This document shows positions 1 to 64,000 of a DNA stretch of 64,000 nucleotides, one piece after another; within the stretch, counting starts at the first letter, position 1; each line of letters starts with the position of its first letter. The notes under the pieces were generated by a model that ran no database searches, was not told the DNA's origin, and worked only from the letters and a program-made list of their open reading frames with translations. The position numbers were made by a program, and so were the translations under genes. Source of the DNA: an uncultured candidatus Porisulfidus sp. (lineage in GTDB: Bacteria; Pseudomonadota; Gammaproteobacteria; Poriferisulfidales; Poriferisulfidaceae); contig OZ241993.1 in assembly GCA_965204575.1 (NCBI GenBank), forward strand, positions 800,001 through 864,000, given 5' to 3'.

Positions 1-562
<562 letters not shown>

Positions 563-614
563 CTATCATAGCGTATAGGGTCAGTCCCATTCACCAGGCT
601 TCCGGTGGGAAATG

Positions 615-641
615 AAAAGGGGCGCCGTGGGCGCCCCTTTC
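615..641 (-). terminator. Probable Rho-independent terminator after amtB
   Basis: AAAGGGGCGCC-GTG-GGCGCCCCTTT hairpin followed by T-run on minus strand. Confidence 0.75.
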
Positions 642-660
642 CAAGTAACCCGGGTTCGGG

Positions 661-2377
<1,717 letters not shown>

Positions 2378-2582
2378 CTAGCAATGCCCAACGGGCATTG
2401 TTGGATCAGGGAGGCACGCGGAGAAGCAGGACGCGAAAGCATCGTCGTCAAAACACCCGACGGACGCAAATCCAGAATCTCGCAGCGAAGAAGCGATGTC
2501 ATGAATCAATCGATTCGGCCGATGGCCGGTGTTGCCCTCTGAAAATCCTCACCCGGGTTCGATGATCCGGCGAGGCCCCCTG

Positions 2583-3647
2583 TCAGTTGCTGTACTCGTG
2601 ACGCAAATGAGCGACCCGTGTCAGCAATTCGTAGGCTATTGTACCGCCTTTTGCCGCGACCTCGCAAACCGAGACCTGCGGGCCCCACAATTCCACCCAG
2701 TCCCCGGTGGCGGCCTCGCCGTCCGTGAGGTCGATCGCGATGAGGTCCATCGACACCCGGCCCAGGGTCGGAAAACGCCGGGTTCCGATGGCGACCTCCG
2801 TCTGTCCGTTCGAGGCGTGCGGATAACCGTCGGCGTAGCCGGCCTCGACCAGCCCGACCCGCATATCCGAGGCGCAGGTATAGGTCGCTCCGTAGCCGAG
2901 CCGCTCGCCGGCCCGGCAGTCGCGGATCGTCAGCAAGGGGGCTTCCAGGGTCATCACCGGCCGCAGATCGACCGGGGGGCAGTGACCCGGGGTGACGCCG
3001 TACAGCATCAATCCCGGCCGTGTCCAGTCCAGATGGCTTTCGGGGTAACGCAGCACGGCGGCGGAATTGGCGGCCGACCTCTCGCCGGTGCCAGGGATTT
3101 GCGCGAACCGTTCGAGTTGTACGCGGGTGGTGTCGTCGTCGGGATCGCCGGCGCAGGCCAGGTGCGTCATCAGCCCGACCGGGCCCGGATGCCACGGCAG
3201 CGCCTGCAGCCGCGCCAGGCAGGATTCCGCCTGTTCCTGGTTGACGCCAAGCCGGCTCATGCCGGTGTTGACCTTCAGCCAGAGCTGGGGACCCATGCCG
3301 GAGACCTTGGCCTGTTCCAGCAGGGCGAGTTGTTCATTGTCATGGACGACCAGGCACAGGTTTTGCTCGATTGCCGACTCCAGTTCCCCCGGCTCGCGGG
3401 CTCCATGCATCACGATGATCGGGTCCTGGATGCCGCCGTCGCGCAGTTCGAGGGCTTCGTCCAGAGCCGCGACCGCGAAAGCATCCGCCTCCCCTCGAAG
3501 CGCCTGGGCGCAGGCGGGGACCCCGTGCCCATAGGCGTCGGCCTTGATGACGGCCATCAACGAACTGTGGGGGGCCTGCGCTCGCGCCTGCCTGCAGTTG
3601 TGAACCAGATTGGAGAGGGAGACTCGGACCCGGGCGGGCCGGTTCAT
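2583..3647 (-). CDS. alr: Alanine racemase
   Basis: AVIKADAYGHG PLP lysine motif, RPGLMLYG, GYADGY, GRVSMD. Confidence 0.96.
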   Translation of the reverse strand: MNRPARVRVSLSNLVHNCRQARAQAPHSSLMAVIKADAYGHGVPACAQALRGEADAFAVAALDEALELRDGGIQDPIIVMHGAREPGELESAIEQNLCLVVHDNEQLALLEQAKVSGMGPQLWLKVNTGMSRLGVNQEQAESCLARLQALPWHPGPVGLMTHLACAGDPDDDTTRVQLERFAQIPGTGERSAANSAAVLRYPESHLDWTRPGLMLYGVTPGHCPPVDLRPVMTLEAPLLTIRDCRAGERLGYGATYTCASDMRVGLVEAGYADGYPHASNGQTEVAIGTRRFPTLGRVSMDLIAIDLTDGEAATGDWVELWGPQVSVCEVAAKGGTIAYELLTRVAHLRHEYSN

Positions 3648-5074
3648 GAGGAATAGCCGTAGTCTTGCGGGGTTTCGCCTTGGTAGTCGTCCGGGCTGCG
3701 TTGCTCGAACTGGAAGTGACTCTTGGTGAAGTTCAGGCTCATGGAAAAACAGCGGCCGTTTCGGTTTTTTGCCACTTTTAGTTCAGCGTTGGCGATCGCG
3801 GGATTCGGCATATTCTCTTCATCGGTGGCGTTGTACAGGAACATCACGATGTCGGCATCCTGCTCAATGGCGCCGGAGTCGCGCAGTTCCTGCAATTTGG
3901 GCGCGTCGCCCGCTTCGCGCTTGGAGCCTTGGCGGTTGAGCTGCGACAGGCACAGCACCGGCGTTTGCAATTCGTTGGCGAGCGCCTTCAGTTCCCGGGT
4001 GATGACGGCCAGTTCGGCATTGCGGTTGCTTTCATGGCGGCTGTCGCCGGGGATCAGCTGCAGGTAGTCGATGACGATCAGGTCGAGCCTGTTGTTGTGG
4101 CCTGCGCGCAGGCGCCGCGCCATGCGGCGGATCAGCACCGGGGTCGGGGCAGACACTTCGTACACGTACAGATTCGGCTTGGTCAGCAGGCCGAGCGCCG
4201 ATTCGATGTTTCTCCAGTTGGCATCGTCCAGCCGTCCGCTGCGCAGCTTGGTCTGATCGACTTGGGCCACCATGGCCAGCATGCGGTCGGCGAGCTGCCG
4301 GGCCGACATTTCCATGCTGAAGACTGCGACCACGTCCTTTTCATGGCCCGGGATGCCGCCGCCGGCGACGTTGAACGCGATGTTCATGGCCAAACTGGTT
4401 TTGCCCATTCCGGGGCTGGCGGCCAGGATGACCAGTTCACCGGGTTGCAGGCCGGATGTTTCCCGGTCGAAATCGCTGAACCCGGTCGGCGTGCCGGTCA
4501 GCAGTTGCTTGCCGGGATTCTTGCGCACCCATTCCTGACGGGATTCGATTTCGCCGACGGACTTGGTGGACGCTTCTCCGATGCGCACGAAATCGTTGCT
4601 GCCGCGCTTCTCGGCATCGGAGACTTCCAAGATCAGGCGTTCCGCCTCGCTCACAATCGCATCGGAGTCCCGCCCCTGAGGGTCGTTGATTAGCGCGATG
4701 ATGTCGCTGCAGGCCCGGCGCAGCTGGCGTTGCGCCGAGCAGTTCAGGACGATGCGGACGTAATACTCGATGCGCTCGGACGTGAAGTTCTCGTCGGCGA
4801 TGTAGCGGGCGTAATCCAGGATTTCCGGGTGTTCGTGGTAGTCCGCATGGCGCCGCAACTGATCCGAGGCGGTGACCAGATCGACCGGCTTGCCATCATG
4901 CTCCAAGGCGTGGATCGCCTCGAAGATCATGCGGTGGCTGGCTTCGCTGAAATCGCTGACCTGCAGGGTCCGGATCTTGTCCCAGGCGCTTTCGTCGTTG
5001 ATCAGCGCGCCAAGCACCGCACGCTCGGCATCAAGAGGTTCGACAGCGGAAAGAGTCAGGGTTTCGTCAGCCAT
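3644..5074 (-). CDS. dnaB: Replicative DNA helicase
   Basis: Walker A PGMGKT, FSMEM, IDYLQL, LSQLNR, LRDSGAIEQDAD, KNRNG; rplI-dnaB-alr synteny. Confidence 0.96.
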   Translation of the reverse strand: MADETLTLSAVEPLDAERAVLGALINDESAWDKIRTLQVSDFSEASHRMIFEAIHALEHDGKPVDLVTASDQLRRHADYHEHPEILDYARYIADENFTSERIEYYVRIVLNCSAQRQLRRACSDIIALINDPQGRDSDAIVSEAERLILEVSDAEKRGSNDFVRIGEASTKSVGEIESRQEWVRKNPGKQLLTGTPTGFSDFDRETSGLQPGELVILAASPGMGKTSLAMNIAFNVAGGGIPGHEKDVVAVFSMEMSARQLADRMLAMVAQVDQTKLRSGRLDDANWRNIESALGLLTKPNLYVYEVSAPTPVLIRRMARRLRAGHNNRLDLIVIDYLQLIPGDSRHESNRNAELAVITRELKALANELQTPVLCLSQLNRQGSKREAGDAPKLQELRDSGAIEQDADIVMFLYNATDEENMPNPAIANAELKVAKNRNGRCFSMSLNFTKSHFQFEQRSPDDYQGETPQDYGYSS

Positions 5075-5266
5075 CCTGTGTCGGATTCCAAGGGTCTAGC
5101 GGTTCTGGAGACAGGCGCGAGCCTGTTGTGGTTCGTCGCTCTATACTGTCGGGGAAGCCCGCCGTCCTGTCAATAGGAAAACTGGTATAGAAACCTGCCT
5201 ATAACCTGGGGAGAACTTCAGGTCGTCCCGTTCAAAACTTGTGGGCAGGTTTCGGGGGAGGCGGTT

Positions 5267-5827
5267 TCAGGAAGCCGGTTCCTCCGTCGCCGGGGCTTCT
5301 TCTGGTGCGGCCTGCACTTCGTCCGCATCCGAGGCGGCTTTCGTTTCTTCTTCTTCCAGTTCGACCGGAGTTTCGATCTCGCCGCTGGATTCCACGGTGA
5401 CCAGTACAGTGGCCTCGACGTCCGAATGCAGGTGCACCGTGACCGGGTGTTCGCCCAGGCTGCGCAACGGCCCGTCAGGCAGCCGTATCTCGTGGCGTTC
5501 CAGTTCGCCTCCGGCCTCGGTGATGGCCCGTGCGATCTCCCCGGCGCCGACCGAACCGAACAGCTTGCCCTCCTGATGGGTTTCCGCCATGATGGTGACC
5601 TTGAAGCCGTCCAGTTTCGCCTTGCGCTGCTCCGCCCCGGACAGAGCCTCCAGCGCCTTGCGTTCCAGTTCTTCACGATGCGCCTGGACTTCCGCCAGGT
5701 TGGCTTCGGTCGCATACTTGGCCTTGCCGGCCGGGATCAGGTAGTTGCGCGCATAGCCGGGCCGCACGCGGACGACATCGCCCAGCGTTCCAAGCCGTTC
5801 AATTTTTTCGAGCAGAATGACTTCCAT
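5267..5827 (-). CDS. rplI: 50S ribosomal protein L9, with acidic C-terminal extension
   Basis: MEVILLE..LG..GDVVRVRPGYARNYLIP, GKLFGSV. Confidence 0.97.
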   Translation of the reverse strand: MEVILLEKIERLGTLGDVVRVRPGYARNYLIPAGKAKYATEANLAEVQAHREELERKALEALSGAEQRKAKLDGFKVTIMAETHQEGKLFGSVGAGEIARAITEAGGELERHEIRLPDGPLRSLGEHPVTVHLHSDVEATVLVTVESSGEIETPVELEEEETKAASDADEVQAAPEEAPATEEPAS

Positions 5828-5842
5828 GTTGTTTCTCCGGTT

Positions 5843-6754
5843 TCAGGAAATGCCGTTATCGTTTCCTGCCGCCCGTCGCCTCCATCCTATCAGGTCTTCG
5901 GCCGCCCCGAGCGTTGCGGTGACCAGTAGAACTTCCGGCAGGCTGAGCAGCAGGAGGTAAAAAGGAATCAGTACGGCCAGCGGATAGCGTATCCGGTCGC
6001 TCAGGCGGTGCATGGTGGCGATGCCCGGGAACAGGAACGCCGTGATCAGCGTCAGCGACAGGCCCAGCATGAACGGGCTCGGGAACCACCAGGCCATGAT
6101 GACCGTCGCCAGGAAAATGATGTCCGCGACGCGGCCGTAGCGTGTCGCCCGGAATTCAAGCCCGAAAAAGGGTATTTCCGCCAGTGTGCTCTGCCACTTC
6201 CTGGCAAGCAGGAGCAGCAGGGTGGACAGGAGCGCCAGGCTGGCCATGACCACTTCGGCGCCGATCTGGCTCAGCCATTCCGCAGACACCCCCCCGAACG
6301 GCTCGGCACGTTCCGCCTCGAGGGCCGCCTGGCGGAAGGTTTCCAGTGCCGCGATCCAGGCCGCGTCAAGATCCACCGCCAGCAATCCCAGCAGTTGAGC
6401 GCCGGTCCAGGCACCGACGAAGCCGCACAGGATGGCCAGTGACAGGGAATCGCTCAGGCGCAGGATTGTGGCCAGCAGGGCCGGGGTCCCGAGGAAAATC
6501 AGCGGGGACAGAAATGCCATGGCGTGGGCTGCGATCAGGTAGGAAATCGCGGCGCAGGCGATGCCGGACAAGATCAGGATCAGGGCGGCTTCCCGCGGAG
6601 GCCGCACCAGCATCAGGAAAGCGGCGACGATGCCGGCGAACAGGGTGCCGAACAGCAGCAGCGGCACATGCATGGCCAGCAACTGCAACAGGGTCAGGCC
6701 GCCGATGATCGGGATCGGCGGGCCCTGCAGGATCCGCCCGAGCGCAACGAGCAT
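5843..6754 (-). CDS. Multi-pass membrane protein (DUF2232-like)
   Basis: Highly hydrophobic 303 aa at the rpsR-rplI position where such proteins commonly occur. Confidence 0.7.
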   Translation of the reverse strand: MLVALGRILQGPPIPIIGGLTLLQLLAMHVPLLLFGTLFAGIVAAFLMLVRPPREAALILILSGIACAAISYLIAAHAMAFLSPLIFLGTPALLATILRLSDSLSLAILCGFVGAWTGAQLLGLLAVDLDAAWIAALETFRQAALEAERAEPFGGVSAEWLSQIGAEVVMASLALLSTLLLLLARKWQSTLAEIPFFGLEFRATRYGRVADIIFLATVIMAWWFPSPFMLGLSLTLITAFLFPGIATMHRLSDRIRYPLAVLIPFYLLLLSLPEVLLVTATLGAAEDLIGWRRRAAGNDNGIS

Positions 6755-6978
6755 CAGTGGTTGTCGCAGTAGGGCAGCAGGCTCAGGTAACGGGCGCGTT
6801 TGATGGCGGTGGCGAGCCGGCGCTGAAACCGCGCCGGGGTGCCGCTGACCCGGGCCGGCATGATCTTGCCGGTCTCGGTGATGTAATCGCGCAGCAGATC
6901 CAGGTCCTTGTAGTCGATTTCAGACGGGTTGCTGTTCGAAAAACGGCGCGCACTCTCGCGTTTGGGGTTGCTGGCCAT
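6754..6978 (-). CDS. rpsR: 30S ribosomal protein S18
   Basis: [19 protein letters not shown]...[17 protein letters not shown]. Confidence 0.97.
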
Positions 6979-6980
6979 GG

Positions 6981-7559
6981 CTACTCCTCGGTTTTGGAGG
7001 GTTCGGCGGCGGGTTCTTCAACCGCGTCCGGTGTTTCTTCCGCCTCGGTGCCGGCGTCGGAATCTGCTTCGGCCTCGGCCTGCGGGCGTTCATCGCCCTC
7101 CGACACGGTTTCTTCAGCCTCGGCGGCTGGCGGGGAGGCTTCCGTTCCTGTCCCGTTTTTGTCTTCAGGCTTGTCTTCGGCAGCCTTTTCGGAAGCTTTC
7201 GGGCTGTCGCCCCATTCGTTCTCTTCCTCGTCTTCCTCTTCAGCCGACTTTGCCAGCGGCGAAGGCTCGGTGACGGCCTCGTCCTGGCGGACGATCAGGT
7301 TGCGCAGCACGGCATCGTTGAACCGGAATGCATGCTGGATTTCTCCCAGCGCTTGCGAATCGCATTCCACGTTCATCAGCACGTAGTGGGCCTTGTGCAA
7401 CTTGTCGATGGAGTAGGCCAGCTGACGGCGCCCCCAGTCTTCGAGGCGATGTACTGCGCCGCCGTGGTCGGTCACCATTTTCGAGTACCGCTCGATCATT
7501 TGCGGTACCTGGTCGCTCTGGTCCGGATAGACCAGAAACACGATTTCGTAATGTCGCAT
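6981..7559 (-). CDS. rpsF: 30S ribosomal protein S6, with long acidic tail
   Basis: [37 protein letters not shown]. Confidence 0.97.
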
Positions 7560-7612
7560 GTGCGCTCCTTTCGGGTTGCCAGCCCCCCGTCACTGCGGTG
7601 GGGCAAGGAGGA
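7560..7612 (-). promoter_or_regulatory. Putative S6:S18-binding rpsF leader RNA
   Basis: Minus strand CCTTGCCCC..hairpin..GGCAA..AAGGAG(SD) directly before rpsF, resembling the known rpsF leader motif. Confidence 0.5.
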
Positions 7613-7675
7613 GGAGATTTCAGGCGCGCATTCTAGCAGAACCGCGCCTATGCCGGTTGTCGTACGAGGCAATGC

Positions 7676-7933
7676 TCATGCGGCATCATGTTTCCCGATC
7701 CATTCACGAAGAGCGAGGTCGATCCGCGTTTGCCACCCCCGGCCCCCGGCCTTGAAGTGATCGATTACGTCTGGCGACAGACGAATGGTGGTGGATACCT
7801 TCGGTTTTTCAAGAGGGGGCCGACCCCGGCGAACAGGCACCTTGGCAAATTTTTCCGGCCAATCGCCCTGAGAAAGATCCGGGGCGTCATCCGGGTCAAA
7901 ATCTTGGACTGTAGAGTGCTTTTTCCCGCTCAT
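7676..7933 (-). CDS. brnA: BrnA-family antitoxin
   Basis: DPDDAP, RRGRPP...PK...TIRL.PDV...FKA.G.GWQTRI. Confidence 0.88.
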   Translation of the reverse strand: MSGKKHSTVQDFDPDDAPDLSQGDWPEKFAKVPVRRGRPPLEKPKVSTTIRLSPDVIDHFKAGGRGWQTRIDLALREWIGKHDAA

Positions 7934-8165
7934 TTGCCTTCCTCATGCTGATGATGCGATATACATCATTTCTTGGCGTCCAGACCAGAATCACCATTCT
8001 TTCGTCAAGAAATCCAATAGTGATGAAACGGTCTTCGCCATAGTTTCTCCGGTCATCTTCATCAGTCAGAGTGGTACCTTCGAATACCTCTCCGGCCCGA
8101 GCCATGTCCAGCCCTCTCGCTTCAAGAGTGGCTGCACGTTTTTCCTCGTCGAACTCAATCGACAT
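7896..8165 (-). CDS. brnT: BrnT-family ribonuclease toxin
   Basis: EFDEEK......RGLD, YGEDRFITIG, VWT.R....RIISMRKAN.RE. Confidence 0.9.
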   Translation of the reverse strand: MSIEFDEEKRAATLEARGLDMARAGEVFEGTTLTDEDDRRNYGEDRFITIGFLDERMVILVWTPRNDVYRIISMRKANEREKALYSPRF

Positions 8166-8211
8166 TTATTTTATGTTACCACAATAAATAAGCTTGGCCG
8201 ATCTCATTTCT

Positions 8212-8889
8212 TCACTTCGGTGCCGCCGCAACGGGCGCGATGCTCTTATGGGGCAGGAACAGGCCGCAGCCCAGCAACCGTTCGGGGCCAAGACCTTGGC
8301 GCTGGAGATCCACGGATTGCTCGGGCTCAAGCCCGTCCAGCATCAGGCTACGGCAGTGCAGGGCTCCCCCGCCCCCGGCGACGAGATGGGTGCGGCCCGC
8401 CATCATGCGCGGGGCTTCAATGCCGATTTCCTTCAGTTGCTCGGCGCACAGGCCCAGGAATTCCTCCTCGTCCTCGTTTTCGATCGCGACGTAGCGGGCA
8501 AAAACCGTGCTTTGAGCCTGCAGCGGATGCAGGCGGTTGTCCTCGATGACCATCGGATCCGGGCCGATCTGCAAGGTGACTCCGGACAACTCTCGCGCCT
8601 CCTCAAGCCGGTGGTAGGGCAGCCGCAGGGCCAGCCGGGTGCGTTTCGACAATGGCAGGTAGGTCGTCGGATCTTCCGGCCGGATCCAGCCGTTTCCGGA
8701 TTCGGCTCCATGGATCGTGTGAACGCCAGCAAGTGGTTCGTCCGCAAGCCAGGGCCAGACCGCGAGAAGCGCCGAGCGCAGGTCGCGGGCATGGTCGACC
8801 GGCAAGGCCTTGCAGCGGATTCGGTAGCGGACATCCACCACGTCCGGCGCGACGGCGGGAGGAGGCGTATCCGATTCCTGCCAGTGCAC
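8212..8889 (-). CDS. cas6: Cas6 RAMP-superfamily protein (type I-MYXAN Cas6/Cmx6-like), orphan
   Basis: N-terminal LPVDH, GVHTIHGAESGNGW, LSKRTRL.LRLP, and C-terminal Gly-rich loop LQRQGLGPERLLGCGLFLP typical of Cas6. Confidence 0.82.
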   Translation of the reverse strand: MHWQESDTPPPAVAPDVVDVRYRIRCKALPVDHARDLRSALLAVWPWLADEPLAGVHTIHGAESGNGWIRPEDPTTYLPLSKRTRLALRLPYHRLEEARELSGVTLQIGPDPMVIEDNRLHPLQAQSTVFARYVAIENEDEEEFLGLCAEQLKEIGIEAPRMMAGRTHLVAGGGGALHCRSLMLDGLEPEQSVDLQRQGLGPERLLGCGLFLPHKSIAPVAAAPK

Positions 8890-8891
8890 GG

Positions 8892-9083
8892 TCAGGGACG
8901 GCGGGCCGTGAAGAAGCTTTCCAACTGCTCCTCCCAGTCTTCCGGGGTGTCGGAAAACGGAGGCCGGACGTCCAGGCTGAGGAACCGTTCTCCCGCGTCG
9001 ATGCGTGCCGCAATCAGGTCTTTGAGGCCCTCGAAGGAATCCAGGTCATAGTGGGCGATCAGGAGTTCGCTCAGGGTCAGCAT
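8892..9083 (-). CDS. Small acidic hypothetical protein (63 aa)
   Basis: Fills the gap between the dioxygenase (7-nt overlap) and cas6 (2-nt gap); motif DVRPPFSDTPEDWEEQLE. Confidence 0.78.
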   Translation of the reverse strand: MLTLSELLIAHYDLDSFEGLKDLIAARIDAGERFLSLDVRPPFSDTPEDWEEQLESFFTARRP

Positions 9084-9955
9084 GGGCGGCGGGCGCGATC
9101 CGTGTAGCGGGTCCGGTACAGCAGGCGGGGGTGATCGGCAGAGTCGGTGTAGGCACTCCGGCAGTGCAATACATTATGCGCGATCAACCCGCATCCCGCC
9201 TCCAGGCGCAGGGGGTGTTTCGCCTGCGGCAGGGTTTCCAGTAGCTCTTGGATCCGGGTTCGGGCCGCCTCGGTTTCGGTGTGCCAGCGGATGTGGATGG
9301 CGCGTTCGGTATAGCGCATGTACAGGTGTTCGCCGTCGACCGAAAAGACCGGCCCGCTGAATTCGGCCCGGCGCTCCCGGCCGTCTTCGGCGTGGGCGGG
9401 GACCGTGAAGGCCTCGGGGTGAGCCAACGCCCGGATCAGGTCCGGGTCTTCGTCGCGCAGGGCGATGTACAGCAGGCGCGGGTCAAGCAGTCGGTTGACG
9501 CCGCCTTCGAGCGCCGGCTGGATGCAGTGCAGGATGAAACTGCGGATTTTCTGTGTCTCCGGCTGGTAATACCCGTCGGTGTGCCAGCGCAGCCGGTGGC
9601 GGGTGTACGGGATGAATCGCCCGGCCGTGTCTTCCCGTGCCGTCAACCGTGCCACTCCGTCCGGTTCGGCGCACTGGTGGTGGTCGAGATGCTCGAGTCC
9701 CAGTTGCTTGCCGAAGGCCAGCAGGTCGCGGGGTTCGGGGATCCGGTCCGTGACGTAGCAGGCGGCCCCGCCAGCATGTAGGCGCGAGATCAAGGCGCTG
9801 ATTTCCTGCGCATCCAACTTGGCAGGATTTTGGATTTCGACCGGTGTGAAATCCACCTCGCTTTCGTCGAGGACCTGTTTCCGCCACACACGGTAAGCCT
9901 CTGTGCGGGCGAGATCCCACCAGTCGGGGGGAGGATGGGAGGGAACGTCAGTCAA
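9077..9955 (-). CDS. TauD/TfdA-family Fe(II)/2-oxoglutarate dioxygenase
   Basis: HxD motif in WHTDGYY, LHC..PA.EGG.N.L.D, distal His in NVLHCR; probable TTG start at 9955 overlapping the aminotransferase stop. Confidence 0.85.
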   Translation of the reverse strand: MTDVPSHPPPDWWDLARTEAYRVWRKQVLDESEVDFTPVEIQNPAKLDAQEISALISRLHAGGAACYVTDRIPEPRDLLAFGKQLGLEHLDHHQCAEPDGVARLTAREDTAGRFIPYTRHRLRWHTDGYYQPETQKIRSFILHCIQPALEGGVNRLLDPRLLYIALRDEDPDLIRALAHPEAFTVPAHAEDGRERRAEFSGPVFSVDGEHLYMRYTERAIHIRWHTETEAARTRIQELLETLPQAKHPLRLEAGCGLIAHNVLHCRSAYTDSADHPRLLYRTRYTDRARRPC

Positions 9956-11129
9956 GAAGATCGCGCAGGCGCGAGATGCCTTCCTCGAGAGTCGGCATGT
10001 CGGTGGCGAACGAGACCCGGATGTGGTCGGCCGAGCCGAACGGGAGCCCGGGCACGACGGCAAGGCGCAACTGGTCGAGCAGCAGGGTGGCGAACTCGAT
10101 GTCGGAGGGGCATTCCAGCCGGCGCATGGCTTCGCCGACGTCCGGCAGGCAGTAGAACGCGCCGTCGGGCTTCAGGCAGGTGATTCCGGGCAGTTCGTTG
10201 AGCGCCGTCACGATGTAGTTGCGGCGCTGCTCGAAGGCGGCCACCATGTCGGGCACCGAGGACTGGTCTTCCAGCAACGCGGCACAGGCGGCGGCCTGGG
10301 CGATCGAGGAGGGGTTGGAAGTGCTCTGCGACTGGACGGTCAGCATGGCGTCGATGATGTCCTTGGGCCCGGCCGCATAGCCGATCCGCCAGCCGGTCAT
10401 GGCATAGGCCTTGGAGACGCCGTTGATGAGGAGGACGCGGTCGCTCAGGTCGGGCGCGACCTGGATCAGGTTGCAGAACGGCACGCCGTCGAACCGGATC
10501 AGTTCGTAGATGTCGTCGGACGCGACTCGGACGTGAGGGTGTGCGCGCAGCACCCGGGCAAAGCCCTCGAGATCCTCCCGGTGCAGCATGGCACCGCAGG
10601 GGTTGGACGGGCTGTTGAGGATCAGCAGTTTCGTGCGCGGGCTGATTGCCTGGTCCAGTTGTTCGGCAGTGGGGCGGAAATTCTGCTTCAGGGTGGTCGG
10701 CAGGAACACCGGCTCGCCGCCCGCGAGCCGCACCATGTCGGGATAAGAGGCCCAGTAGGGGACCGGAATGATGACCTCGTCGCCGGGGTCGATCACGGCC
10801 TGCAGGCAGTTGTACAGGACCTGCTTCGCGCCGGCGCTCACCAGGATCTGGTCGGCCTCGAAGTGCAGCTTGTTGTCGCGGTGGAACTTGTGCGCGATGG
10901 CGGCGCGCAGGGCCGGCGTGCCGCCGACCGAGGTGTAGCGGGTCTGGCCGTCGCGGATGGCCTGGACCGCCGCATCGCAGATGTTTTCCGGGGTGTCGAA
11001 GTCCGGTTCTCCGGCACTCCAATCAATGATTTCCTGGCCCGCCGCGCGTAGGCGGCGCGCAGTCGCGGAGACGGCCAGCGTTGCGGAAGGCTCGCAACGT
11101 CCGACCCGTTTCGAAAGGGCGCGTTCCAT
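9948..11129 (-). CDS. Class I/II PLP-dependent (aspartate-type) aminotransferase
   Basis: GEPDFDTP, LNSPSNPCG, SDDIYE, SKAYAMTGWRIGY; start set at MERALS; divergent from uvrB. Confidence 0.93.
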   Translation of the reverse strand: MERALSKRVGRCEPSATLAVSATARRLRAAGQEIIDWSAGEPDFDTPENICDAAVQAIRDGQTRYTSVGGTPALRAAIAHKFHRDNKLHFEADQILVSAGAKQVLYNCLQAVIDPGDEVIIPVPYWASYPDMVRLAGGEPVFLPTTLKQNFRPTAEQLDQAISPRTKLLILNSPSNPCGAMLHREDLEGFARVLRAHPHVRVASDDIYELIRFDGVPFCNLIQVAPDLSDRVLLINGVSKAYAMTGWRIGYAAGPKDIIDAMLTVQSQSTSNPSSIAQAAACAALLEDQSSVPDMVAAFEQRRNYIVTALNELPGITCLKPDGAFYCLPDVGEAMRRLECPSDIEFATLLLDQLRLAVVPGLPFGSADHIRVSFATDMPTLEEGISRLRDLLD

Positions 11130-11196
11130 GGGAAAGTCCGGTGGCGCGTAGTTTACCGCACCTCGACTCGCTATACTGGATAAATTTCCCTGAAAA

Positions 11197-13227
<2,031 letters not shown>

Positions 13228-13345
13228 CGGAGCTGGTGGGTAGCATGTGCGTACAATTGCGGGCTTGACCATGGATTAATCGTTTGTTGTTTTAGCCAAA
13301 GAGATTCCACCACGTGTAGCAAGTTCCATGTAGAAAGGCGGTGAC

Positions 13346-13813
13346 TCATACTTCAACTCCTTTACCTTGTTGTATGGCACTCCGGAACTGCATCGGATCA
13401 TCGATAATAGGGGTTGTCAGTGATCCAATTCCCGTCCCTCGACATGACACTTTCCCATAGCCCAGTATCCGGCCCGTTACACCTTGCTTCAAGTTTACGC
13501 CCTCAATTCGAGTTAATGCGATCTCATTGGTAGTTCTCGCAATTAAGCCTGTCTTATAAACCACTCGACTACTCGTAATCACGATTTCGGTAGTGCGCTT
13601 CGTAATCCACATTAGAATTCCTGCAAAGGTTAGTAGAGAGCCAAATCCCCACAACACAAGCATTTGTGAGGAATCTATCAGTATTGTGAGAAACAAAGGA
13701 ATTCCAACAAATAAACACATCACAATGTTCAGGGTGTAGGTCCAGTGAAACTTAGCTTCATACGCAATTGTTTCATTTTTTGCAAGAGTGGATTCCACAT
13801 ATTTTCTAGGCAT
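13346..13813 (-). CDS. Membrane-anchored bacterial PH-domain protein
   Basis: Two TM segments then TEIVITSSRVVYKTGLI.R...EI....IEGV..KQG..GRILGYG; AT-rich DNA. Confidence 0.75.
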   Translation of the reverse strand: MPRKYVESTLAKNETIAYEAKFHWTYTLNIVMCLFVGIPLFLTILIDSSQMLVLWGFGSLLTFAGILMWITKRTTEIVITSSRVVYKTGLIARTTNEIALTRIEGVNLKQGVTGRILGYGKVSCRGTGIGSLTTPIIDDPMQFRSAIQQGKGVEV

Positions 13814-13930
13814 CTTCTCAGTCCCGAATGTAACTGCCCAAAATGCTCGGGCATCAGTATGCTAGGGCTATGTAACTAGACGCCACTTTATTACATTTTT
13901 ACTTTTGATTCATACTGCAAACTTTTGATG

Positions 13931-14761
13931 CTAGTATGGATCAGTTCCACCATAAGGCAGCATACTAACAAGTTCTTGTGGAGCTTCAACCATATAGCGT
14001 AGCAATAACATAACAAAAAGAGACCATGGCTCCGTAGCTTCATAACAGCATAGCCTACTACCGGGAGTAGGGAGGAGATCAATTGATTGATTTGATGGTA
14101 TGCCACCCACAATTTCGCCGGAAACATTGAGCAACATGTTTTGGTTACTTGTCGCTTTGAGGGCGGCTACAGTGTCAATCCTCTCATGGATCGCTAGATT
14201 TTTGGTTGACACAATGCGCTCATATACGGGTATTAGACGTTCTATTTTTATACTTTCAGCAGCGATGCAGAAGAATATGGACTGCCAATTATTGTGGCTA
14301 CTCCCAAACAAAGTATGAGTTGTATTTATAGGGCTAGGCTGTAATACATAAGCTTTTCGATGTAGTTTTTTGTAACTCAAACATTTGTCAAAACTATTCT
14401 TAAATTCAAATGCATTGAGGCTGGCTTTAATTTCTCCACAGGCATATGTTGCCTCTACAGGAAACATTTGAGCACCGGTGCCCGTAAAAATGCGGGGAGT
14501 ATTCAGCCTGTTGTACAGGATGATATCCATCTGTCTTGACACACCACCAATCGAATCTACAACAAACCCATTTGACACACCCACTTGTTCTGGCAATACC
14601 TCTTCCAATTGAGATCGAAATTGTTGCTCGATTAATGCTCCTGTCTCGCCTGAGTGGGGTATGGAACTCCGAATTTGATCAATAGCAGCGGTTAACTTGT
14701 TTTGAGTGGTGGATAACACGTTGCGGTATAGCGATATGGTCATTTGTAAAAACCCCGACAA
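13931..14761 (-). CDS. DUF6602-like protein, putative PD-(D/E)xK nuclease fold
   Basis: H.GETG...E, GFVVDS.G..SRQMDIILY, FPVEA..A.GEIK; AT-rich DNA. Confidence 0.68.
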   Translation of the reverse strand: MSGFLQMTISLYRNVLSTTQNKLTAAIDQIRSSIPHSGETGALIEQQFRSQLEEVLPEQVGVSNGFVVDSIGGVSRQMDIILYNRLNTPRIFTGTGAQMFPVEATYACGEIKASLNAFEFKNSFDKCLSYKKLHRKAYVLQPSPINTTHTLFGSSHNNWQSIFFCIAAESIKIERLIPVYERIVSTKNLAIHERIDTVAALKATSNQNMLLNVSGEIVGGIPSNQSIDLLPTPGSRLCCYEATEPWSLFVMLLLRYMVEAPQELVSMLPYGGTDPY

Positions 14762-14815
14762 TCAAAAATGAAGCCTAATTTTTGAAATTAATATATCTTC
14801 GTGGGAAACAAATTT

Positions 14816-15811
14816 TTAGCCATGATTGATGCGAACGAGAGTGCGGCCACGAGCGCGGCCTTCAATGTAAAGCGGGAACCGGCCAGGCAAATCCTCCAAA
14901 TCAATCGTGTCTTCTACCAGCGGTTCCAGGTCTTCCGGCTGAAGGATCCCGAATAACTGGTTCCAGGCGCGATGACGCCGTTCCATCGGGCAGTTGGCCG
15001 AGGTCACGCCCAGGATGCTGACTCCGCGAAGGATGAACGGGATGACGGAGCCCCGGAACTCGTTGCCGGTGGCGCGCCCGATACTAACCACGCTGCCCCA
15101 GGGCTGGGTCATGCGCACCAGCAAAGGCAGGGCGTTACCGCCCAGGTTGTCGATGGCGCCGGCAAATTTGGCCTTCGCCAAGCCATCCGGGTCCGCGGAC
15201 AGGTCGAGAGGTTCCCGGATCTCGCTCGCACCAAGCGCGCGCAAGGCATCATGTGCCTCCGACTTGCCGGTCATGGCAATCGTCGAATAGCCCAGACGGC
15301 TGAGCAGCAGGACGGCCAGGCTGCCGACACCGCCGCTCGCACCGGTCACCAGGACGGGTCCTGTTCCCGGCATGACGTGGTTTTCCTGCAGGCGTTCGAT
15401 GGCCAGCATCGCGGTGAATCCGGCAGTGCCCAGGATGGCCGCCGAGCGCGGGGTGAAGGGGGAAGGGATATCAATGAGAGAATCTCCAGGCACGCGCAGT
15501 CGCTCGGCAAATCCGCCGTCCCGGGTTTCGGACAGCCCGCAACCGGTTATCAGGACCGGTTGTCCGGTCACGAATTTCTCATTCTCGCTGGAGACCACGG
15601 TGCCGGCTGCGTCGATTCCACCGATCAGGGTCGGCACGCGCAGGATCGGGGCCGTGCCGGTCGCGGCCATCGCGTCCTTGTAGTTGATCGCGGAGAACTC
15701 CGGCGCGATCACCACGTCACCGGGGCTCAGTTCCTCCACCGAAACTTGCACGAGTTCGCAGTGGAGCTCTTTTTCGGCCCAGAGGCGCAATGCGCGGTAG
15801 GAATCGCTCAT
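14816..15811 (-). CDS. acuI: YhdH/AcuI-family NADPH quinone/acryloyl-CoA reductase
   Basis: INYKDA, GIDAAG, GTAGFTA, VTGASGGVGS, PFILRGV. Confidence 0.88.
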   Translation of the reverse strand: MSDSYRALRLWAEKELHCELVQVSVEELSPGDVVIAPEFSAINYKDAMAATGTAPILRVPTLIGGIDAAGTVVSSENEKFVTGQPVLITGCGLSETRDGGFAERLRVPGDSLIDIPSPFTPRSAAILGTAGFTAMLAIERLQENHVMPGTGPVLVTGASGGVGSLAVLLLSRLGYSTIAMTGKSEAHDALRALGASEIREPLDLSADPDGLAKAKFAGAIDNLGGNALPLLVRMTQPWGSVVSIGRATGNEFRGSVIPFILRGVSILGVTSANCPMERRHRAWNQLFGILQPEDLEPLVEDTIDLEDLPGRFPLYIEGRARGRTLVRINHG

Positions 15812-16956
15812 GCGCTCAGACCCCGGTACAGTTCGCAGGCACGTGCGTAGGCGGCGTCCGGGTCGGAGTTCAGGACACAGAGGTGCCCCATCTTGCGCCC
15901 GGGGCGTGCCTCCTCCTTGCCGTACAGGTGCAACCGCACGGTTGGGTCGCTTTCAAGCGGCGTCCAGTCGGGTTCGCCGCCGTTCCAAAGGTCTCCCAGC
16001 AGGTTGATCATCACGGCGGGCGTGTGTTGCGTGGGAGCGGCGAGCGGAAGTCCGCACAAAATCCGCGCCTGCTGCTCGAACTGCGAAGCGACGCAGGCAT
16101 CCAGCGTGTAGTGGCCGCTGTTGTGGGGGCGGGGTGCCATCTCGTTGAAGAAGACACCATCGGACGTCACGAAGTATTCGACCGCAAGCACGCCGTGGTA
16201 GTCAAGCGCGTCGGCAATCTTGCGCGCGCTGTCCTGGACCTGTTTCTGGACGATCCCGGAGACATCGGCCGGGGCGCGGGAGCAGTGCAGGATCCCGTTG
16301 CGATGCTCGTTTTCCGCGACCGGATAGGCGACGCTGTATTCGCAATCCCGAGCCACGATGACGGAGACTTCCTGCTGCAGGTCGAGCTGGCGTTCCAGCA
16401 CGCAGGAAACGCTGCCGAACCGGGCGAATGCCGCTTCCGCTTCCTCGGGGGCCCCAACGACTGCCTGGCCCTTGCCGTCGTAGCCCAGGCGGTCGGTCTT
16501 CAAGATGCAGGGAACCCCGACCTGTTCCAGTGCGGCCGGGATCTGCGCTGCGTCCGAAATGGGCTGGTAGGGCACCGGAGGCGTGGCGGGCGTGTGCTCC
16601 GAAGCGAAACGCTTTTCGGCCAGCCGGCTTTGTGCGACGGAGAGGGGCTGGGCATCGGGCCGGACCGTGATCCGGTTGCGCAGGTATTCCACCGCCTGGG
16701 CGGGAACGGCCTCGAATTCGTAACTGGCGGCTTCGCACATCTCGCCGAGCCGGTCCAGCGCATCCGTTTGGTCGTATCCGGCGATCAAGTGTTCATCGGC
16801 AAGAAGCCCGGCCGGGCAGGGATCTTTCGGCTCCAATACGACGACGCGGTAGCCCAGGCGTTGCGCGGCCTCGGTGAACATGCGACCCAACTGGCCGCCG
16901 CCGAGCATGCCGAGATGGGCGCCGGGCGCGAGAGGTTCAGTCGAGTTTCTGCTCAA
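15808..16956 (-). CDS. purK: N5-carboxyaminoimidazole ribonucleotide synthase
   Basis: [42 protein letters not shown]; probable TTG start overlapping purE end. Confidence 0.95.
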
Positions 16957-17434
16957 GGACGGAGCGGGTCTGGGCGTCCCGAAAGGCATCCAGCCGTTCC
17001 GCCAGATCCGGGTCTCCGCCGGCCAGCATTGCCGCCGCGAACAGCGCGGCATTTGCGGCCCCGGGTGCGCCGACGGCGAAAGTGGCAACGGGAATGCCTT
17101 TCGGCATCTGTGCGATCGACAGCAGGGAATCCCAGCCTTGCAGCGCGGTGGCGTTGATGGGAACGCCGAGCACCGGCAACGGGGTCATAGCCGCCAGCAT
17201 GCCGGGCAGGTGCGCGGCTCCGCCGGCACCGGCGATGATGCAGCGAATCCCGCGATCGCGGGCGCCACGGGCGAATTCCGCCATCAGGTCGGGCGTGCGG
17301 TGCGCGGAGACCACCTGCGCGAAGTAAGGAACCTCCAGCGCGTCCAGGTGTTCGGCCGCAGCCTTCATGGTTTCCCAATCGCTGCGGCTTCCCATCACGA
17401 TGGCGACGGGCGGGGCCGGGTCGGGGTTGGTCAT
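16937..17434 (-). CDS. purE: N5-CAIR mutase
   Basis: [35 protein letters not shown]. Confidence 0.97.
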
Positions 17435-17487
17435 GACGCTTCGGTAACGTTGGCGAAGCAACGAATTATACTCCCCGGTGGTTCATA

Positions 17488-18414
17488 ATGGGCGTTTCCA
17501 CTAGGGTCCCGACGACCGTGTCTCCTGTATTTCGCACTGATCTCGCCCATTTGAAACGCATTGCCGAGGGCAAAGTGCGCGATCTGTACGAAATCGATTC
17601 GCAGCACATGCTGATGGTAGCCACCGACCGGTTGTCGGCCTTTGACGTGGTGCTGCCGACCCCGATCCCGGGAAAAGGGCGAATCCTGACCGCCGTCTCC
17701 GGATTCTGGTTCGACCGCCTGGAGCCGGTCGTGCCGAACCACTGTTGCCCGCTGGGACTGGAGGATTTGCCGCTGGAGCCCGAAGAGCGAACCCTGCTGG
17801 CAGGCCGAAGCCTGCGGGTGCGGAAGCTTGAGCCGCTGCCGGTCGAGGCCGTGGTCCGCGGCTACCTGATCGGGTCGGGCTGGAAGGATTACCAGCGCGA
17901 AGGCCGGGTCTGCGGAATCGACCTGCCGCCCGGTCTGGCTCTGGCCGAGCGCCTGCCGGAACCGTTGTTCACGCCTGCGACCAAGGCCCAGCGGGGAGAG
18001 CACGACGAGAACATCAGTTTCGAAAGAGTGACAGACCTGATCGGAAGGGAACGCGCGGAAGAAGTGCGGGACGTGAGCCTGCGGCTGTACGCCGAGGCGA
18101 GCGCCCATGCCCGCGAATGCGGTGTCATAATCGCGGACACCAAGTTCGAATTTGGCTTGGACGAGGCGGGGACGCTGGTGCTGATCGACGAAGTGCTGAC
18201 GCCGGATTCCTCCCGCTTCTGGGATGCGGACGACTGGCGTGCGGGCGAGAACCCGTACAGTTTCGACAAGCAGTTCGTGCGCGATTGGCTGGAAACCCTG
18301 GAATGGGACAAGCGGCCCCCCGGCCCGGAAATCCCGATTGAAATCGTGGCACGGACCACGGAACGTTACCGACAGATCGGCCGCCGCCTGTGCGGCGGGT
18401 CGATCCCCGACTGA
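17488..18414 (+). CDS. purC: SAICAR synthetase
   Basis: GKVRDLY, TDRLSAFD, DTKFEFG, DEVLTPDSSRFW, SFDKQFVRDWL; true start may be GTG near 17518. Confidence 0.96.
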   Translation: MGVSTRVPTTVSPVFRTDLAHLKRIAEGKVRDLYEIDSQHMLMVATDRLSAFDVVLPTPIPGKGRILTAVSGFWFDRLEPVVPNHCCPLGLEDLPLEPEERTLLAGRSLRVRKLEPLPVEAVVRGYLIGSGWKDYQREGRVCGIDLPPGLALAERLPEPLFTPATKAQRGEHDENISFERVTDLIGRERAEEVRDVSLRLYAEASAHARECGVIIADTKFEFGLDEAGTLVLIDEVLTPDSSRFWDADDWRAGENPYSFDKQFVRDWLETLEWDKRPPGPEIPIEIVARTTERYRQIGRRLCGGSIPD

Positions 18415-18426
18415 AGGAGAGGACTT

Positions 18427-18792
18427 ATGGAAAGAATAGAAGAACCCGGGAAGGCCCCGGAAGTCCGCATTGCGGAATTGGAGAAACTGACCGGCCGCCT
18501 GCGCATTGGCCTGATCCTGATCGGGTCACTGATCCTGTACCAGGGCACTTGGGAAATCGGATTGCTGGGCCCGGTTCGGGTGTACGCGTCGGAGGTTTAC
18601 GCCAGCCAGTTCATCCTGGAAGACGAAGATCAGAAGGTCTACGGTCGCTGGGAGGTGACGGAGGAAGAGGGCCCGGCGCAATTCGTGGTGTTCGGCGATA
18701 GCCGGGACTATATTCGGATCAGCGCGGAAGGCCTGGAGCAGCGAGAGGACCGGGTGGTGCCGGAGTCGGGCATGATTCCACTGGAAAAATAG
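18427..18792 (+). CDS. Hypothetical single-TM protein
   Basis: GGAGAGGA RBS, host-like codon usage, one hydrophobic segment. Confidence 0.7.
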   Translation: MERIEEPGKAPEVRIAELEKLTGRLRIGLILIGSLILYQGTWEIGLLGPVRVYASEVYASQFILEDEDQKVYGRWEVTEEEGPAQFVVFGDSRDYIRISAEGLEQREDRVVPESGMIPLEK

Positions 18793-18832
18793 CCAATCGT
18801 GATAAAATGAACTTTCACCCGTGAGACTCACG

Positions 18833-19276
18833 ATGAAGAGCAAGACACTGACCCGCAGCACGGTCAGCGCCAAACCCGGTGCTGGCAGCTGGTACGTGGT
18901 GGATGCCGCCGACCAGGTCCTGGGGCGCTTGGCGACCCAGGTGGCGCACTGCCTGCGCGGCAAGCACCGCCCCGACTGGACGCCGCATGTGGATGCGGGC
19001 GACCACGTCATCGTGCTCAACGCCTCTTCGGTGCGGGTGACCGGCAACAAGCGGGCCGGCAAGATCTACCACCGCCACACCGGTTATATCGGAAACCTGC
19101 GCAGCGAGTCCTTCGAAGACCTCCAGGAACGTGCCCCCCAGAAAATTATTGAGTTGGCGGTTCGCGGGATGCTTCCCAAGAGCCGGCTGGGCAGCCGCAT
19201 GCTGCGCCGGCTGCATGTCTATTCCGGGGACGAGCATCAGCACGCCGCCCAGCAGCCTGCGGCATTGGAGATCTGA
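18833..19276 (+). CDS. rplM: 50S ribosomal protein L13
   Basis: WYVVDA...LGRLA, LRGKH.P..TPHVD.GD, YHRHTGY.G, GMLPK. Confidence 0.97.
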
Positions 19277-19278
19277 GC

Positions 19279-19671
19279 ATGGCCGCGTCAGTTTTCCTGG
19301 GCACCGGGCGCCGCAAAGACTCGACGGCCCGCGTGCGGCTGAGCGAGGGCTCCGGGAAAATGCGGGTCAACAACCGCGATCTTAAAGATTATTTCGTCCG
19401 CGAGACCGCCCGCATCCAGGTCTGCCAGCCGCTGGCCGTGTGCGACATGCTGGGCAAGTTTGATCTGGATGCCAAGGTATCCGGCGGCGGCACCAGCGGC
19501 CAGGCCGGGGCCATCAGGCTCGGCATCGCCCGGGCGCTGCTTTCCTACAACGAAGAGAACCGTGCACAACTGCGACAAGGCGGGTTCCTGACCCGTGATT
19601 CAAGAATAGTCGAAAGAAAGAAAGTTGGGTTAAGAAAAGCCCGCAAGGACATTCAGTACTCCAAACGCTGA
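19279..19671 (+). CDS. rpsI: 30S ribosomal protein S9
   Basis: [40 protein letters not shown]. Confidence 0.98.
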
Positions 19672-19680
19672 GTTGAGTCA

Positions 19681-19715
19681 CTGAAACCTTCCGGGTACTT
19701 CTGGAAGGCTTTCAG
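19681..19715 (+). terminator. Hairpin after rpsI, possible terminator
   Basis: CTGAAACCTTCCGG...CTGGAAGGCTTTCAG imperfect inverted repeat. Confidence 0.45.
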
Positions 19716-19828
19716 AATTTTCCAAAACCTAATCTGTCTGGCCGGAACCTGACGCCGGGGTCTTGCGCCTTGGCTGCCAAGTGTCTCGGCGAGGCACCAA
19801 TTTCAACTTCAACCAAATAGGGGAAAAC

Positions 19829-20929
19829 ATGAAAAACTGGAAATTGATTGCTGCCTTTGCGGCAGCTCTAACAGGGACAGCCATGCCGGCTCATGCCGAG
19901 ATCGATCTCTCGGCGAACTTCGGCATCATGTCCGATTACATCTATCGCGGCTTCCATCAGAGCGATGGCGTGGCCAACGGCGGGATTGACCTGGCAACAG
20001 GCCCGTTCTACCTGGGCACCTGGATCGCCGACCTTGATTCCGGCAACGGGATCGAGATCGACGTCTACGGGGGCTTGGCTTTCGAGTTCGATAATGGCTT
20101 CTCGGCGTATGTCGGGTATACCGCCTACCGCTACACGGAGGACGACGACGGGGTCTACACTCCGGCCGACCCTGGTAAACCAGCCGTGTATAGCAGCGCC
20201 TACGAGAAAAGTGTAACGACGGACAAGACGGGCTACAGACTCGGCACAAATGGGAGCAGCACTGTGAAAATCACAGGTGGCGTGTACGAGTATGTCCCAG
20301 ATGATCAGAACGACACTCCTCCGACGGTAAATCTCAATGCCGACAACGATGGGACCTACGTCTGGACGGACGCTGAATATGATGCTCTTGATGCTGCAAC
20401 ACAGGCGAAATACACAAGGGTGACTGAGACTGAAACCGTCAGCAACCGGTACACGCCGACGGAATACGCGGCATTGGAGGATGCGGAGCAGATGGCTTAT
20501 ACGAAGGTTGCCGACTCCGAGGAGGTTGCCGTCAAAGCCGTCGAACCGACCGCAGCCAGTTGCGACAATACCGGGTTCGACAAGGACTACGACGAGATCA
20601 ATGTCGGCGTGGGTTATGCCAAGGGTGATTTCTCGGCCAGCCTGGACTACTCAATCGGTGAGCATGAGAATTTCTGCGGGGCCGAAGACAATGACTACGA
20701 TATCGCCACGCTGACCTTGGACTACAAGGGCGCCTACGTGACGTTCGGCACCTACGGCCTCAGCGAGGACGACGTGGACAAGGGCGAGCCGGAAGGTGAT
20801 TACGTCGAGCTGGGCTATGCCACGACGATCAATGAGATTGATTTCGCGGTTTACCTGGTCGACTCAAACGAAGATATCGATGACGAGACCCGTCTCGGGA
20901 TGAGTGTGAGTTACGGATTCGGGCTGTAA
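19829..20929 (+). CDS. TorF-family putative porin with a large internal insertion
   Basis: Signal peptide (AHA|E), SANFG..SDYIYRG..QS, GGID, EIDVYGG, C-terminal SVSYGFGL beta-signal. Confidence 0.8.
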   Translation: MKNWKLIAAFAAALTGTAMPAHAEIDLSANFGIMSDYIYRGFHQSDGVANGGIDLATGPFYLGTWIADLDSGNGIEIDVYGGLAFEFDNGFSAYVGYTAYRYTEDDDGVYTPADPGKPAVYSSAYEKSVTTDKTGYRLGTNGSSTVKITGGVYEYVPDDQNDTPPTVNLNADNDGTYVWTDAEYDALDAATQAKYTRVTETETVSNRYTPTEYAALEDAEQMAYTKVADSEEVAVKAVEPTAASCDNTGFDKDYDEINVGVGYAKGDFSASLDYSIGEHENFCGAEDNDYDIATLTLDYKGAYVTFGTYGLSEDDVDKGEPEGDYVELGYATTINEIDFAVYLVDSNEDIDDETRLGMSVSYGFGL

Positions 20930-20971
20930 ACGGTTATTGGTAGTACGCTCGAAGCAATCCGGCACCAGGAG

Positions 20972-20996
20972 GGCCTGTCCGCGAAGCGGGCAGGCC
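20972..20996. terminator. Hairpin between convergent porin and tRNA-Ser genes
   Basis: GGCCTGTCCGC-GAA-GCGGGCAGGCC. Confidence 0.5.
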
Positions 20997-21042
20997 TTGC
21001 CTTTTAAGGGATGCCAGCAAGTGAGATTCTCTTTGGTACGTG

Positions 21043-21132
21043 TGGCGGAGAGTGAGGGATTCGAACCCTCGGTACGACAAGTCGCACAACGGTTTTCGAG
21101 ACCGCCCCGTTCGACCACTCCGGCAACTCTCC
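21043..21132 (-). tRNA. tRNA-Ser(CGA)
   Basis: GGAGAGTTG...CTCGAAA anticodon loop, long variable arm, GGTTCGAATCC, 3' CCA. Confidence 0.95.
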
Positions 21133-21347
21133 GCTGCGTAGCGTACCATCCGCCGGGATGCCGCCCTAGTTGGCGGGCTGTGCGGGGGTCAACGAAACGA
21201 CCCGGTTGGTTTGGTTGTAGCTGACAGTTTACGGGCGAGTGGTGGGCACCATTCTTTCAGGAATCTTCATGTAGAATACCAATACTACAAGCCCAAGGCG
21301 CGGAATGCGCTCATCGTGTCACCGTCATACCTGACTCCGAAGAAAAT

Positions 21348-23135
21348 ATGCCTGCTTTTATCCGCTATCCGTTATTTGGCTGCGTCATTTTTGCCCTATC
21401 CGCCTGCGGCAGTTCCGGCAGTTCCAGATTGCTGGAGCCAGCAGCAGCCCCTGCCACGGGAGGATCTGTGCCCGAAGTCCAAAAGGAATACTCCAGTGTG
21501 GATTACCTGCTGGAGGACATTCAGGAAATTCAGGATGCCATAGGCAAGTTTGCCGGCAACCTGCTGCAGGTCTATAGAGACGCAGACGGGAACAAGTATC
21601 TCCTGACGGACGCGAACGTCACCTCCATGAATGTGGATGGCGTGACGAAGCCGACGGGTGTGGAAACGATTCCCGATTTTGCTAATTTATTTGCCGTTTA
21701 CAAGGATGAGAATGAAAACGAGTACCTTCTCACGCCTGCCAACGTGGCCGACATGGATTTGATGGGCGTGGATCTGCCGACGGGTGTTGACACGGCCCCG
21801 GATTTTGCCGACCTGACGAAGGTTCGCGATGGAGACGGTACGGGAGCTACGAGGTTGTCCAAAACACCGACTCAACTTGACAAATTGAGAGACAACATTG
21901 TGCTCATCAGCACCCGGTACCTAAGCACGGGCGCCGTGTTGGCCCAGACTGTCGATGAGAATGTCGAGGACGAACGTCCCGACGCTACGATGCCTGAATC
22001 CACTCCCGTCGCCACTTGCGGGGATGCGAGCGCGACCGGTCCTGCAAAGTGTACGTTTGGCCCGGACTCGCTACGAGAGGATGGAATAATTTTCCATTTG
22101 GGTCGGACAGGGTCTTCGGATAAGAATCGTGTAGGTTTTCGCAGTTTTAAGGCGGACCGCGAACCCGTCATGTCTTACCGCGATGCCGAGATGTCGCAGG
22201 TCAGGCAATTGGAAACCGGAGAGTCTGTCCTCCCGCAGGTGTATAAAGACGAAGACGGGAACAAGTATCTCCTGACGAGCGCCAATGTCACCGGCAAGAA
22301 TCTTGATGATGTGGAGTTGCCGGGCGATGTTACAGAAAGACCGGAATTTGCCGACTTGTTCGCCGTCTACAAGGATGAGGATGATAACGAGTACCTCCTT
22401 ACGCCTGCTAACGTGGCCGGCATGAATCTCGATGACGTGAAGTTGCCGGATGATGTTACAGAAAGACCGGCTTTTGCCGACCTGACGATAGTTCGTGAGG
22501 GAGAAAGCGACGGTTATCAGTACGTTGGCTATGACGGCATGCTGCAATACAGCATGTTCTTTGTCGGAGTGTACCGGTTTTTCGACGAGGATGACGATCT
22601 CGAGCACCTGCGTTTCGAAAATGCCTCGCTGGGCCGGATCTATGACGAGGATTCCATTGAATCCGGTATCCAGTCTCCCAGTGTCGCGTTGACCGGGAAA
22701 GGCGTCATGGTCGGTGTGGAAAGACGAATAACCACCCTAGATAGCCACCTCGTCCAAGGTGACGTGAACATCATGTACGATCCTTCTGTTGAGGCTGATG
22801 CTGATGCTACCCCACCTGTTGAGGCAGCGCCCGCGATGATCGATATCGAAATCGCCAACATTCAGAGGTTGGCTGATGATGGCGAGGCGTGGTACGCAGG
22901 AAATGCTTATGCAGCGGCACTGACCTGGACAAATCTGGAGGTTACGGGTTCCAAATTCTCCGGAGGCGATCTCAATCCACTTACCGCAACCCCAGGGAAA
23001 CTGGAAGGCTCTTTCTACGGCACGAAGGACCGCCCCGAGGTGGGTGGAGTCTTCCACCATGTGGGTGGCTCGCACGAAATCATCGGTTCGTTCGGTTCTA
23101 GGCTTGCGGAGCCGGAGGATGATGATGAGGAATGA
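21348..23135 (+). CDS. Acidic surface lipoprotein with 42-aa repeats and a TbpB-like C-terminal barrel
   Basis: Lipobox LSAC followed by GSSGSS linker; C-terminal LEGSFYG....EVGGVF.....IIGSFG pattern typical of TbpB-like barrels. Confidence 0.75.
   Translation: MPAFIRYPLFGCVIFALSACGSSGSSRLLEPAAAPATGGSVPEVQKEYSSVDYLLEDIQEIQDAIGKFAGNLLQVYRDADGNKYLLTDANVTSMNVDGVTKPTGVETIPDFANLFAVYKDENENEYLLTPANVADMDLMGVDLPTGVDTAPDFADLTKVRDGDGTGATRLSKTPTQLDKLRDNIVLISTRYLSTGAVLAQTVDENVEDERPDATMPESTPVATCGDASATGPAKCTFGPDSLREDGIIFHLGRTGSSDKNRVGFRSFKADREPVMSYRDAEMSQVRQLETGESVLPQVYKDEDGNKYLLTSANVTGKNLDDVELPGDVTERPEFADLFAVYKDEDDNEYLLTPANVAGMNLDDVKLPDDVTERPAFADLTIVREGESDGYQYVGYDGMLQYSMFFVGVYRFFDEDDDLEHLRFENASLGRIYDEDSIESGIQSPSVALTGKGVMVGVERRITTLDSHLVQGDVNIMYDPSVEADADATPPVEAAPAMIDIEIANIQRLADDGEAWYAGNAYAAALTWTNLEVTGSKFSGGDLNPLTATPGKLEGSFYGTKDRPEVGGVFHHVGGSHEIIGSFGSRLAEPEDDDEE
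21567..21818 (+). repeat. Two tandem 126-bp (42-aa) coding repeats, pair A
   Basis: Units start at 21567 and 21693: VY(R/K)D...N(K/E)YLLT.ANV..M...GV..PTGV.T.PDFA.L. Confidence 0.9.
22236..22487 (+). repeat. Two tandem 126-bp (42-aa) coding repeats, pair B
   Basis: Units start at 22236 and 22362: VYKDED.N(K/E)YLLT.ANV.G.NLDDV.LP.DVTERP.FADL. Confidence 0.9.
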
Positions 23136-23304
23136 TGGGTCAGTGATTCAGCGGTCGGGGCGTGAAGCAGCAGTAAAGTGGACCATCTGGCATCAATGCC
23201 GATAATCCCGGACAAGCCCGACGGAGGGCTCGTTATCCGTAGCCTTTCCTGAGTGCGAAGCAGTCCGTGACCTTGATGCAGGTCGGAATCCAAGAACCGG
23301 GAAT

Positions 23305-23378
23305 TGGCTGGGGGAGAGGGATTCGAACCCCCGCTGGCGGAGTCAGAGTCCGCAGTCCTACCACTAGACGATCCCCCA
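23305..23378 (-). tRNA. tRNA-Gln(CTG)
   Basis: TGGGGGATCGTCTAGTGGTAGGAC...CTCTGAC...GGTTCGAATCC...CCA. Confidence 0.95.
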
Positions 23379-23424
23379 GCGGTGCGGTTAAAATTATACG
23401 CTCACCAAGCAGGAGCAATTCCCC

Positions 23425-23664
23425 ATGGCAGACGAGCCGGAAAACCAAGAAACCGAAGAAGAAGACGATCCCAACACCCTGCGCCTGGAGGCTCGGGAGT
23501 ACGATACGATCGGACTGATCCACTGCGGCGTGACCCGTGAAGGCCTGGTGGCGATCGGCGGGCAACAGTTCAACGTTGAGGATGGCGAGGAACAGACTGC
23601 CGAGCACGTCGGAATTACGGTGCGACGCGAAGGCGAACAGTACACTTTCTCAAAATCAGCCTAG
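23425..23664 (+). CDS. Small acidic hypothetical protein
   Basis: AGGAG upstream of ATG, host-like codon usage, fills the gap between tRNA-Gln and argB. Confidence 0.6.
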   Translation: MADEPENQETEEEDDPNTLRLEAREYDTIGLIHCGVTREGLVAIGGQQFNVEDGEEQTAEHVGITVRREGEQYTFSKSA

Positions 23665-23707
23665 GCAATGTGAAACGGGGCACCGTCCCGGTGCTCCGCC
23701 GAAACAA

Positions 23708-24607
23708 TCAGGATGCGGAGTCGGCAGAGATTAACGTGCCGATGCCCTCGCGCGTGAAGACTTCCAGCACGACGGCATGCGGGGTTCGGCCGTCGATGAT
23801 GTGCGCGGTGTGGACGCCGGCCTTCAACGCATCCAGCACGCAACGGGTCTTGGGCACCATGCCGTCGCGGATCGTGCCATCCTCGATCAGGGATTCGATG
23901 GCTTCTGAATCCAGGTTGGTCAGGAGTTCCCCCTTGGCATCCAGTACTCCGGTCTGGTTGGTCAGGATCATCAGTTTTTCGGCTTTGAGCGCGACGGCCA
24001 TGTGGCTGGCGACGGTGTCCGCGTTGATGTTGTAACTCTCGCCGTCGGCCCCGACTCCGACCGGAGCGATCACCGGAATCTTCCCGCTGTCCTCCAGTTC
24101 CTGGATCGGTCCGGGATCGATGCTCGCCACCGTTCCGGTATGGCCGAGATCAATGATTTCAGGCGCATTCATGTCCGGAGAGAACTGCTTCAACTTGAGC
24201 CGCTTGGCATGAATGAAGCCGCCCCGCTTGCCGGTGACACCGGCAGCACGCCCCCCGTGCTGGTTAATCAGGTCGACGATTTCCGTGTTGATGACGTCGC
24301 CGAGCACCTTCTCCACCACGTCCATGGTTTGCCGGTCGGTGACCCGCACGCCGTCGACAAACCGGCTCTCTATGCCGAGCTCTTCCAGGTGCTGCCCGAT
24401 CTGCGGGCCTCCGCCATGTACGACGACGGGCTTGATGCCCACATGCTGCATCAACACCAGGTCGCGTGCGAAACTGCTTTTCAGCGTTTCATCGACCATC
24501 GCGTTGCCGCCGTACTTGATGACGACGGACCGCCCGGCAAAGGCCTGGATGTAGGGCAGGGCCTCGACGAGGACGTGAACGGTCTGCTGGGCGGATTGCC
24601 GGTCCAT
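23708..24607 (-). CDS. argB: Acetylglutamate kinase
   Basis: [43 protein letters not shown]. Confidence 0.97.
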
Positions 24608-24626
24608 GTTGTTTTGCCCGGACGGG

Positions 24627-25475
24627 CTATTGGAAATACCTCAACAGTCTCAGCTTCAGACCGGTTTCCCGGGCATCCGCCTCCTGAGAAATTTCGATGT
24701 GGGGTGCTTGGCTGCCATCGAGCGCGCTGAAGACTTCTTTGTCATACTCGCTGTGGTACGCCTCGACCTGCAGACCCATTTGTTCGGCAACCGACGTGTG
24801 TACGCCTGCCCCGAAAGTCCAGGCAGTATAGTCCCGGTCGATTTTGTCGGCTCCCCTTGCATAGGATTCATCTTCCATTCCGTTCAGGCATCCACCGTCT
24901 GCGGAACACCCTTCGTAGGTAAGGGTCAATTCACCCTTGACCCGATGAACGGCCGCCAGAACGTAGAGCCCGGAATCCTCCCCGAGCGCGGCGGTGAGAA
25001 AGTCGGGCTGTCCGCCCAGCCTGAAGCTCAGGCCGTGACTGCGATCTTTTTCGAAAGTCCAGAAATCCGGCCAACCCTCTCCGGATTGGGGCCAACCCGG
25101 GTCGTCTGCCCCTCCTGCCGCCCTGGCGGAAGCATCCTTGATCCAAGGCAACCGGCCCCGCGCCTTCCCGCTGTGATAAGCCAAGCCGACTTCACCGCTC
25201 CAGTACAGGCCCCCGTAGTGGAGGGGGTACTGGTACCCGGCCACGATCCCGAAACCGCTTCCTGTTTCGGTGTCGGAATCCCGGTTGGGGAAGATTCGGC
25301 CCATGGAAGGGGTCCCGTTGCTCGGGTGGGTGTTGTCCGTCGTCTTTGAAAAGGCGGCATCCAGGTTTTCCGCCGCAGCGGAAAGGCCCACATAGAACCC
25401 CTCGTCCATGGCCGAGGAGAGTCCGGGCGCAAGGGTCGACGCGGCGGCGAAGATCAAGGCTTTGGCTCTGTACAT
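24627..25475 (-). CDS. Outer-membrane beta-barrel protein
   Basis: Signal peptide, GFYVG start, alternating beta-strands, C-terminal LLRYF. Confidence 0.65.
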
Positions 25476-25556
25476 TTTTCAATCCGGTTCGGCCCGAAGA
25501 CTCCCGTACGCGGATGGCCCGAAGATCGTGTCAGAAAAGGTGGATCGACTGCGAAG

Positions 25557-25633
25557 TGGTCGGAGTGAGAGGATTTGAACCTCCGGCCCCTGCCTCCCGA
25601 AGGCAGTGCTCTACCAGGCTGAGCTACACTCCG
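25557..25633 (-). tRNA. tRNA-Pro(CGG)
   Basis: CGGAGTGTAGCTCAGCCTGGTAGAGC...TTCGGGA...GGTTCAAATCC...CCA. Confidence 0.95.
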
Positions 25634-25713
25634 AAACCTCAGGTCGGCGCATTTTACACCCGCCCGCAGACAAAAGCGTGCGCAACGCTTCGACTCCCGG
25701 TTGCTTCAAGGAC

Positions 25714-25747
25714 AAAAAAGCCCGCCGGCAGAACCTGCCGGCGGGCC
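25714..25747 (-). terminator. Rho-independent terminator after hsp20
   Basis: GCCCGCCGGCAG-loop-CTGCCGGCGGGC followed by TTTTTT on minus strand. Confidence 0.85.
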
Positions 25748-25765
25748 GGTTTGAAACCCGTTGGA

Positions 25766-26203
25766 TCAGTTGGCCTGAACCGTGATGCGCCGGGGCTGGG
25801 GAGCGGCGTGCTTGCCGATTCGGACATGCAGCACTCCGTCCTTGCCGTGCGCCTCGATGGCGTCCGGGTCGACGTCGGCCGGCAGCTGGAAACTGCGTCG
25901 GAACGCGCCATAGACGCGTTCGGTCCGACGATAGCGCTTCTCGTCGCCTTCACCGGTATCGGTTTCAGCCAGGCGTTCGCCCTTGATGTGCAGAACGTCG
26001 CCGTCCAGGCTGATCTCCACGTCTTCCGGCTTGACGCCGGGCAGGTCGGCCGTCACCAGGTAGTGTTCGCCACGGTCCTCGAAATCAACCGCAGGAACCC
26101 AGCTCGACTGGATCTGGCCTCCAGCGCCGTGCGTCAGGCCATCGAACAGTTGGTTCCAACGGCCCAGCGTCTCGAACGGGTCGAAATAAATGCTCGGATG
26201 CAT
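25766..26203 (-). CDS. Hsp20/alpha-crystallin small heat-shock protein
   Basis: WVPAVD, ADLPGV, ERVYGAFRRSFQLP, A...DGVL.V.I. Confidence 0.93.
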   Translation of the reverse strand: MHPSIYFDPFETLGRWNQLFDGLTHGAGGQIQSSWVPAVDFEDRGEHYLVTADLPGVKPEDVEISLDGDVLHIKGERLAETDTGEGDEKRYRRTERVYGAFRRSFQLPADVDPDAIEAHGKDGVLHVRIGKHAAPQPRRITVQAN

Positions 26204-26264
26204 GATTTACCTCCTGTTTGCCATCCTTACCCACCTCATTTAATAAGGTGGGGCACGGAGGATT

Positions 26265-26763
26265 TCAAGAGGCAGGGGTCGTCGGCTCGAAGCGTCCCTG
26301 CTCCCGGTTTTTCCGGACCTGGTCGTGCGGGAACAGTTGCCCGCCCATGGCGATGTAGGCACCGGGGTCTGCGGTCAGTGCGGCGGCAATGGCGAAGCCG
26401 AGGTTGAACGGGGCGTCGGTCTGGCGGAACCGGGCCGGGTTCATGGCCCCGGTCAGCACGATGGTCTTGTCCGGGATGTCGGCTAGCACCGCGGCGGATT
26501 CCGCCATGGTGTCGGTGCCATGGATCACCACGAGTCGCGAGGCTCTGCAACTGGCCGCAGCCGTGCGCAGGGTCTGGCGGTCGTCGTCGGTCATGTCCAG
26601 GCTGTCCTTGCGCATCACCTCGATCAACTCCCAGCCGTCCTGCATGCCGGCTTCGGCCAGGATATCCGGTGCGCAGGGCGCTCCGATGCTGTAGTCACTC
26701 AGGGCGTCGTAGTAGACCTTATCGAAGGTTCCTCCGCAGGTCAGGATGGCGAGTGGAATCATT
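26265..26763 (-). CDS. Short asparaginase-domain protein
   Basis: TCGGTFDK, HGTDTM, VLTGAM.PA, DAPFNLG; start uncertain (26763 or 26789). Confidence 0.85.
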
Positions 26764-26831
26764 TTCGTGCCATACGGAAACGGCGCCACTTTAACATGTC
26801 CCCGGAAGAGACCATCGGGAAAAGGTTGCGT

Positions 26832-28086
26832 TCACTGATTCGGCTCCGACCATAAGCTGCTGACAGGCAGGGCAAACAGGTTCTCCCCGAATGCAAGTTT
26901 TTGTTCTCCGAGGTAGAAGAGGATGCAGGTGACCGGCCGAGTCTTGCCGGGACCCTCGGTCGAGAACCAAGCCATGTGGCCGAAGTCTTGCCAACTCACC
27001 GAGGAGGCCGCTTTGACCTCAAAGGCGACCAGGCGGTTCCCGCTCTCGGCGAGGACATCGATTTCGCGGCCTCGCTGGTCGCGCCAGTGATAAAAATTGA
27101 AGCCATGCTCCTGATAGGGTTCGGATCGGAGAAGTTCGGCGAATACGAAACTCTCCAGCAGTCCGCCCAACGCTGTCGGGTTGGCATCGGCGTCGAAGGT
27201 TTCCGGGGTCAGGCTGCGTAAGGCTGCCGCCATTCCAGTGTCCACGAAATGGTTTTTGGCGCTGCGGATTTCGCGGGAATGCTCGCCCGACGCCCAGGCA
27301 CCAAGCTTCACGATGATAGAAAGCCGGAGCAGGACATCCAGATACTGTTCAATCGTCAGGCGCTGTACGCCGATCAGTTTGCAGAGTTGTGCGACATTAA
27401 GTATTTCGCCGGTGCGTACAGCCAGTTGCGCAATCAGTTTTCGCAATGCGTCAGTTTTCCGGACGCGAAGCAGGTCCGCGACATCACGGTCGACGATGGT
27501 GTCGACATGATCCCGGTAGGCGGCCTGTCTCGGTTTGAGGGGAATGCTCCTGGTTTCTGGAAAGCCGCCTCTGAGTATGAGGTCGATGTAATCGGCACGC
27601 GGGGTGGATTCCGGTTCCGGCAGGTCCGGCAGGTCTGGGTTCTTCGAGATGGCCCAGTCGAGAATGCAGGAAGGCGGGCGTGATTTGATTTCCGCGACCG
27701 TCAGGGGCCAAAGCTTCAGCATCCGCATGCGGCCGGCAAGCGAGTCTGCCACCTTCATGGTAGCGAATACATTGGAAGATCCGGTCAGGACGAATTGGCC
27801 TGCCTGCCGGCGCGCATCAACCATCATCTTGATCGCAAGCGCCATGTTGCCCGATCGTTGTGCCTCATCAATGACCAAGGGCCGATCCTCAAGCCGGTCA
27901 GTCAATGTGCCGATTTGACCAACCGGATCCCTTGCCATGGCATCGAGAACCGCCGGATCATCCAGCGTGATGAACCTGCCCGTCTGCAGGATGTCCCGGA
28001 CCAACGTGGTCTTCCCGACCCGTCTCGGACCGGTGACGTTCACCACGGAGGAATAAGCCAGAGCCGACCGAAGTTCGGCAATCATG
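26832..28086 (-). CDS. AAA ATPase with DUF4143 / C-terminal nuclease-like domain
   Basis: GPRRVGKTT, IDEAQR, LTGSS, SLAGR, GGFPE, DTG, GGLLESFV, WRD..GREID, EVK; start uncertain. Confidence 0.88.
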
Positions 28087-28165
28087 TGGCGGGGCAGGAG
28101 ATGATTTTGGTCAGTCACTCGGAACCCGATTCCGGTGGACGAACGCCTGTCTGGCGGCAATGGGG

Positions 28166-28257
28166 AAAATTATACTATAAATGTGGTGAAAGTGATAGTA
28201 TAAAGTCAGGTAAAATTATAGTTAGTGCATGGTTAAAGTGATCGTTTATAGAAAGGG
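28166..28257. repeat. Four degenerate 23-bp tandem repeats
   Basis: Units at 28166, 28189, 28212, 28235 beginning AAAATTATAC / AAAGTGATAG / AAAATTATAG / AAAGTGATCG. Confidence 0.65.
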
Positions 28258-28328
28258 CTGGCATTTCCTTCCCCCACGCGACCGAAAACGGATTCTCCAG
28301 AGACATCGCTTTGGCAGTGGTCCAAAGC

Positions 28329-29696
28329 TCAATCCGCCCTGCGGTCCTGCCGGGTTTTCCAGGCATTGAATTGCGGCAGGCGCAAGTGATACCGGGCCAG
28401 CACACCTTCGTGCAGACGGCGCAGTTCCTCGATCACCAGTGCGGCTAGGTCTTCGTGTTCGGATGGTTTCATTCCGGTCGGAATGGCTTTTTCTACAGCG
28501 GTAACCGTTTCGGTCTCCGGGCTGAGAACCACTTCCCGGACAATTCGCTTGACGGCTTTTCCGTGTCGGAGACGGAAGGGGTCCGGTTCCGCCAGGTCCT
28601 GCCGGAGAGCCCGGTACTCTCGCACGGACCGTTCGTAAGCCCAGAGATAGAGATCCCTCAATAGTTCCACCCGTGTCATTTCGTACACGCCCAAGGTGGC
28701 TTGACTGTATGCGGAATCGGGAACGTCGAGAAACGTCAGCGGGCACAGGTTCGCACGGACCAGCGGAAGGTTTGCGGCGAGGCGCGAAGTGCGCTTGTTC
28801 ACGTCGGAGAACGGCTGGAGGTAGGGCAGGTGCACCATCATGAAGAATGACTGCTCGAACGGGTCCGAGATCTGCCGCGCCTTGGCCAGCAGGGAGTCCA
28901 GGATTTCGCTGAGGTGCATCTCGCCGGACACCGGTCGATAGACACTCTTGCCGATTTCGACCTGGTGTCGCCGGATTCTCCCTTCGTCGTCGGGATTCGG
29001 AAGCAGGTTTTCCGACAAGGCGCCGTGCAGGTTGAACAAGGTGTAGCGATTGAAATCCATGGCCCCGGTGTTCTCCACGAGCAGTTCGATGGCCGCCTTG
29101 TGGTTCAGGATCATCTGGGTCTCGGTCGCGGCCTTCCCTTCGGCCGCCTTGCCGTGCTGGATGAGATTGAGCGTGTCCAGTCGGCTGTACGTGTTTCCTT
29201 CCAAATGGCTGGATGCCCACGACAGGTCGATCAGGAAGCGGTTCAAAACACTCCTGCCGTGGGTGCCGGCCGGCCGGGATGCCTGTCCGGTATCGCCCAT
29301 TCTCCGCAGTTGCTGCCGAATCGGGGCAGGAAGATAGTGACTTGTGTTTGGTTCGTAGACATCAAGAAAATCTCGCTGATACCCGACGGGAGACCGGGCT
29401 TCGAGCGGCTGGCTGATGTAGTGGGCGATGTCCTGACTGTCCGGGGACAGGGGGATGTGCTTCGGCTGGTCGTCAAATCCCCCCTGTGCCGTGCCCGGAC
29501 TCTGCGCCGGAAGGGCCAGATATTTCCGTGAGCGGCCCTCGCCTTGCGCAAGGGCCTTGCCCTCGGCGACCAGCCGGCTCAGATGGCGCTGGGCGGTTCT
29601 CCTCGTCGCTTCGGGAGACACGGCCAGCAGGTCGGAAACCGACATCGGCTCCGACGATTTGAGTAGGATCTCGTGAATCCGGGACAGACTGTCCAT
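28329..29696 (-). CDS. Fic-domain protein with N-terminal HTH
   Basis: N-terminal RRTAQRHLSRLV HTH, SSHLEGNTY, variant Fic motif YLQPFSDVNKRTSR; start set at MDSL. Confidence 0.87.
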   Translation of the reverse strand: MDSLSRIHEILLKSSEPMSVSDLLAVSPEATRRTAQRHLSRLVAEGKALAQGEGRSRKYLALPAQSPGTAQGGFDDQPKHIPLSPDSQDIAHYISQPLEARSPVGYQRDFLDVYEPNTSHYLPAPIRQQLRRMGDTGQASRPAGTHGRSVLNRFLIDLSWASSHLEGNTYSRLDTLNLIQHGKAAEGKAATETQMILNHKAAIELLVENTGAMDFNRYTLFNLHGALSENLLPNPDDEGRIRRHQVEIGKSVYRPVSGEMHLSEILDSLLAKARQISDPFEQSFFMMVHLPYLQPFSDVNKRTSRLAANLPLVRANLCPLTFLDVPDSAYSQATLGVYEMTRVELLRDLYLWAYERSVREYRALRQDLAEPDPFRLRHGKAVKRIVREVVLSPETETVTAVEKAIPTGMKPSEHEDLAALVIEELRRLHEGVLARYHLRLPQFNAWKTRQDRRAD

Positions 29697-29764
29697 AAAA
29701 ACCTTCCGCCTGAATGGCGCGATTATAACAGAAAATGGCACAATAATGCAAGAGGGCTGGCGCA

Positions 29765-29798
29765 AATATGGCGCATTTACTTTTATTCGCGCCATATT
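29765..29798. promoter_or_regulatory. Inverted repeat upstream of fic, putative operator
   Basis: AATATGGCGC-N14-GCGCCATATT. Confidence 0.5.
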
Positions 29799-29846
29799 CC
29801 AGGTGGTATTGGACGGGATTCGGGGCAGGAGAAAACCGCCCCGGTT

Positions 29847-30692
29847 CTATTCGATGTTTTGTATCTGCTCGCGCATCTGTTCCACCAGCACCTTGATGGC
29901 CAGCGCTGCATTGGTGGTTTCGACATCCGGCGCCTTGGAGGCCAGCGTGTTCGCTTCGCGCGTGAATTCCTGCATCAGGAAGTCCAACTTTCGTCCTTGC
30001 GCCCCGCCCGCTTTCAGGGCAGCCCGGGTTTCTTCAAGATGGCTGTCGAGCCGGGCCAGCTCCTCGTCCACATCGGCACGCATCACCTGGACCGCGATTT
30101 CCTCTTCCACCCGCTGGGCGTCGACCGCGGCCTGCAATTCCTTCAGGCGTGCCTGCCAGCGTTCGCGCAGGGCCTGCTGTATGGCAGGACGTTTGGACTT
30201 CAGCGCCACGACCTGCCGCTCGACTTCCTGCAGCTGCTCGCGCAGGACGCCCGCCAAGCGTTCGCCTTCGCTTTCCCGCTGCCGGATGAACGCGTCCAGG
30301 GCTTCGTCAAATGCCTGCTGGACCGTAGGCGCCAGTGCGGTGTCGGGAGCAGAAGCGGCGCTCCAGACCGCGGGCAGGTTCAGTACGTGGGCCGGGTCGG
30401 AGTGGGGGAACAGGCGTCGGCAGGTGCTGACCAGGCGGCGCAGTTGCGCCTGATCGAGGTACCCGTCGGCGGGTTCACCTGCCGCTCGTCGGAAACTGGC
30501 CGTGACATCAACCTTGCCGCGGGAACAGGCCTTGCGCAACTGCTCGCGCCAGAGAGGCTCCAGCCCGGCACACTCCCGGGCAAGATGGAACCCCGGTTGC
30601 AGGTAGCGGTGATTGACGGATCGGATTTCGACCACCATCTGCCCGCGCCCGACTTTCGTCTCGGCGCGGGCAAACGCGGTCATGCTGCGCAT
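29847..30692 (-). CDS. yicC: YicC/YloC-family endoribonuclease
   Basis: RSMTAF, EIRSVNHRYL, DVDEEL.RL.SH, GRKLDFLMQE..REANTL.SK, EQMREQIQNIE. Confidence 0.95.
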   Translation of the reverse strand: MRSMTAFARAETKVGRGQMVVEIRSVNHRYLQPGFHLARECAGLEPLWREQLRKACSRGKVDVTASFRRAAGEPADGYLDQAQLRRLVSTCRRLFPHSDPAHVLNLPAVWSAASAPDTALAPTVQQAFDEALDAFIRQRESEGERLAGVLREQLQEVERQVVALKSKRPAIQQALRERWQARLKELQAAVDAQRVEEEIAVQVMRADVDEELARLDSHLEETRAALKAGGAQGRKLDFLMQEFTREANTLASKAPDVETTNAALAIKVLVEQMREQIQNIE

Positions 30693-30727
30693 CGTGCCGA
30701 AAACCGGCTGCGTCAGTGCAAAACAGC

Positions 30728-32140
30728 TTACAGGCTGTAGTACATATCGAACTCGACCGGATGCGTGGCCGCCCGGAGACGGGTCACTTCCTCGCGCTTG
30801 AGTTCGATGTAGCCATCAATGGCGTCGTCATTGAAGACGTCGCCAACCTTGAGGAAGTCGCGGTTGGCGTCCAGCTCATCCAGCGCCTGGTCCAGCGAAT
30901 GGCACACGTGCGGGATGGCGGCTTCCTCTTCCGGCGGCAGGTCGTACAGGTCCTTGTCCATCGGCTCGCCCGGATCGATCTTGTTCCGGATCCCGTCAAG
31001 ACCGGCCATCAGCATGGAGGCATAGGTTAGATACGGGTTGCCGCAGGAATCGCCGAAGCGGACTTCAAGGCGACGCTGCTGCGGGTGCGAGACGAACGGG
31101 ATGCGGACCGCCGCCGAGCGGTTGCGTGCGGAGTAGGCCAGCAGCACCGGCGCCTCAAAACCCGGCACCAGCCGCTTGTAGCTGTTGGTGGTGGAGTTGG
31201 CGAACGCATTCAGCACCCGTGCATGCTTCAGGATGCCCCCGATGTAGTGCAGGGCCATGTCCGACAGCCCCCCGACGCCGTCGCCGGCGAACAGGTTCTT
31301 GCCGTCCTTGCTCAGCGACTGGTGCACGTGCATGCCGTTGCCGTTGTCGCCGACCAGGGGTTTTGGCATGAAGGTCGCGGTCTTGCCGAAGTTGTGCGCG
31401 ACGTTCATGACCACATACTTGAGGATCTGGTTCATGTCTGCGCGACGCACCAGGGAGTCGAAGCGGGTACCGATCTCGCACTGCCCGGCGGTGGCGACCT
31501 CGTGGTGGTGAACCTCGACCGGAACGCCCATGTCTTCCAGCGTCTCGCACATGACGGAGCGGATGTCCTGCAGGCTGTCGACCGGCGGCACCGGGAAGTA
31601 CCCGCCCTTGGGTCCCGGGCGGTGGCCGATGTTCGAGTCCTCGAAATCCTCGCGGTCCGAATTCCAGCAGCCTTCGTCCGAATCCACCTCGTACATGCAA
31701 CGGTGCATTTCATCCGCCCAGCGCGCGCTGTCGAAGATGAAGAATTCAGGCTCCGGGCCGAAATACGCGGTATCGGCAAGGCCCGTGGACTTGAGGTATT
31801 CCTCGGCCTTCTTGGCGATGCCGCGGGTGTCGCGTGCGTAGGGGCGCATGGTGGTCGGCTCGATCACGTCGCAACGCAACAGCAGGGTCGTTTCGGTGTA
31901 GAACGGATCCATGACCGCGGTGCTCGGGTCCGGCATGAGGATCATGTCGGATTCGTTGATGCCTTTCCAACCTGCGATCGAGGATCCGTCGAACATCTTT
32001 CCATGTTCGAAGGTGTCTTCGTCGACGACGCTGGCCGGCACGGAGACATGCTGTTCCTTGCCGCGGGTGTCGGTGAAGCGGAAGTCGATGAAACGGACGT
32101 CCGACTCTTCAATTGTCTTGAGAATTTCTTCAGGGCTCAT
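30728..32140 (-). CDS. glnA: Glutamine synthetase type I
   Basis: [49 protein letters not shown] adenylylation site. Confidence 0.98.
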
Positions 32141-32300
32141 AGCTCAGGCTCCAGAGTAGCGAATTCAAGCACGGGGAAACACAGCGAAACGCCCACCTGC
32201 GCCCGATTGGGTTCAACCAGACACATTGGTGCGTCTAACGCAATCCCCTGTGAGCGGGCATTATACATACTAAACCCGCCTTTTTTCTCCGGATGGGCCT

Positions 32301-33983
32301 TTATTCGTAGTCCTCGTAAAGGGAGATCAGGAAACTCACCAGCGGCTGGATGTCGTTCGGCGTGATCCAGACCTCCCGCAGCTCGGGAGCCACATTCCGG
32401 ATTGTCCCGTTCCGGCTGTTTGCGGAGGCTGCGATGTAGAACGCGACCGAGGCATGCAGGTCGCTGACCTGGCCGTTGTGCATATAGGGGGCCGAATGGC
32501 CCAGATCCCTCAACGTCGGGGTTTTGAATGCCGCGATTGACTGTTCGAGGGCTTGGTCTGCGGTCTTGCAGCCCGCCCCGTTTTGACAGAACGAGCGGTG
32601 CAGGGGTTCCTGGGCGTTCGGGTAATCTTCGTTCATGAAGATGTTCCAGGCACCCAGGTCCGTCGCCATCGGCTCGGATTCCGATGCGGGTCTGCGGAAC
32701 AGGCCCTGCCGGTCCGGGTTCGCGGCGGTTGCAGGCAGGTAGATGTCCGCCTGCTCGTTGCGCTGTCCGATTGTCGGGATCAGCAGTTTCCAGAACGAAC
32801 CTTGTCCGTGGATGGCTTCATATTCCACTTGGGTCACGCCGATGTTGTGAAAACCGAAATCCGTGAAATGCGGGGCCGCGTGGCAGGATCCGCAGTTTCC
32901 GGCACCGCGTTCGACAGCAGGTTTCCGGTTGAAGAAAACCTGCAGCCCCTGCAGTTCGATTTCACCGAACCGGTAGGGCTGGTCATGGAACCGGAATCCG
33001 CCATCCTCCGTCGCAGGATTGCGTTTCACGAATTGCAGTTCGCCGCTTTCGTCGAGCGAGTCGATTCGCGTCAGCAACCGGTCGCTGTAGTCCTCGTCCG
33101 ATTCGCCCTCGTCCGGGCGGACGGGCAGGCCGTTGATCGACAGAAACCGATCGTAAGGTGAAAGGATGTCCTCCTCTTTAGAGAATTTCAGATCGGCGAG
33201 ATAGTGTTCGATCAGGTTGGCTACGCCGACCAGGATCTCATCGCAAGAACTTCCCGCCACGTCTACGCGCAGCCCTGCTGCGATCCGGTGCGGTTCAGGC
33301 AATGCTTCCCCGGATCCCGAAACGCCGGAGAACACTTCAGAGTAACTGAATCCACCGAATTCTTTCGCCAATGCGCCCGTCCCGTCGTCTTTCCGGATGA
33401 CTTCGCAGGCATGGCGTGCGGCGAGGCCGCCCTCGCTGGGTAGCCAGCCTAGGTTACGTCCCGTGAGCGTGGCGATAATCACTTCCCGAGCCGAGGCAAA
33501 CTCCCCGTCGACATGTAGCAGGAAGGGATCTCTTGGCGCCAGGGAACCTACCAGCACCGGCGAATTCCGCACGGTCACGGATTGCCCGTCGTTCCGTTCA
33601 GGCACGGGGCTCCGGGAGGCAAAATCGTTGTAGGCGCGCATACCGAGTTCTTGCTGTCCGACATGCTCGTCCACTAGGTGGCAGGTTCGGCAGTTGTAGG
33701 ACAAGCCCTCGAATGGGCCAGTCGCGAACGGGACCTGATAGGGCGGAAGCCCGAAGAACCGGTACGTCTTCTCCAGTTTCGGGTCGCCTTCGTCAAGCGG
33801 TTCGTTGATGTCGCCGCCGCGGGTCACGAAATCATGAAAACGCTGGGCGAACCGGGTCTCGAGGAACAAGCGTTCTCCATGGAAGACTTCGGCGGGATCG
33901 GGTGCCGGCACTTCACCGGCTTGCGCAAAACCGCCAAGGCCCGAAACGGCCGCTGCAGCGAAAAGAATAACGCGAAAGTTCAT
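32301..33983 (-). CDS. Secreted di-heme cytochrome c of the bCcP/MauG superfamily
   Basis: Signal peptide, GERLF, CRTCH, RNSP, CGSCH..P.FTD..FHNIG, FKTPTLRDL..SAPYMHNG. Confidence 0.85.
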   Translation of the reverse strand: MNFRVILFAAAAVSGLGGFAQAGEVPAPDPAEVFHGERLFLETRFAQRFHDFVTRGGDINEPLDEGDPKLEKTYRFFGLPPYQVPFATGPFEGLSYNCRTCHLVDEHVGQQELGMRAYNDFASRSPVPERNDGQSVTVRNSPVLVGSLAPRDPFLLHVDGEFASAREVIIATLTGRNLGWLPSEGGLAARHACEVIRKDDGTGALAKEFGGFSYSEVFSGVSGSGEALPEPHRIAAGLRVDVAGSSCDEILVGVANLIEHYLADLKFSKEEDILSPYDRFLSINGLPVRPDEGESDEDYSDRLLTRIDSLDESGELQFVKRNPATEDGGFRFHDQPYRFGEIELQGLQVFFNRKPAVERGAGNCGSCHAAPHFTDFGFHNIGVTQVEYEAIHGQGSFWKLLIPTIGQRNEQADIYLPATAANPDRQGLFRRPASESEPMATDLGAWNIFMNEDYPNAQEPLHRSFCQNGAGCKTADQALEQSIAAFKTPTLRDLGHSAPYMHNGQVSDLHASVAFYIAASANSRNGTIRNVAPELREVWITPNDIQPLVSFLISLYEDYE

Positions 33984-34071
33984 GGGAGGCGCAGTCAGGT
34001 GCGGCGACAGGTCGCCAGCTTGTCCGGGGCCCCGATTTTCCCTTTCGAAGCTCCCGAGGCAAACGGAAATT

Positions 34072-34214
34072 CTACTCGACCGGCGTGACCGGCTCCTCTA
34101 CGGCGGGATACTTCAAGGTGAGTTCGCCGCCCAGGTCTATGGCGTGCGGGTTCTTTTCGCCCTTCTCCGTCAGGTCGATGGCCACGTGATCGTCGTACTT
34201 GCCCTTGGGGAATT
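34072..34214 (-). pseudogene. 3' fragment of the secreted-protein gene split by the TnpB element
   Basis: Manual translation FPKGKYDDHVAIDLTEKGEKNPHAIDLGGELTLKYPAVEEPVTPVE* with host-like codon usage; joins in frame with the 35518+ fragment. Confidence 0.8.
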
Positions 34215-35472
34215 ATGTATGAAAATTGGCAGAGGATTCCTCGCCAATCTTCACCATTTTTTGACGCTTCCCAGGCCGACTGTGGCGGGATGCCCCGCCG
34301 GTGTCGCCACCTCCACGTCCAGCCGCCCCATTCCCGAAGGCCAGGATGTTCAATGCGGCGTTCACGTCCGCATTGCCCGCGTGCCCGCAAGCGGTGCACT
34401 TGAAATCTGTTCCATTTCTGTTTTTCTCATCGACATGCCCGCATGAATGACACGTCTGGCTGGTGTACGCCGGAAGCACATGGCGCACTTCCATCTTGTA
34501 GTTCAGGCACAACTCCAGCGTGCCCCAGGCGCTGGCCAGGATCTTCCGGTTCAGAGCCGCTTTCGCTTTTACGTTCCTGCCGGGCTTCTCTTTGGTGCCC
34601 TTGGCCGATTTCGTCATGTTGCCGATGTTCAGCTTCTCGACATAGGCCACATCGTATTCTGACGCAATGCTCTTGCTGACGTGGTGCGCCCAGTTCAACC
34701 GGGCGAAGCGTTCCGCGCGGAACGCTTTCTGCAACTTCACCCTGGTGATCTTCCTGCGGTTGCTCCCTTTCACCTGTCGCGCCATCTTGCGCTGGTACCG
34801 CTTGCGCCTTGCCACCTTCCGCTCCAAGTCCGGGCCCGGGTGCTTCGTGCCGTCCGACAAGACCGCCCACCCGTCCGCGTTCACGTTGCGGTCGATGCCC
34901 ACTTCCCGGATGCTGTGCGGAAGACTCGCTTCCGCCTGGACTTCATAGGCCAGGTAGGCATACCACTTGCCACATTCGTATCTGATCCGGCCGGACTTGA
35001 ACTCGCCGTCCGGGTACGGATTGTTGCCCGCCATCTTCATCCAGCCGACCTTCTGAACGTACAGGCTCTCTCCTGCTACTCGTGCGGATTGATAGTCAAT
35101 CGGAAAACTCGGAATCGTGCTGTACTTGCCGTGAAACTGCGGCAGTTTCCGGTTCAGTTTCCCGCCGGTCTCCCGATCCTTGAAGAACGCCTTGTAGGCT
35201 GTCTCGATGGGCTTCAGGGAGATCCGGACCACCTTGGACGGATAGTCCTGCAGCCACTTTGTCGTCCCGTCATCTCGCCGCATCACGGTGAAGACGTGAC
35301 ACAGGGAATAGTGTCGAAAGTCCGGCTTGATTCCGAATTCGTACTCGCCCCTGAGCTTCCCGACCATGTGGTTCCACACGAAGCGGCAGGCCCCGGCGGT
35401 GCCGTGCAGTTGCTGGTTCTTTCGTGCAGAGCCCGGATGCAGGCGGTAGCGGACGGTGCGGGGGACTTTCAT
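34213..35472 (-). CDS. tnpB: RNA-guided endonuclease TnpB
   Basis: N-terminal YRL.P...G.CRFVWN; RuvC-I GIDRN, RuvC-II VEKL, zinc finger CHSC/CTAC, RuvC-III ADVNAA.NI, all apparently intact. Confidence 0.95.
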   Translation of the reverse strand: MKVPRTVRYRLHPGSARKNQQLHGTAGACRFVWNHMVGKLRGEYEFGIKPDFRHYSLCHVFTVMRRDDGTTKWLQDYPSKVVRISLKPIETAYKAFFKDRETGGKLNRKLPQFHGKYSTIPSFPIDYQSARVAGESLYVQKVGWMKMAGNNPYPDGEFKSGRIRYECGKWYAYLAYEVQAEASLPHSIREVGIDRNVNADGWAVLSDGTKHPGPDLERKVARRKRYQRKMARQVKGSNRRKITRVKLQKAFRAERFARLNWAHHVSKSIASEYDVAYVEKLNIGNMTKSAKGTKEKPGRNVKAKAALNRKILASAWGTLELCLNYKMEVRHVLPAYTSQTCHSCGHVDEKNRNGTDFKCTACGHAGNADVNAALNILAFGNGAAGRGGGDTGGASRHSRPGKRQKMVKIGEESSANFHT

Positions 35473-35517
35473 AGGAAGATTGTCTTCAAGCCTCCCTGTT
35501 TGTCAACTCTCGTACAT
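34215..35517 (-). mobile_element. Non-autonomous TnpB-only insertion element with terminal inverted repeats and AATT flanks
   Basis: AATT at 34211-34214 and 35518-35521; ends read inward ATGTATGAAAATTGGC and ATGTACGAGAGTTGAC; no transposase inside. Confidence 0.82.
35479..35506 (-). promoter_or_regulatory. Putative sigma70 promoter for tnpB inside the element end
   Basis: TTGACA-16 nt-GACAAT, 6 nt before the ATG. Confidence 0.45.
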
Positions 35518-36001
35518 AATTCTTGGTGCTTGTATCCTCCCCAGCTTTCCTCCGGGATGTAGCTGGCGTAGTCGTTCTCAATCGTAGCCAGATTAACTTC
35601 GTCGAACAGGTCGGCACCATCCGGCAGCCCCTGGGCATCCTTCTTGCGGTACTCCCGAATCGTCCCGTTGTCCTGCACCTGCCACAGGCCATGCTTGCCT
35701 TCCCCGATCATCGTCATGGTCTGTTCCACCACGTTCACGAAGCGGTAGGTGTAGTTCGTGTTCATGTGTCCAGAGAAAACCGGCAGATGGGGAATGCTGG
35801 AATGCGTCGTCTTGGGACGGCCTTCGCCGACCAGCAACTTCTGCCCGTCATCTCCCCGATCGCCTGGTCGCTCGTGTAGTAATAGGGATCGCCCTTCGTC
35901 AGGTCCTTGATGTGGCCGGCCTCGTCGGCACCCAGCGGGGCGGACGCGATCAGCAACCACGCGCCCGCGAGGCCGAGTGTGGTTGCGTTGGTTGGTTTCA
36001 T
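35518..36001 (-). pseudogene. 5' part of a secreted hypothetical protein gene, frameshifted and interrupted
   Basis: Signal peptide MKPTNATTLGLAGAWLLIASAPLGA; coding frame switches at a G-run near 35853-35857; ends at the element junction. Confidence 0.75.
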
Positions 36002-36043
36002 GGTTTTACCTCCTGCTACTTTGATTGGTTCAGGGGGAGAAAT

Positions 36044-36481
36044 TCAAAGTTCTCCCTTGGCCCTCTGTCCGCAGAAAAAGGCAAGGCCCGACGAATCCGA
36101 CGTGAACCGGATCTTCGCGCCCTTGTCGAAATAAATGATGTCGCCCGCGATCGCATGGAACGTCTCACCGCCTTCTTCGGCCAGGGTCATTTCGCCAGAG
36201 ACGATGAACTTGGCCTCGTTGTAGGTGTAGGTGTAGTCCAGCGGGTTGCTTTTTGCCAGGCTGAACAGGCCGCAGGTCAGCGGCGCGTTTTCGTCCGAAG
36301 TGATGAGGTCGGACAAAGCGGCCTCGATGCCTTCAATGCCCATGGAAGCCAGTTCCATGTCCGCGGCGCCTTTGTGAGTAGTCATCTTCGCTCCACCGTG
36401 GCCGTCGGCGATGGCTGTGCCCGAGCAGGCCAGCATGGCCGAGACGAGCAGGGCGAGAGAAGTTCTGTTTTTGGGTTGCAT
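36044..36481 (-). CDS. Secreted cupin-domain protein (EutQ/DUF861-like)
   Basis: Signal peptide; CGLF, YTYTYNE...IVSG, AGDIIYF.KG cupin pattern. Confidence 0.75.
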   Translation of the reverse strand: MQPKNRTSLALLVSAMLACSGTAIADGHGGAKMTTHKGAADMELASMGIEGIEAALSDLITSDENAPLTCGLFSLAKSNPLDYTYTYNEAKFIVSGEMTLAEEGGETFHAIAGDIIYFDKGAKIRFTSDSSGLAFFCGQRAKGEL

Positions 36482-36582
36482 GATGTTCCTCCTAGGATTT
36501 GGTTTGGATTATAGCCCTGAAAATCCGGTCGATGCGCGGCATGCCGTAAAATTTGTGCTTCCTTGTTTCGCTACGGAGACAT

Positions 36583-36891
36583 ATGATGCGCGAGCCTATC
36601 CATCCGGGTGAGACGCTCCGCGAGGATCTCGACGCGCTTGGCATGAGTGCGGCGGAGTTGGCGCGCCAGATCGAGGTGCCGGTCAACCGCATCACGGAAA
36701 TTCTCAACGGTCGTCGTGCGGTGACCGGGGATACGGCACTACGCCTGGGGCACTTCTTTGGCACCACAGGGGAGTTCTGGCTTAATCTGCAGAAACTCTA
36801 CGAGTTGCGGTGCGCGCAACAGAAGCACGGCACCGCGATCGCACGGTTGTCGGTCTTGGATGCCGACCGGACTCTGCGCGCGTCGGGATGA
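36583..36891 (+). CDS. higA: HigA-family antitoxin (XRE HTH), no toxin adjacent
   Basis: PIHPGE.LREDL, ELAR..VP.NRITEILNG.RAVT.DTALRL..FFGT..EFWLNLQ..YEL. Confidence 0.9.
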   Translation: MMREPIHPGETLREDLDALGMSAAELARQIEVPVNRITEILNGRRAVTGDTALRLGHFFGTTGEFWLNLQKLYELRCAQQKHGTAIARLSVLDADRTLRASG

Positions 36892-36939
36892 GGATGAATT
36901 GCGGCTGGTCGGCGTGGTACATCGTTGCGGGTTAGGCGT

Positions 36940-37233
36940 ATGCTGGCGAGAAACGACATCCTAGATCTACTCCGGGAGCACAAAACGGCTCTGGCCCAAC
37001 GTTTTGGGGTTATTGACCTTTCCCTCTTTGGTTCCTTCGCCCGTGACCAAGCCACGGATGCCAGCGATGTCGATATCCTTGTGCGGTTTGATGGCCCGGC
37101 CACCTCGAAACGGTATTTCGGCGTGCAGTTCTATATTGAAGATCTACTGAATCAGTCGGTTGTACTGGTTACCGACAAAGCATTGCGAGCGGAATTCCGT
37201 CCCTATGTCGAACAGGAAGCGATCCGTGTCTGA
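36940..37233 (+). CDS. Minimal nucleotidyltransferase (MNT) antitoxin, HEPN partner absent
   Basis: LFGSFARD.A...SDVDILV, C-terminal VEQEAIRV. Confidence 0.85.
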   Translation: MLARNDILDLLREHKTALAQRFGVIDLSLFGSFARDQATDASDVDILVRFDGPATSKRYFGVQFYIEDLLNQSVVLVTDKALRAEFRPYVEQEAIRV

Positions 37234-37318
37234 TTTAAAAGTTTGGGGTAGGCACCTTAGCTTGGAACAGCGCTCCGGTTAAAATCGGTTCCTCAATTTT
37301 GCTACGGGACATCCCGAC

Positions 37319-37888
37319 ATGGCGGGTTACGGCCTCAACGACATCAAACCTGGCCTGAAGATCATGCTCGACGGCGCGCCGCATGTCGTGGTGGACAGCG
37401 AGTTCTGCAAGCCGGGCAAGGGCCAGGCGTTCACCCGGATGAAGGTGCGCAACCTCCTGACCGGCCGCACCAATGACAAGACGATCAAGTCCGGAGACAC
37501 CGTGGAAGCGGCGGACGTGCGGGAGATCAGCCTCCAGTACCTGTATGCGGACGGCGATTCGGCGGTGTTCATGTCCCCGGAATCCTACGAGCAGTACTCG
37601 ATTCCCGCCTCCGTGCTGGACGATGCCGTCACCTGGATCCGTGCGCAGGACATTTGCTCCGTACTGCTGTACAACGAGCAGCCGGTCAGCCTGACCCCGC
37701 CGCAGTTCGTGGAGTTGAAGATTACCGAGACGGATCCCGGCGTTCGGGGCGACACCGCATCCGGCGGGACCAAGCCGGCCACGCTGGAGACGGGCGCGGT
37801 CGTGCGCGTGCCCCTGTTCGTGGAAACCGGTGAGGTGATTCGGGTGGATACCCGCAGCGGCGAGTACGTATCCCGCGTTCGCGACTAG
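37319..37888 (+). CDS. efp: Elongation factor P
   Basis: [30 protein letters not shown]. Confidence 0.97.
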
Positions 37889-37889
37889 G

Positions 37890-38816
37890 CTATTCGCCGT
37901 CCTCCGGTGACGCCTCGGAAGCGTCGCCGTCTTCACCCTTCGGAAGGAGCAGGGGTTGGCCATAGGCCACGGCCTGTCCGGGCTCGATAGCTGAATCCCA
38001 CACCCGGTCCTGATGGCCGCTGAGCAGCACGACGGTTGATCCCAGGTGAAAACAGCCGAGTTCATCGCCCCGGCGAAGTTCGATGTCCGGGGGCTTTCCG
38101 TTGTGCCGCCAGCGCGAGATCGCCCGCCACCGCGGCGCGACGATGCCGCACCAGCTCATCTCGATGCAGGCCACGTTGACGGCTCCGACCATGACGACGG
38201 CAAAGGGGGTGCCGTCCGGACCCTCGAACAGACTCGCCACGCGCTCGTTGCGTGCGTAAAGCCGCGGGATGCGTTCCACCGCATAGGAGGCGACGGTGAA
38301 CTGACGTCCCGGAATGTGGCACATCTCGGTGAGGCGGCCGTCGGCCGGCATGTAGACCCGGTGACAATCGTCCGGAGAGAGGTACAGGGTGGCGAACCGG
38401 CCCTGTGCGAATTCAGGGTGGGGGCCCCCGAGCAATTCGTCCACGGTGAAGGTCTGGCCTTTCGCCTGGATGGTCCGGCCCTCTTCGATTTGGCCGAATT
38501 GGCCGATTCGGCTGTCGCAGGGTGCCGCCAATGCATCCGGGTCTTCCGGCCAGGGCCGGACGTCTTTTTTCAGGGTGCGGACGAACAAGGCGTTCAGGGT
38601 CGGATACGCTTTCGGGTCCTCGATTTCCGCATCCTCCATCCGGAGCCCGAAAAAGGAGACGAACGAGCGGATCAGGAAGTTCTTGACCGCCGGGGTTTCG
38701 ATCCGGGAGAGCCAGTAAGCAAGGGTGGAGACCCAGCGGTGGGGAAAGCAGTAGAAGCCCCAGGCCTTGAGGTCGAGCAGGCGCGTGCGCCAGGGTGATT
38801 CAGGAACCGGGGTCAT
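37890..38816 (-). CDS. psd: Phosphatidylserine decarboxylase
   Basis: QAKG, YLSP.DCHR, NERV, VGA.NV, LGST self-cleavage motif. Confidence 0.93.
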   Translation of the reverse strand: MTPVPESPWRTRLLDLKAWGFYCFPHRWVSTLAYWLSRIETPAVKNFLIRSFVSFFGLRMEDAEIEDPKAYPTLNALFVRTLKKDVRPWPEDPDALAAPCDSRIGQFGQIEEGRTIQAKGQTFTVDELLGGPHPEFAQGRFATLYLSPDDCHRVYMPADGRLTEMCHIPGRQFTVASYAVERIPRLYARNERVASLFEGPDGTPFAVVMVGAVNVACIEMSWCGIVAPRWRAISRWRHNGKPPDIELRRGDELGCFHLGSTVVLLSGHQDRVWDSAIEPGQAVAYGQPLLLPKGEDGDASEASPEDGE

Positions 38817-39409
38817 TGGCCGAGGTCAATCAGTGTTCGAAGATCCGCGGCGATGGCCTTCGGGGCCAGGGGCGGAGTGAACACGCCGGCAAGCCGCGCC
38901 TCGGGATCGATCAGCCAGGCGCTGCCGCTGTGGTCGACGAGATAGCCGGTGGTGAGTGGTCGCCTGGAATAAAAGGCACCCAGTTGTTTTGCGAGGTCCG
39001 CAATCGCTTCGGCCTCACCGGTGGCCCCCACGGTGCCGGGGTGGAAATGGCCGACGTATCGGCTCAGGGCCTCTGGACTGTCACGCTCGGAGTCGACCGA
39101 AACAAAGACGATCCGGGCCTGTTCCTCGCCCAAGGCTTGCAGGGCGGTCGTCAATTGCTGCATGGAAGGCGAGCAGATGTCCGGGCAGTTGGAATAACCG
39201 AAGAACAGCAGGCTCCAGTGGCCGCGGAAATCCTCCGGTTCCAGCGTTTCGCCGTCATGGCGCGTGAGAGAGAAGGCAGGCAGTGGCCGGGCTTGTTCCC
39301 CGAACACGGTGGCCGCCTGAAATTCTGCCACCTCGCCTGTTTTCCACCAGTAGATGCCCGCAATCCCGGCGAGAACGAGGATTGACAGGAGAACAAGGAT
39401 GCGCTTCAA
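38813..39409 (-). CDS. SCO-family copper chaperone
   Basis: FFGYSNCPDIC (CxxxC), VSVD.ERD, YLVDHS. Confidence 0.92.
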   Translation of the reverse strand: MKRILVLLSILVLAGIAGIYWWKTGEVAEFQAATVFGEQARPLPAFSLTRHDGETLEPEDFRGHWSLLFFGYSNCPDICSPSMQQLTTALQALGEEQARIVFVSVDSERDSPEALSRYVGHFHPGTVGATGEAEAIADLAKQLGAFYSRRPLTTGYLVDHSGSAWLIDPEARLAGVFTPPLAPKAIAADLRTLIDLGQ

Positions 39410-39443
39410 GGAATCTTCCCGGAAAATTGGAGCGCCCAGTTTA

Positions 39444-41309
39444 TCAGTCGATATGCCAGACTAGTCCTGCGCTGAAGTTCCGGTGGGGAGCCGCGTAGCC
39501 GATCACCTCCTGGTAGGATTCGTCGAGAAGATTCCGGATCTCGAAGAGGAGGTCGAACTTCGGGGCCAGGCTATACCGTGCGGACAGGTTGGCCAGGTAA
39601 TAATTCTCGAGCGTTTTCCTTTCTGCGGGGAAACTTGAGAAATCATCGTCCAGCAGCCCCCGCACCGTCGTGAAATCCAACCGCGAGTGCCACGAATCCG
39701 AGTGATGCGCCAATGTCAGCCGGTATTGGTGCCGGGGCCGGCGGACTTCTTTCCTGTCGGTTGCGCTGTCCGGATCCGGTTCGGTCGCGTGCAGGTAGGC
39801 GTAGTGGGCGGAGACGGTCCAGTCCGGGTGGGGCTCGAATTCCAGTTCCAGTTCTCCTCCCCAGCGTTCGGAACGCCCGGATTCGTTGATGGCGGTGGGC
39901 AGCTCGGGGCCAGCGAAACCGTCCGGGTCGTAGTACCCCCGGATTTCATCGCTCAGGCGCTGGTCGAAAAGGCTGAGGCTGACCCGGCAGCAGGCTCCGC
40001 CGGGATTGTGCTCGATGCCGACCTCGGTGTTCCGGGACCGTTCCGGCTGCAGGCCGGGGTTGCCTTGGAAGGTGTCCGGGGAATAACCGTAGCGTTCGGT
40101 CAGGGTCGGGTTGGCGATCCCGATGCCGCTGGCCAGGTAGAGCCGGGTCGGCTGACCGGGGAACTGGTAGGCAAAGGAGACGCGCCAAGTGTCGGCATCT
40201 TCGAAATCATGGTTCTCGTCGCGCCGGAGCGACAGGTCGACCGTGGCCTGGGGGTCGGGCTGCCAGTTCAGCGTCATGAACACGCCGGAGGAGATGAAAT
40301 GCAAGGGCTCGATGCCTTTCCGGTGGTAGCGTTCCCGGCTCCACTCAAGCCCGACGCCGAAGGTGCAGGGTTGCCCGAGAAGGCAATCCTCGAAGTCGCG
40401 CCAGACCAGTTCGTCGATCTGGATGCGGCGTCCCTTGCTTTCGGTGGGGAAGGCATCCTGCGGCTGATTCGTCGTCTGCAGGAAGCCGAGGGTTGCTTGG
40501 TGCTTGAAGGGCCCGGCCTGCGTGTGCAAACTGGCATTCAGATAGGTCCGGCGGTTTCTGGACGTGTACGGGGCGTCCGTGGGCCCGGATCCGTCGTATT
40601 CCGAATTCGCATGTGTCCGACGGACGGAAAAGCGGAAGCCGGTCTCAGCCGAGGGGCGCCACTGTCCGCCCCATTGCAGGGTATTGTTCCGGTAGCCGTC
40701 TCGCTCCGAACCGGTCAACGAGATGTTCTCGCCCCGCGTCTGGAAATGATGCGCGCTGGCTTGCATGCTGAAGCCTTCGGACTCGGTGGCGACCTGGAGC
40801 GTGGTTTCATGACGCTGGTTCGAGCCGGACTTCTGGGTCAGGCTGGAACTGCCTCCCTTTCGGCTGATCAGGTTGACGATGCCGGAGATGGCGTCGCTCC
40901 CCCACAGGGCGCTCGGCACACCCCGTAGGATCTCGATGCGCTCGATCCCGGCGATGCTCAGGTGAGCGAAATCCACGACGCCGCTGGTCGGGTCGCTCAA
41001 CTCGATGCCGTCCAAAAGGATGCGTGTGTGATTGGATTCACCGCCGCGCATCCTCAGGGCCGTCAATGTCCCGCTGCCCCCTTGCTGGCTGACGGTCAGC
41101 CCGGGGATCTCGCGCAGGACGTCCGAGATGGTGGCGCCCGTCCCGCGCCAGTCGTCCAGGTCGATGATGGTGACGCTGCTGCCGACGGTGTGCACGGGCT
41201 GGGGGATGCGCGAAGCGGTGATGATGAGGGTCTCAATGTCCTGCGCAGCGGGCAGGGGCGAACACCAGAGCGCGATGAGCACAAGCGGCAACAGGGTCTT
41301 TTTGGGCAT
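39444..41309 (-). CDS. btuB: TonB-dependent receptor, probable cobalamin transporter
   Basis: Plug motifs (IITASR, LREIPG, RGGESN, IERIEILRG..SALWGSDA.SG.VN), NPGLQPE, NLLDESY; cobalamin riboswitch upstream. Confidence 0.85.
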   Translation of the reverse strand: MPKKTLLPLVLIALWCSPLPAAQDIETLIITASRIPQPVHTVGSSVTIIDLDDWRGTGATISDVLREIPGLTVSQQGGSGTLTALRMRGGESNHTRILLDGIELSDPTSGVVDFAHLSIAGIERIEILRGVPSALWGSDAISGIVNLISRKGGSSSLTQKSGSNQRHETTLQVATESEGFSMQASAHHFQTRGENISLTGSERDGYRNNTLQWGGQWRPSAETGFRFSVRRTHANSEYDGSGPTDAPYTSRNRRTYLNASLHTQAGPFKHQATLGFLQTTNQPQDAFPTESKGRRIQIDELVWRDFEDCLLGQPCTFGVGLEWSRERYHRKGIEPLHFISSGVFMTLNWQPDPQATVDLSLRRDENHDFEDADTWRVSFAYQFPGQPTRLYLASGIGIANPTLTERYGYSPDTFQGNPGLQPERSRNTEVGIEHNPGGACCRVSLSLFDQRLSDEIRGYYDPDGFAGPELPTAINESGRSERWGGELELEFEPHPDWTVSAHYAYLHATEPDPDSATDRKEVRRPRHQYRLTLAHHSDSWHSRLDFTTVRGLLDDDFSSFPAERKTLENYYLANLSARYSLAPKFDLLFEIRNLLDESYQEVIGYAAPHRNFSAGLVWHID

Positions 41310-41407
41310 GTCGGCTCCAATCCGGGGTTGAAGCAGACACAGGGAAACGGCACGATCGGGCGACCGCGCGTCATCCCGATCGCCCACCGCAACCGTGACA
41401 ATTCAGA

Positions 41408-41575
41408 ATGAGGCCGGTCTCCGGGCTTGCGAGGGTTACCCGGACACTTCCTTCCCAGGCCGAGGCCCAGTGGCTTGCGTGTCCCTCTCGCCTACCGTTG
41501 CGGGGGCAGCGCCGGCTTTGCGTTTGCGCACCGGCTTCCCTGTTTCATCTGTCGGACAGACACCCCATCCCGCAG
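41408..41575 (-). promoter_or_regulatory. Cobalamin riboswitch
   Basis: Minus strand AACAGGGAAGCCGGTG...GCCGGCGCTGCCCCCGCAACGGTA...GCCACTG...GGGAAGG...AAGCCCGGAGACCGGCC (B12-box). Confidence 0.92.
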
Positions 41576-41611
41576 GGTGGGGCAGTGTAACACGCGGGAA
41601 AGGGAGAAGTG

Positions 41612-42316
41612 TCAGGCCGCGCTGGCGGCGAGCGACAACTCTTGCAGGATAGACCGGACGGCAGCGGGGGGATCGTCGGCCTGCACCACCGGGCGTCCGA
41701 TCACCAGATGATTGGCGCCGGCTTCGGCGGCCTCTTTGGGCGTGACCGTCCGCTTCTGGTCGTCCGCGGTCGCGGCCGGCCGAATACCGGGCGTGACGAT
41801 CCAGAAATCCGGCCCGCACGCCTCGCGGATCTGCCGTGCCTCCCGGGCCGAGCAGACGATGCCCGAAAGATTGGCCTGCAGCGCGAGCTGGGCCAACCGG
41901 ACAACCTGTTCTTCGGCAGAACGCTGCCCGATAGCGTCCAGATCCTCGTCGTCCAGCGAGGTCAGCACCGTGATGGCCACGACACGCAGTTCGTCCTGCG
42001 CCGCTTCGCGGGCCGCTTCCAGCATGGCCGGTCCGCCCGAGGCGTGCACGGTGCACATCCACACGCCCATCTCCCGCGCGGCGCGGCAGGCGGCCGCCAC
42101 CGTGTTCGGGATGTCGTTGAACTTGAGGTCCAGAAAGATCTCGAAACCCTGCTGCTTCAGGTCGCGGATCAACTCCGGCCCGCCCTTGACGAACAGTTCG
42201 GACCCAACCTTGAGGCGGCAGTCGCCGGGTGAGAGGCGGCGTGCAAAATCCACGGCCTCCCGGCTGCTCAGGCCGTCCAGGGCGATGATCAGGCCGGGCG
42301 CCGGATCCGCAGGCAT
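41612..42316 (-). CDS. pyrF: Orotidine 5'-phosphate decarboxylase
   Basis: IIALD, FLDLKFNDIPNTV, VLTS, TPGIR, DQKR, VIGRP. Confidence 0.96.
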   Translation of the reverse strand: MPADPAPGLIIALDGLSSREAVDFARRLSPGDCRLKVGSELFVKGGPELIRDLKQQGFEIFLDLKFNDIPNTVAAACRAAREMGVWMCTVHASGGPAMLEAAREAAQDELRVVAITVLTSLDDEDLDAIGQRSAEEQVVRLAQLALQANLSGIVCSAREARQIREACGPDFWIVTPGIRPAATADDQKRTVTPKEAAEAGANHLVIGRPVVQADDPPAAVRSILQELSLAASAA

Positions 42317-42323
42317 TGAAATA

Positions 42324-43520
42324 CTAGACCAGGTAGGGGCGGTGCGGGGTCTTCTCGGCGTAGGGCTCGATCGGCCGCAGGGTGTCCCACTGCTGGCAAC
42401 TCGGGCACTGCCAGAACAGCTTGTGCACCTGGAACTGGCACTCCGAGCATTCGTGGGTCGGACGGTCGGCGAGGTAACGGTCCAGCGTGGTCAGGATCTG
42501 GCGCATGCTCTGCTGGTCGGCCGCGACCCGGTTCTCGGTGATCGCTTCCACGTATTCGCGCAGCAGGACCAGCGAAGAGGGGTTGGACTGGAAGGTGCCG
42601 TCGAAGATCTCATCCAATCCTCTGTCGCCGTTCTGTCGAAGATCCTCGACCAGGGACAGCACCGGGAACAGGGCATGCGGCTGGGTTCGTGCTTGGTGCA
42701 AAAACTGGCGGAATCCGTCCAGGTCTCCCTGGGCCTGGTAGGCCTTGTGGATGAGCCGGATGATTCGCGGCGCGAACGCCGGGCGCTTCTCGTAAGCATC
42801 CCGGTAGTGGCGAATGGCGGCATGGTAGTCGCGCCGCTGGGTCGCGATGTCGCCGAGCATGATGTGCGCCCGCGCGCAGTCGCGGTAGTGACTCAGGGCT
42901 TTGTGCGCGTGCTGGACCGCTTGCTCCTCGCCATTGCCGTTGGCGCTCGTCGCCAGTGCGTTCTCTCCCAGCTCGCAGTAGTACTGGGCAATGATTTCCT
43001 GCTGCGACCCGCCGCCTTCGCGCTCGATGTTGCGAGTGACGTGAATCGCTTTCTTCCATTCTTTTTCCTGCTCGTAGATCTCGCGCAGGTGCTGCAGCGC
43101 TTCCAACTGGTGGCTGCCGGTGTCGAGCACGCCGCCGAGCAGGTGCTCGGCCCGGTCGAACAGGCCCGACTTCAGGTAGTCCCGAGCCAGTTCCAGCAGC
43201 GCGTCGGCCTTGGTCTGGTCGTCCAGGTCCGGGCGCGCGATCAAATTCTGGTGCAGGCGGATGGCGCGCTCCACCTCGCCTCGCCGGCGCAGCAGGTTGC
43301 CGAGCACGATGTAGGTCTCGACGGTGTCGGCATCCAGGTCGACGACGTCGACGAACAGGTCGATGGCCTTGTCCGGCTGTTCGTTGAGCAGGTAGTTGAT
43401 GCCCTTGAGGTAGTGGCCCGGGATCGGCTTGGCCTGGTGGCGCTGCATGTCGCGCCGTGCCGCCCACCAGCCGGTGAGTGCCGCGACCGGCAGCAGGAGC
43501 CAGAGCAGGGCGCTCATCAT
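42324..43520 (-). CDS. lapB: LPS assembly protein B
   Basis: Y.KG.NYLL.EQPDKAID.F, TPRs, GEVERAIRLHQNL, C-terminal CxxC/WQCPSC..W. Confidence 0.94.
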   Translation of the reverse strand: MMSALLWLLLPVAALTGWWAARRDMQRHQAKPIPGHYLKGINYLLNEQPDKAIDLFVDVVDLDADTVETYIVLGNLLRRRGEVERAIRLHQNLIARPDLDDQTKADALLELARDYLKSGLFDRAEHLLGGVLDTGSHQLEALQHLREIYEQEKEWKKAIHVTRNIEREGGGSQQEIIAQYYCELGENALATSANGNGEEQAVQHAHKALSHYRDCARAHIMLGDIATQRRDYHAAIRHYRDAYEKRPAFAPRIIRLIHKAYQAQGDLDGFRQFLHQARTQPHALFPVLSLVEDLRQNGDRGLDEIFDGTFQSNPSSLVLLREYVEAITENRVAADQQSMRQILTTLDRYLADRPTHECSECQFQVHKLFWQCPSCQQWDTLRPIEPYAEKTPHRPYLV

Positions 43521-43521
43521 G

Positions 43522-43812
43522 TCAGGCCTCGTGGATCGGCATGCGCCGCAGGTTGCGAACTTCCTGGTAAACCAGGTCGTACTGGCGCTGCAGGCGGGTC
43601 AGTTTGAACCGGTAGCGCAACACCATCCAGCCGCCGAGCCCCATGGCGAGGATCAGCCCCAGTCCCAGCGTGGCCAGCAGCGCGAACCCCAACTGCAGCG
43701 TGTACTCGGCGAAATACAGGTTGATGCCGACCGCTTGAGGGTTGGCCATCACCAGCATCAGGCCGAAGGCCATTACCAGCAGGAAGATGAGAAATGCACC
43801 CAGTTTGTTCAT
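43522..43812 (-). CDS. lapA: LPS assembly protein A
   Basis: Two TM segments, N.Q.V..N, EV.NLR.MP; position between ihfB and lapB. Confidence 0.8.
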   Translation of the reverse strand: MNKLGAFLIFLLVMAFGLMLVMANPQAVGINLYFAEYTLQLGFALLATLGLGLILAMGLGGWMVLRYRFKLTRLQRQYDLVYQEVRNLRRMPIHEA

Positions 43813-43900
43813 GTTCGGCGCCTCGAAGAGCCGGACATATGAATATAGCACGGCTCGACCGGATTTTCACCGCAAAACTGCGGGAGAAGAAATACGGGAA

Positions 43901-44215
43901 TTACTGGAACAGGTCGCGCAGTTTTTCGCGCAGGCTCTTGCCAGGCTTGAAGTGAGGCACGTGGCGCGTGCCCAGCATGACGTGGTCGCCGGTGCGGGGG
44001 TTGCAGGCCATGCGCGGCTGGCGCTCGCGCAGGCTGAAACTGCCGAAGCCGCGCAATTCCACCCGATCGTTCTGTGCCAGGCCTTCGGCGATGTGGTCGA
44101 AGACCAGCTTGACCGCCTCGTCCACGTCGCGCGGCGACAGGTGATCCTGCTTGGTCGTAATGCGCTCGATCAACTGGCTTCGGTTGATCTGGGCGGCGTT
44201 GTCTCGGGCAGGCAT
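43901..44215 (-). CDS. ihfB: Integration host factor beta
   Basis: RVELRGFGSFS, NPRTG, VPHFKPGK.LR; follows rpsA. Confidence 0.93.
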   Translation of the reverse strand: MPARDNAAQINRSQLIERITTKQDHLSPRDVDEAVKLVFDHIAEGLAQNDRVELRGFGSFSLRERQPRMACNPRTGDHVMLGTRHVPHFKPGKSLREKLRDLFQ

Positions 44216-44228
44216 AATCGGTTCGGGC

Positions 44229-45914
44229 TCAGGAATCGTCGTCCTTCCGGCCTACCAGTTTATCGCGAAGTATGCCGCCCAGCGATTTGCTGATCTTGGG
44301 GGCGGCTTCCTTGTACTCCTTGACCGCCTGTTTTTCTTCGGCCTGGTCCTTGGCCCGGACCGACAGGCTCAGGTGGCGGTTCTTGCGGTCGAACGACTGG
44401 ATAAACGCTTCCAGGGTGTCGCCGACCTTGACATGGTTGCGGGCATCTTCCACCGAGTCGTCCGCCAGTTCGGAGGCCGGGATCGAGCCGGTGATGTGCT
44501 CCGCCACCTCCACGGTGATCGTGCGGGACTCGACTTCGGTGACCGTGCAGGAGACGGCCTGGCCCTTGGGATGCTTCTTGAGCCAGCCTTGGACCGGGTC
44601 TTCCGTCAGTTGCTTGATGCCGAGCGAGACGCGCTCGCGGTCGACGTCGACGGACAGGACCTTGGCTTCGATTTCATTGCCCTTGCGGTACTCGTGGATG
44701 ACCTTCTCGCCGGGGTCGGTCCAGGACAGGTCGGACAGGTGGATCAGGCCGTCGATGCCGCCTTCCAGGCCGACGAAGATGCCGAAGTCGGTAATCGACT
44801 TGACGGTGCCGGCCACTTGCGCGCCCTTGCTGTACATGGCGGCGAACGCCTCCCAGGGATTGGCGGTGCACTGCTTCATGCCGAGCGAGATGCGGCGGCG
44901 CTCCAGATCGATCTCCAGCACCATCACCTCGACCGTCTCGCCGAGCGTCACCATCCGGGACGGGTTGGCGTTGCGCGAGGTCCAGTCCATCTCCGAGGCG
45001 TGCACCAGGCCCTCGATGCCGTCCTCGATCTCGACGAAGCAGCCGTAATCGGTAATGCTGGTCACCGTGCCCGGGACCTTGCTGCCGACCTCGTAGCGGT
45101 CCATGATGTTCTCCCACGGGTCCTCCGTCAGCTGCTTGATGCCGAGCGAGACCCGGCCGCTTTCCTGATCGTAGCTCAGGATCTTGACGTCGATTTCCTG
45201 GCCGACCTCCACCACGTCGGACGGATGCTTGATGCGCCGCCAGGCCATGTCGGTAATGTGCAGGAGGCCATCGACGCCGCCGAGATCCAGGAAGGCGCCG
45301 TATTCGGTCAGGTTCTTGACCGTGCCGCGCACCACGCCGCTCTCGGAGAGCTTCTTCAGCATGGCGTCGCGCTCGGCGCTGTGCTCGGTCTTGAGCACGG
45401 CCCGGCGGGATACGACCACGTTGTCGCGGCGCCGGTCGATCTTGATGATCTTGAATTCCAGTTCGCGGTTTTCCAGGTAGGCCGTGTCGCGCACGGGGCG
45501 GACATCGACCAGCGAACCCGGCAGGAAGGCGCGGATCGAGTTGAGGTTGATGGTGAAGCCGCCCTTGATCTTGTTGACGATGGTGCCGGTGACGTTGGTG
45601 TTTTCCTCGTAGGCTTTCTCCAGGTCGCTCCAGATGCGGATGCGCTTGGCGCGTTCGCGCGACATGCGGGTCTCGCCGTTGCCGTCCTCGATGGCGTCCA
45701 GGGAGACCTCGACGGTGTCGCCGACTTCGACCTCCAGCTTGCCGTCGGGGCCGACGAACTGGTCGGCCGGGATGAAGCATTCGGATTTCAGTCCGGCGCT
45801 GACGACGACGGAGTCCGGCCGGATGTCCACGACGGTGCCGTCGATGATCGAGCCGGCCCGCGTCTGCAGGTGTGCAATGTTCTCTTCGAGAAGTTCCGCG
45901 AAGGATTCGCTCAT
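44229..45914 (-). CDS. rpsA: 30S ribosomal protein S1
   Basis: [17 protein letters not shown], repeated S1 domains ([21 protein letters not shown]). Confidence 0.98.
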
Positions 45915-46612
45915 GGATGGGTGCCCTTGTCTGATGGAGTTAATATTCCGGGCAGGCAGGCCCGGGCCTTTGCATGAACCTCCTCGATCGATTGTTCGCT
46001 GGTGTCGATCAGGCAGGCATCGGGAGCCTGAACCAGGGGCGATTCACCCCGCCGCATGTCTTGAAGATCACGCTGGTTCAACTCGTCGATTAGCGTATTA
46101 AGTCTAGCATTGATCCCCATTTCCTCCAACTGACGCTGCCTCCGGCGCGCCCGGACTTCCAGCGAAGCGACCAGGTGGAACTTCAGGCAGGCGTCCGGGA
46201 AGACCACGGTTCCCATGTCGCGTCCGTCGGCCACCAGCCCGGGCATTCGGCGTGCCGCGCGCTGATGATCCAGCAGGGCGCGGCGGACTTCCGGATGGAC
46301 CGAGACGCGCGAGGCGACCTGCCCGACTTCCGGCGCCCGGATGCGGGTCGTGACGTCGGTTCCATCCAGCAGGATCCGGATCGATTCCGGCCGGGTCTCG
46401 ATCTCGACTCGCATGGCTTGGGCGATCCCGCCGCAGGCGGCCGCGTCGTCGGGATCCGTGCCTGCCTGCAGGACGGCCAGCCCGGCGGCGCGGTACAGGG
46501 CGCCGGAGTCGAGGTAGTGCCAGCCCAGTTCGTTCGCGAGATTCCGGGCCAGCGTACCCTTGCCGGATCCGGCAGTGCCGTCGACGGCGATGACGGGAGC
46601 GGCCTCAGGCAT
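45911..46612 (-). CDS. cmk: Cytidylate kinase
   Basis: [30 protein letters not shown]; start at MPEAAP. Confidence 0.96.
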
Positions 46613-47909
46613 CGTGCAGGCGTATTCCGGCCTGACGGGCGAGGCCGGGGAATTCGGGGAACGAGGTCGCCGCCCACTGCGCGCCTTCGACGGCGACCGG
46701 TTCCGAGGCCGCCAGCGCGGCAATCGCGAACGCCATGGCAATGCGGTGATCCCGGTGGCTTTGGATCGTGCCGCCGCCCAGTGGCCCGCCTGCAATCCGG
46801 ACGGCATCGCCGTCGATCTCCATCGGCACGCCCAGCGTTTCCAGGCCTTCCGCCATGGCGGCGACCCGGTCGCTTTCCTTGATCCTCAACTCGCCGACCC
46901 CGGACAGGGTGGTCACCCCTTCCGCACAGGCGGCGGCCACGCACAGCACCGGAAATTCATCGATGGCATTGGCGACCAGATCGGGCCCGATGTCGATCCC
47001 GGTCAGCGAGCTGCTGCGCACGGCGAGGTCGGCGACCGGCTCCCGGCCGACGGAATCGGCGGCGTCAAGGGTCAGGTCGGCTCCCATTTTCGCGAGGATC
47101 TGCAGGATCCCGTCGCGCCGCGGGTTGACGCCGACGCCGGGCAGTTTCAGTTCGGAGCCCGGCGCAATCAAGGCGCCTACGATGAAGAAGGCGGCGGCCG
47201 ACAGGTCGCGCGGGACGGTGATCTCGGCACCGTGAAGGGCCTGTCCGCCCTCGACGCAGATTTGTGCGCCGTCCACTTCGCAGTCTGCACCGAACAATGG
47301 CAGCATGCGTTCGGTGTGATCCCTTGACGGTACCGCTTCCGTCAGGCAGGTACGGCCTTGGGCCTGAAGCCCGGCAAGCAGGAGGGCGGACTTGACTTGT
47401 GCACTTGCGACCGGAGTCCCGTAAGTGATCCCCTGCAGGGAGGTGCCGTCAATACGGATCGGCGGGTGGCCGGAATCGGTCTCGATGCGTGCGCCCATCT
47501 CCCTCAGGGGGACGGCGACCCGCTCCATGGGCCGCTGCGACAGCGAGGCATCCCCGATCAGCGTGGCGGGGAAAGGGCGGGCCGCCAGCAGGCCGCACAA
47601 CAGCCGCATGGCCGTGCCGGAATTCCCAAGATCCAGCGGGGCCTCCGGAGCCGTCAACCCGTCAGGGCCGCGGCCTTCCACCACCCAGCTTCCGGGCGAG
47701 GCTTCCCGGATGTCCACGCCCATCTGGGCAAGCGCGCGGGCGGTCGCCCGGCAGTCTTCGCTGTCGAGGACGCCTTCCAGCCGGCTGGTGCCCTCGGCAA
47801 GGGCGGCGATCAGGAAGGCCCGGTGGCTGATGGACTTGTCGCCGGGCAAGGCGAGGGTTCCGCGGACCTGACCTCCCGGTTCCAGTCGCCAGCCGTCACT
47901 CGTGTCCAT
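46605..47909 (-). CDS. aroA: EPSP synthase
   Basis: PGDKSISHR, GNSGTAMRL, ASAQVKSA, RDHTERML, ELRIKESDR, DHRIAM. Confidence 0.97.
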   Translation of the reverse strand: MDTSDGWRLEPGGQVRGTLALPGDKSISHRAFLIAALAEGTSRLEGVLDSEDCRATARALAQMGVDIREASPGSWVVEGRGPDGLTAPEAPLDLGNSGTAMRLLCGLLAARPFPATLIGDASLSQRPMERVAVPLREMGARIETDSGHPPIRIDGTSLQGITYGTPVASAQVKSALLLAGLQAQGRTCLTEAVPSRDHTERMLPLFGADCEVDGAQICVEGGQALHGAEITVPRDLSAAAFFIVGALIAPGSELKLPGVGVNPRRDGILQILAKMGADLTLDAADSVGREPVADLAVRSSSLTGIDIGPDLVANAIDEFPVLCVAAACAEGVTTLSGVGELRIKESDRVAAMAEGLETLGVPMEIDGDAVRIAGGPLGGGTIQSHRDHRIAMAFAIAALAASEPVAVEGAQWAATSFPEFPGLARQAGIRLHDA

Positions 47910-48777
47910 CGGGACGCAAGGTGTCGCGGGTCTTCTTCGCGGTCGTGAACGAGCCTCGCAGCACATCGGACTGGTCGTTGTGCAGGGCATCGATCAGTTC
48001 GCCGATGCGGCCCTGGAATTGCTTCAGGACGGGCGCCAGGTGCTCACGGTTGGCTTGGCAGATGTCGAGCCAGAGTTCCGGGTTGCTGGAGGCAATGCGG
48101 GTGAAGTCGAGCAGGCCGCCTGCGGCATAGCGCTTCAACTCCTCGGCCGGGAACGTGTCGGTCAGGACCTCCATCAGGGCATAGGCGAGCACATGCGGGA
48201 GATGGCTGATGCCTGCGAACAGCGCGTCGTGCGTATCCGCATCCATGCGTTCGACCTGCGCGCCGAGCTGCTCCCACATCCAGCAGATCCGGTCGACTTT
48301 CCCGGAGTCGGTGTTGCTGACCGGGGTCAGCACCACGCGGCGGTCGCGGAACAGGCCGCTGCTGGCATGCTGCGCCCCGCTTTTCTCCGTACCGGAAATC
48401 GGGTGCCCGGGCACGAACCAGGGCGGAACCTGGCCACACGCTTGCTCAATCTCTTGCAGCACGGGCTTCTTGATGCTGCCGACATCGGTGACCACCTGGT
48501 GCTCGGCAATATGCGGCTCCAGGTTCCGGCAGACCTCGGCAATGGCGGCAGGCGGGGTGGCCAGCACGATCAATTCGACCTCTTTGGCCGCAGCCTCGGG
48601 GGTCGGGTGGATTGCATCGATCAAGTCGAGGCCGCGCGCCTGCTCCAGTGCCTCCGAGTCCGAATCGTAGCCGTGGATCGCATGTACGGCCCCGGCTGCC
48701 CGCAGCCCTGCCGCCATGGACCCGCCGATGTGTCCGACTCCGATCAGCGCGAGGGACGTGCTCATGATGCCCGCCAT
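47896..48777 (-). CDS. tyrA: Prephenate/arogenate dehydrogenase
   Basis: G.G.IGGS, TDVGSIK, HPISGTEKSG, SHLPH, DFTRIASS.P.LW. Confidence 0.93.
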   Translation of the reverse strand: MAGIMSTSLALIGVGHIGGSMAAGLRAAGAVHAIHGYDSDSEALEQARGLDLIDAIHPTPEAAAKEVELIVLATPPAAIAEVCRNLEPHIAEHQVVTDVGSIKKPVLQEIEQACGQVPPWFVPGHPISGTEKSGAQHASSGLFRDRRVVLTPVSNTDSGKVDRICWMWEQLGAQVERMDADTHDALFAGISHLPHVLAYALMEVLTDTFPAEELKRYAAGGLLDFTRIASSNPELWLDICQANREHLAPVLKQFQGRIGELIDALHNDQSDVLRGSFTTAKKTRDTLRPDGHE

Positions 48778-49883
48778 GCCTGCAACGCGTCGACCAGGGT
48801 TCGGGTCTCCTCGGCGGTGCCGATGGTGCAGCGCAGCCAGTTCGGCAGTTCGTATTCCGGCAGTGCACGCACCAGGATCCCGCGCTCGCGCAGGAAATCC
48901 ACCACGGCCCGGGCCTGCCCGCCGAAGTCCAGGGTCAGGAAATTGCCATGCGTGCCCAGCGCGCGCAGTTCAAGCTCGCGGGCCGTCCTCAGCAGCTGGC
49001 GCATGCCCTGGGCATTGACGGCCCGGCTGTGCGTCACGTGTTCCTCGTCGCCGACGGCGGCCACTGCCGCCTGTTGCGCCAGCGTGTTGACGTTGAAAGG
49101 CTGCCGCACCCGGTTGAGCATCGCGATGACTTCGGGGTGGGCCAGCGCGTAGCCGATGCGCAGGCCGGCCAACCCGAAAATCTTGGAAAACGTCCGGGTC
49201 ACGATCACCTGCGGGTATTCCAGGAACCGCCCGGCCGCCGGGATCGGGTCGCGGTATTCGGCGTAGGCCTCGTCCAGCACGACCAGGACCTGGGGCGGCA
49301 GCGCCTCGATCAAGGCCCGAATCTCGCCGTCTTCCAGCACGGTGCCGGTCGGGTTGTTCGGGTTGGCGATGAACACCACGGCCGTGGTCTCGTCCACGCA
49401 TTCGAGCAGCGCCTTCGGGTCGTGCCCCAGCGGCTGCTCGTGCTCGACCGGGTATGGGGCCGAAATCCGTGCCGTGGCGCCTGCCGCCTGCACCACCAGC
49501 GGGTAGACCACGAAGGCGTGCCGCGCGAACGCGGCGCTGCGGCCCGCCTCCAGGTAGGCGCACGCGACCAGGTCCAGCAAGTCGGAAGAACCATTGCCGA
49601 AGATCAGGCAGTCGGGCGGGCAGTCGTGACGGGCGCTCAGCGCCTCTCTCAACGCGTGCCCGTCGTTGTCGGGGTAGCGGGACAGGTTGGCGGGCTCCCC
49701 CAGGGCGGCCACCGCCTCGGCGGATGGGCCAAGCGGATTTTCGTTGGAGGCCAGGCGGCAGACCTTCTCGTCCACGGTGCTGGGCCGGGCGCCGGGCACG
49801 TAGGGGGCCAGGCCCTGCACGCAGGGGCGTGCGGCCGCGACGATGCGCCGCAATGCCGCGGCATCGGAGTCGGAAGCAGTCAT
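48762..49883 (-). CDS. hisC: Histidinol-phosphate aminotransferase
   Basis: LASNENPLG, RYPD, GNGS, NPNNPTG, DEAY.EY, RTFSK.FGLAGLRIGY. Confidence 0.94.
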   Translation of the reverse strand: MTASDSDAAALRRIVAAARPCVQGLAPYVPGARPSTVDEKVCRLASNENPLGPSAEAVAALGEPANLSRYPDNDGHALREALSARHDCPPDCLIFGNGSSDLLDLVACAYLEAGRSAAFARHAFVVYPLVVQAAGATARISAPYPVEHEQPLGHDPKALLECVDETTAVVFIANPNNPTGTVLEDGEIRALIEALPPQVLVVLDEAYAEYRDPIPAAGRFLEYPQVIVTRTFSKIFGLAGLRIGYALAHPEVIAMLNRVRQPFNVNTLAQQAAVAAVGDEEHVTHSRAVNAQGMRQLLRTARELELRALGTHGNFLTLDFGGQARAVVDFLRERGILVRALPEYELPNWLRCTIGTAEETRTLVDALQAWRAS

Positions 49884-49887
49884 GAGG

Positions 49888-50961
49888 TCAACCCAGTGCG
49901 CAGGGGTAGGAGCCCAGGATCTTGCAGAACGCGGCAGCCTCGTGCAGGCTTTCCAGCGCCTGTGCCACCTGGGGATCCTGCTTGTGGCCCCGGATGTCCA
50001 GGAAGAACACGTATTCCCAGTTGATGGCCTGCGTGGGGCGCGACTCGATGCGGGTCAGGTCGATCCCGGCATCGGCCAGCGGATGCAGCAGTCCCAGCAG
50101 CGCGCCGGGCTGGTTGTGTGCCGACACCAGCACGCTGGTCTTGTCCTCGCCGGAGGGTGCCTGGTCGTGCTTGCCGAGTATCAGGAACCGGGTCCGGTTG
50201 TTCGGGTTGTCCTCGATGTTGGCGGCCAGGATCTTCAGGTCGTACTGTTCCGCCGCGGCGCGCGAGGCGATGGCCGCGGTATCGGCATGATCGGCGGCAT
50301 AGCGGGCGGCGGCGGCGTTGCTGGCGTCGTTGATGCGGTCCAGGCCCGGCAACGCCCGGTCCAGCCACTGCCGGCACTGGGCCAGGGCCTGCGGGTGCGC
50401 GCGCACGCCCCGCAGGGCCGAGCGGTCCTCGCTGGAAGCCAGCAGGTGGTGGTGGACCGCCAGTTCGACTTCGCCGGCGATCTTCAGCGGCGACTCGATG
50501 AACCGGTCCAGCGTATGCGCGACCACGCCGTCGGTGGAATTCTCGACCGGCACCACGCCGTATTCGGACTGGCCGCTCTCCACCTCGCGGAATACCTCGG
50601 CGACGTTGTCGTGCGGGGTGATGTCCGCGGCATGGCCGAAGTGACGCCGGGCGGCCTGGTGGGTGAACGTGCCTTCCGGGCCGAGGTAGGCAACCCGGAT
50701 CGGGCGCTCCAGCGCCAGGCAGGCCGACATGATTTCACGGAACAGGCGCATCATCCCGTCGTCCGACAGGGGGCCGGGATTGGTCTCGCGAATGCGGCGC
50801 AGGACCTGCGCTTCGCGCGCAGGGTCGTAGAACGCGCCGCCTGCTTCCTTGGCGCGTGCCGTCTCCAGCGCCAGCGCCGCACGACGGCTGATGCGCTCCA
50901 TGATTTCGGCGTCCAGCGCATCGATCTGCTGCCGGGCCGATTCCAGCTCGTTGTTCTTCAT
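49888..50961 (-). CDS. pheA: Chorismate mutase / prephenate dehydratase
   Basis: R.QID.LD, YLGPEGTF, VPVENS, N.TRF, TRIESRP, LGSYP; start at MKNNEL. Confidence 0.96.
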   Translation of the reverse strand: MKNNELESARQQIDALDAEIMERISRRAALALETARAKEAGGAFYDPAREAQVLRRIRETNPGPLSDDGMMRLFREIMSACLALERPIRVAYLGPEGTFTHQAARRHFGHAADITPHDNVAEVFREVESGQSEYGVVPVENSTDGVVAHTLDRFIESPLKIAGEVELAVHHHLLASSEDRSALRGVRAHPQALAQCRQWLDRALPGLDRINDASNAAAARYAADHADTAAIASRAAAEQYDLKILAANIEDNPNNRTRFLILGKHDQAPSGEDKTSVLVSAHNQPGALLGLLHPLADAGIDLTRIESRPTQAINWEYVFFLDIRGHKQDPQVAQALESLHEAAAFCKILGSYPCALG

Positions 50962-52023
50962 GTTTTGCGTTCGAAATCCCGCATGAATTCGACCAGGGCT
51001 TCCGCCCCGGCTACAGGCATGGCATTGTACAGGCTCGCCCGCATTCCGCCGGTCACTTTGTGGCCGCGCAGCCCGGCCAGGCCGGCGGCCTCGGCCTGTT
51101 GCAGGAAGGCGGCTTCCAGCCCCGAGTCTGCCAGGGTGAAGCAGACGTTCATGCGCGAGCGGGCCCGGGGGGCGATGGCGTTCGCATAGAGCGAACTGGC
51201 GTCGATGCAGTCGTACACGAGACTCGCGCGGGTCCGGGCGCGCCGTTCCATTTCCTCCAACCCGCCCTGGTCGCGAATCCAATGCAGCATCAGTGCGCTG
51301 ACGTACCAGGCATAGATGGGGGGCGTGTGATAAAGACAGCCGGTGCGGGCCTGGGCCGCGTAGGACAGGCCCGGGGCCAGTCCGGTCTCCTCGCGAAGGC
51401 AGTCGCGCCGAACCACCAGCACCGTCAGGCCGGCCGTGCCGAAGTTTTTCTGGCTGCCGGCATAGCACAGCGCATACGGGCGGATGTCGAACGGCCCGCT
51501 CAGGAAATCCGAGGTGCGGTCGCAGACCAGGGGGCAGGCCGCCTGCGGGGCCGGCATCGCCAGACCGGTCAGCGTCTCATTGGAGACGTAATGCAGGAAG
51601 GCCAGTCCATCCGTATCCGCCGGTGCGAGGCCGGGATAGTCCGCCGGGTCCGGCGAATCCGGCAGCACGCGGATTTCGCGGAGTTTTCTCGCCTGCTCGA
51701 TCGCCTGTCGGGACCAGAAACCCGAGTCGACCAGTCCGACCCGGTCGCCTGGGGCGCTCAGGTTCTGCACCCACAAGGTGTAGTGCACCCGCGCGCCGCC
51801 GTTCAGGAACAGCACCGCGTAGTCGTCGGGAAGTGCGAGCAGGGCGCGCAGATCGGCTTCCGCCTGTTCCGCGATGGCGCCGAAATCCGGGCCGCGGTGG
51901 CTCAACTCCAGGATGGAGCGGCCGTGCGGGGGGAAGGAACGGACGGCCTCGGCGGCCTCGGCGACGACTTCCGGCGGAAGCTGGGCCGGTCCGGGCGCGT
52001 AGTTGTAGCGGGCTGGGGCTCCC

Positions 52024-52034
<11 letters not shown>
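50958..52034 (-). CDS. serC: Phosphoserine aminotransferase
   Basis: [44 protein letters not shown]; probable TTG start. Confidence 0.94.
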
Positions 52035-54606
<2,572 letters not shown>

Positions 54607-54810
54607 TCTGAGGGGGTTTTCCTTGGGTAAAAATACGTGGGAATTTGGGCTGAAATTCAATCAAACAATTTTACCAGAAATCGCGGTTTTCTGCACCTTT
54701 TCCAAGGGGGCCAAAAAGGCTGCCGGAAGGGGGGCCCAGAGGGCATGGGAGAGGGCTTCAGCGCCGCGATAAATCGGCCTGAATTCAGGCTTTTCCGGGG
54801 ACCTGGGGGA

Positions 54811-54887
54811 TGGTGGCTATGGGTGGACTCGAACCACCGACCTTGGCATTATGAGTGCCACGCTCTAACCAGCTGAGCTACATAGCC
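54811..54887 (-). tRNA. tRNA-Met(CAT), elongator-like
   Basis: GGCTATGTAGCTCAGCTGGTTAGAGC...CTCATAA...GGTTCGAGTCC...ACCA. Confidence 0.93.
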
Positions 54888-54965
54888 AGGTGCGCGCGCA
54901 TTATATATGCGATTGGGGCAGGTTTGAGCCGGTGCCTTCAAATCCCGACTGCCGGATAAAGGATT

Positions 54966-55187
54966 TCAACCTTTCGGAGGATACGGGTCTTCGCCGTATG
55001 TGTTGCGCTCCCTGATCTGCCCGTTTTCTCGATGGACAAACATCTCGCTTTTGTTTTTAATTGCGATCTCTCTGGCGGTTTCAATCGCTTCTCTCTGTGT
55101 CCGATGGGTCGAGGTGGCGCGCTGATTCCCTTCACCCTTGACGGCCCACTCCCCATCGTGAGGAACAACAGGTTGATTTTCAGCCAT
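54966..55187 (-). CDS. DUF2188-family protein
   Basis: VVP..G.WAVK.EG..RA...H.TQ.EAI..AR.IA...SE..VH..NG.IRER..YG.DPYPP.G. Confidence 0.85.
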   Translation of the reverse strand: MAENQPVVPHDGEWAVKGEGNQRATSTHRTQREAIETAREIAIKNKSEMFVHRENGQIRERNTYGEDPYPPKG

Positions 55188-55241
55188 AATTTACTCCATT
55201 CCAGTAGGAATTTCCTGTCGTCATCTTAGCAGTAAGGTTGA

Positions 55242-55270
55242 ATTATATGATGTTATAATGCGTTTGTCAA
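55242..55270 (-). promoter_or_regulatory. Consensus sigma70 promoter for the DUF2188 gene, overlapping a divergent extended -10
   Basis: Minus strand TTGACA-17 nt-TATAAT; plus strand TGnTATAAT at 55251-55259. Confidence 0.8.
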
Positions 55271-55324
55271 CCAACTTCCCAAGAGGGAAGGCGGTGTGGC
55301 AAAATCCATCAATAAGGCAAGACG

Positions 55325-55567
55325 ATGCATAAGGAATTACAAATAAAGGAAGTGGTTGATGGTCATGGCACGGCTATTTTCCATCAGAAAAAATTTCATA
55401 TTGGACCAGAAAGCTCACACCACAAAGAAAAGGGCTACGGTGGACAAACTTTCACCATCAGATTCAATGACGGGTTTGTTGTTAAAACAACTAATTTGAA
55501 TGATTGCGGCAAATGTAATTTGCCGGACAACGCAGAATTCGCAGGACCAAGAAGATTGCCCTTCTGA
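55325..55567 (+). CDS. Small hypothetical protein, AT-rich
   Basis: 80-aa ORF downstream of the plus-strand extended -10; no recognised motif. Confidence 0.5.
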   Translation: MHKELQIKEVVDGHGTAIFHQKKFHIGPESSHHKEKGYGGQTFTIRFNDGFVVKTTNLNDCGKCNLPDNAEFAGPRRLPF

Positions 55568-55615
55568 CCTTTCGATTTTGCTACATTCTTACCTAAAAAA
55601 CTACGGAAACATTCT

Positions 55616-56698
55616 ATGTTTGGACAAAGACTCAGGCTAGCCCGGAAAAAGTCCGGGCTTTCAATGCGTGCACTCGCGGACTGCGTTACTCCCAAAATCA
55701 CGGCACAAGCCATCAGCAAATACGAGGCCGGAAAGATGATGCCGTCTTCGGCTGTTCTGGTCGGGCTTGGAAAGGCGCTCGACGTGCCGCTCGACTTCTT
55801 GATGTCCGATCAGGTCGTCTCGTTGGACAAAATAAACTTCCGCAAGCATTCGGGCACATCGGCACGAGACCGGGCCGTCGCTGAGGCGCTCGTAACCGAA
55901 AAGCTTGAAAACTATCTGGTCATTGAGGATATCTTGGATCTAGGCTCGCAGCCGGACCCTCTGGAGAGTTTGCGGTGCGACCGGGTTGGCAGCTTGGAGG
56001 AAGTTGAAGCAAAAGCGGAAGAAGTGCGACAGGCGTGGGGGCTGGGCACTGACCCGATTTCCAGCATGACCGGTCTTCTGGAAGACAAGGGAGTTAAAGT
56101 GATCGAAGCAAACCTTCCAAAACGATTCGATGGCCTTGCCTGCGACGTGAAATGTGGTGGCAGGCATGCGGATACCCAAGTGGTGGTGATTTCAAGCCAC
56201 ACCAATGTTGAGCGCAAACGGTTTAACCTTGCGCACGAATTGGCGCATCGAGTCATTCGAGAAACTGGCAATCCGGCGATCAGCATAGAAAAGGCCGTGG
56301 ATCGTTTTGCCGGAGCTTTTCTCGTTCCTGCGGAACACCTGCGCGAGGAAGTCGGCGAATGTCGCCGCGGCGTGACTTACCATGAAATTATTCGCCTGAA
56401 GCACACCTATGGCGTTTCGGCAGCCGCCATGCTTGTCCGCTTGGGCCAGACCGGCATTCTGCCCCAAACCGTCGTTGATTATGCATTCCGGAGTTACGCA
56501 CGGTCTTGGCGTACGAACGAACCGAAGCCGATGGGTGAGGGTGAAGGGTTTGCCGCATTTGAAACGCCGGGGCGGTTCGAGAGGCTGAGTTGGCGGGCTC
56601 TGGGCGAGCAATTGATTTCGCCATTACGTGCCGCGCAGTTGCTGGACCTCTCGCTGGACGAAGTCGAGCGTGAGATCAGGGGGCCTTGTGTCCAGTGA
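55616..56698 (+). CDS. XRE-HTH fused to ImmA/IrrE-family metallopeptidase
   Basis: GQRLRLAR..GLS...LA, AISKYE.G; RKRFNLAHELAH (HExxH). Confidence 0.92.
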   Translation: MFGQRLRLARKKSGLSMRALADCVTPKITAQAISKYEAGKMMPSSAVLVGLGKALDVPLDFLMSDQVVSLDKINFRKHSGTSARDRAVAEALVTEKLENYLVIEDILDLGSQPDPLESLRCDRVGSLEEVEAKAEEVRQAWGLGTDPISSMTGLLEDKGVKVIEANLPKRFDGLACDVKCGGRHADTQVVVISSHTNVERKRFNLAHELAHRVIRETGNPAISIEKAVDRFAGAFLVPAEHLREEVGECRRGVTYHEIIRLKHTYGVSAAAMLVRLGQTGILPQTVVDYAFRSYARSWRTNEPKPMGEGEGFAAFETPGRFERLSWRALGEQLISPLRAAQLLDLSLDEVEREIRGPCVQ

Positions 56699-57206
56699 TC
56701 GTGTTGTCGTTTGTGATTCATCGTGCTTGATTCACCTGCGCAAGGGAAAAGTCACCGTCGCGACGATGGAGTTGCCCTATCGGTTTGTCATTCCCTACCC
56801 AATACGTGAAGATGAATTGCTTTCTTTCACAGCTAGGGAAAAGAGGCGATTGGAGAGCAAGGGTCTTGAAACGTATGACCTCCCGGGAGACCAGACGGCG
56901 GAAGCCTTTGCGCTGAAGAGCCGGCATCCAGGGTTGTCGGCTTATGACTGCTTCGCCTTCGTGGCGGCAAAACACCATGAAGGCAGCATCTTGTTGACCG
57001 GTGATGGAAGTCTGCGTCACATTGCTGAAAAAAATCAGATGGAAGTACACGGGGTGCTCTGGATTACTGACGAATTGGAGGCCGCTGGAGTATGTGACGG
57101 AGTTTCGCTGATTAAGGCACTTGAAGCTTGGAAGAACGACGAAACGGTTTTCCTTCCGAATGACGAAATCGAGCAAAGACTTCGCCATTTTCGAAGTAAA
57201 CACTAA
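56688..57206 (+). CDS. PIN-domain protein
   Basis: VVCDSSCLI, LSAYD, LLTGDG.LR..A....EVHG.LW; GTG start overlapping the XRE-ImmA gene. Confidence 0.82.
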   Translation: MSSDRVVVCDSSCLIHLRKGKVTVATMELPYRFVIPYPIREDELLSFTAREKRRLESKGLETYDLPGDQTAEAFALKSRHPGLSAYDCFAFVAAKHHEGSILLTGDGSLRHIAEKNQMEVHGVLWITDELEAAGVCDGVSLIKALEAWKNDETVFLPNDEIEQRLRHFRSKH

Positions 57207-57259
57207 TTACAATCCGGATAGTTTAGGCCACGCTCTATGACATTCGGTTTGGCCGCTAT

Positions 57260-57925
57260 TTAGGCTTCGCCGCAATACGCTAGCACGACGACCCGCGGAG
57301 AAGTGATGACGAATACCGACATGCGCTGCCCGTCCTTGAGAGTGGCTTCTCCGGAGTTCAGGTCGATCTCGACGTCCTGAAATCCTAAGAATTGCCCGGT
57401 TTTCGAATTGAAGGCCTTGTAGACGGCCTCTTTGGCACAGAACAGGACCCGGCTTTGAAGGAGGTCAGGGTTGTACCGGCGCTGTTCGCCGGGGGTTGAG
57501 ATCTCTTCCATCACCTTGGGCGGCAAGGGTTCCGCCGGTTCGACATCGATGCCGATGAAAGACGAACCGTCGGAGTGCATCACGGCGGCCACGGCCACGT
57601 CCCTGTCATGGGCGAGGGAGCCGGCCACGCCGTCCGGCCACCTGGGTGCGCCGTTCGGCAACCGGGGCAACTCGGCGTCGGGCAGGCCCAGTTGTTCCAG
57701 GAGCTGCCGCGCCAATATCCGGACCGCGCCACTCTGCCTGAGAACCTTGAGGGTGGCTTTCTCGCGGCCTGCGCGCTCGGCGGGCAAGAGCGCATGCTCG
57801 TCTCCCGGCGTGATGATGCGATGGCCCAGCAACAAGCCGGGTGCCTGCAATGTTTTCAGGGCTTGCGCCAGCAGAGGGTCGACCACCGGCTCGAAGTCGG
57901 GAGATTCTGCTTTTCTCTCAGGCAC
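57260..57925 (-). CDS. 4'-phosphopantetheinyl transferase (EntD/Sfp-type)
   Basis: GAPRWP.G..GSLAH, GIDVE, FCAKEAVYKA; probable GTG start overlapping the upstream gene. Confidence 0.88.
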   Translation of the reverse strand: MPERKAESPDFEPVVDPLLAQALKTLQAPGLLLGHRIITPGDEHALLPAERAGREKATLKVLRQSGAVRILARQLLEQLGLPDAELPRLPNGAPRWPDGVAGSLAHDRDVAVAAVMHSDGSSFIGIDVEPAEPLPPKVMEEISTPGEQRRYNPDLLQSRVLFCAKEAVYKAFNSKTGQFLGFQDVEIDLNSGEATLKDGQRMSVFVITSPRVVVLAYCGEA

Positions 57926-58586
57926 TCGCGGGTCGCTCCCTTCCCGACATGTGTTCCTCCATCCCATAAAGCCGGGACACGCCTTCGGCGAATGCCGCCT
58001 GCCCTCCATAGCTGGGATGTCGCACCGAGTGGTGGTCCAATCCGAATTCATCCAGCGTGTCGTGGGCATCTCTCCCGATGGCGACGATTCGATGGGGCTG
58101 AAGGGCGTCCAGCAGGGCGAAGAACAAATCCTGGCAGGTTTGGCGTTCGGCCCGAGTGTGGCGACGGTTGGACAGGGGCTTGCCGGGCTCGAACGGGTGG
58201 AGGGGGAAGATGTTCCAGAGGAAGACCGGCTGATCCATCTGGGCCAGCATCTTCCAGACCACGGCCGCAGTGCGTTCGGCAACGGGCAGATCCTTGGTGG
58301 CGCGGCGCAGGGAGAGGCCGCCGTAGGCCCGGGAAAGGGCCGGGAGATGTTCTTCGTCGGTCAGCGGCAGTCCGGTGCGGCGGCCGCCGCGGTAGCCAAG
58401 GTCCCGGGCGACCCAGAGGGAATCGACACGCATGCGAATCGCTGCATCAAGCAGGGTGCGCAAATTGGTACGCCGGCGGCGGTCCGCGTCGGCCCGGTCG
58501 CACAGGTCGCATCGCTCGCCATACGGATTGAAGACTCCGTCGAGGCGGATGCGGCTCAGGGTCTTGACGAAAGAGTGGGGGGTCAT
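57918..58586 (-). CDS. Uracil-DNA glycosylase superfamily protein
   Basis: VFNPY, GYRGGRRTG.P.TDE, E.TA..VW, WN.FP.HP, NR....E, AIGR.A, VRHPSYGG. Confidence 0.78.
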   Translation of the reverse strand: MTPHSFVKTLSRIRLDGVFNPYGERCDLCDRADADRRRRTNLRTLLDAAIRMRVDSLWVARDLGYRGGRRTGLPLTDEEHLPALSRAYGGLSLRRATKDLPVAERTAAVVWKMLAQMDQPVFLWNIFPLHPFEPGKPLSNRRHTRAERQTCQDLFFALLDALQPHRIVAIGRDAHDTLDEFGLDHHSVRHPSYGGQAAFAEGVSRLYGMEEHMSGRERPASA

Positions 58587-58693
58587 GGATTCATCATTAC
58601 CGCCACCTGCCGAAATGCAGACGTGTAGTACCTACAAATCATAGAATTCTGGTATCCGAAATACATACGGACCTCCTTCGTCAAGAGACATTT

Positions 58694-59023
58694 TTATCGG
58701 CAGGCAAAGAGATATTCTCTTATTTTGCAGTAATCGTGACCAAATATGTCAACCGCATCTTTCATGTAGTTAACACATCGGCTACTGACTAGGACCGCTG
58801 GTTTTTTGAATTGTTGGCACCCTCTCTGACCTTCAGCAATTATCGATTGTTCGGATGGCCATTCCTCAAATAGGTTGCCGCTCGCGGCATTGATCGCCTG
58901 AACGCGGACGAGTCGGTCGGCGAGTGATATGTCGCTAATGGCTGGTGGTTCTGCTGTCCCGGTGCAACCTGCTAGAAAGACAAACACGGACACACAAATT
59001 GTGATACTACTTTGTTTGCTCAT
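58694..59023 (-). CDS. Small hypothetical lipoprotein, AT-rich
   Basis: Lipobox LAGC; four further cysteines in the mature part. Confidence 0.6.
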   Translation of the reverse strand: MSKQSSITICVSVFVFLAGCTGTAEPPAISDISLADRLVRVQAINAASGNLFEEWPSEQSIIAEGQRGCQQFKKPAVLVSSRCVNYMKDAVDIFGHDYCKIREYLFACR

Positions 59024-59246
59024 TTATGCCGAAAAGTCCGGTAGGGTTGTTAAATGAAATTTGCTGCAACGTAGATGATGCTAGTAAGTTCAAAGGCTAA
59101 GGGCGATTCTTGGGGGTTGTTTATCCGCATGATACCAGTAGGTCGCTATTTTTTCACGCAGAGGGTCAGAAGGGCTAAATCTCGCATCCGTCTAAAATCC
59201 GTTCACCACGTCAGTCCGGGTTCGCCATCGACACCGGCAGATCGGC

Positions 59247-60305
59247 ATGGATGCAAAGACGCAACAACCGCTTTCCGACCCCATCCCCTTCGCGTTCGAA
59301 GGGCGCGCCGAGGATTATTTCGCGATCTGGATCGTGAACCTGCTGTTCACGATTCTCACGCTTGGAGTGTATTCGGCTTGGGCAAAAGTCCGCCGGCTCC
59401 AGTTCTTCTACGGCAACACCCGCTTGGCGGGCGACGGGTTCAGTTACCTGGCGCGTCCCGTCGTCCTGTTGCGCGCCCGGCTTCTGGTGGCCGCCGTCCT
59501 GTCACTTTACATTGCGGCCCTCTGGTTTTCTCCTCCGGTCGGTTTCTTGCTGACCCTCGGGTTCATCCCTGTCTACCCTTGGGTCATTCACCGTTCGCTG
59601 CGCTTCAATAGCCGCATGACGGCATGGCGCACCGTGCGATTTGACTGGCACGGGACCTATCCGCAGGCATTCAAGGTATTCGTCCTGTGGCCGGTCGCCA
59701 GCATCCTGACGCTGGGTATTGCGTTTCCCCTTGCCGCCCGCGCCATGCGCGAGTACGTTGCCAACAGCCAGGCGTTCGGGCATGCGAGGTTTTCGGCGCG
59801 CACGGGTGTTGCGGAGTATTACCTTGCCGCAGGAGTGACGCTCTTGGTCTTCCTGTTCGGTGGCAGCGTCATTGCGGCCGTGCTCGGTGTCGTTCTGGCA
59901 TTGCTGGGATTCGGGCTGGCGTCGGAGGCTTTCGTCATCGGGGGGGCCGAGCTGATCGCCTTGCTGGCCGCGCCGCTGGCAGCCTATGCCGGGGGCGAGT
60001 TGTTCATGGTCTTGACGCGAAACATCATCGTCAACCGGCTTGTCCTGCAACCGGGACATCACTTCGGTTGCAGCCTGTCCGGCGCCACGATCATCTGGAT
60101 CAGCGTGACCAACATGCTGGCCATCCTGTTTTCGCTGGGATTGCTGTGGCCGTGGGCGCAGGTGCGGCGCTGGCGCTACCTGGCCGAAGCCATGGCCCTG
60201 AGGCCGGTCGGGTCGCTGGAGCACTTCATCGATTCGCAGCATGCCGCGGGAGTCGCCGTCGCCTCCGAATACGCGGATATTGAAGGCTACGAGGTCGGGT
60301 TGTGA
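59247..60305 (+). CDS. yjgN: YjgN/DUF898-family membrane protein
   Basis: F.G....YF.IWIVNLL.TILTLG.YSAWAKVR...FYGNT, F..RMT.WR.VRF, SLGL.WPWA.VR. Confidence 0.9.
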   Translation: MDAKTQQPLSDPIPFAFEGRAEDYFAIWIVNLLFTILTLGVYSAWAKVRRLQFFYGNTRLAGDGFSYLARPVVLLRARLLVAAVLSLYIAALWFSPPVGFLLTLGFIPVYPWVIHRSLRFNSRMTAWRTVRFDWHGTYPQAFKVFVLWPVASILTLGIAFPLAARAMREYVANSQAFGHARFSARTGVAEYYLAAGVTLLVFLFGGSVIAAVLGVVLALLGFGLASEAFVIGGAELIALLAAPLAAYAGGELFMVLTRNIIVNRLVLQPGHHFGCSLSGATIIWISVTNMLAILFSLGLLWPWAQVRRWRYLAEAMALRPVGSLEHFIDSQHAAGVAVASEYADIEGYEVGL

Positions 60306-60766
60306 GCGTACGCGGGAAGTTGTACCAGGGGGGCACCACGTTGGCCCGCGAAGCGGCGCTCACCCGAACTGAAGGCGGGGAGTTCACCGCGGTCGTGGTC
60401 TCGGAAGGCAAGACCGTTTTTCTTGGCCACATGCGGGGCGTGACGGCCCGCGTCGCGGGTTCCGACCGGCTGATCTACTTTTCCAACGATTTCGCGTTCA
60501 GCACGGACGACCACGAGGGGCTTGACGCGCTGTTGCCGGAAGGGCAAGCACGGCGAAACCGCCTCCTCGTGTTTTTCGAGCAGACCCGTATTGGCTACAT
60601 GGTGGCTTTGGCCGTCCTGTTGATCGGTCTGGTGGTGGCTTATCAGATCTTTCCAGCTTGGTTTTCCGAGATGCTGGAGGGCCTGATCCATTTCGAGTTC
60701 ATCCCGTTCGAATTCGACCGGGACGAAGGGGCCTGGGCGATTCATGTGCTGGACGTTCGGATATGA
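60302..60766 (+). CDS. Membrane-anchored hypothetical protein, possibly a truncated YjgN partner
   Basis: GTGA overlap with yjgN, soluble N-domain plus one TM; no HExxH. Confidence 0.55.
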   Translation: MSVRGKLYQGGTTLAREAALTRTEGGEFTAVVVSEGKTVFLGHMRGVTARVAGSDRLIYFSNDFAFSTDDHEGLDALLPEGQARRNRLLVFFEQTRIGYMVALAVLLIGLVVAYQIFPAWFSEMLEGLIHFEFIPFEFDRDEGAWAIHVLDVRI

Positions 60767-60878
60767 TTTGCTTCCGGGCTGAAGGATGAAAGATCAGCAT
60801 AGCCGCGATCTGATGCAATGCGAGGGTCGGTTGTGAGAAGTATGGGTATGGCTTCTCCTGAGTGGAAGCAAATTTGAG

Positions 60879-63800
60879 ATGGCTGAGAACAGAAAGAGCA
60901 AGACTTTCTTGCCCCGCTGCGTATCGCTGGACCTTGAGGTCGGGAAAAAGAATGGGCGAATCCACGCCCTCGGTGCGGTGCGGGCCGATACAGGAGAAAG
61001 TTTCACGCACTCAGGAAGCGGCCTCGCGGCGGCATTGTTGAAACTCGACGATTTCGCTGCTGGCGCGTCCTTCATCCTTGGCCACAATCTGATCGCTTTC
61101 GATTTGCCGCATCTGGCGGCAGCAAACCCCGGCCTGCACCTGCTGAAATTGCCTGTGGTGGACACGTTGCGGCTCAGCCCGCTCGCTTTCCCACGTAATC
61201 CCTACCATCATCTCGTAAAGCACTACAAGGAAGGTGGAATCAGGCGCGGACAAATCAATGTTCCGGAACTGGACGCGCGCCTTGCATTGGGAGTCTTCGC
61301 AGACCAGCGCAAGGCGTTGAAGGATGCCCATCCGGACTTGCTTCAGGCATGGCATTGGCTGAGTACGCCGGAGCCTGGAGGTGTTGATCTCGCTCTCGAC
61401 GGATTGTTTACCAAACTTCGCGGTTCGCGCCGCCCCTCGGATGCTGAAGCCCGGGCGGCGATCAGTCGGCGTCTGGAGGGGATCGTCTGCGCCACCCACG
61501 GGCGCGAAGCCGTGTCGAAGGCGGAGTCGGTCGGCTGGGAACTGGCCTACGTGCTGGCTTGGCTGTCGGTTTCGGGCGGCAATTCGGTGATGCCGCCCTG
61601 GGTGCGCCATCAGTTTCCGAAGGCCGCGAAATTGGTGCGCTGGCTCAGGGACTCCGCCTGCACCGACCCCGCTTGCGGCTGGTGTCGGGAGCGGCATGAC
61701 GCACAGAAGGAACTGACCCGCTGGTTCGGCTTCCCCGGCTTCCGGCCCGAGCCTGCGGACCGCAGTGGCCGCTCCATGCAGCAGGTGATCGTCGAGGCGG
61801 CGATGGCCAGGAAACACGTGCTCGGCATCCTGCCCACGGGCACCGGCAAGTCGATTTGCTACCAAGTTCCGGCGCTGTCCCGCTACGACCGCACGGGCGC
61901 GCTGACGGTGGTCATTTCGCCTCTGGTCGCGCTGATGGCGGATCAGGTGGCGGGAATGGAGAAGAAGGGGATCGATTCCTGCGTGACGGTCAATGGGCTG
62001 TTGTCAATGCCCGAGCGGGCCGATGCGCTGGACCGGGTCCGGCTGGGCACTGCGGCTATTCTCCTCATTTCACCGGAGCAGCTGCGCTCCAAAACCCTGT
62101 GTCGGGCGCTCGAACAGCGCGAGATTGGTAGCTGGGTGCTGGACGAAGCACATTGCCTGTCGCGCTGGGGCCACGACTTCCGGCCAGATTACCGCTACGT
62201 GGCCCGCTTCATTCGGGAGTTGGCCGGTTCGGAGGCACTGCCCCCGGTACTGTGCCTGACGGCGACTGCGAAACCTGATGTGTGCGAGGACATCGTCCGG
62301 CATTTCCGGGACAAGCTGGAAATCGAACTGAAGGTTTTCGACGGCGGGGTCGAGCGGTCCAACCTCGAGTTCGAAGTGATCCCGACCTCGGAGGCCCACA
62401 AGTTCAGGGACATCCATCAGGTTCTGGCGTCGTACCTGCCCCCGGACATGCCGGGCGGTGCCATCGTCTACTGCGCGACGCGTCGGCAGAGCGAGGATAC
62501 GGCGGAATACCTGCAAGAGAAGGGGGTTGCGGCCGCCCATTTCCATGCCGGCCTGCCGCCCGACTCGAAAAAGGACGTACAGCAGCGATTCACCGACGGC
62601 GGGTTCCGCGCGATTGCGGCGACGAACGCCTTCGGCATGGGCATTGACAAGCCCGATGTGCGACTGGTCATCCATGCCGACATTCCTGGGTCCTTGGAAA
62701 ACTATCTTCAGGAAGCCGGGCGCGCCGGGCGGGACCGGGAGCTGGCGCGGTGCGTGCTGCTGTATGCGACCGACGACGTGGAACGCCAGTTCGGCATGTC
62801 GGCGCGTTCGAGGCTGAGCCGGGAAGAGATTCACGGCGTTCTCAGGGCGCTGCGAAACCTGAACCGGAAGAAACGCCTCGGTGGCGAAGTGGTGGCGACC
62901 GCCGGTGAAATCCTGATTGAGGACGAGGAACATGCCTTCAAGCGGGACTCTGCGACGGACGACACCCGCGTGCGCACCGCCATTGCCTGGCTGGAGGAGT
63001 CGGAGTTGCTAACCCGGGAGGAGAACCAGGTTCAGGTGTTTCCGTCCTCGCTTCGGGTGAGTTCCGTCGAGGAGGCCGCGAAGCGGCTCGACCGGCCAAA
63101 CATCGCGACCCCCTATCGGCAGAAACTGTTGCGCATTGCCGAAATGATGATCGGGGCGGACGCAGATGAAGGCATCACGACAGATGAGCTAATGGAGGCG
63201 TCGCACCTGAGTCCCGAGGGTGTGCGCAAGGCCCTGTACGACCTCGAGCAAATCGGGATTGCCAGCAACGACACGGCCCTGACCGCGTTCGTTCATGTGG
63301 GTGTGAAACGCCATTCCCGCGAGCGCCTCGAACAGGCGGAAGCGCTGGAGACCGCCCTGACCGCGCACATGCGCGAAGCGGCTCCAGATCAGGGCAAGGG
63401 GGATTCGTCGCCCTTGCACCTGCGGGTTGCCGCGCAGACCCTTCGGGACGAAGGTCTGACTGATCCTCTGCCGGAACGGCTGTGGCGTATCATCCGCAGC
63501 CTTTCCCAGGACGGTCGCGGGGAAGACGGGGCCGTGGGCAGCCTGGCGGTGCGCCGGCAGGATGCGGAGCGGGTGTGGGTGACGTTGCGGCGCGAATGGG
63601 ACGCGATAGAGGAAGCCGCGAAGATCCGGCGCGAGGCCGCCGGACTGCTACTGGAGCACTTGCTCGCCCGACTGCCGTCCGGGAGCCGGGGCACCGACCT
63701 GCTTGCCGAGACCACGCTCGGGAATCTGCTGCAGTCCATTGAATCCGACGTGACCCTGAAGGGCAAGGTCAGAAATCTCCCGAAACTCCTTGACCGCGCC

Positions 63801-64000
63801 CTGCTGTGGTTGCACGAACAGGAGGTCATTCGCCTGCACAAAGGTCTGGCGGTATTCCGCCCGGCCATGACCCTCCACCTGGAGCGCAGGGGCAAGGAGA
63901 GGCGCGGCTTTGCCAAAGCCGATTACCAACCCCTTGCGCTGCATTACAAGGGACAGGTCCTGCAGGTTCACGTGATGACGGAGTATGCCGAACGAGGTCT
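60879..64000 (+). CDS. Large RecQ-family helicase with N-terminal exonuclease-like domain (runs off window end)
   Basis: Not in the ORF track because no stop lies in the window. Manual translation: SLDLEV, GHNLIAFD, DTL; LPTGTGKSICYQ, VISPL.ALM.DQ, DEAHCLSRWGHDFRP, LTATA, TNAFGMGIDK, QEAGRAGRD. Confidence 0.9.
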   Translation, partial: MAENRKSKTFLPRCVSLDLEVGKKNGRIHALGAVRADTGESFTHSGSGLAAALLKLDDFAAGASFILGHNLIAFDLPHLAAANPGLHLLKLPVVDTLRLSPLAFPRNPYHHLVKHYKEGGIRRGQINVPELDARLALGVFADQRKALKDAHPDLLQAWHWLSTPEPGGVDLALDGLFTKLRGSRRPSDAEARAAISRRLEGIVCATHGREAVSKAESVGWELAYVLAWLSVSGGNSVMPPWVRHQFPKAAKLVRWLRDSACTDPACGWCRERHDAQKELTRWFGFPGFRPEPADRSGRSMQQVIVEAAMARKHVLGILPTGTGKSICYQVPALSRYDRTGALTVVISPLVALMADQVAGMEKKGIDSCVTVNGLLSMPERADALDRVRLGTAAILLISPEQLRSKTLCRALEQREIGSWVLDEAHCLSRWGHDFRPDYRYVARFIRELAGSEALPPVLCLTATAKPDVCEDIVRHFRDKLEIELKVFDGGVERSNLEFEVIPTSEAHKFRDIHQVLASYLPPDMPGGAIVYCATRRQSEDTAEYLQEKGVAAAHFHAGLPPDSKKDVQQRFTDGGFRAIAATNAFGMGIDKPDVRLVIHADIPGSLENYLQEAGRAGRDRELARCVLLYATDDVERQFGMSARSRLSREEIHGVLRALRNLNRKKRLGGEVVATAGEILIEDEEHAFKRDSATDDTRVRTAIAWLEESELLTREENQVQVFPSSLRVSSVEEAAKRLDRPNIATPYRQKLLRIAEMMIGADADEGITTDELMEASHLSPEGVRKALYDLEQIGIASNDTALTAFVHVGVKRHSRERLEQAEALETALTAHMREAAPDQGKGDSSPLHLRVAAQTLRDEGLTDPLPERLWRIIRSLSQDGRGEDGAVGSLAVRRQDAERVWVTLRREWDAIEEAAKIRREAAGLLLEHLLARLPSGSRGTDLLAETTLGNLLQSIESDVTLKGKVRNLPKLLDRALLWLHEQEVIRLHKGLAVFRPAMTLHLERRGKERRGFAKADYQPLALHYKGQVLQVHVMTEYAERG

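Follow-up and report, generated by a model that had tools for sequence, protein, structure and literature searches.

A putative CRISPR-independent clade of Cas6-family proteins as a candidate accessory of the oxidative Dsr cluster in Gammaproteobacteria

The window analysed here, a stretch of 64,000 nucleotides (64 kb) from the genome of an uncultured candidatus Porisulfidus sp., contains four consecutive genes, all of which are encoded on the minus strand:

8212..8889, minus strand: Cas6-like gene (cas6), 225 aa, GTG start; PF09559, E 7.2e-54
8892..9083, minus strand: p63, an acidic protein of 63 aa with a pI of 4.3, from a family without a name; open reading frame and homologs
9077..9955, minus strand: TauD/TfdA-family Fe(II)/2-oxoglutarate dioxygenase (tauD), 292 aa from TTG; PF02668, E 1.8e-19
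9948..11129, minus strand: class I/II aminotransferase (aspartate-aminotransferase-like); PF00155, E 1.9e-76

The longest open reading frame of the TauD-like gene reaches position 10063, and the lengths of its homologs point to the TTG at 9955 as the probable start. The sequence at the junction places this TTG in an overlap with the stop codon of the aminotransferase gene; the stop codon of tauD and the ATG of p63 overlap as ATGCTGA, and a gap of 2 nt separates the p63 stop codon from the GTG of cas6. The first-pass annotation had described four co-oriented genes with overlaps or a 2-nt gap, an acidic 63-aa protein and a host-like base composition, and each description agrees with the present reading, the GC content of the region (0.63–0.66) being similar to that of its flanks. 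The top NCBIfam match of the aminotransferase, NF004769, scores 466 bits, below the cut-off of 617.

The product of cas6 matches PF09559 over the full model (positions 1–191) with 183.1 bits against a cut-off of 26.7, and exceeds the TIGR02807 cut-off of 98.85 with 112.2 bits; the NCBI model names it type I-MYXAN Cas6/Cmx6. Foldseek aligned its AF2 model (pLDDT 85.8) to many Cas6 chains with a probability of 1.00, and the top PDB entries, 8fcu_B and 8fcj_B, which are Cas6 chains of type I-B CAST, superimpose with TM scores of 0.73–0.78. The profile searches and the RAMP fold thus bear out the earlier assignment, and the protein is a genuine Cas6-family RAMP protein with a predicted double ferredoxin-like fold.

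Such a protein could be a CRISPR-Cas remnant, a Cas6 that serves an array elsewhere in the genome or a part of another defence system, as its name and the PADLOC matches to Cas6 models would imply. The genome is a single contig of 1,816,663 bases (98.75% complete), and the search for CRISPR elements covered all of it rather than the window alone. Models of Cas1, Cas2, Cas3-HD, Cas5d and DevR/Cas7, which do find these families in well-known genomes, have no match in the whole genome. A k-mer scan of the 1.82 Mb, which recovered the true arrays of two control loci (L041 and L138), detected no array; its three candidates are all coding tandem repeats. Furthermore, the repeats of these two CRISPR loci have no counterpart in the genome within 9 substitutions. 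The absence of an array and of other cas genes, previously noted for 64 kb, therefore extends to the complete genome for the models tried, in contrast to type I-B/"I-MYXAN" systems, and the full-genome search revealed no array for the Cas6-like protein to process. On the cassette, PADLOC matched Cas6 models alone and left the partner proteins without any match, and viral contigs scanned with the Cas6-like alignment yielded no relative. One genome with a real CRISPR locus has a second, different PF09559 gene for that locus. Of 61 relatives, 50 carry the gene intact, among them some with genomes of 0.7–1.2 Mb, and none of the 50 matches has an internal stop, which confirms that it does not belong to a decaying CRISPR locus. 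A CRISPR remnant, service to a distant array or another defence role, contradicted further by the separate clade and the conservation with dsr across the class described below, is extremely improbable.

Outside this genus, the cassette tauD–p63–(x235)–cas6 adjoins dsrA divergently, and a gene for a DsrC paralog without cysteines comes after it, in the arrangement dsrKMCHFEBA <-> tauD(dsrQ)-p63-(x235)-cas6-dsrC2, which is the ancestral and dominant setting. The gene dsrA opens the cluster for reverse dissimilatory sulfite reductase, and the neighbours of the cassette identified by Pfam are DsrA, B, E, F, H, C, M and K together with the DsrC paralog. The class was sampled evenly with 401 genomes, of which 125 have PF09559, 124 have dsrA and 118 have the two together. 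When the two lie on one contig (93 genomes), they are at most 4.6 kb apart in 87, and all 87 pairs are divergent. Among the 61 relatives, PF09559 is found in 50 and dsrA above the cut-off in 48; no relative without PF09559 has dsrA above the cut-off, and the two PF09559-positive relatives without it (G014 and G047) are both 73–76% complete. Among the 66 loci gathered through p63 outside the genus, dsrA is present in 50, and the remaining 16 are truncated <2.6 kb upstream of p63. Both tauD and cas6 are present in 60 each; truncation affects five of the six loci without tauD and four of the six without cas6. A record of the cultivable gammaproteobacterial sulfur oxidiser Thioalkalivibrio sulfidiphilus also carries the module. 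A neighbourhood of cas6, TauD and a small protein in sulfur-oxidising gammaproteobacteria, which the first-pass annotation had mentioned, is consequently real, and the link is much stronger than claimed, with PF09559 next to dsrA in 87/93 genomes. A Cas6 relative without CRISPR adjoins the dsrAB genes in many sulfur-oxidisers, which suggests that a defence protein has been recruited into energy metabolism. In a phylum sample, PF09559 is absent from all 54 dsrA-positive genomes outside the class; thus, the Cas6-like protein is not needed by DsrAB in general. A literature search, which did not extend to Lenk et al. 2012 itself, found no link between Cas6 or p63 and dsr.

In the genome studied here, dsrABEFHCMK and dsrC2 are located at 45.6–53.5 kb (dsrA at 47.4 kb) and the cassette at 808–810 kb, a distance of ~760 kb. 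AbiEi-like and HTH genes of the toxin-antitoxin type now occupy the gap between dsrC2 and dsrA, and the cassette lies between the aminotransferase gene, which it overlaps, and rpsF. In this genus, tauD–p63–cas6 has moved away from dsr in one translationally coupled piece. Linkage of the aminotransferase to the cassette is confined to loci of this genus (g1), in which it is a neighbour outside the conserved module. The four-gene unit of the earlier description is not supported, nor is its use of a "housekeeping" setting as a clue, the dominant setting being divergent from dsrA and the cassette having been translocated to its present site. The same evidence bears on the earlier proposal that Cas6 was domesticated for general mRNA/ncRNA processing in a housekeeping context with the aminotransferase. 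The overlap with the aminotransferase gene and the proximity of rpsF in this genus would fit such a role; however, elsewhere the cassette is at dsrA and its presence follows dsrA, since only seven of the 125 PF09559-positive class genomes are without dsrA and one of those checked carries a true CRISPR locus. In genus g10, moreover, the cas6-like gene has been lost where dsr has been lost. General processing is thus a very unlikely function.

The dioxygenase scores 71.1 bits against PF02668 (cut-off 27), and H125, D127 and H264 of the HxD...H iron triad, along with R266 and the 2-oxoglutarate-binding R277, are invariant in 20 homologs, in agreement with the Fe/2OG dioxygenase originally recognised. 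Its best-scoring characterised relatives are TmpA and the gamma-butyrobetaine (BBOX) and trimethyllysine (TMLD) hydroxylases, not taurine dioxygenase. It has the HxD...H iron site in common with them; however, its 23–39 bits lie far under the family cut-offs of 268–415, and it is therefore placed outside these families. In the passages on dsrQ in Loffler et al. 2020 (PMC7596348), the tauD-like gene divergent from dsrA is the one named dsrQ by Lenk et al. 2012; it is recorded there as of unknown function and as present in most of the aerobic chemotrophic sulfur oxidisers that Lenk et al. examined, with no mention of the subsequent genes for p63 and the Cas6-like protein. By family and by position in relatives, the dioxygenase of the window probably corresponds to dsrQ: it is a TauD-family gene, and homologs in 60/66 related loci are divergent from and upstream of dsrA. 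In its own genome, in contrast, it is ~760 kb from dsrA and does not occupy that position.

A passage of PMC7596348 reports the speculation that DsrQ catalyses the oxygen-dependent release of sulfite from a sulfonate, in which case p63 and the Cas6-like protein would be auxiliary subunits. The TauD family, the intact Fe/2OG site and the reported occurrence of dsrQ in aerobic chemotrophs are consistent with this. A short dsrA–cas6 gap of 0.68–0.97 kb in seven of the 87 class genomes is also counted in its favour; both of the two such loci examined keep cas6 and are devoid of tauD and p63. However, dsrA is accompanied more widely by the Cas6-like gene than by tauD, and the best matches are to TmpA, BBOX and TMLD rather than to taurine dioxygenase. 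To our knowledge, no sulfonate enzyme with a RAMP partner has been described. Sulfonate cleavage is accordingly regarded as quite unlikely.

The constant companion of the Cas6-like gene is p63: of the 99 genomes with both on one contig, 97 have p63 co-oriented with the Cas6-like gene and at most 1.2 kb upstream of it. The protein has no match in Pfam or NCBIfam (E ≤ 1) or in PADLOC, and a fold search of the PDB with its AF2 model (pLDDT 88.3) returned nothing, the best E value being 4.8. Its family of 138 representative clusters includes no true fusion; matches of 1802 aa and 283 aa were rejected as unrelated repeat proteins. Automatic cluster names label it "sulfur relay protein DsrC family", an assignment rejected on a profile-profile probability of 0.2% with hhalign and the lack of a Pfam or NCBIfam match. 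The gene after cas6 in related loci does encode a DsrC-family protein (PF04358, E 5.8e-32). This DsrC2 belongs to the same family as DsrC/TusE but is without both functional cysteines, and it has a conserved C-terminus, ...ESRRKGGY.

Comparison of dsr-linked with CRISPR-linked PF09559 proteins delineates what has been retained and what has been remodelled. H33, located after the first strand like the catalytic histidine of characterised Cas6 enzymes, is 100% conserved among 60 dsr-type and 61 CRISPR-type sequences. D32, R89, Q196 and the C-terminal glycine-rich loop G199–F211 (GLGxxRxxGCGxF, invariant) are likewise common to both clades, so that the N-terminal His and Gly-rich loop first described as intact are indeed so. 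The type I-B/"I-MYXAN" Cas6/Cmx6 proteins thus share with the dsr-type the family by sequence, the fold (TM 0.73–0.78), the invariant Asp-His after strand 1, R89, Q196 and the loop. However, dsr-type proteins are ~30 residues longer, with a clade-specific insertion (residues 57–71) that places the motif HGAESGNGWxRP, including the conserved W68, R70 and P71, beside H33. They also have the clade-specific residues C26, H57, H60, R132, H168, R180, H214 and K215, and the conserved basic residues R83, R85, R94, R132, R180 and K215 are additions of the dsr clade. In a tree of 30 dsr-type and 31 CRISPR-type rows, the two separate with support of 100/100. Contrary to the CRISPR-type, the dsr-type has a fixed partner, p63, and a fixed neighbourhood, dsrA, rather than cas genes, and a near-neutral pI (median 6.0, n=60, versus 10.1 for one CRISPR-type relative). 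Judged by sequence, the dsr-linked proteins form a clade of their own within the PF09559 Cas6 family, one that appears to be independent of CRISPR.

With C26, H57 and H60, all specific to this clade, and an inserted loop beside H33, the active site could have been remodelled for a purpose other than RNA. Under such an explanation, the Cas6 fold would be kept with its RNA function lost, and the protein would be a protein-, metal- or sulfur-binding subunit that acts on Dsr proteins alongside DsrQ, p63 and the cysteine-less DsrC2; it might serve in their maturation or repair, in the handling of sulfur or in controlling DsrAB through a DsrC-like plug. The invariance of these residues and of the insertion, the near-neutral or acidic pI and the DsrC paralog directly after cas6, with its missing cysteines and conserved C-terminus, are in keeping with it, as is the retention of the module in genomes of 0.7–1.2 Mb, a size at which regulators are usually shed. 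However, H33 and the entire glycine-rich loop, the RNA-binding and catalytic signatures of the family, are invariant, the dsr clade has gained extra conserved arginines, and no fusion or other direct evidence for a protein partner came to light. A non-RNA subunit is a possible reading, to be held tentatively.

The most likely role that we infer for the Cas6-like protein is to bind or cut RNA as an accessory of the Dsr system, and a function in RNA processing or regulation is plausible in view of the retained motifs. With middling confidence, we propose that this CRISPR-independent clade serves the oxidative (reverse) Dsr cluster of Gammaproteobacteria as an accessory, that its cassette was moved to the present site in this genus, and that the protein is an RNA-binding, perhaps RNA-cutting factor that tunes Dsr. 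The protein would still bind, and perhaps cut, structured RNA; its likeliest target would lie among the dsr-regulon transcripts, for example in the dsrA leader, and Dsr expression would therefore be tuned after transcription. The O2- and 2-oxoglutarate-dependent DsrQ and the acidic p63 might be its modulating partners. The near-neutral pI of the dsr-type proteins and the outcome of the target search speak against an RNA role, as no RNA target was found. Rfam models at gathering thresholds, applied to the window and three related loci, detected nothing near the cassette; the sole matches, to a cobalamin riboswitch and tRNAs, lie far away from it. Hairpins of differing sequence lie 40–57 nt before the dsrA start codon in many lineages. 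They are weak or absent in others, including this genus, whose dsrA leader has only a 4–5-bp stem around the ribosome-binding site. We regard these hairpins as a tentative lead for the RNA target.

A more specific mechanism, which we consider unlikely, is that a captured Cas6 endoribonuclease forms an oxygen-responsive post-transcriptional switch with DsrQ and p63, in which a dsr-mRNA hairpin would be bound or cut and the activity set by hydroxylation or by p63 as a nucleic-acid-like competitor, so that expression of reverse Dsr matches the electron acceptor.

For CRISPR biology, the proposed role would, if true, be a clear case of a Cas6 moved from immunity into core energy metabolism, and the protein occurs with its signature residues in about a third of the sampled gammaproteobacterial genera, including 1-Mb symbionts. 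Little is known of how the oxidative Dsr pathway is regulated or of its accessory factors, and conserved, unstudied proteins near dsrAB comprise the Cas6-like protein, p63, x235, the cysteine-less DsrC and several small proteins. Being small and soluble, these proteins make the claim directly accessible to genetic and RNA-binding work in sulfur oxidisers that grow in culture. An atlas search with x235 returned clusters named "hypothetical protein", with TPR-like leads that score <0.9. The spacer between cas6 and dsrC2 has no universal hairpin and carries lineage-specific A/T-rich motifs that resemble promoter or operator sites.

The cassette is part of a row of four consecutive genes, all on the minus strand of the window, as follows.

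9948–11129, minus strand: class I/II aminotransferase (PF00155, E 1.9e-76)
Likeliest start TTG at 9955, minus strand: TauD/TfdA dioxygenase (PF02668, E 1.8e-19)
8892–9083, minus strand: p63, acidic protein of 63 aa (pI 4.3), its ATG overlapped by the dioxygenase stop
8212–8889, minus strand: Cas6 gene, 225 aa, GTG start (PF09559, E 7.2e-54; TIGR02807, 112 bits)

The top NCBIfam model for the aminotransferase is aspartate transaminase, with a score under its cut-off. The dioxygenase most likely begins at the TTG at 9955. This codon overlaps the stop of the aminotransferase gene and gives a protein of 292 aa, the same length as in relatives. No model in Pfam, NCBIfam or PADLOC matched p63, and the GTG of cas6 begins two bases past the p63 stop. 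The Cas6 protein exceeds the TIGR02807 cut-off of 98.85 bits, and its AlphaFold model (60 homologs; pLDDT 85.8) has as its top PDB matches 8fcu_B and 8fcj_B (TM 0.73–0.78), Cas6 chains of a type I-B CRISPR-associated transposon, followed by many other Cas6 structures. The first-pass annotation was thus correct in describing a Cas6 gene coupled to a TauD-type dioxygenase and a 63-aa protein. A BrnT toxin/BrnA antitoxin pair (PF04365, E 1.9e-23; PF14384, E 4.2e-20) lies on the minus strand at 7676–8165, between cas6 and rpsF; it is a local insertion, because the corresponding interval in a congener spans only about 260 bp.

The earlier observation that the 64 kb contain neither an array nor another cas gene extends to the full genome, a single contig of 1,816,663 bases that is 98.75% complete. 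Models for Cas1, Cas3-HD, DevR/Cas7, Cas5d and Cas2 gave zero matches across it, although all of these families are picked up by the same searches in well-known genomes used as controls. Regularly spaced repeats were sought with a k-mer scan that recovers, as positive controls, the arrays of two true CRISPR loci. It found no CRISPR array over the same 1,816,663 bases; its three candidates were rejected, all being tandem repeats within coding sequence.

The Cas6-like protein is a lineage-wide companion of the reverse dissimilatory sulfite reductase (Dsr) genes of sulfur oxidation, displaced in the window's genus. PF09559 occurs in 50 of 61 relatives, including genomes of only 0.7–1.2 Mb, with no internal stop in any of the 50 matches, and dsrA is above cut-off in 48 of the 61. 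The relatives that lack PF09559, among them all three genomes of another genus (g10), have no dsrA above cut-off, and the exceptions in the other direction are two incomplete genomes, one with a truncated dsrA at a contig end and one only 73% complete. In an even sample of 401 genomes of the class, whose relatedness to each other makes the co-occurrence counts a pattern and not a statistical test, dsrA was found in 124 and PF09559 in 125 (a tally including one genome flagged unpublished): together in 118, PF09559 alone in 7 and dsrA alone in 6. Both genes share a contig in 93 of the 118, lying within 4.6 kb in 87 of these and divergent in all 87; of the six in which they are far apart, three are the genomes of the window's genus. 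Two sampled genomes of one family (G202 and G368) carry p63, the Cas6-like gene and dsrA dispersed on one contig, 76 kb to 0.9 Mb apart; here the cluster has broken up a second time, independently.

The small protein follows the same distribution. It is present in 107 of 400 scored class genomes (one was unscorable), and PF09559 in 106 of these 107; p63 lies upstream of the PF09559 gene, on the same strand and within 1.2 kb, in 97 of 99 same-contig cases, directly adjacent in 50 and with a gap of 0.7–1.2 kb in 47. In all eight loci examined (L094:2795–3502; L131–L134, L083, L108 and L117), this gap holds x235, a 235-aa protein that matched no known family and gave weak TPR-like leads only. It stands between p63 and cas6 in about half of the p63-bearing genomes of the class.

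Searches of the window's proteins by tblastn against 30 loci from other genomes recovered the order tauD-p63-cas6 in 23. Four loci, all from one genus, have p63-cas6 without an adjacent tauD, one has tauD-cas6 without p63, and the remaining two comprise one with fragments only and one truncated where its contig ends. In larger neighbourhoods from other genera, the cassette is divergent from, and adjoins, a conserved row identified by Pfam as dsrA, dsrB, dsrE, dsrF, dsrH, dsrC, dsrM and dsrK, and the gene 3' of cas6 in these loci encodes an additional DsrC-family protein (dsrC2) that lacks both functional cysteines and has a conserved C-terminal end, ...ESRRKGGY. A p63-profile scan of one genome per species gave 580 loci, of which the best 80, with taxa including Thioalkalivibrio, Thiohalophilus, Thiotrichales and Ectothiorhodospiraceae, were examined. 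Fourteen of these belong to the window's genus and have the cassette, with no dsr gene in the flanks covered. Among the other 66, dsrA is divergent upstream in 50, and in the 16 without a visible dsrA the available sequence stops under 2.6 kb upstream of p63; a tauD gene is present in 60 (five of the six misses are cut), as is cas6 (four misses are cut and two run directly from p63 to dsrC2). The aminotransferase and rpsF adjoin the cassette in the window's genus only. Of the proposal of a domesticated Cas6 in a housekeeping operon, the non-CRISPR part stands, while the operon context gives way to that of a dsr companion across the lineage: this is a Cas6-family protein in a probably metabolic role, not the peculiarity of one housekeeping operon.

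Past cas6, a conserved run (L037:8735–10867, and at matching places in some 40 related loci) comprises dsrC2, a 68-aa protein, a 106-aa protein, an opposite-strand PiuC-like 2OG-Fe(II) oxygenase and a 184-aa protein; only the DsrC paralog and the oxygenase had a family match. In the cas6-dsrC2 spacer of several lineages (L062, L063, L067, L075, L081, L087, L102, L114 and L120), the motif GGTTTAAT..GCGCCC.TT.ATATT recurs; as a possible promoter or operator, it may put dsrC2 under separate control.

The association has limits. In a phylum-wide sample of 301 genomes, dsrA occurs in 56 and PF09559 in just 2, both within the class, and the link is thus a trait of this class and not of DsrAB generally. 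Seven class genomes have a dsrA-cas6 gap too short for tauD; the two of these that were fetched keep the Cas6-like gene and lack tauD, p63 and dsrC2. Of the genes in the divergent unit, the Cas6-like one is thus the most constant.

Genuine CRISPR relatives of the family form a separate group. One relative has two PF09559 genes, one in a type I locus (Cas3, Cas7, Cas5, a fused Cas4-Cas1 and at least 8 array repeats) and the other with p63 beside dsrAB, and in a dsrA-negative class genome the PF09559 gene lies in a Cas3-Cas8b-Cas7 locus with 21 repeats. A maximum-likelihood tree split 30 dsr-type from 31 CRISPR-type sequences on one branch with support of 100/100; group labels follow the query that found each sequence, genomic context being verified in fetched loci only (two for the CRISPR group and, for the dsr group, the rows that come from loci). 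Common to both groups are D32, H33, R89, Q196 and the glycine-rich loop (residue numbers of the window's protein), to which the dsr group adds C26, H57 and H60, the basic residues R83, R85, R94, R132, H168, R180, H214 and K215, and an insertion that forms an invariant loop, HGAESGNGWxRP. Among dsr-type proteins the median pI is near neutral (6.0, n=60), whereas the CRISPR-type protein of the two-copy relative has a pI of 10.1.

The p63 family comprises 138 representative clusters, nearly all of 60–100 aa and with no genuine fusion among them, and has a highly conserved motif, GE.F...D.(R/K)P.F.DTP..WE..LE..F. Its model (pLDDT 88.3) predicts three helices around a conserved loop and had no PDB match; the DsrC-family assignment in automatic cluster names was ruled out by profile comparison. 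The dioxygenase has an intact iron/2OG site. Its only characterised relatives are TmpA, gamma-butyrobetaine hydroxylase and trimethyllysine hydroxylase, with matches far under those families' cut-offs. According to Loffler et al. 2020 (PMC7596348), the name dsrQ was given by Lenk et al. 2012 to a tauD-like gene that points away from dsrA, and DsrQ was speculated to free sulfite from sulfonates; a 2017 preprint lists 'DsrQ / DsrU (unknown functions)'. Full-text searches found no Cas6-dsr link in the papers covered, and the few that mention both concern ordinary CRISPR loci. The dioxygenase link is thus already known, and those of the Cas6-like protein and p63 are apparently undescribed in the literature searched.

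The source genome of the window carries dsrABEFHCMK at 47.4–53.5 kb. At 45.6 kb the dsrC paralog keeps its divergent orientation, and the cassette is far away at 808–810 kb. Between dsrC2 and dsrA (L127:5574–7369; 45.6–47.4 kb) lie a gene resembling AbiEi antitoxins and a HigA-like HTH gene, which suggests a part for mobile toxin-antitoxin genes in the cassette's displacement from this site. Homologs of c14, c19, c15, a second 2OG oxygenase and x235 are scattered over the chromosome: genes of the conserved post-cas6 run are at 45.6, 116.6, 246.4, 255.6 and 257.3 kb, and the x235 copy, 38% identical, is at C1:1293998–1294540 (the full contig). The three cassette genes moved jointly with their overlaps kept, which argues that tauD, p63 and cas6 work as a unit.

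It is about an even call whether the Cas6-like protein is an RNA-based accessory of the Dsr system. The invariant histidine and glycine-rich loop appear to be under selection in array-less lineages, and, as arginines have also been gained, the protein is most simply read as still recognising structured RNA. Its fixed position opposite dsrA points to dsr-regulon transcripts as the putative target, while translational coupling and joint relocation suggest that DsrQ and p63 would act as its working partners. We rate this model no higher because Rfam, the cas6-dsrC2 spacer and the dsrA leaders yielded no RNA target, the predicted charge is atypical for Cas6, the added Cys/His residues next to H33 may signal an altered active site, and the module is retained in small symbiont genomes, where an enzymatic or assembly role fits as well as a regulatory one. 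A non-RNA role on Dsr proteins is a somewhat less likely alternative, against which the retained RNA-binding signature counts.

Many dsrA leaders (L032–L127, L140–L153) have a hairpin 40–57 nt before the start codon, with sequences that differ by lineage, a possible RNA element. The window's genus has a strongly conserved promoter-like region there, and only a 4–5-bp stem brackets the ribosome-binding site. Elsewhere in the window, a low-GC stretch at 13346–14761 (GC3 about 0.4 vs about 0.8 in adjoining genes), next to uvrB, encodes a bacterial PH-domain protein and a DUF6602 protein and is probably acquired DNA, and a cobalamin riboswitch (RF00174, 105.5 bits) is found at 41395–41582 on the minus strand.

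What the first reader, a model, noticed from the sequence alone, without database searches (positions are those of the whole stretch)
34211..35521. TnpB-only element with terminal inverted repeats and an AATT target duplication, not IS200/IS605-like ends
Seen: the 1303-bp segment 34215-35517 is flanked on both sides by AATT. Its ends read inward ATGTATGAAAATTGGC and ATGTACGAGAGTTGAC (12 of 16 identical). Removing it plus one AATT gives AAG CAC CAA GAA TTC CCC AAG (KHQEFPK), fusing the two host fragments in frame. It encodes only a TnpB with intact RuvC D-E-D and zinc finger, and no transposase. Known: IS200/IS605 elements lack TIRs and make no target duplication; IS607 elements also make none. 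Inference: TnpB carried by a different mobilisation system acting in trans (a DDE transposase, or a recombinase using an AATT core). Caveat: an IS605-style reading (insertion after TTAT, no duplication, empty site QELFPK) is also in frame, though it needs a rare TTA codon and leaves the inverted repeats unexplained.
Basis: partly seen in the sequence, partly recalled or inferred. Interest (0 to 1): 0.85.

Follow-up and report, generated by a model that had tools for sequence, protein, structure and literature searches.

The report
TnpB gene riding IS1595-type transposon ends
This is a small mobile element that carries only the RNA-guided nuclease TnpB but has the inverted-repeat ends and 8-base target duplications of the IS1595 family of cut-and-paste transposons, so it depends on a transposase made elsewhere, and the host DNA next to such elements shows a one-sided sequence bias that may be the nuclease's recognition motif.

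Summary
The literal observation holds. AATT lies on both sides of 34215-35517, the ends match 12 of 16, and the only gene is an intact TnpB. The reading "AATT target duplication" is wrong.

AATT is part of the terminal inverted repeat (consensus GGGAATTATGTA...TTGACA). The element is 34208-35524 (1317 bp). Contigs of relatives skip exactly that span and carry 67 other bases there. Sister copies compared with empty sites in same-genus genomes show 8-bp target duplications of varying sequence.

Elements encoding an IS1595-family DDE transposase in the same genus have the same repeat subtypes and 8-bp duplications. The genome has no Y1 or serine transposase, and its one IS1595 transposase gene is frameshifted.

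This architecture recurs in TnpB relatives from several phyla. Of 75 loci, 57 have the repeat and 37 also have the duplication.

One new observation: the base just 5' of the left duplication, in TnpB orientation, is a purine at 57 of 58 sites. The mirrored position is a purine at 22 of 58, and autonomous IS1595 elements at 3 of 8. This may be a TAM.

The general kind, TnpB in DDE transposons with inverted repeats, was published in 2023. I did not find the IS1595 partner named in searchable text.

The parts
34208..35524 (-). Whole non-autonomous element, 1317 bp, carrying TnpB only
   Evidence: Contigs of X1, X2 and X6 join 34207 to 35525, skipping 1317 bases. Loose ends at 34207/34208 are the flanks of sister copies B and D. 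The alignment of 7 copies ends at GGG/CCC.
35499..35524 (-). Left-end terminal inverted repeat, with a damaged tip. It reads AAGAATTATGTACGAGAGTTGACAAA, where sister copies have GGGAATTATGTA...
   Evidence: Elements that encode an IS1595 transposase carry the same repeat type.
35479..35506 (-). Promoter-like site inside the left repeat: TTGACA, 16 nt, GACAAT. It ends 6 nt before the TnpB ATG.
   Evidence: 10 of 12 matches, 1 site found against 0.3 expected. This is a consensus match only; function is inferred.
34216..35472 (-). TnpB ORF, 419 aa, stop codon at 34213-34215. RuvC D-E-D and the CxxC...CxxC zinc finger are intact.
   Evidence: Closest solved structure is ISDra2 TnpB, E 7e-25. dN/dS between copies is 0.09-0.20.
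34208..34335 (-). Predicted omega-RNA scaffold. It overlaps the TnpB 3' tail and the right repeat. Its last hairpin uses the repeat as its 3' arm.
   Evidence: Fold z-score -4.2. The alifold of 27 sequences has 7 of 21 pairs with compensatory changes. The right end folds better than the mirrored left end in 50 of 59 elements. No RNA ends were observed.
34208..34233 (-). Right-end terminal inverted repeat. Its reverse complement reads GGGAATTATGTATGAAAATTGGCAGA.
34192..34207 (-). Host DNA just 3' of the right end. This is the predicted guide-encoding stretch, CAAGGGCAAGTACGAC.
   Evidence: Inferred from the position of guides in characterised TnpB elements (recalled) and from the scaffold reaching the element's last base.
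35525..35960 (-). 5' fragment of the broken host gene. In relatives it is a 535-aa protein of no known family.
34072..34207 (-). 3' remnants of the same host gene, with a further internal loss of about 767 nt near 34172-34175.

Best explanation
The element at 34208-35524 is a non-autonomous member of the IS1595 family of DDE transposons whose only cargo is a TnpB gene with its guide-RNA region.

How it moves:
- An IS1595-family transposase made by another element binds the roughly 26-bp terminal inverted repeats (GGGAATTAT..TTGACA).
- It inserts the element with an 8-bp staggered cut, which gives 8-bp target duplications.

State of this copy and this genome:
- The only IS1595 transposase gene in this genome is frameshifted, so the 16 TnpB elements here are probably stranded.
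- The window copy is also damaged. Its left tip reads AAG instead of GGG, it has no duplication, and 67 bp of host gene next to the left end are lost.

What TnpB probably does (inferred):
- TnpB is transcribed from a promoter that lies in the left repeat.
- Its omega-RNA is made from the 3' end of the gene and runs through the right repeat into host DNA.
- The guide is therefore the 8-bp duplication plus the following flank.
- That guide matches the unoccupied allele in full. At the left junction of the occupied allele it matches only the first 8 bases.
- TnpB could therefore cut empty alleles and favour retention or spread of the element, provided a suitable motif (TAM) lies just 5' of the duplicated 8 bp.
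For: Shown:

(1) Empty versus filled sites.
- Copy C is empty in 5 of 5 relatives searched. Copy B is empty in 3 of 5, and one relative holds the element.
- The filled sites read TA(G/A)CCGAA|GGGAATT...AATTCCC|TAACCGAA and CTG(G/A)AATG|...|CTGAAATG.
- Copies D, E and F have duplications TGGATATA, AGAA(T/C)AAA and ATGTCTTC.

(2) Other TnpB families and the genus.
- Both other TnpB families in the genome also sit between inverted repeats with 8-bp duplications.
- Many of the 30 same-genus loci do too.

(3) The transposase partner.
- Elements encoding a protein that matches PF12762, PF12760 and NF033547 carry the same repeat subtypes and perfect 8-bp duplications.
- Examples are L047, L038, L032, L184 and L187.
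- PF12762 is found in 14 of 16 genomes of the genus and in 5 of 5 other genomes rich in these TnpBs.

(4) Other transposases. PF01797 and PF00239 each give 0 matches in this single-contig genome, which is 98.75% complete.

(5) Breadth. Of 75 full loci from species genomes, 57 have a GGGAATTAT-type repeat matching at 18 or more of 26, and 37 also have a duplication matching at 7 or more of 8. Of 80 metagenome loci, 13 pass both thresholds.

(6) TnpB is under selection. dN/dS is 0.09-0.20 in 10 pairs of 5 copies, and the catalytic and zinc residues are invariant.

(7) RNA structure.

(8) One-sided flank bias.
- At 58 unique sites the base at -1 is G 38, A 19, T 1, C 0.
- The mirrored position is a purine at 22 of 58 (Fisher 2.4e-13).
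- Autonomous IS1595 elements have a purine there at 3 of 8 (Fisher 3.6e-5).

From a paper: the IS1595 family is usually flanked by 8-bp duplications and has the Zn_Tnp_IS1595 and DDE_Tnp_IS1595 domains (PMC8101967, introduction passage).
Against: - No transposition was observed, and no element holds both TnpB and the transposase. An IS1595 transposase lies within 2.5 kb at only 2 of 109 loci, and never inside the same repeat pair. The partnership rests on shared ends alone.
- The window copy itself shows neither an intact left tip nor a duplication.
- 18 of the 75 species-genome loci and 52 of the 80 metagenome loci did not show the repeat (13 of the 52 had flanks too short to tell).
- No partner transposase was found for the third TnpB family's different repeat.
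- The omega-RNA is predicted only. The long-range pair GGGAAU/AUUCCC never covaries.
- The RNA-library contigs cannot show RNA ends and may be DNA carry-over.
- The flank bias is weak as a motif. Only position -1 is near-invariant.
- The control set of autonomous elements has only 8 members.
Confidence: 0.85

Rival explanations
1. It is an IS200/IS605-type (IS1341-like) TnpB-only element. A Y1 TnpA moves it as single-stranded DNA and inserts it 3' of a fixed tetranucleotide such as TTAT, without duplication.
For: The TnpB protein matches the IS200/IS605 TnpB models, though below the family's own cut-off (NF038281, 153 bits against 425). Its closest solved structure is ISDra2 TnpB. A hairpin lies near the right end.
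Against: - Terminal inverted repeats of about 26 bp and 8-bp duplications of variable sequence are seen at many independent sites.
- Left flanks share no fixed tetranucleotide.
- No Y1 transposase is found in the genome.
- Only about 50 nt lie between the left tip and the ATG.
Confidence: 0.03
2. A site-specific recombinase (IS607-like serine recombinase, or a tyrosine recombinase) recombines an AATT core shared by a circular form of the element and a GGGAATTCCC-like target.
For: The joined ends would form a palindrome around AATT, and GGG/CCC flank AATT on both sides.
Against: - GGG/CCC belong to the element, not to the target. Empty sites in relatives contain no GGGAATTCCC and no AATT.
- The sequences outside GGG/CCC are duplicated 8-mers that differ from site to site.
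- No serine recombinase is found in the genome.
- The joined-end palindrome occurs 0 times in the genome.
Confidence: 0.02
3. The mobilisation reading is right, but the purine bias 5' of the left duplication is not a TnpB recognition motif. It reflects an asymmetric target preference of the transposase on these particular ends, or some selection on insertion context that depends on orientation.
For: - The motif is weak. Beyond position -1 the best frequencies are G 25, A 30 and T 26 of 58 at -4, -3 and -2.
- It varies between TnpB clades.
- Left and right repeats are not identical.
- Only 8 autonomous elements serve as control.
Against: - The bias is phase-locked to the edge of the duplication and tied to TnpB orientation. 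The left side has a purine at 57 of 58 sites and the mirror at 22 of 58.
- It sits exactly where a TAM must lie if the guide starts at the right end.
- The 8 autonomous elements show no such bias in either orientation: 3 of 8, and 2 of 8 on the mirrored side read by eye from the rows.
- From established knowledge (recalled): DDE transposases usually have symmetric target preferences.
Confidence: 0.45

Closest known systems
IS1595 family insertion sequences (ISNwi1-like group; related to eukaryotic Merlin)
   Same: - 8-bp target duplications.
- Inverted repeats that begin with GG(G).
- The repeat subtypes are identical or nearly so to those of same-genus elements that encode a Zn-ribbon + DDE_Tnp_IS1595 transposase.
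- PMC8101967 (passage) gives 8-bp duplications and these two domains as family traits.
- That the ISNwi1 group's ends read 'ggnnatTAT', and that some members carry passenger genes, is recalled from ISfinder and from Siguier et al. 2009. I did not check it in a paper.
   Different: The element encodes no transposase at all. The cargo is TnpB, and the right repeat doubles as the 3' arm of a predicted RNA hairpin. I found no text naming TnpB as IS1595 cargo: the search 'TnpB' + 'IS1595' listed 9 papers and none concerned this.
DDE-transposase-associated TnpB branches (DDE-1 to DDE-6) of Altae-Tran et al. 2023, PNAS (PMC10691335; section 9 read in full, other passages by find)
   Same: TnpB sits between inverted terminal repeats. 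The TnpB 3' end lies close to a transposon end. The paper also reports solo TnpBs with ends like those of transposase-bearing elements, taken to be mobilised in trans.
   Different: - Those branches were defined by a DDE gene next to TnpB. Here none is co-encoded within the repeat pair in any of 109 loci.
- The main text names only IS630, and 'IS1595' occurs 0 times in it.
- A 2026 review lists ISL2, IS630 and IS1031 (PMC13565253, passage).
IS200/IS605 TnpB elements such as ISDra2, and the IS1341 TnpB-only group
   Same: The TnpB protein has the same domain order and catalytic residues, and aligns end to end with ISDra2 TnpB (8bf8/8exa, E 7e-25). A structured RNA region overlaps the 3' end of the gene and reaches the right end.
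   Different: The ends, the duplications and the partner enzyme all differ. A TAM could not come from a TnpA target motif, because the flank is arbitrary host DNA.
Fanzor1 genes inside eukaryotic DDE transposons (from the review PMC13565253, passage)
   Same: An RNA-guided TnpB-type nuclease rides as cargo in cut-and-paste transposons that have inverted repeats and make target duplications.
   Different: This case is bacterial, with a compact TnpB of about 400 aa, and the element is non-autonomous.

Membership tests
IS200/IS605 (including IS1341-type TnpB-only elements) | No terminal inverted repeats | tested here: not met
   Repeats of about 26 bp are present: 57 of 75 loci match at 18 or more of 26, as do the sister copies.
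IS200/IS605 (including IS1341-type TnpB-only elements) | No target duplication; insertion 3' of a fixed tetra- or pentanucleotide | tested here: not met
   8-bp duplications of variable sequence are seen against empty sites. The left flank holds no fixed tetranucleotide.
IS200/IS605 (including IS1341-type TnpB-only elements) | A Y1 (HUH) TnpA is available as partner | tested here: not met
   PF01797 gives 0 matches in the genome, which is 98.75% complete and a single contig.
IS607 | Serine recombinase TnpA; no inverted repeats; no duplications | tested here: not met
   PF00239 gives 0 matches. Repeats and duplications are present.
IS1595 family (as a non-autonomous derivative) | 8-bp target duplication | tested here: met
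   Not met at the window copy itself, where 67 bp of target are missing.
IS1595 family (as a non-autonomous derivative) | Ends like those of elements that encode a DDE_Tnp_IS1595 transposase | tested here: met
   The same repeat subtypes occur in L032, L034, L035, L036, L038, L047, L184, L187 and L190. Their proteins match PF12762, PF12760 and NF033547.
IS1595 family (as a non-autonomous derivative) | Encodes its own IS1595 transposase | tested here: not met
   TnpB is the only ORF. In 0 of 109 loci does a transposase lie inside the repeat pair. I therefore file it as non-autonomous, not as an IS.
IS1595 family (as a non-autonomous derivative) | Actually moved by an IS1595 transposase | not testable with these tools
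   Needs a transposition assay.
TnpB (RNA-guided nuclease) | HTH + OrfB_IS605 (RuvC) + zinc-ribbon domains, with the D-E-D triad | tested here: met
TnpB (RNA-guided nuclease) | Omega-RNA encoded at the 3' end, with its guide read from the flank | tested here: inconclusive
   A conserved and partly covarying structure reaches the last base of the element. No RNA 5' or 3' ends were seen, because one search used contigs only. No Rfam family matched.
DDE-associated TnpB branches (Altae-Tran 2023) | Inverted terminal repeats around TnpB | tested here: met
DDE-associated TnpB branches (Altae-Tran 2023) | A DDE transposase gene adjacent to TnpB in the same element | tested here: not met
   Whether this TnpB clade belongs to one of their six branches could not be checked, because the supplements were closed.

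The most novel reading that the evidence does not exclude
A whole clade of bacterial TnpBs has become the sole cargo of IS1595-type (Merlin-related) DDE transposon ends. It lives as a non-autonomous rider that is never co-encoded with its transposase. Its guide is the 8-bp target duplication plus the flank, and its recognition motif lies in arbitrary host DNA just 5' of the duplication.

On this reading the near-invariant purine there (consensus about G-A-T-R) is a survivorship footprint. Copies persist where TnpB can cut the empty allele. That would be the first sequence-level evidence that RNA-guided homing also serves cut-and-paste DDE transposons, and it would give a TAM read directly from genomes.
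Probability: 0.4. Interest if true: 0.78.

Novelty: new variant of a known kind. Interest (0 to 1): 0.62.

Why it matters
TnpB is the ancestor of Cas12 and is used as a compact genome editor. Its known biology is tied to IS605 and IS607 elements, whose scarless excision makes RNA-guided homing make sense. What TnpB does for a DDE transposon is an open question, and the 2026 review says so (PMC13565253).

This locus and its relatives offer three things:
- A clean natural system: dozens of independent insertions, matching autonomous partners in the same genomes, and empty alleles in sister species.
- A clade-wide architecture in which the transposase-binding repeat is also part of the predicted guide-RNA scaffold.
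- A one-sided flank bias that turns "does TnpB home into empty DDE-transposon sites?" into a testable prediction. The test would use TAM ending in a purine and target equal to the duplication plus the flank.

It also shows that surveys based on gene neighbourhood will miss TnpB-transposase partnerships that exist only in trans.

Tried and rejected
- **Empty site of the window copy.** I looked for a clean one in relatives. None exists, because 67 bp of host gene are replaced. The origin of the odd left tip AAG and the order of the deletions could not be worked out.
- **Palindromic target or AATT-core recombination.** Considered after and rejected by the empty sites and by 0 copies of the joined-end palindrome.
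- **Rfam.** Nothing relevant for the region. The only match was isrG at 13.9 bits against a gathering score of 100.
- **RNA evidence.** The two RNA-library runs (X1, X2) hold only small shares and are kept as contigs. They cover parts of TnpB-like copies and the intact host gene of relatives, but cannot show RNA ends, strand or level, and may hold DNA. I draw no expression claim from them.
- **TnpB and transposase in one element.** Not found in 109 loci.
- **Partner for the third TnpB family's repeat (GGGGCTTCGAGG...).** Not found in any loaded locus.
- **More autonomous IS1595 controls.** Of about 68 loci examined, only 7 passed the general finder. With L032 that makes 8, because many have other repeat types or cargo.
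- **Host gene.** No Pfam or NCBIfam match.
- **Literature.** Searches 'TnpB'+'IS1595', 'TnpB'+TIR+TSD+'DDE', 'ISNwi1'+'IS1595', 'ISSod11/IS1016/ISPna2' and 'TnpB'+'Merlin'+'Fanzor' found no description of TnpB inside IS1595-type ends. The supplements of PMC10691335 could hold one and were closed.
Full report
**What is at the coordinates.** AATT lies at 34211-34214 and 35518-35521, and the two ends read inward match at 12 of 16. The only long ORF is a 419-aa TnpB on the minus strand (34216-35472). It matches Pfam HTH_OrfB_IS605, OrfB_IS605 and Cas12f1-like_TNB and NCBIfam guided_TnpB at 200.9 bits. It aligns end to end with ISDra2 TnpB in the PDB (E 7e-25). In an alignment with four other TnpBs of this genome, D194, E279, D369 and the four zinc-finger cysteines are invariant.

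**The boundaries are three bases further out.** The window lies in a single-contig genome of 1.82 Mb with 60% G+C. That genome holds 7 copies of this element family (65-100% protein identity), 9 more distant TnpB genes (31-39%) and some fragments. Aligning the 7 copies with flanks shows that similarity continues through GGG on the left and CCC on the right: GGGAATTATGTA...TACATAATTCCC. Contigs from three public runs (X1, X2, X6), laid on the window, join 34207 to 35525. They skip 1317 bases and hold 67 other letters there. Loose ends at 34207/34208 are the flanks of sister copies. The element is therefore 34208-35524, and AATT is positions 4-7 of its terminal inverted repeat.

**The real target duplication is 8 bp.** I searched the flanks of sister copies in the five closest same-genus genomes and compared the sequences.
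- Copy C is absent from all 5. The empty site reads ...GTATAACCGAAATCG... and the filled site reads ...TAGCCGAA|GGGAATT...AATTCCC|TAACCGAAATCG...
- Copy B is absent from 3 of 5, one relative carries it, and one matches only part of the flank. Its duplication is CTG(G/A)AATG.
- Copies D, E and F carry TGGATATA, AGAA(T/C)AAA and ATGTCTTC on both sides.
- The second TnpB family has a GGGAATTGTATAC-type repeat and the third has a different repeat, GGGGCTTCGAGGTTTTGTGTGGAA. Both also show 8-bp duplications.
- Many of the 30 loci fetched from the genus do the same.

Inverted repeats plus variable 8-bp duplications exclude IS200/IS605 and IS607 mechanics. The genome has no Y1 transposase and no serine recombinase domain (genome 98.75% complete).

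**The window copy is a damaged one.** The broken host gene is intact in all 9 relatives that have it (10 of 41 genomes searched have it, counting this one).
- The relatives read ...AAGCACC, then 67 nt, then CAAGGGCAAG.... The element therefore replaced 67 bp.
- There is no duplication, and the left tip reads AAG where sister copies have GGG.
- About 767 nt more of the gene are missing further 3'.
- The gene encodes a 535-aa protein with no Pfam or NCBIfam match.
- I could not reconstruct how the deletion and the odd tip arose.

**The partner.**
- I recalled that IS1595-family elements make 8-bp duplications and that one of their groups ends in GG..AT-TAT. A paper confirms the 8-bp duplications and the two transposase domains (PMC8101967, introduction passage).
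- PF12762 matches the genome once, at 1082022-1082425. The gene is split into 203-aa and 103-aa ORFs by a frameshift and is preceded by GTGAATTATAAAGAAAGGTTGA.
- PF12762 matches 14 of 16 genomes in the genus, mostly as open frames of 300-377 aa.
- Those elements carry the same repeat subtypes as the TnpB elements, with perfect 8-bp duplications:
  - L047: GGGAATTATGTAGGTAACTTGACA, duplication AACTCAAA.
  - L038: ...TAGCGATTGTTTGACA, duplication ATTTCGGA.
  - L032: ...GTAGCAAAATCTGCAAG, duplication AAATGGCC, with a methylase passenger.
- The L032 protein matches PF12762, PF12760 and NF033547.
- The transposase is present in 5 of 5 other genomes rich in these TnpBs.
- It lies within 2.5 kb of TnpB at only 2 of 109 loci, and never inside the same repeat pair.

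The TnpB elements are thus non-autonomous riders on IS1595-type ends. In this genome, whose only copy of the transposase is broken, they are probably stranded. Several copies are decaying: B has a stop codon, B and C each match TnpB in two pieces, and A and D have damaged left ends.

**Breadth.**
- A scan of one genome per species returned 79 loci, of which 75 had full flanks. Of these, 57 have a GGGAATTAT-type repeat matching at 18 or more of 26, and 37 also have a duplication matching at 7 or more of 8.
- By record titles they come from Ca. Porisulfidus (the window's genus), Ca. Oxydemutator, Arenicellales, Ca. Poriferihabitans, Rhodothermales and Caldilineaceae.
- Of 80 metagenome loci, 28 had a motif pair and 13 passed both thresholds. 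The 39 loci with adequate flanks and no motif pair are mostly the most distant relatives, at 31-36% identity.
- The architecture therefore belongs to a clade of TnpBs, not to TnpB in general.

**TnpB and its RNA.**
- dN/dS between 5 copies in this genome is 0.09-0.20 in all 10 pairs, so the protein has been under selection.
- The left repeat holds a promoter-like TTGACA-16-GACAAT that ends 6 nt before the ATG (consensus match only).
- The last 178 nt fold with a z-score of -4.2. The final AUUCCC pairs with an upstream GGGAAU, and a long terminal hairpin has the right repeat as its 3' arm.
- In an alifold of 27 sequences, 7 of 21 pairs show compensatory changes, most of them at the base of that hairpin and in an inner stem. 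The long-range pair never varies, so it is untested.
- The right end folds better than the mirrored left end in 50 of 59 elements (Wilcoxon 9e-10).
- I infer that the omega-RNA scaffold runs to the last base of the element, so the guide is the 8-bp duplication plus the following flank.
- No RNA ends were seen, and Rfam has no matching family.

**A one-sided flank bias.** If the guide is the duplication plus the flank, the empty allele matches it in full while the filled left junction matches only 8 bases. A TAM would then have to lie in host DNA just 5' of the duplication.
- At 58 unique insertion sites (46, 13, one orthologous pair merged), position -1 in TnpB orientation is G 38, A 19, T 1, C 0.
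- Position -2 has 3 C. Position -3 is A in 30, and position -4 is G in 25.
- The first duplicated base is never G.
- The mirrored position on the right is a purine at 22 of 58 (Fisher 2.4e-13). Against the local background the binomial p is 9e-16.
- The commonest triplets are ATG (8), AGG (6) and ATA (6). They differ by TnpB clade: ATG or -TG in the Poriferihabitans-type clade, and -TA or -RA in the window's clade.
- Eight autonomous IS1595 elements with clean duplications have C, C, G, A, T, T, T, G at that position, which is 3 of 8 purines (Fisher against the TnpB elements 3.6e-5).
- The inferred original site of the window copy in relatives reads ...AAATA|CAAGGGCA..., which also fits.
- I read this as a candidate TAM left by survivorship, at about even odds. 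The alternative is an asymmetric target preference, and the control set is small.

**Comparison with what is known.**
- Altae-Tran et al. 2023 (PMC10691335; section 9 read in full, other passages by find) describe six TnpB branches associated with DDE transposases, all with inverted terminal repeats. They also describe solo TnpBs whose ends match transposase-bearing elements, which implies mobilisation in trans.
- Their main text names only IS630 and never mentions IS1595.
- A 2026 review lists ISL2, IS630 and IS1031, and calls the role of TnpB in DDE transposons unresolved (PMC13565253, passages).
- The general kind is therefore known. The IS1595 partner, the strictly in-trans relationship, the repeat doubling as an RNA arm and the flank bias are not in the text I could search. 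The closed supplements may bear on the first of these.

**Verdict.**
- The element is a TnpB-only, non-autonomous IS1595-type element (confidence 0.85).
- The window copy is a damaged, immobile member.
- I rate it a new variant of a known kind, interest 0.62.

Noticed in passing
G000:C1:16578-17142 (outside the window): A 565-bp element with the same IS1595-type inverted repeats and an 8-bp duplication, AAAATCGC. It has neither TnpB nor a transposase, only two small ORFs (89 and 68 aa) on the minus strand. The same ends therefore carry other cargo.
   Followed up: partly
L032:45-2722 (G005), and G000:C1:1081541-1083500: IS1595 elements with a DNA methyltransferase passenger. In L032 it is a 399-aa methylase with a C-terminal HNH-like tail, read by eye and not scanned. 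The frameshifted transposase in the window's genome is also followed by a methylase-like ORF.
   Followed up: no
G000:C1, six copies (e.g. 1468320-1469549; L083): A third TnpB family (31-33% identity to the window's) sits between different inverted repeats (GGGGCTTCGAGGTTTTGTGTGGAA) with 8-bp duplications. No transposase with these ends was found in any loaded locus.
   Followed up: partly
window 34072-34207 and 35525-35960: The broken host gene is a 535-aa protein with no Pfam or NCBIfam match. It is conserved in 9 relatives and present in RNA-library contigs of relatives. Here it has lost 67 bp at the element and about 767 nt further 3'.
   Followed up: partly
G000:C1:395874 and 1172314 (outside the window): Single IS1595-type termini (GGGAATTATGT...) with no detectable partner end or TnpB. 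They are probably remnants.
   Followed up: no
L086-L164 (record titles): Nearly all close relatives of this TnpB come from metagenome-assembled genomes of different phyla, several named as sponge symbionts. This suggests exchange within that habitat. It was not tested with a tree against host phylogeny.
   Followed up: no
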